Below, piece after piece: positions 1 through 64,000 of a DNA stretch of 64,000 bases. The stretch covers positions 181,569 to 245,568 of the forward strand of contig MU619260.1 of NCBI GenBank assembly GCA_025201805.1. Reading direction: 5' to 3'. Origin of the DNA: Parasitella parasitica NRRL 2501 (lineage: Eukaryota; Fungi; Mucoromycota). Positions within the stretch are counted from its first letter, which is position 1, and each line of letters begins with the position of its first letter. Both the position numbers and the translations under genes were made by a program. Under the pieces are notes generated by a model, which searched no databases, was not told the origin of the DNA, and saw only the letters and a list, made by a program, of their open reading frames with translations.

Positions 1-3000
1 ACTATTATACTGGAAAAAGGACTGCAATGGGCTTCACAATATAAGCCATCTACTGTCGTCAATTTGATTGTACCTATTCTGGATACTGCAACACAGATGA
101 TGAACTTCAAGCAGCTTTTTGAAGAGGCTGTTGCAATTACACGTCAACCAGAGCAGATGGCTGTTGCTTATGACCACATTAATACTCTGACCGACTCGCT
201 TTCGCATTGGATTTATGTTACCCGTCAAGATATGATTTCTCGTCTAATACCTCTTACAAATACTATTTTGTATACGTTGAGTAAGGCAGATGTCAAGATA
301 TCTGTGGATGCCTACGATCGACTCATGACAGCTGCTACGGGCGTCAATAGTAGTAAACTGACTGCTGGTGAAAGAGAAAGCCTGTTTATGGCGCTTAAAG
401 CCCACCAGCCCACCAATTACATCTTTTTGAAAGACGATAGCGATGATGAAGATGTAGAATGGCAAGCAATTAAGACTTCCAATAGCCAAGAAGCAGTAGG
501 CGAAGCTCCTTCACCGGTGAGTAATTTGTCTGAGTCTAGTATTGTATCGTCTCGACCGGCAAGAAAGCGCCAAATCACTTTGGATCAAAGCTTTTCAAAC
601 GTATCCATCACAAGCCCTACTCGCATAGCTGCAATCAAACCTGCAGCACCAAAAATCACGAATTACTTTGCAGCAACAGCAGCAGATCCTCACGAAGTAT
701 CCGATGATGAGATTGAAGAAGAGTTTGCAGATATGGATTACTCTCAGCTGCCAGGTGAATGGTTTGAAACAAGATCTGATCCCACCGCTGTAGATACGAA
801 TTCTGTTCAAAAACCAGGTAAACCCACACATTTTGGTCAAGATACTATGGACGTAGATGAGCCATTACCACAACAACAGCAACCTGAAAGGACAACCATC
901 ACCACAAGTCATAGTAAACCTGTAGTTCATAAAATTGGCACAGACACTAAGCCCAAACATACACGTTTTTATCCTGCAGAGAGTAAACAGCCAACGTTTG
1001 CCGTTACATCCAAGGGCCGTAAATTGCGACCTCCCAGCATGGGATTTACATCAAAGATGAAGAATTTAAGAGAGGAATTTCGTGCTGAACGCCGGCTGAT
1101 TGCCACGGCCAAATCACCGTCTGCTGCAGGAATTGTTCGTCAACGTTACGGTGGATCTCTAAATAATTCGTCTGATTCTTCAGAAACTTCTGATGACGAC
1201 GGAGATGACGATGCTGGCCTACTTGGGTTGATCAATGACATGGACGATACTCCTTTCAAGCCAGCAAATGTCCAGGCAGAAAGCTCTAGTGTCAAGGCCT
1301 TGTTTGATGCAAAACCAAGGAGGACCATCAAACTGATCGAAACGCCCATTACAAACGAATTTCTCGACAGGAAGCGCAATGCTCGTGTGCGTGAGCAAAA
1401 ACGTCGTCAAAAGATCACGCCTAATATAGATCGCTTGTTCAAGACTATGTTGTCTTGGGATGTCACAGAGACCAGAGAAATTCCGCCTCACACCAATGAA
1501 TCCATGTACAGCCGTGTCCCCTCTACATTCAAGACCTTTGATGAATATAGATCTGTATTTGAACCTTTGCTCTTGATGGAGACTTGGACTCAAATGCTTC
1601 GTGCCAAAGAACAGTTGTCCCAGAATGACGTACTTGATCGTTGCATAGTTGAAGGTCGCTGCCATACAAACGATTTTGTGGATGTCACCTTTGCTCTACC
1701 CATGAGTGTTGTTACTAACAACTTGTCACCTGACGATCTTGTTTGTATTGCGAATCATTTTGGACATCAATTCTTTAACGAAATATCCTCGTATAGCACC
1801 AATAACGATCCCTCGTGGAAGGGAAAAGCCTTTTTGGGTAAAGTGATGTCTATCAATCAAAAGAAAAACATTGGTGAAGTAGTTGTTCGTTGCTATTTTG
1901 CAGGCAGTCGTATTAGTATTCTGAATTCTATCTCGCCAAAGACAAGCTGGAATATTCTCAAGATTATGAGGTACGTGCCACGTCCTGTTGGGCAAAAAAA
2001 AAAAAAAGGAGCAGAGCGATAAACGTTGTTTGGATAGTTTGACGACTACAGTGCGTGAATATGCTGCATTGGAAGGTCTAGACTACTATGATTTGGCTGA
2101 CGATATCATTCATCCTAAACCCAAGACGGTGCCAAAGATCAGCAGCTCGTCTATTGAATATTGTTGTGCGCATTATGATGTGAATGAGCCTCAAGCTATT
2201 GCTATTTTGTCGGCCATGCAAAAGAAAAAGGGATTTTCATTAATTCAGGGGTAAATTAAGCATTTTAGAACATGCCATATTATCATCTAACTCGTATGTA
2301 CACACACCAGCCCTCCTGGCACTGGTAAAACCAAGACCATCTTGGCATTGATTGTTTCGTTATTAGATCAACGTAAAAGAGCTACGGCAGAAGACATATT
2401 GGGCCCTGGAAAACTACTAGTATGCGCTCCTAGTAATGCTGCCGTGGATGAGATTGCCAAACGTCTCAAAGAAGGCGTCATGACTTCAGAGGGTCTTACT
2501 ATGCCCAACGTGGTCCGTATTGGCGTTGCGGATTCTGTTAATGCTAGTGTCAAGGATCGCATTTTGGACAAGTTGATTGAAGCCGAAATGGACGCCTCTA
2601 GTGGTAAAGATGGCGCACCAGGCGGTAAATGGGGAGCTAAATTAGACAGCTTACATCAGGATATTCGTAATATACAAATTAGTCTAGACGATGTGGACAG
2701 AGAGATCACGCAAGCAGGCAGTGACATGGTTCAAATGTCTATTTTACGCGACAAACGAAAGACACTCGCGCAAAAACTGACCAAAAGTCGAATTTTGCTC
2801 AAGGACACGTATCAAGACCAAAAGAATTATGGCAAAGAAATGGAGATTTCTCGAGTTCGCGCACGTCAAAAAGTGTTTGCCAATGCTGATGTTGTTTGCG
2901 CTACTTTGAGTGGTAGTGGACACGACATGCTGACTCAAGTAGGCATTTCCTTTGAGACTGTGATTGTGGATGAAGCCGCTCAATCCATAGAGATCAGCTC

Positions 3001-4855
3001 TTTGATCCCTCTTAAATTCGATACGCAGCGTTGTATTCTTGTTGGTGGTAAGTGCGGATAACAAACATTTGCCTGGACTAGAGGTGTTTAATTTGTATGC
3101 CAATAGATCCAAATCAACTGCCTCCTACGGTCATGTCCACTTTAGCTGCGAAATACGACTATCAACAAAGTTTGTTTATGAGACTGGAACAAAGCATTGC
3201 TGCAGAAGTCAATTTACTAAGGTAAGTCTATATTGAGGCTGTATCTTGCACAGTTGCTGACACGCCATGCAGCATCCAATATCGTATGCATCCTGACATC
3301 AGCCGTTTTCCGAGCAAGATGTTTTACAAGTCTCTACTCAAAGATGGTCCTAATATGGATAGAGTGTCCTGTGCGGTATGGCATGCACTTCCTCAGTTTC
3401 CGCCTTATCGATTCTTCAATGTCATGGATGGTGAAGAAAAGGTTGGCAGAGGCAAATCTATTTTCAATGTCGCAGAAGCCGATGCTGCGGTTGCGTTGGT
3501 TGATATGCTCTGTACAAAATTGCCCACAGTCAAGTTTGCTTCGAAAATCGGTATCATTACTCCGTACAAACAGCAAGTGGGTCAGCTGAAATCTCGTTTT
3601 CAGAAGAGATTTGGCAACAGCATCTTGGATGTGATTGATTTCAACACTGTGGATGGTTTCCAAGGTCAGGAGAAGGAAATTATCATCTTTTCCTGCGTCA
3701 GAGCTGGATATGGTAAGCAGCGAGTGCCTTGTTGGTCGTCTAGATTTGCTGAAATTCTGGTTAGGTCGTAGCATTGGTTTCTTGGCTGATATGCGTCGTA
3801 TGAATGTTGGTTTGACTCGTGCAAAATGCTCTCTTTTTGTGTTGGGCAGTGCTCGTTCTTTACAAAGCAGCGAGTTCTGGGGCGATTTAGTACGCGATGC
3901 TCAAAAGCGTGATCTCATTACAGATGTAAGTTTTTGCAATAGAGAGCAGTGTTTTAAACTAGCTGATGGGTCTTTTTTTTTGCGACTTTCATAGTGTGAA
4001 TACCCTTATTTCAGACATACCATAAATGAAACATCTATACCACACAATATATTCGAAAAGACGGCTCCAATTACTAAATCAAGGACTCTACAATACAAAA
4101 AAGGGCCAGTAAAGATATCTGCACCAAGTAGTGGTAATAATTCTCGGTCCCCTTCTTCTGCATCTTCAGAGGATGAATCTGCAAATGCGAACACTGGCGA
4201 AAAGCGTGCGGCTTCAAAGAACAGTAGCCACCGTCCTAACAGCAAAAGAAGGGTCGACGAGGACGTTGAGATGCGTGAAGTAAACAAGGGGCCTACGTCT
4301 TTTATCGAAAAGGTGCGTTTTGATAAAGAAAAGAAACTAAATGCCACCAAAAGTCGTCCTGCTGCCGTGTCTTTCTCGGCTCCATCTAATTCATCATCAA
4401 CGGAACGTCCAAAATTAAGTATCTCAGAATACCGTGTTTCCAGAGGGCTTTCGCCTGCTGTTTCTAATAGAAGAGTTCCACTGCAAAGACAGCCTAGCAC
4501 TAGCTCCAGTAGTTTGTTTATCAACAAAAAAAGACCTGTAGCGTCGGTAAGTAGTTGTTTGACATCTAAAGGATATTATGTTAAATGCTTTTTTAAGCGA
4601 CCTAGACAGCCAAATGCATTACCAGATGGAATTAGTGCCAAAGAACATGCTCTGATGGAGGTAGGGCAGAAACGCTTGGTGAAGATTGAACTAAATACTA
4701 ATGGATTTATTCAGCATTCTGCAGCAAAAGACCGTATGAGAAGCTACAGAGAAGAGGAAAGACGCCATAATAGGCCAGATCACACACCAAAGGCAAACAT
4801 TCTTAACATAGACAACATTGTAGAGGATGTGCAAAACAAGTACAAAAGACACTGA
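1..4855 (+). CDS. SEN1: Sen1/senataxin-like SF1 RNA/DNA helicase (5'-partial, multi-exon)
   Basis: Frame open from position 1. Spliced exons give LIQG|PPGTGKT, LVCAPSNAAVDE, VIVDEAAQ, GDPNQLPPT, QYRMHPDI, GIITPYKQQ, TVDGFQGQEKE and RRMNVGLTRAK, plus FEPLLLMETW upstream. GT-AG introns join the ORF pieces. Stop at 4853-4855. Confidence 0.93.
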
Positions 4856-4993
4856 TGAAACAATCATTTCTAGGATTTACACACTCCTCATGTATATAGG
4901 AATCAAATAATAGCCAAGGATAGACACTAATTCATTACTTTCCGTTATGTATTAAACTGTTTATTATTACAATATATAAAATTGAATTGGCTG

Positions 4994-6657
4994 CTACTTA
5001 TCAGTTGAGGCTGGTTTTCCACTGATTTTAATCCTGTAGATATCTGTGAAATTCGGATTACCCCAATTCGACAAAAACTGGATGATCACAGTTTGATAGA
5101 CTCTGTCTGTATTCTCGACCAGTAAAAATTTCTGTGCCTTGTATTGCGAATGAATATCGTATTCAAATTCGCCAAGAAAAACTAAATCTTCCTCCAAATA
5201 GATTGGATCAATCGGTATGGCAAACACTCTAAAGACTCTTGGTGCGTTGATGATATCGCCAAGCAGAACACTGGCTGATGGATGCACTAATGTAACACTA
5301 TCCATAAAGATTTTTGTGCTCAAAGTGATCCCTACTGTACCATTTGAACCGGACATCGACCAGCATTCTCCTACTTGGATACTTGGATGAATTATGGCCG
5401 TGGGGCTTTTGATCTTGAGGTAATAACCAAGTGCTCTACGTAAAAGCGATTTCGATGTAATCGGAGGACGATATGTTCTACTAGTTTGGCGTAAATCAAT
5501 GCCCCCGCCACGGCTACGCAGCGCAAAGTCTGGTTCGTCGTCCTCCTCAACGAAGTTTTTCACAGTTGCTTCAACAAGATGCTCCAAAGAAAATGGGTCT
5601 TGCTCTATTCTTTCCATGATGGTACTCGTTTTATCATTTTGGCTCGAGAAAAACTGCTGCAATTCTTCTTGAATGAATGATCTGATTGTTGGCCTGTTGT
5701 GCTGAATAAATGCTTGAATAAAATCTACCGTTTGCATATATTCTAGAAACTCGGGCGATATCTTGAATTCTTCGTTTTTTCGGTCAAATATAGCAACAGT
5801 ATTGTCTTGCAGAGCTTCGATTACGTCCAACTTGAGATCATCAGAAACAGACAACATGAATTGGTTTTGTGTGTATAATGCATCCCAAATTCTTCGATAA
5901 TCTTCTCGCTGATAATTCAATTGAGATTGCTGCTCCCTTATCTGTGATGACAGAAATGACATTTGCTCAAGTATCATTTTGTTGCTGTGCTGAGATTTCT
6001 GAAAGTATTGTTCCAAACGTGATGCTTGCTCGCTAATCTTGGAATCAATGTCAAAAAGGTGTTTAGCCAAAGAAAAATACTGTTTTGGCTTTGCTTTGCT
6101 TGCATTCATAGTTTGATAACCAGCAGCTGTGAATTCAGACAATCTCAGTAAATAAATGCCTGATAGAAAAATTGATCCGATCAATATATAAAGGCATATT
6201 CGATATATTTTGATCCTGTTAAGTGAGAACTGTAACTGCTGAAGTTTATCTAGAATATTGGTAATAACAACCCAAAGAGAAATCAATGCAATAGCTACAT
6301 CGCCGTCTTTTATATACTCGCAAAACTTGTATGCTCCTTGACAAACAAAGTTTTTTAAAGTACCAAACTGATCCCAATTTGGCCATCTCAACCTGTCCAA
6401 TGCGATAAAGATTGGAGTTATTACTAGCCTTGAAAATAAAGATTTCAAAGATTCAGTATCTTGTTGTTGCTGCTGATATTCCTCTTGTGTTTCTATTCAA
6501 GACTAAAGATTATTTACAGCACTAAAAAAAACATCTCTATTGACATGGAAATAGTACCATCTTTTTTCATTGAGCTGACTCTGGGAATATTTTTCCCTGA
6601 TCGTAGCTTCATATCAGGTCTTGATTTACTGCTATTTAATGTGGTTGGAGTATTCAT
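4994..6657 (-). CDS. SUN-domain (Sad1/UNC-84) inner nuclear membrane protein, 2 exons
   Basis: C-terminal SUN motifs PDFAL, GECWSMSG, APRVF, FEYDI, SNWGNPNFTDIYRIKI, preceded by a TM segment and coiled coil. Exon 1 (MNTPTT...KKD) splices in phase to ETQEEYQQQ. Confidence 0.9.
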
Positions 6658-6839
6658 AATGATAAGAATTTGAAGAAGAAAAAGAAAGTTTGTGAGATCT
6701 AATACACAAACGAAACCTTGAAAAGTAATCAATCAGTGAATGATTAATAAATGGATACTTGTATTTTTGAAATTTAAAATATTATTCATTCATGAGGTCA
6801 AAACAACCAAAGGCTTTTCCTGTCAAGTACAAGAATTTT

Positions 6840-7346
6840 TGAAAAAACAGACATGGATTTTACGACCAACTGCGTCTTCCTTGATGAATCTGCATTTCAT
6901 ATTAATTTGAAACGTAGTATGGCATGGTCAAAAAGAGAAAGCGAGGAGAAGACGTTGGGCGTGTGAGCAAAGGGACAGTTACGGGACACTATGTTAGTTT
7001 TCTAAAAACCACGATGGATGAAATTGACTAGTATCCACATATGAAAGGCCATTACCTCGTGATGGATAATGCTCCAATCCATACATCGGTTGATATAGCT
7101 AAATATGTAGAATCTCGCGGTTACCGCTGTGTCTATTTGCCGTCCTATTCTCCTGAACTTAATCCAATTGAACAGTTTTGGTCAGTGCTTAAGAGTAAAG
7201 TCAAACGAAACAAGCTACTGGAAACTGAGACACTTATGACAAGAATCAGTGAGGCATCTAATAGTTTGACGCTGAGCGATTTTAAAGGGTTTGTTGGGCA
7301 TTCTCACAAATGCTTGGACAAGTGTCGTAACAGGCAAGCACTCTGA
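6840..7346 (+). mobile_element. Truncated Tc1/IS630-like DD34E transposase remnant
   Basis: TTNCVFLDESAFHINLKRSMAWS, LVMDNAPIH and YLPSYSPELNPIE, with 34 residues between the second D and E. Internal deletion and in-frame TAG near 7030; no N-terminal HTH. Confidence 0.88.
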
Positions 7347-7368
7347 AGATCTTATTCATGGTCAATGC

Positions 7369-7402
<34 letters not shown>

Positions 7403-7585
7403 GCACAGGATATCCACCAAAGGATTGCGGTTGCGCCGTGAATATAGCACCGAGTTGCGTTTGGCACCATTTACTATAGGCTTTCTAAATCGGCCCATGA
7501 TCACCATATACAACCTTTCGCTGATGGAATGGCATGTCGACGAGCTTGTTCATCCCATAATTGGCGAGCCGAAGTCCCAACAAAT

Positions 7586-7620
7586 GTGCTATCCGTGCTA
7601 TCCGTGCTATCCGTGCCATC
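7586..7620 (+). repeat. 9-bp tandem repeat (gtgctatcc) x ~4
   Basis: gtgctatcc gtgctatcc gtgctatcc gtgccatc read directly. Confidence 0.8.
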
Positions 7621-8277
7621 TGATGAAATCATTTTCCACCAGGGCGAATTTATTTGTTGTGCAACATGAATTCTGTTCTCGTCATTGGCTGTATTTACTT
7701 TCCGACAAGAGCGAATTTACTTTCTGGAAAGAGTGTATAATAGCAGATGCAACTAGAAACACTTGAGCATAATTGATATTTTTGCTAATTTCATGTTATT
7801 AAGTGAAGAAAACACTGTGACCTAACCAGGCAAATTTTGTTAATTTATGAGAACGTATTGACCCAAAAATTATATTTTGTATACTCTCACGATGTAGCAA
7901 AACTGCTATTTGACGGTGCTACTGTTACTGTGGAATAATTAAGCTGTTTTAATGATATTTTCTTACGCAACATGCAAAGACATGCAAGGACACACACATA
8001 TAATTTATTTTTCACGAGTTATTTACTTGTGCAATTGTATGCGGGAGTAAATTTTTATTCTATCGAAGTAAGTGATTTGATGGAATAACTAGCGAAGTAT
8101 GAACAGCCAAGATCTTAGTACATGCTATGGATGATAAGAGGTCTATCCTTTTAGTGCACGTTCAGGAACAGTCTTCTAATTGATTTTTTTTAGAACTTCG
8201 ATAAAGCTCTCATCAGCAAAGCACATCGATAAATCAATTATAATCAGAGATGGCAGATTTGAAGGAGGAAGAAGGAG

Positions 8278-8404
8278 TCAAATAGTGTTCATATTACCTG
8301 GATGAATGAAGGATTCCATTAGAATTTGTTCAATTGCAACACACTGGCCGACTAAAATCCCCCAACTTACAATAACAGGCACCAAAAATCGAATAGCTGT
8401 TCAT
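8278..8404 (-). CDS. Candidate spliced micropeptide MNSYSIFGACYCNMNTI (17 aa)
   Basis: ATG at 8404; exon 1 8404-8371; intron 8370-8298 (GTAAGT...CTAAT...CAG); exon 2 ends TGA 8280-8278. CT-rich leader and TATAAATA about 95 nt upstream. Confidence 0.4.
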
Positions 8405-9601
8405 CGGTGTAGAGAAATGTAGAGTAGAGAGATTGTGTGTTAAAATTTTTTTACTGTATTATACAAAATAGAGATCTAATACAATTAGAACTGGATATAT
8501 TTATATGTACATTGATGAGAAGAAAAATAAATATAGTTAAACAAACAATTTGATAACTCAAGTTTGGTATCGCATGAAGTAGCGATCGGGATACATATTA
8601 TAAGCTATCATATCTGCAAATATAGTAGTTAAGATATACTAATGGCAAATCGTAAGAGCATTTGGGCATTGCAACAAAGCTTGAAATACGTGATTACGTA
8701 CTTTTTATTTGAAACAGAAGCTCTTTAAAGAGAGTAAATGACGTCTAAATGTCTGCCCAAATAGGCTTGGATTTCTCAAAATGGGACACGATCTAACTAA
8801 AACAAGGCGATTTTCGACTGTACACCTCGTTTCATGTTGATAATTATGTATTAACTGTTTAAAAGAAGAGAAGAACGGAGCCATGGAAGTTGAGGTCGCA
8901 GTTCATCTTTTCAGCAGGAGAAAAATGGCAAAAATAAAAATTGTTATTGTACGTAACTTATGATACAAACATCACCCAATGGAAATCAAGTGCTTCTTAG
9001 ATAACCCTAATTATGCGTGTATCAGCCAAGTCTAAAACATGTCTCTTTTTGTTCTTTATCAGAACTTGTAGACATTTACCTGCTTATACACAATTTTTAT
9101 ATGAAAATCGTTGTTTTCTGTTGATAATATTTTTTAATTTAAACATATCCTTTTTTGTTCAGAATAAATACGATGTGAAAGACAATGCAGACTCGAAATT
9201 ATGAGAAATCCCCCCTTTTCACTGTCCATCAAAATTCAGAGCAATAGGATTATTTAGGGAAAAATTTAATGCGAAAGTAATGGTCTTCTGATACATTTGG
9301 GTACAGTCTAATGCAAATGCAAACACTGCTTCTTAGCGTACAAGTAATTTCGATATTTAGGGTAAATCCTGCCTAGTATAATTTCCCTATAAGCGGCAAA
9401 CCAAGGTTAATTTTTCCGAATATAGTCAATTTTTCTATTTTTGGGCTGATATTTTTGTAATATAGAAATAACGCAGCTTTATTTAAATGCTAATAAAATA
9501 GACAACATGTCCTGGAAAAATTATATCAACCGTATAGAAAAAATGAAGCCAAGTGTAAAAAACATGACTACAGAGTTTATGAATAGAATATATTCTGCAT
9601 A

Positions 9602-9906
9602 TTAGCAGCAACACTCTTCACAGATACAGCAGCAGCCGATGGCAGCGAGGCAATCGGTAATACAGCCTCCACCGCCTCTTAATCTCAACATAAAAGATGA
9701 AGAACCAGCATCTTCTATTAAAAATATAAGTAATTAAAATTGCATAATGGCTCGTTCTGCTTGCCTTGTTGATGATGTTCACACTGGTTGGCATTTTGAT
9801 CGGAGGCTTGCGAGACATTTATGGTAGACATGTGGTTGATAGAGGGGTAAGCATCAGGAGAGTTGGCTACAGAGACCTTGGGAACTTTAGTAACAGATTC
9901 ACTCAT
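9602..9906 (-). CDS. 84-aa protein: low-complexity N-terminus, LRLRGG, CYSTM-like Cys-rich tail
   Basis: Exon 1 9906-9765; GC-AG intron 9764-9715 (GCAAGC...TAATAG); exon 2 9714-9602 reads in phase EDAGSSSFMLRLRGGGGCITDCLAAIGCCCICEECCC*. Confidence 0.75.
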
Positions 9907-10233
9907 TTAAACAAATGATAGAAGAACAAGCTAAAATTTGATCTTTTGAGAAAACAAAAGTATATTTTATACAAAATGTGAGCCATGTGACAAATGAGGT
10001 AATTGGAAGTACATAATTTATTGGCTAGTCTTGGCATTATTCATTTTGTTATGACCTCATACGAAAAGCTAATATGAACTTACCATTACCAGAAGTAGAA
10101 AAAGCTTTAATATAAAATAATAACAAACAGTAAAACAAAAAAAAACAACAAAAAAAAAGTGTATTTGTGTGAAAAATATGAGTGAAAATATATAATGTGA
10201 AAAATGAGTGTTATGCGTGTATATCATTGCTCT

Positions 10234-12242
10234 TTAATTTGCCGGCGATTCTGTCACAATACTGTTTTCAGGTGTTGAAGGGGAAGTTCCGTAAGTAATT
10301 GTACCATTTACTTCTTCGTCCTCTCTTTTAAACAATGTCGCCCAATACTTGACTTTGGTAGCATCAGGCATCAGTACACCACCATCATCAACCAAATCTT
10401 TATCCTTCATTGGATCAAATAAGGGATTGGTGAACTTCTCCTTGTCCGAATTAAAGTAATCCCAAATACTGTAAGTCTTTTCCTGAGGATGATGATCTGC
10501 CCTTTCTGCTTCACTATTGAACAGAAAAGTACCAAATTGGCAGGAATAAACATGATAATGTAGATCAATCAGCATTTGCTCATTGAATTCAAATCGAGTT
10601 GGATACAAACAGATCAGTTGGTATACACAATCCAGGAACTGATGAAATACTGGGCTCGTCTCTCGCTGATAATAATTCGATTTGTAAAACTTATTCTGCA
10701 TGTCCTTTATCGTGTTGGTCGCGGCATTTCCACCTGTGTTTGCTAGATTCACAAAATATTTTTCGTTGCTCAAGTGACCGCATCTATCTTCAAACTTATG
10801 TCCAAAAGAAATCCAATCTTTTTCAATCAGGATCTGGATGCCTTCAAACGTGCGATAATATGGATCGAGACAGAGCTCGCTCAATGACACTAATTGTGAT
10901 GTTCTATCCCAGCCATCCGAACAGTGAACAAGCACATGCGAATTGTATACGTGAATATTCTTGACAATTGTCATTGTGCCTTCCACAACCATAGCAATAT
11001 GCTTTAACCATCCGGATCTCTGCAAAGCCCCTCGATTCACCTGCCCACCAGCAGATTCCATTCCTTGCATTGCTTCACTAAGTTTAGCTAAACTATCTCT
11101 CATGACATGAATATTATCAATGGCCACATAAATCTTGTGGCAATTGCGATAATGGTTCATGTTTTCAGTTCCAGCACCTTTTGCAACATTTCCTACCGCA
11201 TTGGCCATTGGTCTAGCATCCACTATCAAATTCGTTGGAGTAGAACCGTAAACTATTTCGCCATTGGGCCCTGTAGGGACATTGGAGGAGAATACTGCCT
11301 CTATCAATTTTTCATCTTGAATTGATCTCGCTTGTTTAAAGCCAACCATGGGTTGACTACTCCTTGTTATAGTTGCCTGTAAATTGGGGAATATTGTTAG
11401 TTGTGAAATATGCAATCATAACGAAAACCTTACATGGTTATGCCAATGCATATACGACAATGCTGGAATCCTAGCTTTGCTACGATATTTTGCTGCATAA
11501 TTCAATGTGTTGTCGCTGATTTTGAATGGTACCACCAAGGTACGGGGATATGTGGGTGAATACTATCCATAGAACCATGCACATAAATAGGGAATATTTA
11601 CTCCGGAAGACTTGCGATTACTTACCTTGTAATCTCGATTCACTGGTGTGAATCTCCATGTTTCAGCACTCACATCAACGCCCATACGCTCGTATTCTTT
11701 AAGGGGGTCGTATATATTCCAGCCGTTGTTAGCAGTAAATGGCGTCCGTGGCTGATATGCATAGGCATATAGCTGTTCTATGGAATCTACACACACATAT
11801 CTGATTAAAGCGAACTTGAGTGTATAAAAAACTCAAACTTACTGACACATGCCAATTTTTGAATACTATCAAAAACATCTTGGGCTTCGCCATCTTTTAA
11901 AAGAGAGAGAGTAATGATCATGAAATCCCGGCATTTAATATGCAGTGGATGGCGTCCTGACTGAAGAGAGGGTGGTTGTCTTTCTACGGTGTGTATGATA
12001 GGGTAAGGTATCTATTATAGGGGTAAATGATCTGAATTGGAGACGAAAGAGCCTATGTACAAACCCAAAGCTCTTCTTCAGAATAGCTGAATATCAGGTG
12101 ATGGACAGTCAGGTGTAGAGTACCCACAGCGGTTTCTTGACCCCTATCAAGTTGAACATCTTTGGCCTTTTTTGCGTGGTTAGTTGTTGCATTCAGCCCA
12201 AATAATTCAGTCTCTAACCTGAGTGATCTTTAAAAGATCAAT
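10234..12242 (-). CDS. YMR1: Myotubularin-family phosphoinositide 3-phosphatase (Ymr1/MTMR-like), multi-exon
   Basis: Active-site VLVHCSDGWDRT, IVDARP, EKDWISFGHKF, SPVFHQFLDCV. Upstream exons give GTLHLTVHHLIF (GRAM/PH), GWNIYDPLKEYERMG and SPTYPRTLVVP. Start codon uncertain (see findings). Confidence 0.93.
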
Positions 12243-12619
12243 ACGACTTGATTGCAGATTCGCTTGTGGTTGGAACAGCGTGGGCAACGAAACACGAGCA
12301 AGGTTGAAAATAGTGAAAAGTTAATACAATAGAGGGTTGAGAGACAAAGAGCAATTTATGTGCTATAAATTACTATATTGTACAGCAAGAGATGTGAAAG
12401 TAAAACTACCAGAGACCTCTCTTGCAAGAAAAAGAGAAAGGAAGAAAGACCAAGCAGTTGATGCTCCTTCCAAGTTGAAAGAGATTTGCTCGTTACGCTG
12501 CCATCACGTGCATGAAATGATTCTACTGTTACTATTACCAATTTGCAAGTGCGATCCATGTCTACTTTTTTTTTTACACAACTACACTTGGTATTCCAGC
12601 ATAGAGATGCAACTAGAGA

Positions 12620-14151
12620 ATGGACGCATTATTTTCACGGTTGACATTTAACAAGCTTTGTGTAGCGGCTTTTCTCCTTCGAGTCCTATTGCTACTGTAT
12701 GGAGAATACCAAGACACTTATTTTACAGTCAAATACACAGATATCGACTATGTGGTCTTTACAGATGCCGCACGCTACATCACAGAAGGAAGATCGCCTT
12801 ATCTACGAGAAACATACCGATATACACCTCTGCTAGCTCTCATGTTGACACCCAATATTTTCTGGTTTAGGTCGTTTGGCAAGTGTCTATTTGCAAGCGC
12901 AGATTTACTATGTGGATATTTGATTCATCGCATTTTAGTGTTGCGTGGTATGCGATCCACCACCGCACTGAAGTTCGATGTACTTTGGCTTTTGAATCCT
13001 ATGGTTGCTAATATTTCTACACGCGGGAATGCTGAATCATTACTGGGCGCTATGGTGCTAGGCACATTCTATCTGATTTTGACAAGGAGATGCTTTTTTT
13101 CAGCTTGTCTTGTGTTTGGACTTTCTGTACATTTCAAAATCTATCCTGTAATTTATGCGATACCTTTACTAACGTTATTGGGTGATCAATACGGCAATCC
13201 CTTCCAGCAATCCACTTTTCTAGTCAAGGTTCAAAATATCAGATTTCGGTTAATTCATAAGTTGGATCAAAAAGCGGCACAGGAGAATAGCGTGGCAGCT
13301 ACCATTGCAAACAGAGTTGTTGTCTTTTTATCGCCTGCGCGCATTATATTTGGTTTTATCAGTGCTTTTGTGTTTTTTGCATTGTCAGGTTTGATGTATC
13401 AGCAGTAGGTACCAGGAAACCATGACTCATTCCTATCCGTTAATGAATTTACGTAGGTACGGTGACGAATTCATGGAGCACACTTATCTGTACCATGTTA
13501 CAAGAGAAGATCACCGTCATAATTTCTCTATTTGGTTCTACCAGATGTATCTTGGCATTGAGAATACAAGTGCATGGATGGGCTTGATAGCATTCATACC
13601 TCAATTAGCATTAGTGGTTGTCATTGGTATTGCATTTGGAAAAGATATATTCTTTGCTACTTTTGTGCAAACGTTCGTATTTGTTACATTCAACAAAGTC
13701 ATCACTTCCCAAGTAAATTTGTCAACACATGCTAACTGTGATCTGTACTCACACAGCTTTAAAAAAAAATAGTATTTTATGTGGTATATATGTCTGTTTC
13801 CATTGATTTTGCCTTCTACAAACATCAAGTTTAAAGGAAAAGGATTATCGCTGTTATTTGCTTGGGTTGTCGGGCAGGTATGTTTATGTCAACAGGGAAA
13901 AAAAAACTTTAGTTATAATACTCCAATAATCAACTTAGGGCCTTTGGTTGAACTTTGCGTATCGATTGGAATTTTTGGGTCAAAATACGTTTTTACAGTT
14001 ATGGGCTGCAGGAGCACTGTTCTTTGTCATAAATTGCTGGATTGTAGTTGAGCTCATATTGAATCATCAGTATGACCCTATATATAGTAGTAGTGGACGT
14101 ATACGATGGGTGTGGGGAAATGGTGACCCAGGATCAAAACGCTTACAGTAA
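12620..14151 (+). CDS. GPI14: GPI mannosyltransferase I (PIG-M)
   Basis: VKYTDIDYVVFTDA, TYRYTPLL, ISTRGNAES, HFKIYPVIY, DHRHNFS, FNKVITSQ|YFMWY; multi-TM; 4 exons. Confidence 0.95.
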
Positions 14152-16360
14152 TAAAACTATCAAAAATTATGATAATTGCATTGATTTCCTGTCTTCATAA
14201 CGCCATATAAGAGCAGGAAAGTAACGGTCCCGTTAGAATATTGTGTTGAAATGGCCATTTTTCGGTGCTGGCAATTTCAAAGTTATAGTCAATCATCAGT
14301 AATGTTTTAAATGATCACAGTACTGTTCTAAAATCATCAGACAAAGTCAGGTAGCCCAGGGTTGTAACAACATATGGAACCTGAGTGATTTCATTATATT
14401 ATATTTTCAAGAATTATGGTAGTTTAGTGTGAATGACCTACAAAGATAGTGGCATATTACAATCTGTTGACAGGTGCAACAGATTAGCAGACATTTTCGC
14501 GATCGACTAGATCTTTTCCGTCTTATGGAAATCGATAATATGTCTTTTCAAAGCTTTGAAAAGAAGCTTCATTCATTTAAAAGTAATTTTTTATTATTTG
14601 TCTATTCAATGCTCAATTCGAAAGCATACATGGTTTTTGATCATTTGTCTGTTACTTTGACAGCTCGAGTCGCATGGCAAAAAGTGAAAAAAAAAAAAAG
14701 TAGAGTGATGCTGCATGATCAGAGAATTATTTCTGTACCAATTTTAGTTTCTCATAATTGCGTAAACCTCGCAATAAATTACTTGATAATGTTAGATTTT
14801 CACACCCAATAGTGAGGATCTGCATGTATAGATAATATCAAATATTTTGTTGCTGAATCCATTGTTATACCTATATGAAGATGAGAAGTGTGTCAATTAA
14901 AGCGCCTATTTGTGTTTTGGTGTTACAAAAGCATCAAAGCAACATTTCAGGTACTTTTTGCAGTAAATGATCAGCATTTATTTCATTATGTAATGTGTAG
15001 TCATTGTTTCATAGCTTTTCGTACATGAAATAACTCTTGTGACAAATCGTCAAAATTTTATGACTCTATTTCAAAGATTGAGAGAAAAAGTAAACACTGC
15101 TGTCATTTGGCAGTTTCCGAAAAAAAAGTTTAAGAAAATGATAAAAGTCATGGTGATTGTGATAATATATATTAGGGTTTCTGGTAGCAAATATTTATTT
15201 CTGATAAAAGCTAAGAAGTTTCTGAGAGAAGAGAGTAATTGCTTTAATGTGTTTCAGTCGGATTGAAGCTATTAAGAGAATGTGTTGTGAAATAAGCTAT
15301 CTACATCATATTTTAAAGTTCAAGGTAGTCTAAAAAAAAAGGTTACGGTTGTCTATTGGCAAGCATCTGTGAATCTGGGTGTAAGTGTGTATATTGCCTT
15401 TGGACCAAAAACCTTTAATTGGATTCAGGTACGGAGAGGGAAGTTGAAGATAAATATATTAATGTCCTTTGAACTTCATACATTTCTATACAGATAATTT
15501 TTTTATGAATGGGTATCTTATCCTGGGGCAGATTACTTCCGTTTCTCTGCCATTTTCTTATACCTTCAGTTGATTTGGCGTCTTCTAGTGTAGACGGTCT
15601 CTTGTCAGACAAGCACCAAGCTGGGCTCTCTATACTCAGTTGCACAGTAGAACAGTCAGTCAAGCCTGTGCTATTTTTTCCATAATTTTGGAATTGAGTG
15701 TCTTTGTAAAGCCAGCGTAGCTTTTGGGCACCTAATTTCTTTTTTCTTTTTGGGGTCAACGCGAACTTCAGTGTGTTATTGCCAGAAAAAAGATAAAAAC
15801 TGTAAGAAAACAATGTTGGAAATATCAAACACAAAAACAAGTAATGCAATGTAATGCATTAAACTATAAGGCATCTTTTAATTGCATAATTGCAAAGCTT
15901 AAAGCAAGTTTTTGTACTTTTTTAGTTGAAATCAAATGAAGGTAGCGACTTTTCTGACAAAAGTATTTTTCAAAATCAGAGCGTGAGGTCTTCAGGCCAG
16001 GTGCAGACATGCAAGTGCTACCATTAAAAAGCCAAGAAGCACAGAATTCAAATAAATTATGCCTCAATTGTTTTTCTCTTGAATTGGGTCAGCCATAGCT
16101 TCATAAAGCTAATACTTTCTTGAAAAAAACACCATTATATTTTTTTTGAAAGCGGAGATTGAACGTATCCAAAATCAGGAAGAAAACATTCTTTCAAAAA
16201 CTCCATTTGGACATTTCAAAAACAAAATTACTGTCACCTTTCTTCCCGCTATTCCTCACTTTGTGTAGGTCTAATGGTGATTTGAATTTTTCAAAACGAC
16301 CTCGTCAATCGTAGAAATGGTCAACGACTCTCCTTTACCTCTGCTCTTATACCCTGACGC

Positions 16361-16750
16361 NNNNNNNNNNNNNNNNNNNNNNNNNNNNNNNNNNNNNNNN
16401 NNNNNNNNNNNNNNNNNNNNNNNNNNNNNNNNNNNNNNNNNNNNNNNNNNNNNNNNNNNNNNNNNNNNNNNNNNNNNNNNNNNNNNNNNNNNNNNNNNNN
16501 NNNNNNNNNNNNNNNNNNNNNNNNNNNNNNNNNNNNNNNNNNNNNNNNNNNNNNNNNNNNNNNNNNNNNNNNNNNNNNNNNNNNNNNNNNNNNNNNNNNN
16601 NNNNNNNNNNNNNNNNNNNNNNNNNNNNNNNNNNNNNNNNNNNNNNNNNNNNNNNNNNNNNNNNNNNNNNNNNNNNNNNNNNNNNNNNNNNNNNNNNNNN
16701 NNNNNNNNNNNNNNNNNNNNNNNNNNNNNNNNNNNNNNNNNNNNNNNNNN
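16361..16750. other. Assembly gap (390 N)
   Basis: Run of N. Confidence 1.
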
Positions 16751-18546
16751 AAAAAAAAAAAAAAAAAAAAAAAACAAAATTACTGTTTGTAGGCAAAATA
16801 TCATCCTTTGATACTATGCATACCACGGCTGTCAGCCTATGATAATAGCTGTATTTTTGAGCACTCTACATGCTGGTATCATTTCATAATTCCTGTACGC
16901 TTATGGAAGGAATTCTGATGAGAAAACCTCAAAAGCAGATTAAGAGGAAAAAGTCAACATTCTGCTTAATCAGAGCGCATTTCCAGTCTTTCAGATCAAG
17001 GAATGGTCTTTTACGATCATTTTCCTCTAATATAAGCTATAGTAAAAAGTCGCATTTTTGAGGTCAAAATTGAGGATAATGCACTTTCGATGATTTTGGA
17101 TGTGTGGGTACAAGGAAAAAATTGAAAAAATCCGTCAATTTGCATCGAAAAAAAAAATCATGCTCAAATTGCACCAAAATCATATATAATGTAGTTTTTT
17201 TCCAATGAATACTATTTCTGGTGTTTCAAGGGCACTTCTGATTATGAACATCAACCAAAAAATGGCACAGGAAGCTAAAATTCTTGCTTTTAAGCTTTAA
17301 AAAATATCTATCTGGAGATGATATCACGTCAATATCAATTCTAATACATAGTACAGCTCTAGAAGGTAAGTATTTTTGATGCCACAATATACCTTCTTCA
17401 TATTAATATGATAAAACAGGTGTGGCCCATCGAGTTGGAAGCATAAGAAGAAAATTAATGAATACTTTGCTGCAACAATCCCTTGTTATTGTGAATAATT
17501 CATAATTTGTTAATTGCTAGTGACAGAGAAGCTCTATTATCATTGTTGCTTAAAATAATACTTGATGCCAATTCAAGAGTCCCTTTTTTTTCTAATTCTA
17601 ATGCTAAGCATGTAAAATGAAAAGTAGAATAGAGGTTAGGATTGAGGTTGAGGGTACTTTTACTAAAAAAAATTAAGCCTCATGATAAGCTTCTGGTAGA
17701 TCCCAAGTTCCAGGCTCTGTACAGTACTGTAGAGTATCATATTCTGAATAGGAGATAACTCGCTATACCAAACACATTTTTGTGCATCGATCCGTCCGTT
17801 ATAACGAGTCCCGACTTTATATTCTTGACTTTGATATTGGATATGCTGACTTAACTCAATAAAATGATAATGTGAAGTTACAAACAGAGATTGTCGTCAT
17901 TTGCTTGTGTAATCTTTGAAAAGGCATATAATTAAAGGAGAACAGAATGAAATTTTTGGTTTAAACTTAGATTCAGGGATAAACTGCCATTGTGTAAATG
18001 AATAATTTGAAGGATACGTACAACTTAATGCCTTACTAGTATATGCACTTTGATAGTTTAATACTTTGATACTTTGATACTTTGACCTTTGCAGTTCTAT
18101 AGACTTGTCTAAATAATTGAGCTTCTTTAGATGTCTAATACCTAACGGCTATATCTGAAATAATTTATCAACATTTAAACATTAAGAAATTCAAACAATT
18201 TTGTTTTGCGGCCGGTTGGTGATTGTTCAGTTTCAGGTTCTGTATTTATATGTCAATAGTGTTGATAAAAGCCAAAATTAAAATGATTTTCCCTGGTTTT
18301 CAAATGTCCTTTTGATATGACTCAATTGTACTACTCTTTACCAGTAAAATATAACCATTTCTAGTGGTGAAGTATTAGATGTCCCGGCAAGGGTTTTAAT
18401 TTATAACTGACTATTCATGTTTTCGCAAGTGTATCAAAACGAGTCATCATCAAAGTTTAAGCGAATAAAATAAAAATTCAAACTCTTAAAATTTGCTATT
18501 CGCTTCTCCTTTCTTTATCCATTTTTTCCTCAAGTAGTAATCAAAA

Positions 18547-19164
18547 ATGTCACAAGCATCTGGACCTGTTGCAAACAAATTTGTACAAAAGCTCGCTTCG
18601 AAAGAATTTAGAAACTACTTGATGAGGTAAGTCTGTAGGATAACAAAAAAAAAGAGGGCAATGCGATATTAACATGCGTTCAGTACCGTATGTATTGAAA
18701 GCTAAACCTTTTTATATTTTACGTGTTTAAATGTAACATTTCTCTACAGCATTTCTGGGGACCTGTTGTTAACTGGGGTATTCCCATTGCTGCCATTGCC
18801 GACACTCAGAAGGATCCCAGTTTGATTTCTGGAAACATGACAGTAGGTATGTATTGCACGTTCCTNNNNNNNNNNTTATTTAACCAGCTGTTAGCTTTAT
18901 GTATCTACTCTGGTCTTTTTATGCGCTTTGCTTTAGCTGTTAAGCCCATCAATTATTTATTGTTTGCTTGTCATGCTACAAATGAAGTCGCTCAATTAAC
19001 ACAAGGCTATCGTTTCCTTCAATATAACAAGTAAGTTGGTTAATCAATTAGAATATTGCGAAGGAAGGGTGATGCCAGACTCCATTTTCTTTACTTATCC
19101 ATTCGATAGATTTGGTGGCAAAGAGAAAGTAGAAGCTGAAAAGCTGGTCAAACAACAAGAATAA
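18547..19164 (+). CDS. MPC1: Mitochondrial pyruvate carrier 1 (5 exons including a 4-nt microexon)
   Basis: FRNYLMS|T|[50 protein letters not shown]. Confidence 0.93.
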
Positions 19165-20063
19165 ATAAAAGAAGAAAAACTGTATTTTATTATAAATTTT
19201 CATATTATTAGATCTCTAATGTTGTTCTTGTATTGATACCAATATTCTCAATTGCACGAGAAAAAGCTTTGCTATCGATTGGTTTTTGCGAATCTACATT
19301 ATAGAATGGATTGCAAACATTGGAAACATACGTTGTATGTATTTTACGAAAAAGCTATAAAAAGTCTTAATTTTAAGGTGCCACAAATTCCAATTAAATT
19401 TTACCGTTTTCATATCAGCATCACGGATGATACCATCTGTTACTGAGACAACCACGACTAATTTGACTCGGGTATTGGTAATATATCCATATCTACTTTG
19501 TATGTTTAGTTGCCATGATTACCATAAAACCAGATTATCTTACACTGCTAAATCTTCCATAGCATACAGTAATCCTAGGTACAAGTCGAGATTTTTCGGT
19601 CCATTTGAAACTAGAAAACATTGTATAAATACTTGTTATGTCTCAATATGTAAGAGACAATAATACCTCGTTCTTCAATGACATCTATTGAGGTATGTGC
19701 TATGTAATGATACTTCAAGTCTGGGTGGGAGGTACTGAAGTTCTTGATGAATAACGGGTTATTCTATTTCAAATGAGAAAACTGTTAAATCAACTTGATC
19801 CTCGCGTTTTTCAAGTCTTAAATAATAGTGGGATAAAGTATTTACTTGTTTTCCAATCAATGCAATACAGTTTATTTCGCTACTCATGGTTATATTATGT
19901 TGAATACTAATAAAAGGAAGCGATAACACCGTACTGTATCAATTTCATATTGACCGAAAAAGGGAAAGTCAGTCCTTGTTTTTGCAAATATACCTTTTAT
20001 TCACCACACCAGACTTGCCGTTAATTTCTTTCTTTTAACACTAAAATAAAACTCTTTTTAAAA

Positions 20064-21461
20064 ATGAACGTAGATGCTTGTATTGAATCTATCAAAGAAT
20101 GCAAATATCTTCCTGAAAACGATATGAGACAGCTATGTAGCAAGGTATCGTATGTAAAAACTCCCTCTTTGTAGCTTGTTTGTAAAACCGCTTGACCTAG
20201 TTGAAAGAAATATTGGCTGAAGAGTCTACAGTTGTACCTGTAAACGCACCAGTGACATTGTGTGGTGATATACATGGGCAGTTTTACGATCTTGTCAAGA
20301 TATTTGAAGTGGGCGGTGACATTCCTAGTACATCGTATATATTTATGGTAAGCATGCGACTAGTAACAATGCAACTCAAGTATCTTATAGTACGAATCTA
20401 CAAATTTAGGGCGACTTTGTTGATCGAGGTAGATACTCATTAGAAACACTTACATTGTTACTACTTTACAAACTCAAGTAAAGTGCACCATTACAACGAA
20501 ATTTGCATGATTATTCAATTAACTGAGTCATAAATAGATATCCCGATCGTATTACACTTACAAGAGGTAATCATGAGAGTCGCAATGTCACTCGAGTGTA
20601 TGGGTTTTACGGTAAGTTGTAACTAAAGGAATACGGTATTATAAATAGCTTATTGCTTTCGATATAGATGAATGCTTGGCTAAATATCAAAATTCAAGAG
20701 TTTGGGAATGGTGTTGTACTGTGTTTGATTATTTACCTCTGGCTGCAGTAAATTCTATTACTGATCTGTCGTGTAATACATGAAATTAAACTACTCCATG
20801 CAAAATTAGGTTATTGATGGATCTGTGTTCTGTGTGCATGGCGGTTTATCACCGGAATTACCTTCTATCGATTCAATTCGGTAAATACGCAATCACTGTA
20901 ACCGGGTAAATTGGCTAATACAATTTCATAGTACGTTATTTCGAATGCAAGAGCTGCCACAGAGTGGTGGTCATTGTGGTAAGCTACTGAAGTGAATGAT
21001 TAAGTTTCCCAAAAGCTAATATAGTGCTCTCGTATAGATCTACTATGGTCTGATCCTGAAACTCAGGTAGATGCATGGGCAATCAGCCCCAGAGGAGGAG
21101 GATATCTATTTGGACCATTACCAACAGCAGCAGTAAGACAATAATGCCACTGAATTGCATACTTGCTGATAATTATTTTGTATAGTTTTGTCATAATAAT
21201 GGTATAAATTTAATTGTTAGAAGCCACCAATTGGTAGACGAAGGCTACAACTATCCATTCGAAGAAGGGAATCTCGTTACACTGTGGTCAGCACCAAACT
21301 ACTGTTATCGTTGTGGCAATAAAGCTGCCATTTTAAAAATACCAGACCAAGACAGACCAATTGTTTCCACAGACTACACAATTTTCCTAGAAAATGATGT
21401 GCAGGGAGAAACAAGTAACAATGCTGCTGGGCAAGGGCCTGGTAGTCAATACTTTTTATAA
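20064..21461 (+). CDS. PP2A-related (PP4/PP6-like) Ser/Thr phosphatase catalytic subunit, ~10 exons
   Basis: [59 protein letters not shown]-terminal YFL. Confidence 0.93.
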
Positions 21462-21568
21462 AAAGAGTTTTTTTTTTTTTTTTTTAAAAAAAAAAACATA
21501 TGTATTTTGTAGCAACATTTGAATAATTATAAAAAAATTCATCCAAGTATGTATCGTATATCAAATTT

Positions 21569-22007
21569 TTATAAAATGCAACATGGCCTCTTTGCTTTTT
21601 TAGGCAGAGGGGGCTCTAATGCGGCAACTATTGCTTCGTCAAACACATTTTTCAAGCCCTTTTGAGTCAATGCAGAGCACTCGACGTATTTAACGGCTCC
21701 AAGTTCTTTGGCTAGCGTTTCCCCTGAATCAAAACTAATAGGTTTTTGCTTTTGTTTGTCTAGTTTTTCCCTCACAGCTGGCTCATCTCGTAAATCGACT
21801 TGTGTACCTACAATTAGACAAGGTACTCCAGGGCAATGATGATGAACTTCTGGAAACCATTTCTCCTTCACATTTTCAAACGATGCTGGCGAGGTAACCG
21901 AAAAACAAACAAGGAATACGTCTGTTTGAGGATACGAAAGAGGACGAAGACGATCATAATCCTCTTGACCTGCTGTATCAAACAATCCTAATGTATAAGG
22001 CTCGCCT

Positions 22008-22051
<44 letters not shown>

Positions 22052-22487
22052 CATTATGAGATCAACTTAAAAATGAATAGTACCAATCATTACTGTCACT
22101 GCATAGTTATCGAACACCTTTTTGGAAAATGAGTCGATGAATACATATATCATTTCCTTATTAATAAACTTACTGTAGGAACATATTCCGAAGGAAATTT
22201 GTTGGTAGTGTAGGAAATCAAGAGACAAGTCTACATGAATTAATAAATTAATGAATTCAGCATGTTATACTCCTGCGCCAATACCAAACAAACAAAAAAA
22301 CAAAAAAAAGAAGGGAATAAAACTCCCTTCATAATTTCTGGCTTGATTTCTCCTTCCTCTTTTGATTCATGTATGATGGAGCCATCACACAAATACTGGG
22401 GCAATTCCAAATATAAAAAATACAAATGATACGTACTTTACCAACAGCACCATCACCGACGACAACACATTTGATTGTAGGTACCAT
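21569..22487 (-). CDS. CDC42: Rho-family GTPase Cdc42 (4 exons)
   Basis: [14 protein letters not shown]|[19 protein letters not shown]|[11 protein letters not shown]|[30 protein letters not shown]...CCIL. Confidence 0.97.
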
Positions 22488-24154
22488 ATTTGATTACTGA
22501 AATAAACTGTTGAAAGGTATTTGTTTGAATGTGCTTTTTCAAAAAATCAAAGATAAAAGAAATATAAAAAGAGAAAGAGAGAAAAAGAGAAAAAGAACAA
22601 GAAAAGGGACAGGAATACAAATTATCTTTGATAAAATTACTTGTGCTTTCCTCTAAAACAAGTAGATGCGCTTGCTTACCAAAGCCAGCCCTTTTTGCCG
22701 AAATAAGAAATAGAATCAAGGGATCAAGGGTAAAGAAATAGCATTCAGGCCAGGTGGCATTTTCGAGTGCCTTTTTTTCCCTTTTGTTATATTGATTGAT
22801 CTTATAAGGGGTACTAACAATGTCTTATTGTCTATTCCTTATCAATGCCAATACATTTGTATGATATAAATCACTCGGGATAAGTCATGCCGCTTATTTG
22901 GCAACCTCTTTCATCCATGTCCACCATGACGCAGACACATACAATGCACATGTTAGCAGCGCATACACCCTTAAATACCAGAAAAGAGATTATGAAGCTA
23001 CTCTAAATCAACCGATTCAGTTAAATGTAGCGCATACATACACATATATGTTCATAATCATTTAAACCCATGATGTCCCTTGTTTATATCCCTCCTTCTT
23101 TGATTTAAATTATTGATCCACGTTCTGGGTACAGACAAATAAGCTTGAGAAAATGGCAAGGAAAAACATTGCCTCTTTGATTACAGTGTAGAGTGAGTTA
23201 TCTACACAGCTCATAATTTATAACATGTATTTCTACATGTAATTCAATAATTCATAACTGAAATGTAATCATATCTACAGGCATTGAATCATCCCAGTAA
23301 CCTTGAGCATATTGCTACCAACCAAAAGTTATATGAAAATAAATTCCGAGGCCATATTTTACAAAAGATTCACACAAAGTTACATTGCTTATAGTATCGC
23401 GTCTCGCTTCTCAACTGAAGATAGTTAATCACGGGCAAAGCATGAAGTACATGGCGAAAATATATCTTGGTAGAGCCTTTTCAATTGGAAAACATTCGGC
23501 ATACCGGTACAATTACAAATTGGCGCAAAGGAATCAAGAGTATCCTGCCTAGGTTTGAAAGACACTTGCTATCGTCACATCTTATCTGGCTGCTTAACGT
23601 CCACAAAACCGACAGAAAGCTGGCTCTGTTTGATGGATTTGACCTTGTTGGCATATATTTAATACCAGCCAACATGCTGAAGGAAAGTACATGCATACGA
23701 TTTCCTTGTCGTTGACACATATGATAGAAAATCAGCAAAGATGTTTGTTTTTGGGGTTGAATATGTCCAGACTTTCAAACATACCACTATTCTCGACAAA
23801 GCACTTGCATTTATCGAATACATCAACTAAACTATCGACCAAACGAGCTTTTGTTTGTAAACCCAACTCAATCAGCAATGTATACGATTATGTGCGCTAT
23901 GTTAATTTTAAGCTTTTTCTCCACAGTGGCGGATGGCTGATTAGGGTTAATAAATCCATGTGGTAATGGTGGAGGTGGTGGTGGTGGACGCGTCATTTAG
24001 AGACTATCCTTTTTCTCCTTTTTGACCATTTGGTTGGTTTTTTTTTAACCATATATCGAACTTTATCCTTCCTTTCCTCATTTTCATACATAGATAGAGT
24101 TATCTAGTACATATATACACATCTATCTATCTATATATACAAACCCTAGAGATC

Positions 24155-27100
24155 ATGATATCATTGTCTGTGGTAAAAGATGATGAGGACCATACTATGC
24201 ATTATGCCCAAAGCTTGCCTTATGCCGATAAACTCGAGTATGAGGCTCAAGATTGGCTTGGCTCGATATGCACCAATTTAACCATCAGCATTAAAGCAAA
24301 AGATTTCAAGGCGGGGGCGGTTGCTTGGACAAAGCACTTATCAAAGTATGTTTTTTTCTTGTACGCAGACGTCCAATCTACTAACAGGGCCGTACAATAG
24401 TTATCTAGATATGAAACATGCTCTTCCTCGGGAAACAAGGGCCAACTTGGCAAAACTGTTATTTGAAATGGTCATCATGCCTGGTATGGATTATACCTTG
24501 ATAGATTTTTGGTCAAACAATTGTATACGATTGATTAGGTAAGTACATAATTTCCATGACAACTGCATTTTAATTAATATTGTTTATACAAACACTTGGT
24601 AGACATAAAAAGAGACTGGACCCTGAAGATCTTGGATTGGATTGGCGTCCATTATACGATATGATTGAAAGGGCATTGTTTCCTAAAAATCGACAGAGGG
24701 CCATGCTCAACGAGAGTAAATACATGTCTACAGTGCTTCGATTAGTTGGACATGCCCAGCGATTTTTTTCACCCAGCGCACCCGCAGAGATGCTGCAAGA
24801 GTTCCTACCGAAATTCACTACCCACTCTATTCCTGACGCTATCCGGGCACAAGGCTATCTAGTACTGTTTCTGCCTGTAGATTATCACACTCAACATACA
24901 ATACACGCAGAGGATTATTTACCCACAATTTTCTCGCTATGGTCTATTTACACAAATTCAAATGTCTATGATTCTCAATTCACATATCTGGTTTCTTGTA
25001 TTGCCGAGAATCATCTGGATTATGGAAGTAATCAAGTCGGGCTATTCACCAAGCAGCAGGTTCAGTTGATATTCACAGCTGGCTTAAGAATATTCAACTT
25101 GCCAGTTGGTAGCCGCAGTGATGGCGGTAGTTCGGCGGGCGGTGCAGCAGGAGGCACTACAACAGGCTACGGTAACCTAGGCTTGAAGCATGACCAAAAG
25201 GCTTCAACTTCTCTATTTCTTCGTAGGCGTCCAGTGAGTTAATGCCAAGTGATTTGCGAGAGTTATTCTGACATTTTGCACAGGATAAAGTCAAGTCCTT
25301 GTCTCGTTTCATCATCTACACGATTATGCCGGATCAAGAGAAGAACAGCACCGGTTTCTCTCTTTCGTTGTTATCCGACATGATCCAAGCAACAGAACTT
25401 TACTTTCACCCTTCCAACCATGGCAGCTGGTCATACTTGCTGACATACTTTGTGCGACATTTATCATCAGAATTTTTGAAACGTTGGAGAAGGGAGCAAG
25501 AAGAGGATTGCACCACACCACAGCATCGTAGATTAACAATGGAGATTCGCAAAAATTTTGTGTTAATGCTAAGACCAGTGCTATACATCAGCATGTTTGG
25601 TAAAGACCATTTTACAGTGAGTGCAACTCAAGCCACTCTCAAATCACTTGCATGGCTTGAACCGTCATTGATATTCCCTGGATTGTTGGAGCGCATCTAC
25701 CCGTCATTGGAAACACTGACAGAAACACATCGAACCTCAAGCGCTCTTGGCATCCTATCAGACATTGCATTGCCTTTGTTTTCACGCGAAAATTACGCAG
25801 CAGGCGGAAAGCATTTGCTTCCTCTGCTGCATCTGGCTATCCCAGGCATTGACATGAACGATCCTGTCAAAACCATTGCTTCACTTATGTTTATTTCGAC
25901 TGCGCTCATGACTATTCCCATCATTGACATGTCTCAGAAACAGGATGGTTATTACCCCACTGAAGAGTACATTGATGACCCCAGCGCCATATTATCTCGC
26001 GAAACAGAGGATTACCTCGTTAAGGCTACTACCGGCGAATTTGAAGAATGGCTTGCCAAGTTCATGGACCGAGTTTTCACTATCTTTGAAAACTTACCTC
26101 AGGAACACCATAAAGAACACGGCAGCAGTAGCGGTAGTAATGGATCTACTATGGAGACTGGACTGACACAAATGCTTTTGCACACTTGTGATATCATCTT
26201 TGGTCAACTATCTGATGAATTGTACGACTTAGCATTGCGTCTAATCGTAGAGTTTGTATCTGACCGTGTACTGCCGAATGCTGTGCGTGGCGTAGGCCTT
26301 TTGTGCGATGCAATCACAGCTGCTCAACCCAGAAAGGCTGCCAAGGCGTTTATTCCGCTTTGCATCGCCAACATTCACGCAGAACTGGAGGATGGCGCTG
26401 CGTCTACTGCCACACATGCTGCTGCTTCCAACTTGATTCAGTCCGACTCTACTTTCCACTGGTATCAAAACATCTTGTTCTGTGTGGTTTGCAACTTGGG
26501 ACCTGAAATTTTACCTTACAAGCAAGATGTTGTCGCCGTTACGCGTGCCATGATCCAACAGTGTCGTAGTCGTCGTGGCATGATGTGGACTGGTAAACTG
26601 TTGAGAAACGTGCTCTTGACTCTACTCAACGTCTTTCCCAAGGATACAAAAAGTATGCGCCCTTCTCAATGGAATGATAAAGAGTTTATGTCGAAGCACG
26701 CTCATCAAATGTGGGGCCAGCTTGGTGATCCTACCAATATCGAAATTCAATGGCATGTTCCCTCTGAACCTGAGAAAGATTTCGCCCTGGAATTCTTGGG
26801 TGAGTTCCTGGCACCTTCGATGCAACGTTTGAAAGAACTCATTAACCAAGAACCCGCCAACAGCCACGAAATCAGCAACGAATTCTGCCGTCATTTGGCA
26901 GTGGTGAGAAACTGTTTGATGGGAAGTTCAGCCATGGTGAGCGATGATGGCGTTTCAGATCTACACAGCTTGGATGCCATGGTAATTGACAGCACAACTG
27001 AAGAGGAAGACGATGACGACGAGGCAGAGTCTATACCACAGCAAGAACTGGTAGTAGGCTATGCTTTCAGCGACCCTGCTGACCCCCGCACTGAACAGGC

Positions 27101-30100
27101 ACGCAACATTCGTCATTCCATCGGTGTGCTTATTCATAGGCTCTCTGATTTCTTTAGAACCAAGAGAGAAGATGATGTAGAAAGTGTCAAGATTCTGATC
27201 AAGATAGCACGCACCTTCCTCAGTGAACGTGGAGTGGAAAAAGAGCAGTTTGATCGTAGCAAGGCTGGGTACAGTTATGCAAAGAATATTGGCAAGACTC
27301 CTCATTGCAAGAAGAGATATCCACGTAATTTGCTAGTGCGTCGTGCTTATAATCACCATCTTCTTCGCTTGCGCCAAAACAATCAGTCTCGTCTTCGCAC
27401 GCCTTTGCATGATGCCATTCTATCTGATTTAGTTGAAATGTCCTTGGGATCCTATGCAGAAATTCGAAAAGTGAGTCAAAATGCACTTTCGGCTACGTCT
27501 CGATGTTTCCGTGGCTCCAAACATTTGATTATCCCTGTACTGCTGGAGGCACTGGAGCCCAATGTGCCTGCAGATAGAATGAAGGGGGCGCTGTATCTGT
27601 TTTCTCATAAATGTATTATAGGAACTTGCTTGAGGGACTGGACGTTTATTCCTACATTTGTCAAGGCCATGTGCAAAGCTCAACATCAAGATAAGCTAAG
27701 CATCCAAGGGTTGATTCGAAAAGTCTTTTCAAAATACTCGCAAAGCTTCAACTCTTTTAATTTCAAAATTCTCACTCTAAATGATCTGACTGAGTATCTT
27801 GCCCGCTTGTCGCCGGCTGCAGTAAAGGCGCCCGATTTCTACACAACGGTGTCTCGTCTGGAAGGGCGCTTAGAGAAGAAAATGGCAAAAAATAAGGCAG
27901 CGTATCAAGAGATGATGGACTTTCTGCTTGACTTCCTGCAAGAGCCTCAAGTGCATTGGAGATACGTTCTTATGGCAACCAACTTTATTGACCTGTTCAC
28001 GAGATGTCAAGCGAAGGCCTCCCGCCGCTTAGCTGAATTTGCCAACAATGCTGCTGTCTCTGAATTGCCTGCTACTCGCAACATTGGCTTCTGGAACACC
28101 ACATATCTGCTACTCGCTATCAAGCAGCGTACACTGGCTGCTGGTAACGAAGATTTGCTCATCACTGGCCAAATCAGGAATCCGTTAAAGATAGACATCC
28201 AGGTCCAAGATACAACAGACTTTGGCATGGGGCGCCGTTTACTTGATCTATCTTATCAGGAGCTGACAGCCAAAAATGCAGCAGATAGCGTGTTGGTGGA
28301 CGACACGACAGTGGGCTGGTACGTCTGGCCCTCCCATTATACGGGCTACAAGCTCAACACCAAGGACTTTTTGTTTGACACAGTGGAGGCGCAATCTCAA
28401 GAAGCCTATAATGAATTTCAAAGGACATTCAACACCTCTGAGTATTGGAGCAAACTTTGTGCGTATATTTCTGAAGAAGTCAACCAGAAAGAGGAGGATC
28501 GTTTCAACCACGTCAAGGCTCGCTTATTTACGAGTATATTTCAAATGTTTGGCGATGGTCCTTTGAGTTGTGCCAAAGAGCATATCGAGAAGCTTTGCTA
28601 TGCTGCTGATCAAAAGAGCTCTCAGCGTGCCGCTTCAGAGATTCTTGCTGGTTTGATTCGTGGCACCAAGCATTGGAGTCTTGGTAAATTATCATCTCTG
28701 TGGCAATGGTTGACACCCCTTCTTGGTAAGGTGTTTAACTCGATTACACCTGATTCACTCACCTATTGGGAGTCGTTTATTCGTTATGTGGCTAATCGTC
28801 GTGATCCTCGAAGAATCCAGCCTTTGATTGACTTGCTGCTTGGAGTCGAACTAGACCCTGCCTCGGATGCTGCATTCAGTGAGTCCAGAAAGATTTTGCT
28901 CGTGCGTCAATTAGCAATATCGCTACAATGGCGTTTTATGCCTCTAAATCAACGTGTTTTGCCTACCTACGTCAAAAACATTCACCACCCCTACAAACAA
29001 GTGCGTGAAGTCATTGGTGTCAATATCAATGAATTGTTACAGTTGGAATGGATCCCTTCCTTTCCCTCGGTTCAGCGTTTGCTGGAAGCCAATGCCATGA
29101 CGGATGGCGTTGGTAATGTGCCAACCACACTGGACGACAGACAACAGGAAAGAGTGGCTAGTCTTAATGGTCGTTTAGACGCTTGGCTGATTGAGATGAA
29201 CCAGAACAATGGCTTTGAACAGAGTAGTTCAAGCGATTATGCGCATGCCAGCAAGACAGGTAAATTGGTATAAAGATACTTGATTTGGAATATAGCTAAT
29301 ACATGGATATAGTGCTTTGTTGGTTACATGAGGCGTTCAATCACTGGAGTGCGTCTGGGACATTGCCCTATATCGTCCCCATGTTGCCCAAAGTGTTTGC
29401 AATGCAAGAAGCCAATGATGATCAGGATCTCCAGCAGATGGCAACTCGCGTGCTTAACCAGGCTGCGCGAGTCAATTATCCGCCTTCCATGCTACCGACT
29501 ATGATTGACGAGTTTTTGAAAATTTTAACCACTTCCAACAACTGGCACGTACGAATTAGAGCATTGCCTCTTTTGCAAATCTTTTTCTTTAAACATTTGT
29601 TTGCCATGTCCAGTGGCCAATTATTACGAATTATGCAAGTAATCGGGCAGATGCTGCTTGATGCGCAGATTGAAGTACGTCAGTTGGCCTCAGTAACGTT
29701 AGGCGGCTTGGTCCGTTGTTCTCAGCGAGATGCTATTGAAGAATTGCTGGCAGAATTCACTGCTAAAGTCCAAGCCAAAATTCCAAAACGCAAGAGAGAT
29801 AAGGTAACAGGAAGAAACATTGAGCCTGCTGGTTTTGCAGATGCTGTTTTGCAGAAACATGCTGGCGTGCTTGGTATTTCTTGCTTGGTTAGTGCTTTCC
29901 CTTATGAGGTGCCTGAATGGATGCCCGTTATTTTATGTCAGTTGGCTGATTGCATGTCTGATCCAGCTGCTGAGATTCAGGTAATAATCTCTATATATAC
30001 ACGATGGCTTAATATATTAACCATACTTCAAATAGGGAACTATCCGAAAGACATTTTCAGATTTCAGAAGAACACATTCGGATACCTGGCATGAGGATAT

Positions 30101-30170
30101 GCTTAAATTTGATGAAGACCAGTTATCCATACTGAGTGATATGCTTATCTCGCCAAGCTACTATGCTTAA
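24155..30170 (+). CDS. BLM10: Proteasome activator Blm10/PA200
   Basis: FHPSNHGSWS, LETLTETHRT, GIDMNDPVKT, HVRIRAL, AFPYEVPEWMP, SDFRRTH, C-terminal HbYX-type SPSYYA*; very long HEAT-like protein. Confidence 0.95.
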
Positions 30171-30363
30171 CATAGAAGCATTGTTACTAATATTACAANN
30201 NNNNNNNNNNNNNNNNNNAAAAAAAAAAAAAACAAGTAGAGAAAAAATAATGTTCAAATGAAACGGTTTCTGTTGAGTCCATGTTTCATTGTAACTTTCG
30301 ACAATAATAAACGATTTACCGTACATTATACCCCTTCTTTTCTCTTGTTATCTTGAATAGAAG

Positions 30364-31370
30364 ATGCCACCCTGCGATCGTCATGTACCTAGTGGATGGT
30401 TGTACAAATCAGCAAGATTCAGCTGGATAAGCTCTTTGAAATTAAGGTATTTTGTATTGCAAGATACAGAATTGAGATATTACAAGCATCCGGTAAGAGC
30501 TTTTTTCTTGGCACAATAAACTGCTTCATCTGCTTAACTAAAAACTCTATGAAGGACGATGCGCATCCAGCAGGCATTATCGAATTAAAACATATACATG
30601 ATATTGAAGAAGATAGCTCACCTATGTTGTTCGGCTTCAAACTTGTATCAGAAACAAAAGGCCACTGGATACCTATACTGTATGCCGAGACGAATGAAGA
30701 AAGGCATTTATGGATGACACAAATCAAGTCGAATTTAAGTCGATTAAAAAACTGTAGTCCTCGTCACTACTTGCCCAATTTCTGTTCACTAAACTCTCAT
30801 CATCTCCATTCAAAAGACAATAGCGTAGTTGGCGACATAAACCATAATGTACTTGATAGGTGGCTAGATAAACTAGACTTATATGATGGATCCGATAGTA
30901 ATTCAGATTATTTTTCGAATCGATCCATTAGCAACACTACCATAAAGTCTTCAAGCCATAGCGTTAGTGGACATTCATTATCTGCAGCAAAACATAGATC
31001 AAATGAGTCTATTGATACCGCAGAATATAATGACAGCATATACTCAGAATCATCAACTCTAGTTTTTAATGATAGTCATCCTGGTCAACAACACTCGACA
31101 TTTAAAAAGAGTACTGTACGTCAACAATCAGTCCTTAATACTGCCATTAGTCATGATAGCCATAGTCCAAATTTACTAGAAAAAATATCAGATTTGAAAA
31201 ATTCTACTACATGCAGTGCAAACAATCACCAATCTATAGAATCAGAAAGAGCAAAATATAATGCAAGCACGTTGAAATACTTTCAATATCCACACATTAA
31301 TCGTTCAATCAGTACTAAATTTTATCCTGAACTTGGGATCTCGCTTTCTCCACCACCACCAAGAAGATGA
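30364..31370 (+). CDS. PH-domain protein with Ser-rich tail (2 exons)
   Basis: Exon 1 MPPCDRHVPSGWLYKS...LRYFVLQDTELRYYKHP spliced to DDAHPAGIIEL...LYAETNEERHLWMTQI, a typical PH pattern. Confidence 0.75.
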
Positions 31371-31739
31371 CACACTTGCTCTCCTACTTTTTCTGCCTTA
31401 TTTTTTTTTTTTTTTTACTTTACAAAGCTTCCATTTCCAAATTGCGCTTTCGAGCATCCAAAATAACACCTAATTTAAGCTTTTGGCAATCCCAATTTGC
31501 GTTAACAATAAACAGGCCAAAATCAAACTTGAGATATTTTCTCTTATTTTATCATATGCAGAAGTAATGAGTCTTAAATTTTTCACAGAGATAAACACGG
31601 CCGCGTCTACAATGAGCATGACAACGAAGCCATGGATTGAGGTGAAGAATACGACAATTAATACTGAACAGAAACAATTACTTCACTGGGCAATAGCGTA
31701 CACCACAGTTGACGTTGTAGCCAACTGTTGATGATCTGG

Positions 31740-32120
31740 TGAAAGTAGATGTTATCATGGCAGAATTGAAACAAGATATTGCTCGGTCAAAAAAGACTTA
31801 CAGCATATGGATGCACGGGCAGGCGGCCCTATTTTTATATTTGATCAACCACAAATTTCTGAAGGTGGGACATACAGGAGCTCAAAGCGAGGATTGCTCA
31901 GGGCTTGATAAAGAGAATAAAAGAAGATCTAGAATGGGATAAATACGACAAGGCGAACCGCTCTACACCTTCAACGGCAAGAGGAGGCATAAGACTTTTC
32001 TAGTCTACTTTTTCGATAAGCCTCAAGGGAATAGAAAAGACTCCGTGAAGAGTCTGACCGCCGTATTCGAAGTTTTTACCCTGAAAAGTTCCTGGATTGG
32101 CACATCTGTAAGAATGATCG
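31740..32120 (+). mobile_element. Degenerate N-terminal (HTH) part of a Mucorales Tc1-like transposase
   Basis: Across frameshifts: AALFLYLINHKFLKV / ARIAQGLIKRIKEDLEWDKYDK / HKTFLVYFFDKPQG / DSVKSLTAVFEVFTLK. These resemble, from memory, N-termini of Rhizopus-type Tc1 transposases. No DDE region seen. Confidence 0.55.
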
Positions 32121-32863
32121 CAGCAGGACAGTAAAGCTGGTAATTCACCATTATGCTATCAGAAACTCTGAAAATACGCTCATCAAACAATAGGATTAGA
32201 TTGAGAAGCTGTCCCAAACAGACATAAATTATATGAGCAATGTTTGATTCTTGATAAATCTGCATTTAACAACATGACGCCAGCAAATTGCCAGTGTTGC
32301 TACTCTGTTGCCCCTTCTAGGAGCTGGAATAAAATAATACCTTTTATTATCATTGATAAAATCGAATTTTACGATTGTGCTGTGTTTATTCTTTTAATAC
32401 AAGTGTATAAATCCATCTTAGCTAGACACAGCCAAAAGTGGACCATTTGTGTTTAGTACATGTACATGAATAAATGTTGATTAGACAGAGGCACAGATGG
32501 ATAAGACGTATTTAGTACAAAGTACAGCAGGATATTTTGAGTGAACAGAGACAAAAGTGAACCAACGAAACTAGGTCTCTATTCAAAAAGAGCATATTTG
32601 ACACGACTAGCAAACTAGCTCATTTACGCCAACCAGAATAAGAAGACCATTAATTTCCTCGGGAAGCGTAATTTTTGCGAAATTTCAATAAGAAGGAGTC
32701 ATGCTGCGAACTCATTTATTGCTCATCAAACTAATATATACACTCTACATCTTCAGCTTCATAATATTATACACATTATATATGTATATTTATTGTTTTT
32801 CAAGCAAAACGCTTTATTTGTACTCATCTATTACAATCAAAACACAGTAGCGTATTTTTCAGC

Positions 32864-33950
32864 ATGGATTCTTACTTGCAGGCTTTCAGCTATTATTCAG
32901 CAAATGCTAGCTTCAGAGCATTGACCTTTCAACCAGCCGCAAATACCGAAAACATTCTGAAAATTTACATAGTGTACCCTCCGGATATCAAATTGAAGAA
33001 CTGTTGGTCTGACATAGCATACTTGTCACTAAGATAAAGTGCAGTATGGCAATTTGTACATGATATTTTGGATGTCAAACCGTTATTGCTTTGTATAGAT
33101 TCTTGCCGATTTATCTACGATTAATTTTGATAAATCGGAATTCAAGCAACAACTGGTAAGTAACGTACTTGTTACATCTCTGGTTCTCTTGTGTACTAAG
33201 TTACATGTATCCGTTAGTATCTTAAAAACCCCACTCTATCAGCAGCATTCTCAAAGAAGAGGAGAAGCAAACATTCATTAAGGTGCCCAAAAAAAAAGCT
33301 GTATTTAGCATGGCAGCATCCGTATTTGATATGTTTGAGATTAGCATCCGATTCCCTCAACTAAACGAGAAAAGCGGAAGCTCGACGAATAGCACTTGGT
33401 ATCTTTAAAAGCATGATTAAAAGGGTTATAAAAGCCATCAAAGTATAGTAAATATTTACAATAGATCTAGTGTCAAATGACATTGATAATTTTAACAGAT
33501 CAAGGCTTTTCGAATTCAATGAGGATAAGCATACGTTTTTTTCCTCACACCAGTTTTATATCAAATTCTCAACGACAACAGTTTGTCTTATAAGCTCTAA
33601 GATTGCCAATCTCGCTTCAAACATCTCTGCTAACCATTTAAACAGTGGTCAGAGCCACCTCACATGCGCGACAAAGCAAACAAATGATAAATCGGGAGCT
33701 GCTGTTTGGCCTAATTTTGAAATCATCATCGCAAACGCCATCTTTACCTTAGAAATAAGTGTAGTAGAGGCCAGTGCCCCAAGCAAGGTTGATAAATCAC
33801 ATTTCTTAGGTGATCAGTCTAAAATTGCCAGAAATTTGAAGCTGATGCACAAACAACTTGAAAAGCCAAGCTTATCCCGTTGATGAAGGCGAAGCTCTTT
33901 GGGGTACAGGTTTGTAGTGCGTACTATTATAGACGGCTCTTGAGCTGACT
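32864..33950 (+). pseudogene. Decayed Mucorales multicopy gene with putative PD-(D/E)XK-like C-terminus
   Basis: Broken ORFs with intron remnants; C-terminal piece VWPNFEII...EISVVEASAPSKVDKSHFLGDQSKIARNLKLM then KLFGVQV after stops. Confidence 0.45.
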
Positions 33951-34576
33951 TAACATTACGGAAAAACCTGAAAGCTGATAGAAAGCTTAACTATGAATCA
34001 TTATCAACTATGTTCATATTGATATCAATGGGTGGTTGGTACTAAATAATCTTATATTCCGTAGTAACTTCAAATTAGTATAAATAGTTGCATAGTTATA
34101 AATCGAATAAGCAGGACCCTTTATTCTGCATTATCTCAGGTTTATAGTAAGTATCATCGAATCTCTATTTAATGACTACAGATTATCTACTCTCAAAGCC
34201 TGGGAAATTTGATGAAGTGAACATAATCCACACATGTACAGCCTTTGAAGAGCTATCAAAGGCTATTCTGTGTTTCTTTTGGGATTGCCGTCCCCACAGA
34301 CCCTCTCAAATGCAAAGATCAATTGCCTAATTTTTTGAGTCGCCTGTAGTGTATGAACAATATGCTCAGAGAAATCATTAAGCTTTTTTTTTTTTTTTTT
34401 TTTTTNNNNNNNNNNTTTTTTTCAAGGAGAGCACTACTGAAGACATTGAGTCATTTGATTCTGATGTACCATTACATGAATTTCCAATACAAACTCCTAT
34501 TTTTTCTTTTATATAGGAAGTCATCCATGTGGATTTCCTTGCCTTTTCTTCTCTCTATTCTTTACAGTCGCAACAA

Positions 34577-36132
34577 ATGCCCTTATTCTCCAAAAAAATT
34601 GTACCAACCGATATTACAACAAATATTGAAAAGGCCACCGATGCTTCAGCCCCGGAGTTAGATTGGGCGCTTGTATTTCAAATATGTAACTCTGTGAATT
34701 CAACTGATATGGGTGCCAAAGAAGCAAGGAAACTCCTTCAAAAGAAGATGAGTTCCAATGATCCCAAGACTCAAGTATTAGCTTTAGAGGTAAATCAATT
34801 GATAAATAAAAATGGATCCGATCTGTATTAAATAATTGCATAAATTTCATTGTTTAGATATTAAATTCTTTATCTGAAAATTGTACTGCTAAGTTTCAAG
34901 CACAATTGGCTGCCAAGTCATTTGGCGAAGATCTTTATGCTTTAGCTTCATCAAATGTAAGTATAGACGAGAGCGAGTGAGCAAGGGCAATCTGATACTA
35001 AAGTAAAAAAAAAGAACACTGATGATAGAGTTCATGGTAAATTGGCGCAGTGTTTACAAACTTGGGTTGCTCAGGCAAATGGAGATCCACAGTATGGAGC
35101 AGTTAGAAGGGCTTATGACATTATGATGAATGGTGCCGCATTATCAGGTGCCAATAGAAGACAACTTCATGGCCAATCTAGAAGTACACCTGCTAATACG
35201 CCTAGAGAACCTCCTAAGGTTGGAATTTTTCTATCATGACACCAAAATACCGAGAATGTTAACGTGTATATAATAGCCTGCAGATGTAAAGGGTGATATT
35301 GAACTCGCCAAGAACAGTGCTCAGTTATTCTCTCAAACCTTGTCATTTACAGACCCTACTTCAGAAGATATTTCCAAGAACGAATTAATTCAGGTATCTG
35401 TTACCATGTTGGGTTATATAGTTTTGGATTTTTAACTAGGATTGTAGGAATTTTACGGCAAGTGTAGACACGCGCAGCAAATACTGGCTTCCCATTTGGA
35501 AACCTGTGAAGACTCTGAAATAATTTGTAAAGTATAGTTTATTCAACACTTCGACTTACACTGATAATTAATTTTGTTTAGCCACTCTGATTAATGCTAA
35601 TAATGAATTATTGAGCTGTTTCAAGTCCTATGATGAGATGCTTGAACAAGCAACTGTCAATCAAGCAACAGTTAACTCACAATCACTCCATGATCGTACA
35701 TCTCGCAATGTAAGTTGGGCAGATATTGTATCAAATATGGTATTTATACATACATCTAGAATGAGCAGCTCAGACAGCAACAGAACCAACAGGAAGATTT
35801 GGTCGCATCTTCTTCATCGTCTCAACCACAATCCCAAACACAGTATGATACCCCTTCTCCTTCCGTAGCCACCCAATCAAAAAACCCGTACCAAATCCAG
35901 AGTACATCAAGGTAAGCTCTATGAGAATAGAAGTACTCACAATGTACTAAATAATCTCGATGCAGCGATAATGATCCTTTTGATCCTTTTGCTGATACAA
36001 ATCAAGCTTCTTCGGATGCAACGTAAGATCTAATAATCCAAATCATCTAACAGGTTTTGATCAACTAAATTAATGTAATGTAGAGCTAGCGTCTTGCCTA
36101 CTCCTTTGATTCCTCAGAAAAGGCACGAATAA
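34577..36132 (+). CDS. VHS-GAT domain protein (Tom1/Lsb5/GGA-like), multi-exon
   Basis: IEKATDASAPELDWALVFQICNSVN...GAKEARKLLQKKM (VHS); KNELIQ|EFYGKCR...LINANNELLSCFKSYD (GAT); DPFDPFAD motifs. Confidence 0.85.
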
Positions 36133-38348
36133 CTTCGAAACGGAATAAATTCAGACACGTGTAATTCAAATAATATTAATACAATCAAAAACTACCATTT
36201 CTGCGCATATTTACTTGATAAAATCTCATGATGCTACTTTTCTAAAGAAGAAAAANNNNNNNNNNAAAAAAAAAAAAAAAAAAAAAAAAGAATTATTTGA
36301 ATGTAAGGAACTTACATCTCGTTATATTTTCGAGTACGAAATGAGTGTTGTAAAATAAACACCAAGTTGTAAAAACAAAAAGAATAAGCAAATTCATTCA
36401 CAAAGCAATGCAAGTTCATTAATATATTCTCATGACCATACAGTACATCAGAACTGCTTTACACCACAAATAAATAATTATTTGTTAAAAGGTAGTAGCC
36501 CTGATTGTGCTGGTGTCAGCCAAACGTAAATCAAACCATACTTTTGCTATTTATTAAAGCCTGTTGTCAGCGTTTGTAGTTGCTATTTTTAAGTGAAAAT
36601 CTTTGTTGATGTCTTTATAAATATCGCTTTTTTATGGATAAATATGCTTTTATTATGATAAATTATGAAAAATGAAACTTTTTTTGCGCATAACCTTGGA
36701 TAGACAAATTGCCCAGTGGAAACTGATTTATCAGAACGAGAAATTATGCAAATAAAACGGTTGTGAATTAATCAGGTAAATATTTCGTTTATTACACGGA
36801 AAAAATGATGGTTTATATACTAGTGAATCTAAGTGGACTGATGGGAGGATAAGATACAAGTATGAGACATGGTGTGATTTAGAGAGTAGAACGATAGATT
36901 GTATCTATTGTCTATGAACATGTCATGTTGAATTTATAAATAAGGAACATGATCCATTGGAAATGTTCCTGAATTGTGTTCAGGATTGAGTTTACTTGAG
37001 CTTGACTTCCGGCTTGGGAAATTGACACATCAGAAACCAAGTTATGTTCAGATAGCAATGATCATCACTGTTTTTATAGGGCAAAATACAGGCTTTATTT
37101 TACTCTAAATAGCGGCCTATCAGTGTTTATTATGCGCAATTTTTGTTTGGAGTTTCTGTGCTAACTTTTTAGATGTCAATAAAGAGATCAATACAGATGT
37201 TGTTGCCAGATAGCGCCAAGTTAACACTATGTTCTGAAATCGCAGTTCTACGTTCATTTTTAGCCGAAGTTAAGAGCAAATATGTGATATTTATGATAAA
37301 TATTGAAAAATAAAAATTGTTTTTCAAGATAACTTTTGATAGAGACATCATCCAAAAATAAAAAACCAGAGATTAACGAGATACGAAAACTTGAAGATAC
37401 TTTATTTAAAATCGAAATTGCGTCTGCTATTTATACTTAAATTATTAATTGACAAGACTAATTCCCAGTAACAATCTACTTGACAGAGTAGTATGTAAGG
37501 TTATACAACACGGGCTACAAGTCTTTGATCTGCAAGTGCTTTAACCCTTACCCTGTTGCTCAAATCTGTCTTACTACATGAATAACCTTCTTGATTTGAA
37601 ACAGAGGAGAATTTATTCTCCAATTTACACAAGCGTATTACATCACATCGTTGGACAATCATCAATCTTCAATTGAGGTATATTGCCATGATCTCCTGTC
37701 TATAAATATGGCAGATCACAGATAGCCCTGACCATGTCTTTTTTTATGAACTTTAAGGTTTTATTTTGTCTTATATTATTTGACTATGAAAATCATTTTT
37801 CTGCTAGTAACTTTGTTTGCATTGGATAGCGCTGGTTCTATCTTTGTCTTTTTAGAATCATTTTGTTGCGTTTATGACATAAGAGATTGAGATTAGCTAG
37901 TTCATATTTAAGTCGCTAATAATAATAAAGCCTGTGTTAATTAATAAATTGGTTATGGCAACGAATATATTGATGCTATACTCGCAGCAACAGGAATGCT
38001 TATTTTATTCATCATCATAAATCATTAATTAAGTTTACCTTGTTGGTAATATATTGTTCTATAAAATACATAGTATATATTAAGATTTTTCGTATATACG
38101 ATAATAGTGTAGCTCCTGATGAACTCTATGTGGGAAATGGCATGTATAACTTAATACTTCATTTATTATTTTATGGACAATAATAATCATACTAATCGTA
38201 AAATATCATGGTTTTGGTGCTTGCACTTTTAGTCGCTTGAATATACCAGACCAATGTAATTTAGCCTTTTTTGAATAATCTGAAGAAGCTTTTCTAAGTA
38301 AGTGATAATTAGAAAAACAGGCTGAAAAGGTTTCAATCTGTAAGAAAC

Positions 38349-41300
38349 TTACTTTGACGTACTACTGAGGCTTTTCTGTGGAATGAATTTTGAATTCAAG
38401 CTTTCTTGAGGTATTTGTTGTGATTGTTGCGCTTCCTTGGTATTTGTAATCGAGGAAAATGATTGCTTTGTGATAATTTTCTCCTCAGTAATGACATCCA
38501 ATTTGACTTCTGTTTGGCCTAGATACAGCCTTACTATGATTGGAACTACGTCTCCAGGCTGTAAGGGTAGTGATTTAGGTAAGTCGATATTGCGTATCAA
38601 AACTTTATCAAGGCGAGAATCCAGCGCAGAATCGATGACCGTGTTTTCAGCACTTGTGCATAGTATAGCTAGACATAAGAGTTATGACTACAGTTCCTGG
38701 ATCAGGCGTACATGACTTACAAACAAAAGCATTATTAGGATAGGTGATATAATATTTCTTTTCAACATATTCATTAGTTTTCATGAAATTGTTGGCTCTA
38801 AACAAGAAATCGAATTTAGACCTGACAAATCTCGTCTCAGAAGATGATTGCGGCAAACTAGCAGTGTTAATAAGTGGATGCAGTACTTCTAAACCGTATG
38901 ATTTCTGTACAATTCTCCTTGCAATATAGCTTGTGTCCCTTGCCAATTCAACAGCACCTCGGACAACGGATTGATCATACTGTGATGGCGCTCGCACTTG
39001 AATCCCTTTGTCAGCGAAATTGTCTTGTATTCTGTTCTGCAGATATTTAGACTGTCCTAGGCCACCTGTTAAAATAATCATATCAAGCTTCATCTCAACC
39101 TTTTCCATTGCATAATATTGATTCTCGATAAGGTGCATAATATTGTTTATAATTGGGTCGAATATCTTTGTAGACATGTCGTACGATGATATCACTATTT
39201 TGGGAGTACCTTTAATTGGTATGTTGATGATGGTATTTTGTTGGCTTTTATACGTAAATTTTTCCTATCGAGTTTGTCAGCACAGGCTGGCAGGGCTTAA
39301 AAATTACTAGTGCTTGCCTTGATATCTAAAATAAAGCTCAACACCATCTGTTCGAGCTCGTAGCTACTCACTACATAATTTCTAGCATAGCACTCATGTC
39401 TTATGAATTTTCTAAATGCATCATCCAAGAATGAAGATCCACATAAGCTGCCACTACCGGCTGTTACCTCGTCAATATAGTATTTTCTGTTGTTTTCTTT
39501 CTTAGAATACTCATAGGTAGCCATGTCGACAGTTCCTCCCCCAGCATCACAAATTAGCGTTCGCACTTTTGTCTTTTGTGGGTTTTCCTTGAAATAATTT
39601 TTGAAGTAGTCGGTGCTGCTGTCGTTTGCATAGAATATAGCAGCAGCCTCAGGTTCGTTCACCAGCAAGAGTCTGTTTGGATTGTCTTGTGTAGAAATGA
39701 TGCCAGCAGAGATAACTGTTTCTCTCATTACCCGTTTCATCTTATCGCTCCAAATTGTGGGCACTGTGAAGCAATACCGATATTTCTTGGCTGTTTTTGG
39801 AAACTTCATCTCCATGGCCTCTTTGATTTTGTCACTCAATGCTCGAAGATAGTTTGATATAGCGTTGATAATAATCATCTCATTCTCACCATTCTCGTCT
39901 ATATTATCCATGTATAGTTTGAATCTTGACATGAGTTTTCCTGATTCTCCAGAGCGATAGTAATCATCAAATGCTTCTTTGCCCCAGTATTTCTGCTGCG
40001 TCAAAGATTCGTCGTATAATGATAAAGTCGGCAGCTGCATCAAGTTTTTGCTATGTGAAACAATTAGCCTTGATAGAAAGCAAGCTACATACTTTTTGTA
40101 AACCCACTCAAAATCAACTTGATCAATGCTATCAATCTTGCTATAATACCATTTAGAGAAACTAGTGCCAAAATCTAAAGTCATAAATTTAGTGGGACAA
40201 AAGAAGAACAGAATAATTAAAACACACCAATGCCGATAATATGCGTGTAGTCATCATCATTGCTGTGCTGAGCATTGTCTTCGGCTAATATACTATGCTC
40301 CTCAACAAGGCAAATGGGTGCGGTCCTTGGGATCCCAAGCTTCTCGCTTAAACCGTAATACACAGCACCATGTGCAGATGAAAGGTCATCATTTGATACA
40401 ATAATCACGTTGCTTGCTATTGCATTAAGCCGCTGTTTCATATATTGAAGATTTGAAAGCGTTCCACACAAGAAAACGTATTCGCCAGATACAGATTTGC
40501 ATTGCTCAGAAACAAGTTTACAGATTTCATCAATAATGGGATCGTATACTTTCTTTTTGAGATCACTCATTTCAAGAGTCAAATATGGGGCGGCTCCTAT
40601 GGTTGATTGAAAAGCAAGCAACTTTATAGGAACTTGCGTGTTGATGCTCAGATCCAAGGAATACTACGATATTTAAAATTGGTATATTAAATTGCTTGCA
40701 TCAGAAAATACCATACCATACCTTCATGTTATCCTCAAAGTATTCGAGCGCATCTGCCCTCATTTTGAATAGTTTATCTTCAGTGTATATGGGGTGCTTC
40801 TTAATAATATCTAGGACATAGCTTTCAAACAGATCGTTTAATTGGTCGCTGCATAATTTATCGCTCGTAAAATCGTGTTCTAATGCTTTGATATCTATAT
40901 CGCTACCGGCACTGACAACCTCCATAACCTTAATTTTGAGGTATTTAGAGTCTACATCGCAAATGATGAGACGATCGTCCAATTTCAAATTTTTGGTCCT
41001 GAGAAGATGCTTCGCCATTGCCGTATAAGAGTCAATAAATAGCAGCTTATCTTCTCTATCGTCATCCTTATAAATTCCAGCTTTTTTGATTGCTTTAGTG
41101 ATGTTAGTTTTGTATCTAGGTTGGCTTGGGTGTTGGAGTGTAAAACAGTATCTGATTCGGCTGATACCCTTTTCGCCTTGGTTTTCTTTAATATCCTCTA
41201 CAACATGTTGATGAAACAGCTCTAAATAATCGGCAGCAGGGTTTCTGTCATTCTCTATAGGTTCCAAATCTTTGACATGCAGCACAAAAGGTAGGTGCTT

Positions 41301-41665
41301 GATGTGAATTGAGTTTGAGGTTACAGGCACATTTCCGAAACCTTTGATTTTGCTTTCAGCGTCGATTGAGCTTTTTTGTTCAGTTAATGTATAGGCAATT
41401 GCAGATGGAACTATGCTAGTACTACTGTTGTGTTTGCCAGAATAAGCAATGACTGAAGGCACTTTTTCGTCTTTTACGGCTGCTCTAGGCCAGTTTTTTA
41501 CTGAATAGACTGTGCTCGGATTTCCAACTCTAGCATAACAACAACTGGAATACGTGGTTCCAAAATCTAATGCTTATATATAAGTATATTCATTCAATAA
41601 ATTTTTACTAATTTGCTACCTATGCCAACGATATAGTCGTACTCTTTTTCGATGCTATTGTCCAT
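38349..41665 (-). CDS. Tandem Hsp70/actin-fold ATPase protein (HSPA12-like), copy A
   Basis: Domain 1: IVGI|DFGTTYS with degenerate downstream motifs. Domain 2: IIGI|DFGTSFS, FTVPTIWSD, VNEPEAAA, CDAGGGTVD, LCGSSFLD, LTGGLGQSKYL, VVRGAV. Exons join in phase where checked. Confidence 0.85.
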
Positions 41666-42204
41666 ATCGAAATAAAAGTAAAAGAAGAAGGAAAGCAGGA
41701 GTAGAACTTTCACTATCAGGCTTAGGTGTTTTCAGTGTGTCACATAGCACCAAATAAAGAATTTACTAAATGAGACATCGTTTATGAAAACTAACAAGGC
41801 TTAATAATGAGAATTGCTCAACAAAAGTACGAGTACTAGTGCAGTGGATACACGCTTAAATATAAGCAAAGCAAACGTCTGACTTGTATATGCGTAGCAA
41901 GCGATGTGAAAGCATGTGTGAGCGACGCCTCTGGTCAAATTGAGCGACCTTTGTTTTTTTATCTTCTGCTTTCGAGCACGTTATTGATAATCCTAATGAT
42001 CATACGGATCCTAATGCATGCATTACGTATAGTCAGACAATACAGGGATTTTTACCCTTTGGGTATTTGTTTGCAACCATTGGTATCTTTAGGATAATGC
42101 TACTTGACAGCCACAGCCGCCCCACAAGAGGAAATGAAAAATATTTTCGGCCCCAGTTATACTCTTCTCTTTTCATAACCTTGCATTAAACCTTCAAAGA
42201 GATC

Positions 42205-43975
42205 ATGGCAACTAAGCAATTCGTTCGACGCTTAGCAACCACAAGACACTGCTCTTCCAACAAGGTTGTTTTCTTGACCGAAAAGCAGCTGCAGTCATTA
42301 TCCTTGGATCAGGAAAGGTAGCAGCAGCAGCAGCAGCATTTTTTCCATCTGTTATGACAGCTAATTTGATATAGGGAGCTGCTGGCCACAGAAATCAGTG
42401 TATCCTCCACACATCATGTTAGAAGCTCTGAGGAGGCAGATTTTGGGCGCAAAAGAATTGGATGTGTTGAACTCCCAAAGCCTCTGATCAAAGGCATTAC
42501 TGACCTTGTCGAAGGTACTGTTCTCAAGTTTTTGACAGCTCTGCAGATAGATTGACATTCCAATTAGGTCAAGATAAACGATTAATCAGAGCAGATGCTC
42601 TTCGGTTATATGACGCATTACGATCCACAGCGAAGATACCCAAAGAATCAACCGAGGATTTTGACGGCTCAAGAAAAGCCAAAAAGCTACGAAATGCATC
42701 TTCTTCCTCTGCCAAAGCACTGATCGAACCACATAAGCTCTCCTACGGCCCTAGAGAGTCAGTCGCGTATGCAGCTGGCGTCTTGCCGTCGACTTTTGCA
42801 GCGATTACTAATGTTATGCATGAAATTTCTGCGAGGATTGCGGATTTTCGTCCTCGATCAATGTTGGATTTCGGTACTGGACCAGGCACGGCGATCTGGT
42901 AGTGTTTATTGTGCATTCATGAGTAATTTCGAAGGATTCTAACAGGAAAATGGCGGGGGGGGGGGTTTTAGGGCTGCAAGGGGGGTATTTAAACTGGAGA
43001 AGTGTGTTGGTGTGGATCTCTCAGAGGACATGCTTCGAGTTGCGGAACATTTAGAGGGTATTTGTTGCAGAATGACATGTCTGCTGTTTGCTGATTGTTT
43101 TGTAGAATCAGTCAAGACTGAGGGTGACAGCGCAATAGAATTCAAACGATACTTGGCCTTTGATCCAAAGGTAGTGGAACTTTATTTGAACAGGATATTT
43201 GGATTGATGGAGAAATTTTAGGCACCAAAGACGGATTTAGTTGTTGGTGCATTTACGCTGGGAGATATAGCGTCTACTGCACTTCAAAAATCCACAGTAG
43301 AGCAACTGTGGGCACAGACAGGAGACATTTTGGTATTTATTTGATAAATGTGTGTCTCTGGTACCATGCTAATGTTCACTTTGCAGGTGCTGATTGAGAG
43401 AGGAACGCCAATTGGATTTTCCAACATAGCAAGAGCAAGACAATGTATTTTGGATTCAGAAAGCGTAAATGCTCATGTAGTAGCACCTGTAAGGTTGTAA
43501 TATAGTTGCTGTTGTATCCAATGCTGAAATATGATAGTGTTCGCATGACCGTCCTTGCCCATTATTGTTTTCGCCACAAGCTAAACCTGAGGCTTTATGG
43601 TGTCATTTCTCACAAAGAGTGCAGCGCCCACCATTCTTGATGAAGACCAAGCATTCCAAATCCAACGCCGAAGATTCAAAGTACAGCTACGTAGTTTTAC
43701 GCAGAGGAAACAGGCCAAAAGCTGCTACAACAATTGAAGAGCAAGCCTATCAATGGCCAAGGTTGATCCAACCTCCACTGAAAAAGAATGGGCATGTAGT
43801 CATGGATGTATGTTCCAAGGAGGGGGAGATACAGCGCATGGTCGTCCCTAAATCTCAAGGCAAGATCCCCTACCGTGATGCCAGAAAAGCAATGTGGGGT
43901 GATTTGTTTCCTCACAGCCCCAAAAACAAGGTAGTTACTCGAGTTTCTAAAGGAATGCACGAGAAAGCCCTATAG
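42205..43975 (+). CDS. RSM22: Mitochondrial small-subunit assembly methyltransferase-like protein Rsm22/METTL17
   Basis: Presequence-like MATKQFVRRLATTR; MLDFGTGPGTAIW, LIERGTPIGF, VVAP|CSHDRPCP, WCHFSQRVQRP, KYSYVVLRRG, WPRLIQPPLKKNGHV, YRDARKAMWGDLFP. Confidence 0.93.
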
Positions 43976-44067
43976 TCGATTTTTGTCCACAATAAATCAG
44001 TAAACATACACATATACAGCCGGTACGATGGCAGCCGAGAATTAATTGTCGCAAAAGAAATTTCAAT

Positions 44068-44143
44068 TTGTCGTTTTAGGAAAAGCGTTTTGTTTTGGGA
44101 AAAGTGTATTGTCGTTTTGGGAAAAAGCGTATTGTGTGTCGTT
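44068..44143 (+). repeat. Three to four imperfect ~20-bp repeats (ttgtcgttttgggaaaagcgt)
   Basis: Read directly, immediately upstream of the transposase remnant. Confidence 0.7.
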
Positions 44144-44154
44144 CCTAACACAAG

Positions 44155-44840
44155 TTGTGTTTGACCCTCAAGAGAACATCGCCAGTGGAAGAAATACAAA
44201 CAACTGAAAGAATAGTAAGAGAGCGAAAAGATTACTGTATTGGCCTTTCGCACAAAGGTATTAATTACATGACAAATTGTATTTTTGTTGATGAAAGTGG
44301 ATTTAATGCTTGTATGGTACCCGGACGGGCAAGATCAGTCAAAGGAAAGAAGGCCCATGTAATTACAAAGACGAAAAGAGGCCAAAAAATTTCAATCATT
44401 GGTGCTATTTCAGCAAAAGGGTTGAATCTTTACAAGGTGTTACGATAGACGGTTTCACAAGCAGCTTTATTTTTGCTGAATTTATCAAGCAGCTGTTGGA
44501 ATGGGTTGATATGGAAATCCAACATCAAGAACTCTATTTTATTCTGGATAATGTAAAATTTCACAAGAGTCTTGTATTACACAGCATCTTTTGAAACACT
44601 CAAAACATAGCGGCCATTTCTTGCCACCATATTTTCCTATGCTAAATCTAATAGAACTACCTTCAACAAATTGAAAAACTTTGTTAGAAGGAGCCCAAAG
44701 GAAACAAAGAGACTCTCTTGGAGCTCACTAAGGAAGTAGAGAAGTAAATAACTCCTCCAGTCTGTGAAAGATGGGTCCATCATTGTGTCAATATTGTTGA
44801 TAGATGTATTGCTGGAGAAGATCTCACCTTTGAAAATTAG
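44155..44840 (+). mobile_element. Decayed Tc1/IS630-like DDE transposase
   Basis: MTNCIFVDESGFN, ISIIGAIS, YFILDNVKFH and FLPPYFPMLNLIE across several frameshifts and stops. Confidence 0.85.
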
Positions 44841-45027
44841 TGTTATATTCTACCGAATAAAATAATCTTCTTCATCAAAGTCGCTATTTGTATACTGTCT
44901 ATATGAGATTCATTTTTAGATTTTGTAGATGCCTCCAAATATTGTGAGTTTGATTTGAGATTGATTTAGGAACGATAAACTATTAATTTTGCCACCTCTC
45001 TCTTCAACATTTAACCAATTTCTCAAA

Positions 45028-47371
45028 ATGAACAAAAAGCCAGTTTTACATGGTCTTAGACCTGATTTCACTTTTGACAGAAATACTTGCAACATTTTGA
45101 AAATTAATCCGATTTTCTCCTCATTACCAGCTGTAAAGTGGAGTGACATAAATCAGCTAGTCAGTTCTTACGTAGAGAAAAATGAAAGTGACATAGTTGA
45201 CGCAGATAAAGCTTTTTCACAAATTTGCAACTCTTTAGAAACGATTTGCAAGAAAAGGCGCAAGCATTTAGCTCTTCTCTCTTACTGTACCGATCTTTTA
45301 CGTTTTCTCAAACAAATCAAAAATAAAAAGCAGTTCAAATCAAAATTTGCAAGCAAATTACACGAATTGGAAGAACAGACTTTAGATACTCAGGCGCGTC
45401 AAGAGGGCTACACTAATGGAGTTCGACTAGCAATCATTGGCGGTAGAGGATATGCAAACACACTTGATAAAGAAAGAAGGGAAGAACGTTATGAAATAAA
45501 CTCAGTTGACAGCGAGAGAGAAACTGATCCAGTCAAAAGCCAACAAGAAGCAGTTGAAGTATTGTTGCATTGCAACGAAAATCCTAATATACCAGATACG
45601 GAAGCCAATTTTCTTTTCAAGGTAACATGTCACTTTTGGTTGTATTTTCCTTATTGAGCCAACCGGTGTTATATTTTTCAGAGAGAGCGTGATTGTTTTT
45701 ATGCTAAAGTTGATAGCAACAATAGACGTAAGAGGATCTCTGTAGGAACAGCTATCAAGTATGATGCTTTATTGAAATACGAACTATTCAAAAAAGAAAT
45801 TAGTTTAAATAGCTTTGAAAGAAAAAACATGAGGTAGGCATTATCAATTGATATTTGAACCAATTTCATACTATCAGCTAAACAATTATATAGCACGGGG
45901 CTATCGTCTACTTTGGATTTGATAGACTTGACAGATGAAGGACAAGCCTGTAATTTTGAGCAACAGGAATGGCAAGAGATAATGAGTTCGCTGATGGCCA
46001 AATACGCCAGTAACAAAAAATGTCATGTTCCTCAAGAGATAGTTACTACATGGGAGATCATCACATCGGTAAATTGATAATAGTTTTTCATTAAAAAGAA
46101 AACTCACTAAATCATGTCTTTTCGCTGTGATACAGCTATCACAACGAGATAATGGATTTGAACTTGGGTAAAAATATATCACAGAGTTAGAGGAAGCGCC
46201 AGGGTACAAACCTTTTTTAAAATACTTATCTGTCTTACAAGTTTGGTAAAGGGTCTATAACAAACAGTGAGTTTACGCACATATGTCTAATACTTTCACT
46301 TTGTTTTTACTAGCTTGAATATAATGGAAAACAATTCAAGGCTATTAGAAAAAAGATACGCTAATCGTTTTACTGAATACGATTATTTAGGAAAAATTTG
46401 GATTCCTTTGTTCGACTCAATCTTGGCAATAAACGGTTCGACAATTAGATTGAAAAGGTTTTTATCTGAAGCTCAATAAAAAGCTATTATAAGCATACTG
46501 ACATCGTTTATATGTAGTGGAGAGAGCATAAATAGTAGTAGCACCGGAAACAAAGAAGAGCAATATGAATCAAGCAAATCGGTCAAGGGGTTTAAGATTG
46601 ATTTAAGATTCATTTACGACACAGACGAAGATGAATACGATGTCGGTGCTGGTGAAGCTGCCAAGACGAACAATGATGATAAACTTTTGCAAGACCTCGG
46701 AAAAGTTATTAGAGAATCAAAAGATGTATTAGATGGCCTCCTAAATATTGTGATGGAAGAAAGTATTGCGAAGTCGTTGTCTGCGTGGTTTGTGCAAATT
46801 TGTGGTCTCCAAGGCGAAATAGCATCTGTTCACTTAGCTTTTGATGGTTTGTATGTGGCTGTACCACAGGGAAAGCTAAAGTTCCCTACAAGTATCGCAA
46901 CAATGGGCGATTTTCTGGGCACTTTCAGCTCTATGCTATTATTTGTGGTAAGCAATCTATAATAAAAAGAATGAACAAGCTGTCTTACCCTTTATATTTA
47001 TTTATTTTTGTAGTCAAAACTAGAAAAATGTGCTATTGACATAAAGTCTGCCATTGAACAACTGGAAAACAGAAGGAGCTCCATGGGTTTTACGTTCAAT
47101 AGAGCAAGACCATTAATTGAAGGCCATCAAAGATCAGAATGGATGAGGCCGACTTGGTATTCCCCACCCCGTCAGCAACAAGCCAATTCGCAACTGCTTT
47201 GGAAGAGAAGTATATTACAGTGAACCCGAGGAAGACGCTAGTTCAGAAGCGGAGAGCGAGAGATTTGAAGAAGAAAATGCAGACGAATTTGGTTGGATCA
47301 GAAGAAATGATGGCTGGTTCAACATCCACTCAAAAACTGTTAGCCATATTCATTACAAAAAACCCGAATAA
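45028..47371 (+). pseudogene. Multi-exon Mucorales multicopy gene with putative PD-(D/E)XK nuclease-like domain, frameshifted near the C-terminus
   Basis: Spliced ORFs give FTEYDYLGKIWIPLF, GESINSSS, GFKIDLRF...DVGAGEAAK...KLLQDLGKVIRESKDVLD, VQICGLQG, GLYVA, WYSPP. TGA at 47221-47223 while a coding-like frame (DEFGWI..DGWFNIHS) continues to 47371. Confidence 0.55.
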
Positions 47372-48172
47372 GATGAATGGGTAAGTGCAATAACTAGTAC
47401 ACCTATCCAGCGATTTTTAGAGGCACGCAAAAGATTCAAATAATCAAACAAGAATATATGGTTTAATAATCATCGGAATCCGCCATAGAACAAACAAGTA
47501 CAAGTCTCTCAATAATTAGTGTAATAGGAATCATTTCAGTGCATTACTTCTCTTATACAGCATACGGTGCGCAAGCAATGTTTTTTATTAAATTAAAAAA
47601 TTGGAAGCAATGAAATGATTAAATAAACTAAAAACTATTGCTCAGTGTAATATTTGAAAAGTTGCTATAAGTAGATTTATAGTTGAAATGGATGTTTCTT
47701 AATGGATGTTTTTTTATTGTTATAAATTGGTTTATTATCGTATGGAGTCTCCAAAAGTCCCAAAAGTCCCTCATACATTTGGAACTCAGGACGTAGTAAT
47801 TCTTGTTAATTATGGCATTCACCGTAATAACAGTAGTTATTTACGGTTCAAGTCCTCAGAGATAGCTATTTCAAAGACATAAACGTATGCATTTCTGTAA
47901 TCAAGATGGGTTTTGCTAAATATGCATAGCTTTCGCAAACTCTACATAAAGTCTACCTACAAACTGCCACACGTACATGTGCTTCGGCTTATGGATACAC
48001 TGTATTTCTTCAAGCGTTAGATTATGCCTTTCTCAGATTTTGATTCGTATTAGATCAACAAAGTCAATTTCAAAAAGCAACAGTTGTATATATTGAATAG
48101 GAATAATGAATGATAAGAACAATAATAAATGATGCTGACATACACTATATATAGTTTATACAATAAGGCTGC

Positions 48173-50490
48173 TTAGGAGGAGCCAAAAATCTCGGCTTTG
48201 TTCATTGATAGCCAATGTATTGTTTTTCCTTTCTGTACCCTTCTTTTCTCAGCAATTCCAACAGCAGTTTTCATGACTATGTGCCTTTCCTCAGCGTACT
48301 GTTGAATCACCTTGATAATGGCATTTCTTCTCAAGAAAAACTTCTTCACACCCTCGTCGTCTCTCCATCTTGTACCATATTGGCGCTCCAAATCCAACAC
48401 AGCAGGGCCACCACAGAAACCTTCCGACCACTCCCTCCAAAGATCAGTGAGTGAAACAATCCCACGACTCATATGGTATGTTGGAATTCTTGTTGTTGTC
48501 GGTGATGATGATGTTGCTGTTGCTGCTGCTGCTGCTGCTTCTGGTGTTGCCGTTGCTGTGGATTGAATGGTGTTGTTAGCACGAATTGTTTGGTTGAGAG
48601 TGGGAAGATTCACTGTGAGATTGACACTAGCTTGACCAGTGACTAAACGAGTGATGTAGTCATTCAAGACATCTTGCTTTCTTGCTTGCTCGTTTAGTCT
48701 GGTAGAGAGGTCGCTATGTAATGTCCTTAAGCGTTCTTCCACTATAGGGATGGATCGTTGTAATAGCGTATGAGCAGGGTCGTTGTTTTGATTGATGATG
48801 GCTTTCATGCGTCTAATTAATAATATTTGGATTAGGTATCAAAATAAAAGGACAATAGACATTGGAATAAAAACACTTACTCCTTGTAATCTAGAAACAT
48901 TTGATTTGTAAAGATCTCGTTCGTCCACAAAGGATGATTTGGAAACTTTTCCATCATTACTACAGAGTCTTGTATGATGGTCTTCCTCAACATGTAAAAT
49001 AGCTCAAAGCAAGCTTTTGCTGCCACTGTGATCTGTATGGGATCTCCATTGTTCGGATTGTGTTTTTTTTCGATCATTCTTGCGTTCCATGCATCAAGTT
49101 CAGGGAATATCAACTGCGCCAGCTCTTCAGGTGGATCCAAGGATGCCCTTGGGATGAAAAATTGTCCTTGGTGGATGGTAAATCCAGCCATGACACGCAT
49201 GGCCTCCCTGGACAATCCCGTGAGATACGCACCATTCATTGTGGTATTGTTCCATCGTCCCAGACGACGTATTTGATCTTCGTGGACACCAGCAAGATCT
49301 GCCATTCTGGCAGAGCTACCACGACCGACATGCGTCTTGCTTTTAGAAAAAATATTGGCGCCATTGAGCCCTCTTGAAATCGCATCCTTATGGCTGGAAT
49401 ACTTCCAGGCAACAGTGGGTTGGCGCTCGTCTGACTTGAAGATCTTGGTAAAGTACCAGTCGGGTGAGGTCGTAAAGTTAGGAAACGGCTCATTTTCCAT
49501 ATGAAAACGCCAAAACATATATAATCCAAGGGCCATTATTGGACAGACTTCTACTCTATTACTTCTTATACATCCACCGAGTTCAAGACGATTGTTTTTG
49601 TTTGTTTTTCCTCGTCTTAAAATCATTACTAAAGCTGGACATTCAACATCTGGCCTCATGCTTTCATTTTCAAGATTGACTGTTTGAAAATCCGTTAATT
49701 CTGCCATGATGATCGACTGACTTCTCAACAAAAAGTAATGGGAAAAAAGAAAAGCAGCAGAGGCTTTCAGATTTGAACCATGATCACGGTTTTGATCCAT
49801 ATAGAATTTGACAACGTTTGCAACTTGATTGATGGTTGTGTACCCATCGGCAAGTGTTCCTTCGCCTCGGTCTTCATAGTTTTCTCGTTTTGACTGGAAA
49901 TCTCGATCCTTTTGCACTTTTAAGAGATCCTTGACAATTGCTCTTGGATGCTCGTTTCCATTTGTCTTCCTTCCTACTTGGGTTCTATAGAGATCTGTGA
50001 TAGCTGCAACATACTGACTGATACTCGATGATGTTATTTTTTTGGGGGCTTTGCCCTTGCGAGATAAACGACCTATAACCTAAAATAGATGATGGATTAT
50101 AAAGCTATTCTGCAGTGGATGGACAAGAGAGCAAGTTTCTCTATAACACTTTACCACTTTATGCAAGAAGTAGTTGAGTTTTTCACCAGAAACGATGGTT
50201 CGTTGTTCGAATGGTTCGTTTAAAAATGTTTTTTTCGCCCATTCTTCAAACTCTTTCGACTTTGCTTGATAGGCCTTTTTTGTAGCTAGAGGACGGATTT
50301 CTTCTGCTGCTCTTGTAGTGTCTTCAACAGCTTTTACCATGTCATATTGAACGAAGGCTCCTGCTGTAGCATCTGCCATCTCTGTATGATTATCTTCAGG
50401 GACGGATGCAGATACGGATGCAGATGATGATGCTTCAGATGCTTCAACTGTATTCAATTCAGTGTTTTCAATAGTTTTATTTTTGTTCAT
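48173..50490 (-). mobile_element. Crypton (CryptonF-type) tyrosine-recombinase transposon ORF with C-terminal GCR1_C-like domain; 3 exons, ~724 aa
   Basis: Exons 50490-50155, 50079-48881 and 48812-48173 join in phase without stops. Motifs DRGEGTLADGY, FLLR, GKTN, HVGR, LGRWN, MNGAYLT, and YHMSRGIVSLTDLWREWSEG...LERQYGTRWR (GCR1_C). Confidence 0.9.
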
Positions 50491-51110
50491 ATGATTAAAT
50501 TGTATAATTTAAAGAGATAAAAACAAGGTCGACTGATGACAGCATTGGAATCTCATTTTGACATTCGTGAGAATATCAATGCAGATGACGCTTATTTGTT
50601 TGAAGTCCTATTTAAGCTGGTGACTCAAGTCTGGGACTCTATCTGGGCAGGTGAAGATAACTCCTGTTTATTTTTTTTTATTGTGAACGAATTTTTTTTT
50701 TTTTTTTTGAGCGATTATTTTCCGGAAATAGTGTATTGCTATGGATTCGGGCATGAAGTTTGAATTGTCTGCGGGCATGGAATATATATGGCAGTTGTAT
50801 TGATGCAAACTGACTTTGTCAGGTGACGGATGTCGCACTCAGAGTGTATGTACTTGAATATTTTTGTTATTTTCAAACAGTGATATCGGCAGCAGCAGCA
50901 AGCTAGCCCTGATCAAGATTCCTGGCAGTAAGTGAACCGGTGGGTATGAAATGATTCTCCGTGGAACAGGTCTATTGACTGAACGAACACCTTTATTAAA
51001 AAAAAAGTTAGAAATCTAGATATTCGTAACAAATAATACTTTCCATTTGTGAGGCATATTGTCTCATCAGAGCGTATGATTGTAGAACGTGATTGACCAA
51101 GCTTTACAAT

Positions 51111-51533
51111 AAAGTAACCGCCAGCTAGTAACAGCTCCGCCCATAGGGAAAGGCAACGAAGAATGCTTAGGACAAATCACTATTACCGACCAGGTTGGAG
51201 TTAAAGAACTATAGTTCAAACGTCTATGCTATGGGAACAAAGACATGCGGTACTAATGAACAGTTGCAATAACAGCCAATGTCAACAGGACTTACGGTAA
51301 ACTAAAACAAGAGCACACACAGCATCTGCACATAATTTTCCAGTTTTTTGCAAAGGTAACCGCCAACTAGTAACATCTTCGCCCATAAGGAAAGGTAACG
51401 AAAGATGCTTAGGAAAAATTATTACCATCAACCAGGTTGGAGTTAAAGAACTATAGTTCAATCGTCTATGCTATGGGAACAAAAACATGCGGTACTAATG
51501 AACAGTTGCAATAACAGCCAATGTCAACAGGAT
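51111..51533. repeat. Imperfect direct duplication of a ~180-bp unit (51111-~51292 and ~51352-51533)
   Basis: Shared block accaggttggagttaaagaactatagttcaa...gcggtactaatgaacagttgcaataacagccaatgtcaacagga at ~241-bp offset. Confidence 0.9.
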
Positions 51534-52375
51534 TTATGAAGGATTACAGAGCTTTTGGAATCATGATGAAAGACAAAAAAAAAATTTATACACGCTCGTA
51601 AATAAAAATAAGAAAAATGATGACGTTATTGTCTGGAATTGAATGTGAACAGTAACAAAGCAAAACGTGGCTTAAAACCTAAAGCTACATCCCTCACACA
51701 GACCATGCGACAATCATTTCTCGACTGCCGACAAATATTTTTTAATTGGCGACAATATCCATCATACCGGCTTGCCACGTGCATATTGCTGTGCCTGAAT
51801 ACACTGTTGTAGGCAAGCTTCAACAAATAAGCTTGATGGAAAGGATCCGATCCAATCAGCTCGAACCGCCCCCAACTGGCACTACTTTTGCACACCTTGC
51901 AGGACAATGATGTTGCGTTCCATAGCATTCCATTATTGGTGATCTGCCTATAAGAGTTGTTTACATATCAAAGGAAGACCAGACATACATATCATTATGG
52001 CTTTGATAGCAGTTCTGCATATGATCTCTGATCAACACGCAGATGAGGTGGTTGGTGCATTCGCGGGTGTCTTGCCTAGTGCTTTTTGCTTTGTTTGTGC
52101 TACCGTAAAATCATTTTTGAGGAGATGTTATATTGCGTGCGTTGTCATATATTGCAATATGGTGGGGGGGGTTTATATTGAGAGACCTGAATGGTCTATT
52201 ATGCTGACTGTGCAATGATGGAACTGAAAGAAGAGAAAAGAAAAAAAAAAGCCAGAGTGCGTGCTAAGTGTACGATCAAGATATAAGCTTTTGGCTTAGA
52301 TCATTACACAAACGTTAAAAGAATATAATCTTTGAAGTTTTGTCTTGCGTTTTTCTTTCTTTGTTGTTACTTGAA

Positions 52376-55300
52376 ATGATGACTTTTGAAGAAAGTAGTG
52401 GTGTACCCAAAATTCTGTTCTCACAGCGAACCAAGAAAAAGTATAGCCGTGTTATAGGCTTTGGTAAGAAGAACGTCTCTGTTTGGTATGTAACAAACTG
52501 ACGCCATTTTCATAGACCTTGGATCATCTGCTCTTTGCTGCTCGCTCTCCACTGACAAAAACCCAGTCATCGCGTCAGTGTTCAAAGATTGGATCAATGG
52601 CTCAAAACGAAGATCCTCGTATCCTGCTTGCATTCAGTACAAAAACTGGCCTGCTTCGACTGACGATATCAGAGTCGGTTTTAAAGGTCGTCCCAAAGTT
52701 ACTGCAATTAACGATGGCGATGTCTATATCCCCAATATCAAAGGATATGTAACCCGATGGATTACGGAAGGCACTAGTGAGGATGGCCCTGCAGCAGACC
52801 TGGTTCTCTTCAACTTTTTTGAAGCCGTACGGGCTAATTTCGAAAAAGTGTTCCTTGAGCTAAACAAAGATGCAGCAAAATCCTACACCCTTGACAATTG
52901 TCGATTCTGTTTCGCAGTTCCTGACAGTCTCAAGGGTAGACTGGAATACACTGGCCTTATCCGAGAAGCCTTCAAAAGGGCTGGGTTTCTCAAGGAAGAC
53001 GATGATGACAATCGACTGATATTTGTCTGCGATGCAGTAGCTGCTGGCTACAACTGTCTGGCCACACCACGTATTTTTAGCGGAATTGAGCTCGAGAAAA
53101 GCTATTTAGTTGCTGATATTGGGTACGATTCAGCCAAATTCTCAGTTATCAAGGCTCAGACAACAGAGGCTGGCAGCTTTGTCGAATCCGTCATTTCAAG
53201 TGGAACTAAAGGTTATCGCAGCCTCAATGATAATTTCAGAAGCTATTTGGTAGAGAAATCTGAAACGCTTGGCTTAGACATTACCAATCTTAGACAGCTT
53301 GACCAAATTGTTGAATCGTTTGAAAAATATGAAAAGGTATATATGTACATCCATCTTGGCTCAAGCGATGTGTTAAATTTTGTGTAAATTAGGTCAAAAT
53401 TGATTTGAACGATGACGAGGAAACGACGAGCTTCAAAGGCATATCTGGCTCTGTAGAAGTTAGCAACACAGATCTACGACAAGTTGTTTTCGAGCCGTTC
53501 CTGGATGGCATTTTCAGCCTGATCTACGCCCAGTGTGAGGCAAACTCCATCAAGGAAATTATTTTCCGCGGTCAGTACTGTGAAGATCCTTACTTTTATT
53601 ACAAATGCAAAAAATTTACTACCGACGCTACAAAGATGAGGAAGCTGAAGAGTATTCCTACTTGCACTGTATGGGAAAAAGAACCACAATTCATGGTTTC
53701 CAATGGTGCTGTCTCGTTTGGTCTCAGGTCGGCTTCAACACAAATCCCTACTTTGGTCAGCCAGCAGATTTCAGGAATAAAAGAAAGAGATATTCCACCT
53801 AATTCATCCACTTCACCCACTTTATCCACACTAGCCATTTCAAACAATCAGCAACCGAACAAAGCCTCTGCGCAACCTACTGTCGTCCCTAAAGGTCACT
53901 TTGCTGTTGGAATTGGTAGGTTGAATCAAGTATCCAATTTGAACTGGTTGTAACGATTTTCTGATCCATAGATTTTGGAACGACATTTTCCGGATGCTCT
54001 TTTGCTGATATCAGTACGGTAGATTCAAATAACAGACGCGAGATTATTCCGGTTAATGAATGGTAAGGAGGCAGTGTGAGTTAAGAGCGAAGCATGTATT
54101 GATACCGCTCGCATTTACTCAGGCATCAGGCTCAGCCGTATCCTAAAATCTCGACAGCACTGAGATACAACGAGTACAAAAAAGAGTTCACCCAATACTG
54201 GGGTTTTGATGCCTTAGACAAGCGAAAGAAGAAAGGAGACATCAACTTGGAATTCTTTAAGCTTCTTCTGTCGCCCGATAACGTTGAGAGATTTTATGGC
54301 AAAGGAAATAGAGACATTCAGGACATCACAGATAGACTTTTCATGTTCAATGTTGGTCCTCAAAGCGAAAGAAAAAGCAACCATATCAAAACCTTGACAC
54401 CAGTGGATATCATTGCAGAATACTTGTGGAATTTCAATGCCAAAATCAGAGAGATCTTGAACAAAAGATTTAGAGTTAGCTTTAAAGACATGAAATTACA
54501 CTACGTGCTTACAGTCCCTGCCATGTGGACCGAGACTGGTAGATCTACCATGATAGAGGCTGCAATAAAGGCTGGATTGATGAAAAGGGGCGAAGAGAAA
54601 ACAGTGCAGCTTATCACTGAGCCTGAAGCAGCTGCACTCTCCTGCGAAGAATTCATGAAGCACACTTTTAGACTTACAGACGATCTTTACAAAGAGGGCT
54701 TAAATTTCATCGTCTTTGACGCTGGCGGAGGAACTGTCGATCTGGTCACTTTCCGACAACAAAGAGTTGATGGTTATGACAGCATCCATCAAATCGGTGA
54801 TGGTACTGGTGGCACTTGCGGCGCTGTTAATTTAGACAGAAAATTCAGAGAATTGATCGAAACGTTTTATACTCAAGTAATGGGTGTGGGAGATGCAGAA
54901 GAAGAATTTTACAAGCACCACATGGATCGCTTCAAACAAGAAATAAAGGTATGCGTTTCAGTATACCGCCAAACAGCGTGTCAGTATTTTTTCTCAATAA
55001 TTATTAGGAAAATTTTATGCCTACTAATAACCCTAAACGCGAATTTAAAATCGAATTACCAAGGTTTCCCGAGATTCCTATCGATGCTGAGCCTCAGGCG
55101 TACCCTGGATTTGATAATAATTGCAAACTAACGCCTGACAAAAAGACGTTTATAATAACAGAAAGCGATATACAAGAGCTTGTTTTTGACCCTGTCATTG
55201 AAGAAGTACTTGTGTTGCTCAAAAAACAGATTGAAAAAAGCGCCCAGTTCCCATTATCTGCTGTTCTTTTAGTTGGTGGCTTCAGTCAATCAAGATACTT

Positions 55301-56007
55301 GCAAAAGAGAGTCAAGGATTATTGCAAAGAGAACAACATTCCGCATGTTGGCATACCCCCTGAAGGTGTAACGGCTATTTCTCGAGGCGCCGTATCTTAT
55401 TTTTTGGATCCTCGCCTAGTATCAAAGAAAAGCGCCAATGTTTCGTACGCCATTCAAGTTGACCTGCCAAACAGAGAAGGTGATAAAAGCCATTTGGCTT
55501 ATTTTATTCGAAAAGGTACTCCTATTGAAGTGGAAGAAACACTGTATCAGCAAACTGTCTCTGTTAACTACCCTGAAAGTGCTGTCATTGGTAATTATTT
55601 TGACCTTGCGTTGTTTATGGATAAATGCTAAATTCCTTTTATTAGCACTCTTTTCCAGAGATGAAAAGACAATGCCTGATAAAAACGATCGAATCGAAGC
55701 ATTTCAATCAAATGAACAAAATGATATCAAAAAAGTAGCCGAATATGTAATTGATTTACCTGAAAATCAATCCATTAAAAACGGCACACCTGTCCAGCTG
55801 GAGATATCCTTGAAAATGACTGTAGAGGGGGTATCGCTCAACATAAAGAGCCTCAATTCTCTCATTAAAATAGAGCAGAGTGGACAAATTGATGAGGCTG
55901 CTTCTATCCTTTTTGAGAGGATCCAACCTGAACCTTTGAATATCCACTTGAATGCGGAAAAAGTTCATTCTTTTAATATTTTCTCCATTTTTTCATCCAA
56001 AAAGTAA
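52376..56007 (+). CDS. Tandem Hsp70/actin-fold ATPase protein (HSPA12-like), copy B
   Basis: Domain 1: VIGF|DLGSS, FAVP, degenerate CDAVAAG/ADIGYDS. Domain 2: AVGI|DFGTTFSG, LTVPAMW, ITEPEAAA, FDAGGGTVD, TCGAVNLD, LVGGFSQSRYL, AISRGAV. Confidence 0.87.
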
Positions 56008-56542
56008 TAGATCTGAAAAAAAAATTTGGACAAAGTATAATAAAGTTAGCTTTATGTGTTGTCAGGTAGCCAGTTTTCTTCTATGATTTGCACTACAAGA
56101 TATTGGATGTCCATGTACAGATTTACGACCTAGATGTTAAAGGATCAATGCCGTAATTTACGACTTTTTTGGACTCTTTTCGAGGGTTGAAGTTGCTTTA
56201 TAGTTCTAAAAATCATCTGCTCGATCCTTTTTGTAAGGTACAAGTATCTGATACAAAGTAGCAGTTGTACATAACATTCGTGAGCGGTCAGATCCGCTCA
56301 TTGTAAACATCATCGGAGTTTTATTCATAATGTTAATATTCAATTTCCGTTCAGGGCTGATGTTTGATTAATTCAATTTTAGGCTTTTTGCAAGTGAATC
56401 AAAGATGAAGTAACTGCCATGATAATTTATTTGATAAAATGTTAATGATATGTAACAAGTATTAAGAAAAAAATAAAACGAGAAAATATAATATTACAAA
56501 TTTAGAATTTATGCTATACAAAGTTTTGATGTCTGACATGTT

Positions 56543-57460
56543 TTAGTTACGACCACGACCACGGCCGCGACCACCGAAACCACGACCACGGTCTCCACCA
56601 CGACCACGACCACCAAAGCTACGACCACGATCTCCACCACGGCCACGTCCACCACTGAAACCACCACGAGGAGGACGGCTACGGACTCTGGAAGTATCAT
56701 CCCCACCACTGAAATCAGTGCGAATAGGACGGCCTTCAATGCTTACACCGTTCATTTCCTTGACAGCAGCCTCGGCTTGACCATCAGTTTCGAACTCAAC
56801 ATAGGCAATACCACGAATCTTACCAGTCTCTCTGTTGAAAGGTAAACGAATATCACCGATAATAGTACCAAATTTCTCGAAAGCTTCGCGGATACTGTCT
56901 TCGTTAAGGCTGTGAGCTAAATTGGCCATAAAAACGGTATTTGTCTTGGGACCAAAGTTAGTATCCTTAACGCGAGGAGTAGCGGGATTCGCATTGTCAA
57001 CCTTGATGGTGCGATCCATGAATGTAGTACCATCCAGTTCCATAGCAGCAGCCTTGCCAGACTTTTCAGTGAAGTCAATGTGAGCGAAACCACGAGAGCG
57101 ACCAGTTTGAGGATCTAAACGAAGTCGTATATCAGAGATTTCACCGCAGGATTTGAAATGGTCACGGATATCGTCAGGTGTAGCGTCAAAGCTAAGTTGA
57201 CCAACCCAAACAGTGGCACCTTCAGCACCGAAAGCCTTTTTTGTAACTTCTTCAACCTTGACAGTCTTCTTGGGACGTTTCTCTTCTTGCTCATCCTCAG
57301 AATGAGAACGTTTGATATTTACCTTTTCTTCCTGGTCATCATCATCAGATTCGTTTTCCGAAGCAGATGGTTCTTCGCTTTCCTCATCAGATGTATTCTC
57401 GTCGCTGGAAGCAGACTTGGGAATTTCTTCGGCTTTGATTTGAGCAACAGACTTTCCCAT
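56543..57460 (-). CDS. Nucleolin-like (Nsr1/Gar2-type) protein: acidic N-terminus, 2 RRMs, RGG tail
   Basis: VWVGQL/RGFAHIDF and VFMANL/RGIAYVEF RNP motifs; GAR C-terminus; intronless 305 aa. Confidence 0.88.
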   Translation of the reverse strand: MGKSVAQIKAEEIPKSASSDENTSDEESEEPSASENESDDDDQEEKVNIKRSHSEDEQEEKRPKKTVKVEEVTKKAFGAEGATVWVGQLSFDATPDDIRDHFKSCGEISDIRLRLDPQTGRSRGFAHIDFTEKSGKAAAMELDGTTFMDRTIKVDNANPATPRVKDTNFGPKTNTVFMANLAHSLNEDSIREAFEKFGTIIGDIRLPFNRETGKIRGIAYVEFETDGQAEAAVKEMNGVSIEGRPIRTDFSGGDDTSRVRSRPPRGGFSGGRGRGGDRGRSFGGRGRGGDRGRGFGGRGRGRGRN

Positions 57461-57504
57461 TTATAAAAAAAAAACAAGTTGAAGAAATTGGATTATAAAA
57501 TTTG

Positions 57505-57505
<1 letters not shown>

Positions 57506-57571
<66 letters not shown>
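57506..57571. repeat. Poly(dA:dT) tract, 66 nt
   Basis: Homopolymer ~45 nt upstream of the nucleolin-like ATG. Confidence 0.9.
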
Positions 57572-58308
57572 CGCCTTTTTATGTAAAATGCATAAGCGTC
57601 TGCTTTTCATGTTGTGACAAGTGACAAGCCACGCTGAGAGAGCATGGAAATGTTCATGAAACATTTGGCAAGTGCCAACCGTACTTTATGATGTGTAAAT
57701 CAGTGTAATGAAAACCAATCAAGTGAATAGAAATGAAGACTTTTCGTAGTAATCGCTTGGTAAAATTGAACATTCAAATGTATGACTTTGCGTTTTCTCG
57801 TTTTAATGAGTGATACGGAGCGACCAACACAGACATGCAAACATTGCTACGAGGGAAGAACGGCAGAGCAAGTACAGTATGGTTTATAAAAATGCGTGCA
57901 GATGAGGGGTACTCTTTGTCTTTCTGTATGTCATCAAATAAGATAGTATTGACGCTGTGTTGTAGCTATCCTGGTTTTAACTCTTGATATGTGTCTGTTC
58001 CCTCTTTTACATGTACGAGTACGAGCCAAGTGTATTAAATGCACGAGCAAAATAATACCAGGGATATATGATGGTTGATTTCCCTGGTTAAAACTGCACA
58101 CTGACAAATGTCACAATACGTAGCTAAACTTTGATTTTAAAGACCATCTATGAATGATTATTATGCACCTAACACACTGCATTTAAAATGGGGCAACTGC
58201 TGGAAATCCATGCATTTAATTAAGCTTTTCCTATCCGACGCGAGTATTCCTTGCCTTTTCCTCTTTTTCTCTTTTTCTGTTTTTCTCTTTTTCTCTAAAC
58301 AATCAAGG

Positions 58309-61300
58309 ATGAGCGTAAGTAACAGCTTGCTGTGTGTCAAGAAAGGCCCCATAACGACCTATAAATTAGGACCAATATCAAGCAAGATTGAGTGAACTTC
58401 GAGCTAAAATAGTTCAAAATGAAAGAATGCGCGATAAAGCCTACCAACTGAAACCGCTTCTAACTGATCGCAACGCCCTTTCTCAATGTGAGACTGAAAT
58501 AAGAGAATGTCAAAAATACATTGATTACTTTACAGAGGAACTAGCCAAGATAGAAACTAAAAAAGAGCTGGACAACGACCTTGGCAGTGGTACCGCACCA
58601 GGAGGACACTTTCCTTCGAATGATGGCTCAACTGCTCCTCCTCCTACTACTACTGCTACTACTGCTACCACTATTACTACTACTAATAATAATACTACCA
58701 CTCCTCCTCCTCCTGCACGTACAACGAGTGCCGGAACACCAGCAGACAACCACCAGGTCAAGAAATACTCAACACTAGGTAAAACGAAACTTGGCATGGA
58801 TACGTATGCATATTGCTAATATTTGCCCCAGATTTATTGACCACAGATACTTTGTACAATAAATCAAAGGTGTCTCTTAAATTGCATGAACTAGAATACA
58901 AACTTGATGTAGAAAACAAAGTGTTGGCAGGTATAAAGACTATGGCCGACGTAATGGACAGAGACCCTTCGCTGAGCGACAGAAAACGACGAGCTGAATT
59001 GCAGCTGCAAATGTATGAAAGCATTGAAAAGCTGAATTTACTGACCAAGGCGTTAAGAAAATACAAGAGCCTTTACATTGGAGAAGGAGACGATGACGAT
59101 GATTATGGTGAGAATAACATTCTTGCGATGCATTTACTGTCTAACGCTAAGCAAACAAACACAGAACTGGAAACACCTCCCTCAGCTCGCATGCCACCGG
59201 GATTCAGAAGACCAGTTACGGGGAAATTACAACTTGAACTTGTTCAGGCACATGGGCTTGCTCATGCACCAACAAGAATGTTCAAGATGCCTGATACTAT
59301 CGTGTATGTCAAGGTTGACGGCAATATTGTTTATCGATCTAGGTTGTCTCGCAATGATAAATGGCTCGATATGTGTGAGACGCATGTCAACAAGGCAACT
59401 GAAGTGGAAATTTCAATCTATGATCAAGAAGCAGAACGTAGCTTGCCGATTGGTATATTTTGGCTTAAAATCACAGACATTGCTGAGGGTTTGCGTAAAA
59501 AGAAGATTCAACAAGAGAGCGGCCCTGGTTGGGTTCCTGCTGAAGTCTATCAAAAACAAGAGAAGGAGGGTCTCGATCGCCTACCCATTCCTCATCAACA
59601 GCAGCTACAGCCCCAACAGCCATCCCATGTCGAATCTAATCAGGAGGGCATTCAGGCCTGGTTCGACGTAGAGCCATCAGGCGAAATGCTGCTTCGTGTC
59701 AACTTTGTGCGTGAGGCTGCCAACCGCCGTCCATTGGATAAGCTAGGTCGTGCTGGCGCTGTGAGACAAAGAAAAGAGGAAGTCCATGAGATGAATGGCC
59801 ATCAGTTTGTAGGGAGGAAATTTTACAACATCATGCGCTGTGCTTTGTGCGGAGAATTTATGGTGAATAGTGGCTACCAGTGCGAAGATTGTGAATATAC
59901 TTGTCATAGGAAATGCTTTACAAAAGTGGTTACCAAGTGCATTTCGAAATCAAATGCTGATAAAGATGCTGCTGACGAAGACAGGTTGAATCATCGCATC
60001 CCTCATCGCTTTGAGCCCATCACCAATATTGGAGCTAACTGGTGCTGCCATTGTGGTTATATGCTACCATTAGGCTCCAAAGGGGCTAAAAAGTGTTACG
60101 AGTGCGGTGTTACCTGTCATATTAAATGCCAGCATTTCATTCCTGATTTCTGCGGTCTGTCTATGGAAATGGCCAACCAAATGTTGGCTGAAATCAAGGC
60201 TGCCAACAGGCGCAAGACATTGGAAAGCACTGCAGTGACTCCGTCTACTTCGACTACTACTACTACTACAGCCGGCAGTAAACCAAGCCGTGCATCTCGG
60301 CCGGACGAGGAAACCAAGTTGGGTGACCAAATATCTCAGTTATCATTGAATCAACAAAAGCCCTTGCCTGTTCCTCAGAATCAACAGCAGCAGAAGCAGC
60401 AGCAACATGTCCAAACGCCTCCGCCTGTATTGCCCACTCATGGTCAACCGTATCAACCTCAACAACAATACCCAGTTCAAATAAATGACCCTCGTTACCA
60501 ACAGCAACAGGCTCATCCTGCATCTCCCTATCAGCAACCTGCTTCTGCCAGTATTTCACCAAATTTGCGGCCTGCATATAGCTACGCCTCTTCTGCATTG
60601 GAAATAGCTCGTCCGCCTGCACAAGCCAAACCAACACAACAACAAGTGGAGGTACAGCAGCCACAGGCAGCACAGCGACGTGTTACACTCAACGACTTTA
60701 ACTTTTTGTTTGTTCTTGGTAAAGGCAACTTTGGTAAAGTCATGTTGGCAGAGGATAAATATGATAAGCGTCTGTATGCTGTCAAGGTATTGAAAAAACG
60801 TTTCATTATCGATAATGATGAGATCGAGAGGTAAGCTTGATGTGCGCATATCAACACAATTTTTTTTCTAACACTAGTGCAGTGTTCGATCAGAAAAGCG
60901 TATCTTTCAAGCTGCTAATCGTGAAAAGCACCCCTTCTTGATTGGCCTTCAGTCATGTTTCCAAACGGAATCTCGCATTTACTTTGTCATGGAGTATGTC
61001 AGTGGCGGTGATTTGATGTGGCACATCCAAAGAGAACCCTTTTCTGAGAGAAGAGCCAAGTTTTATGCTTGTCAAGTCTTGCTGGCATTGGAGTATTTCC
61101 ATAGTCAAGGTATCATTTATCGTGATCTCAAACTGGATAATATCATGCTGGGATTAGATGGCCATATCAAAGTAGCTGATTATGGTCTTTGTAAAGAAAA
61201 CATTTGGCACGATGATACAACAGGGACATTCTGTGGGACACCAGAGTTCATGGCACCTGAAATCCTGCTGGAGCAAAAATATGGTCGCGCTGTAGATTGG

Positions 61301-61800
61301 TGGGCATTCGGTGTTCTTGTATATGAAATGTTGCTTGGTCAATCACCTTTTCGTGGTGAAGATGAGGATGAAATTTTTGATGCAATTTTGGAAGATGAAA
61401 TACTGTATCCTGTAAATATGTCGAGAGATTCCGTTTCTATTTGTCAAAGAGTGAGTTTTTGTAGTAAAGTGTATCTTGTATGTGATGCTAATTGGTGAAA
61501 TAGCTACTGAATCGAGATCCTAAAAAGAGATTAGGTGCTGGTTCGTCGGATGCTGCTGAAATCAAAGAGCACCCCTTTTTCAGTGGTGTCAATTGGGATG
61601 ATATGCTTGCTAAACGCGTTCCCCCTCCTTTCTGTCCGTCTATTACTGGGCCGCTTGATACGTCCAATTTTGATGAGGAATTCACTCGCGAAAGGCCGGC
61701 CTTGACTCCAATCAATAGCGTATTGAACCGTGCTGAGCAACAAGAATTCCAATCCTTTTCATATGTTGCTGATTGGACTCAAGGAGCACCTAAATGGTAG
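58309..61800 (+). CDS. PKC1: Fungal protein kinase C (HR1-HR1-C2-C1-C1-kinase)
   Basis: 6-nt first exon ATGAGC; pseudosubstrate [11 protein letters not shown]; two C1 domains (HQF...CALC, HRF...CCHC); [51 protein letters not shown]. Confidence 0.96.
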
Positions 61801-61887
61801 TTTTTCACTATCTCCCTTTTTTTTTAAGAAACAAATTAAATTAATTAACGATGATACTTCTGTATTGAAAATATGAATGAAAATCAT

Positions 61888-62805
61888 TTATTTCGTACTA
61901 AGCTTAACTCTTTGAAGATAAGCATCCCAACCAGCTTGACGATAACGTTTAGCTTGAGCTTCCACTTGATCTGGATTGCCATAAATACCACGACCAACGA
62001 TAATAATGTCCCCACCGCTTTCAACAATAACTTCATGAGGAGTCCTGTATTGTTGACCTAAACCATCACCCTTCACATCAAGTCCCACACCAGGGGACAT
62101 GACGATAAAATCTTCATCGTCATATTCATTCATCTTGTGTTGAGCAATGAAACCGAAAACAAAGTCCTTATTACGACGTGCCATTTCAACAGACTCAGAT
62201 GTGTAACTACCTTTGGTCAAGGCACCTTTGGATGACATTTCAGCCAGCAAAAGCAAACCACGGCCAAGGGGAAGACCAACCTCACCAAGACCCTTGATAA
62301 TACCTTCACCAGGTACAGTGTGTGCATTTGTGATGTGTGACCAAGAAGCGATCTTGTAGATGCCATTGGCATATTGATGTTTGACAGTGTTGCCTAGCAA
62401 CGGATTGAAATTGATATACAATTTTAGCAAGTCAGATCAAATTAAGAAACTTACCAATATCAGCAAATTTACGATCCTCAAAAATTAAAAAGTCGTGCTT
62501 CATGGATAAGGCTTCCAATTGATGAACCAGATCATAGTCAAAATCTTCAACAATGTCAATGTGCGTCTTGAAGCAACTTTTTTTAATTTTATGAAATTAA
62601 AAAGAATCTCTTTCTTTGATTTTACCTTGAGTACACAAACAAAAGGACCAACAGCATCAGCTATTGATAATAATTCCTTCTTTGTGGTGACATCTACAGC
62701 AACAGATAAATTTGATTGCTTGCGCTCCATTAATTGGAAAAGAGAACGAGCACAAGCATTAGGATGTTTTTCTCCACGCTCAGTATAAGTTTTGTTCGTG
62801 TTCAT
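61888..62805 (-). CDS. pyrG: Orotidine-5'-phosphate decarboxylase (3 exons)
   Basis: [11 protein letters not shown]|[19 protein letters not shown]|[38 protein letters not shown]. Confidence 0.98.
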
Positions 62806-62895
62806 ATTATCAAGTAAGAGATGAGTGAAAGAATGATGGATTTATAAAAGGCTTTTCTAGTTTTTTTTTATATTTTTCACTCTTTGCAACTAAAG

Positions 62896-64000
62896 TCACG
62901 AATCTTCTTCTTCTATAGGTGATAACAGACCTGATGAAGATAGTTTACGATCTAGTAAATTCATTCTTAAATTATCAAAACTTCCAGAGGGTAGAGAGTT
63001 ATACACCTTCTTCACCCATTCACTTTCCATGCGGAATATCACCCAGATCCAGCGTCTAAAAACCTCGAGTAACTCCAATAAAAAGATGCTTCCATCTAGT
63101 TTTCGAATGTAGATGTGTGAGCTTAGTTTTAAACTCCAGGTAATTCGAAGCAGGAAATCAAAAAAGACAGCAATAATGTACCAAAGTGGCTGCGAGAAAT
63201 AGAGTTGTCTTCGGAAATGTATGATGGGTGTAGTATGCTTTTGTGGTGGTAAGTGAATGGCTTTGGGATGTGTGTTTTCGTCAGACTGTGGTGTTTCAAA
63301 TGTAATGCTCAACAAGTTCCAATCCATTGAAATATCCCACCAAAATGAAAACATGGAATTAATAAATACAAACAGCATCCTGCAACTCCCAGTTAGTCAA
63401 AATATATTTATCATATATATACATGTTTATACATACCAAAATCTGAAAATCGTGTCTTCTTTCAAATACCAATTTTGAGGCACCGTACCTGATTCTGCAA
63501 TGTAGATGGCTGCCTTTCTCTGTATAGCTGAAAATATAACTACTGGTATCGAGGATGTATATTTGAGAGCGTTGAATACATGTCGCCTTTCTTTAGATTC
63601 AATATACTCGGACATGCACTGTTTTAATCGAATCAGGTAGGGAAGACTATAGCAATATTTAGTCGTGATGAAATATGAATTTATCTTTGTATACAAGTAC
63701 CTTATCAGAAGAGGAATCATGTAGTCTCTATAATACAAATTATGTGTGTTATCCATGAAATAAGAGGGATTATGCCCCGCAAACATGACACACAATGCTA
63801 TAAACAAATCACCAAATACATTTGAGAAACTAGTCAACATGTCTGCCAAGATAATATCAGAAAAGAATACGGGGGCATACATATTGATTGAAAACACTCT
63901 TCTTAGGATCCTAAGAGCGAGGAAATCATAAGTTAGTATTGAAGAAAAGCAAAAGCTCTGCTATGAATATACCTTATAAAACGGATTCTTTCCTTTCGTT
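62896..64000 (-). CDS. EXS-family (Erd1/XPR1-like) membrane protein, 5' end outside window
   Basis: FSDIILADMLTSFS, LPYLIRLKQC, NALKYTS, WWDISMDWNL, DFLLRITWS, LEVFRRWIWVIFRMESEW. Confidence 0.9.

What the first reader, a model, noticed from the sequence alone, without database searches (positions are those of the whole stretch)
9602..9906. Ubiquitin C-terminus (LRLRGG) without a ubiquitin fold, fused to a 9-Cys tail: possible DUB-processed lipopeptide precursor
Seen: removing a 50-nt GC-AG intron gives an 84-aa protein ending ...SFM-LRLRGG-GGCITDCLAAIGCCCICEECCC*. The same GCAAGC donor is used in phase at 39317. Established: LRLRGG is ubiquitin residues 71-76, the site cut by deubiquitinases; CYSTM-type tails are Cys-rich membrane/stress modules; N-myristoylation needs an N-terminal Gly. 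The 56 residues before LRLRGG are polar, too short for a beta-grasp fold and unlike one. Inference: DUB cleavage could release (a) a 22-aa Gly-initiated peptide with 9 Cys suited to myristoylation/palmitoylation or metal binding, and (b) a disordered 62-aa peptide ending in di-Gly that might act as a Pup-like tag or DUB decoy. The ORF track misses this product entirely.
Basis: partly seen in the sequence, partly recalled or inferred. Interest (0 to 1): 0.8.

Follow-up and report, generated by a model that had tools for sequence, protein, structure and literature searches.

The report
Fungal lipopeptide behind a ubiquitin tail
Many fungi have a tiny cysteine-rich membrane protein that carries the six-letter cut site from the end of ubiquitin but none of ubiquitin's fold, so it is probably a precursor that a ubiquitin-cutting enzyme clips to free a lipid-anchored peptide; the cut itself has not been shown.

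Summary
The gene is real. It is a single-copy, minus-strand, two-exon gene (84 aa) in a Mucorales fungus, with a 50-nt GC-AG intron. Mucor circinelloides has an intron at the same junction and Thamnidium has the two halves in one uninterrupted frame. The protein has a disordered head, LRLRGG, and a CYSTM/CYSPD-like Cys tail. Across 43 relatives (Mucoromycota, Microbotryomycetes, a soil fungus) the six residues are the best-kept part: 0.89 identity, against 0.66 for the tail and 0.25 for the head. Conservation drops sharply at both edges of ubiquitin 71-76 (tree changes: P7 11, P4/P2/P1 0, P1' 8). There is no ubiquitin fold. Best reading (0.55): a DUB-class protease cuts after GG and frees an S-acylated peptide. 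Ordinary DUBs need folded ubiquitin; the ZUFSP/Mug105 family does not, and an intact member is in this genome. Myristoylation is not general (Ala follows GG in 11 of 43), and a Pup-like tag is unlikely. Main rival: an uncut basic linker, since plant CYSTMs have K-x-R-G in the same register. No paper links LRGG with CYSTM; the scan had not reported it elsewhere.

The parts
9765..9906 (-). Exon 1: start codon and most of the polar, disordered head (47 codons plus 1 nt)
   Evidence: no Pfam match
9829..9849 (-). Conserved Tyr-Pro...Met patch in the head (residues 20-26); possible docking or sorting signal
   Evidence: Tyr in 36 of 39 rows of the column, Pro 31; Met 5-8 residues after a Tyr in 32
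9715..9764 (-). 50-nt GC-AG intron, phase 1
   Evidence: same position as a GT-AG intron in Mucor circinelloides; absent in Thamnidium
9602..9714 (-). Exon 2: Ser-rich linker, ubiquitin-tail motif, Cys-rich tail, stop
9671..9688 (-). LRLRGG, identical to ubiquitin residues 71-76; predicted cut after the second Gly
9605..9670 (-). 22-residue tail with 9 Cys, CYSTM/CYSPD-like; predicted S-acylated membrane anchor
   Evidence: Pfam PF12734 21 bits, below the 25.2 cut-off; helix in model; hydropathy depends on Cys
9965..9971 (-). TATA box 65 nt upstream of the start codon
   Evidence: a TATA box 63-96 nt upstream in 8 of 11 related loci
10234..11415 (-). Last long exon of the upstream myotubularin gene (synteny marker, separate gene with its own stop)

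Best explanation
A small cytosolic precursor: disordered head, ubiquitin's last six residues, then a CYSTM/CYSPD-type Cys-rich helix. Shown: the gene, the motif, its conservation under protein-level selection, the lack of a ubiquitin fold. Inferred: a ubiquitin-tail-reading cysteine protease cuts after Gly-Gly. This frees a peptide of about 21-32 residues (22 here) that starts with Gly or Ala and is held on membranes by S-acylation of its cysteines, and drops the head with its Tyr-Pro...Met patch. The cut would act as a maturation or turnover switch. Two candidate cutters: the genome's ZUFSP/Mug105 peptidase, the one DUB class known to cut after RLRGG without a folded ubiquitin, or a USP/UCH enzyme reading L-x-G-G. 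Myristoylation, if it occurs, is limited to some lineages.
For: Motif identity 0.89 vs tail 0.66 vs head 0.25. Changes on a 39-row tree: P7 11, P6 2, P5 3, P4 0, P3 2, P2 0, P1 0, P1' 8, so the kept window is exactly ubiquitin 71-76. Ala appears at P1' in 11 of 43 but never at P1 or P2; P4 is Leu in 43 of 43. Codon differences at P4-P1: 176 synonymous, 32 not. The one apparent loss (Backusella) is a missed 25-nt exon that restores LRLKGG. The only part of the family profile that matches ubiquitin is its last 14-20 residues. The genome encodes a ZUFSP peptidase with the catalytic residues and both Arg-reading acidic residues; such enzymes cut RLRGG-AMC well (PMC5824887). Yeast CYSTM proteins are palmitoylated, not transmembrane (PMC10840359).
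Against: No cut was observed. Ordinary DUBs need a folded ubiquitin (PMC8776766). ZUFSP needs both arginines and tolerates Ala at P2, whereas this family frees P5 in Microbotryomycetes (Gln, Thr, Ala), has Lys or Ser at P3 in four genes, and never varies P2: the pattern fits no single known enzyme cleanly. The searches held part of the motif, so members that lost it are under-sampled; the attempt at an unbiased tail-only scan gave only chance hits. Plant CYSTMs show K-x-R-G in the same register. Known CYSTMs of yeast and Arabidopsis stay whole with an N-terminal tag. The tree rests on 76 columns and many rows are close kin.
Confidence: 0.55

Rival explanations
1. No cut. LRLRGG is the fungal form of the basic strand and Gly linker that precede the Cys helix in CYSTM proteins: the arginines bind acidic lipids or a partner, the leucines dip into the membrane or dimerise, and the likeness to ubiquitin is convergence.
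For: Three plant CYSTM hits have T-K-Q-R-G-[DE]-K-G in register with L-R-L-R-G-G-G-G. The Pfam model starts matching at the Arg or first Gly. Venancio and Aravind describe a strand plus linker before the helix. Described CYSTMs are not cut.
Against: A structural strand should accept Ile, Val or Phe; P4 is Leu in 43 of 43 and P6 Leu or Met in 42 of 43. A plain Gly linker should take Ala anywhere, not only after the second Gly. The genome's canonical Pro/Gln-rich CYSTM has no such motif. The motif is better kept than the Cys helix.
Confidence: 0.27
2. A true ubiquitin mimic that is bound but not productively cut: a membrane-tethered pseudo-substrate or docking site for a DUB or other ubiquitin-tail reader. 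Alternatively it is cut, but the useful product is the head, whose new Gly-Gly end binds ZnF-UBP domains.
For: Same conservation edges as for a substrate. The head keeps a Tyr-Pro...Met patch. ZnF-UBP domains bind free ubiquitin Gly-Gly ends (abstracts).
Against: An internal motif has no free carboxyl end, which ZnF-UBP binding needs (own knowledge). The residue after Gly-Gly is always small (Gly or Ala), as expected of an accessible bond or a stable new N-terminus. The head is only 25% identical.
Confidence: 0.12
3. After the cut, the head is activated by E1 and attached to other proteins as a fold-less, Pup-like tag.
For: The head would end in ubiquitin's exact tail in most Mucoromycota.
Against: The Arg72-equivalent that E1 reads (own knowledge) is Gln, Thr or Ala in basidiomycete members. 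Head length and sequence vary widely and it has no fold.
Confidence: 0.05
4. Not a gene as modelled: the intron is not spliced and the LRLRGG frame is not translated.
For: No RNA reads were seen. Some database entries are read-through forms.
Against: Same intron position in Mucor, intronless orthologues in Thamnidium and others, synteny, TATA box, synonymous-biased change. The read-through entries come from unspliced assembly calls or are marked partial.
Confidence: 0.01

Closest known systems
CYSTM / CYSPD proteins (PF12734; yeast Cpp1-3, Arabidopsis PCC1)
   Same: Small, polar disordered head, C-terminal Cys-rich helix with a Cys run and an acidic residue; databases label the relatives CYSTM-like.
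   Different: Scores below Pfam's cut-off; head is Ser/Thr/Gln-rich rather than Pro/Gln-rich, no VYVQ-type strand; a ubiquitin-tail motif sits directly before the helix; described members are not cut.
Ubiquitin-fusion precursors (ubiquitin-eL40, ubiquitin-eS31, polyubiquitin) and Sde2/SDE2
   Same: An L-x-G-G site joined in frame to a C-terminal product; in those systems a DUB cuts after Gly-Gly.
   Different: Those leaders are folded beta-grasp domains of about 76 residues. Here the leader is unstructured and of variable length, and only the last six residues match.
ZUFSP/ZUP1/Mug105 (peptidase C78) model substrate RLRGG-AMC
   Same: Same five residues without a fold; the enzyme is present and intact in this genome.
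   Different: RLRGG-AMC is synthetic; no natural linear substrate is named in the two papers read. Basidiomycete members lack the P5 Arg that ZUFSP needs.
USP1 autocleavage and viral papain-like protease L-x-G-G sites
   Same: A DUB-class enzyme cuts an internal Gly-Gly with no ubiquitin fold in front.
   Different: Those are self-cleavage or viral polyprotein processing, not a cellular precursor cut in trans.

Membership tests
CYSTM/CYSPD | Small protein with the Cys module at the extreme C-terminus | tested here: met
   84 aa, ends in three Cys
CYSTM/CYSPD | Helix with 5-6 Cys, 3-4 in a run, followed by an acidic residue | tested here: met
   9 Cys, CCC run then Glu-Glu; helix 64-77 in a low-confidence model
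CYSTM/CYSPD | Pfam PF12734 at or above the curated cut-off (25.2 bits) | tested here: not met
   21 bits for exon 2; 23 of 29 relatives match at E<=0.1, best 4e-5
CYSTM/CYSPD | Pro/Gln-rich head and a hydrophobic strand before the linker | tested here: inconclusive
   Head is Ser/Thr/Gln/Ala/Pro-rich; profile positions 1-13 mostly unmatched; the LRLR stretch could stand in for the strand
CYSTM/CYSPD | S-palmitoylation and plasma-membrane location | not testable with these tools
   Shown for yeast members only (PMC10840359)
Ubiquitin / ubiquitin-like fusion precursors | Beta-grasp fold before the Gly-Gly | tested here: not met
   No Pfam match for exon 1; profile match limited to ubiquitin 63-76; no strands in the model, pLDDT 52; leader mostly 35-66 residues
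Ubiquitin / ubiquitin-like fusion precursors | Conserved L-x-G-G in frame with a C-terminal extension | tested here: met
   43 of 43, with the stated search bias
Ubiquitin / ubiquitin-like fusion precursors | Cut after Gly-Gly by a DUB | not testable with these tools
   Needs an experiment
ZUFSP substrates | R-x-R-G-G | tested here: inconclusive
   Met in the window gene and 35 of 43 relatives; Lys or Ser at P3 in 3, no Arg at P5 in 5 basidiomycete rows
N-myristoylated proteins (after a cut) | Gly at the new N-terminus in an acceptable context, kept across the family | tested here: not met
   Window gene fits the loose pattern, but 11 of 43 start with Ala and only 20 of 43 fit
Pup-like conjugated tags | Conserved head and conserved activation residues | tested here: not met
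   Head 25% identical; P5 free in basidiomycetes

The most novel reading that the evidence does not exclude
Fungi use ubiquitin's bare six-residue tail, with no fold, as a built-in cut site that matures a lipid-anchored peptide, and in Mucoromycota the cutter is the ZUFSP/Mug105 peptidase. This would give that enzyme family its first natural linear substrate and explain its unexplained liking for RLRGG.
Probability: 0.28. Interest if true: 0.85.

Novelty: new variant of a known kind. Interest (0 to 1): 0.64.

Why it matters
The rule behind the split-ubiquitin assay is that DUBs cut only after a folded ubiquitin. A natural cellular precursor that keeps only the tail, across at least two fungal phyla, would be an exception. 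It offers a concrete substrate with which to test why ZUFSP/Mug105 enzymes cut RLRGG so well, which PMC8776766 leaves open. It would also add a proteolytic step to the CYSTM stress-protein family, whose working is largely unknown. The test is cheap: one tagged 84-residue protein and two point mutants.

Tried and rejected
The joined 84-residue model was not used as a query anywhere; exons were searched apart by reference, and only checked frame and length. P0004 (651 aa) is an unrelated repeat protein, a chance hit. Metagenome scan with the motif alignment: 85 pattern matches, none confirmed. Tail-only DNA pattern, meant as an unbiased test: only Gly/Cys-rich chance hits. Other fold-less LRGG genes in this genome: none credible; counts equal the reversed-pattern control, though these patterns miss motifs split by an intron. 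Recent paste from a ubiquitin transcript: rejected, since an intron splits the motif at the same place in Blakeslea, Backusella and Phycomyces and codons differ freely. Read-through from myotubularin: rejected, it has its own stop and the small gene has its own TATA box. Fold search skipped: model confidence too low. ESM Atlas clusters of Ascomycota and Basidiomycota look alike but give no sequences, so the motif was not checked there. Paper searches found no link of LRGG with CYSTM.

Full report
OBSERVATION. The sequence is as described. On the minus strand an ATG at 9906 opens a 142-nt exon, followed by a 50-nt intron with a GC donor (9764-9715, phase 1) and a 113-nt exon that ends at 9602; together 84 codons, with 56 residues before LRLRGG and a 22-residue, 9-Cys tail after it. 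It is the only [LIVM]RGG in six frames of the window and the gene is single-copy in the 32.8-Mb genome. The GC donor at 39317 exists and joins two frames in phase.

THE GENE IS REAL. The organism is a Mucorales fungus; the closest relative of exon 1 is from Parasitella parasitica. The neighbours are myotubularin and PIG-M, and the same order holds in Sporodiniella and Mucor circinelloides, with myotubularin also adjacent in Thamnidium. Mucor circinelloides has a GT-AG intron at the same junction and phase. Thamnidium and another relative have no intron, and join the homologues of both exons in one frame. Exon 1 alone matches such a relative at 48% identity. A TATA box lies 65 nt upstream, and 63-96 nt upstream in 8 of 11 related loci.

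THE FAMILY. Three word searches and one full HMMER scan gave relatives across Mucorales and Umbelopsis, in Microbotryomycetes (Rhodotorula, Sporobolomyces, Phenoliferia), and in an unnamed soil fungus whose neighbours look like Dikarya genes (lineage not tested). All have a polar head of variable length, the motif, and a Cys-rich tail. The tail resembles CYSTM but stays under Pfam's cut-off. The genome has a separate, canonical Pro/Gln-rich CYSTM gene without the motif.

THE MOTIF IS THE BEST-KEPT PART. Mean pairwise identity is 0.89 for the six residues, 0.66 for the tail and 0.25 for the head. Of 43 sequences, P4 is Leu in all, P2-P1 Gly-Gly in all, P3 Arg in 40 (Lys 2, Ser 1), P5 Arg in 38 (the five others are Microbotryomycetes), P6 Leu or Met in 42. 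The next residue is Gly in 32 and Ala in 11. On a tree built without these columns the fewest changes are P7 11, P6 2, P5 3, P4 0, P3 2, P2 0, P1 0, P1' 8 (39 rows, 76 columns, weakly resolved). The kept window thus starts and ends exactly where ubiquitin 71-76 does, and Ala toggles in only after the would-be cut. Codon differences at P4-P1 are mostly synonymous (176 against 32). The one apparent loss, a Backusella paralogue, is an annotation error: a skipped 25-nt exon restores LRLKGG (read). An intron splits the P5 codon at the same place in Blakeslea, Backusella and Phycomyces, so the motif is old. Caveat: the queries held part of the motif, so losses are under-sampled, and the tail-only control failed.

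NO UBIQUITIN FOLD. The family profile matches ubiquitin only over residues 63-76 (probability 45%), and its best matches among solved structures are ubiquitin C-termini. The model of the Parasitella protein has no strands and one helix at 64-77, at low confidence. Leaders are mostly 35-66 residues with few hydrophobic residues. For contrast, this genome's eS31 leaders have diverged from ubiquitin and end in a different L-x-G-G but keep full ubiquitin length (following earlier notes s1-688540 and s1-710448).

WHO COULD CUT IT. Ordinary DUBs need a folded ubiquitin; ZUFSP-family enzymes cut RLRGG-AMC faster than ubiquitin-AMC, and the reason is left open (PMC8776766; kinetics in PMC5824887). This genome encodes a C78 peptidase whose exons align with ZUP1 and keep the catalytic Cys, His and Asp and the two acidic residues that read the arginines. 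That makes it a real candidate for Mucoromycota. The fit is imperfect: ZUFSP needs both arginines and tolerates Ala at P2, while the family frees P5 in basidiomycetes and fixes P4 and P2, which is closer to what USP, UCH and viral L-x-G-G proteases read. USP1 shows that a DUB can cut an internal Gly-Gly without a fold, though on itself.

MECHANISM. Shown: gene, motif, selection, no fold, candidate enzyme present. Inferred: a cut after Gly-Gly that frees a short Cys-rich peptide; S-acylation as its anchor, by analogy with yeast Cpp1-3 (PMC10840359) and because the tail's hydrophobicity halves without Cys; loss of the head, which carries a kept Tyr-Pro...Met patch. Gly and Ala are both stable new N-termini in yeast (own knowledge), which fits the tail being the product. 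Yeast Cpp1 is degraded through Rsp5, so shedding the head might change turnover; only 5 of 39 heads have a true P-x-Y, so that link is weak. Myristoylation is not family-wide, and a conjugated tag is unlikely.

RIVAL. Plant CYSTMs carry T-K-Q-R-G-[DE] in the same register, so the Arg-Gly may be an old feature of the module and the ubiquitin likeness partly inherited chance. Described CYSTMs stay whole. This reading does not explain the fixed Leu at P4, the fixed second Gly, or the sharp edge after it, but it is not excluded.

VERDICT. A real, widespread, uncharacterised fungal CYSTM-like protein with a strictly kept ubiquitin tail and no ubiquitin fold. It works most likely like a ubiquitin-fusion precursor (0.55) but is not a member of that class, and it is CYSTM-like without meeting the family's score. 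No paper in the library holds both LRGG and CYSTM, and the scan's notes on this genome hold nothing like it. New variant of a known kind; interest 0.64.

Noticed in passing
L048:1250-2471 (G000:C82, about 87.0-88.2 kb): ZUFSP/Mug105-family peptidase with intact catalytic and Arg-reading residues and a short N-terminus; no ubiquitin-binding modules were looked for.
   Followed up: partly
L044:4001-4429 (Backusella circina, GCA_025399235.1): Public gene model skips a 25-nt exon; including it restores the LRLKGG motif.
   Followed up: yes
L049, L050, L051 (G000:C139, C91, C8): eS31 leaders are diverged ubiquitin-like domains ending in ELLGG; the third copy ends in ELLAG and looks degraded. Agrees with earlier notes.
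   Followed up: partly
L019 (G000:C53:167059): A polyubiquitin whose last unit runs on into a 90-residue tail with a Cys pattern like an AN1 zinc finger.
   Followed up: no
L042 (G000:C17:317895): Canonical Pro/Gln-rich CYSTM gene without the ubiquitin-tail motif, split by an intron inside the Cys helix.
   Followed up: partly
window:38647-40184 (-) and 54247-55131 (+): Two Hsp70-like actin-fold genes; the first has the in-phase GC-AG intron at 39317 (no Pfam hit at 0.001), the second a weak HSP70 match.
   Followed up: partly
window:48877-49917 (-) and 7041-7346 (+): An NDC10_II domain frame (often Crypton-type transposon derived, own knowledge) and a DDE_3 transposase fragment.
   Followed up: no
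P0018 (Mucor velutinosus): The orthologue is named 'Bifunctional purine biosynthesis protein PurH' in public records, which is a naming error.
   Followed up: no
P0032, P0036, P0040-P0045, P0051: Early-branching Mucoromycota and Rhodotorula members have a longer tail with a second Cys run encoded by very small exons (10-13 Cys); many public models stop early at the intron.
   Followed up: partly
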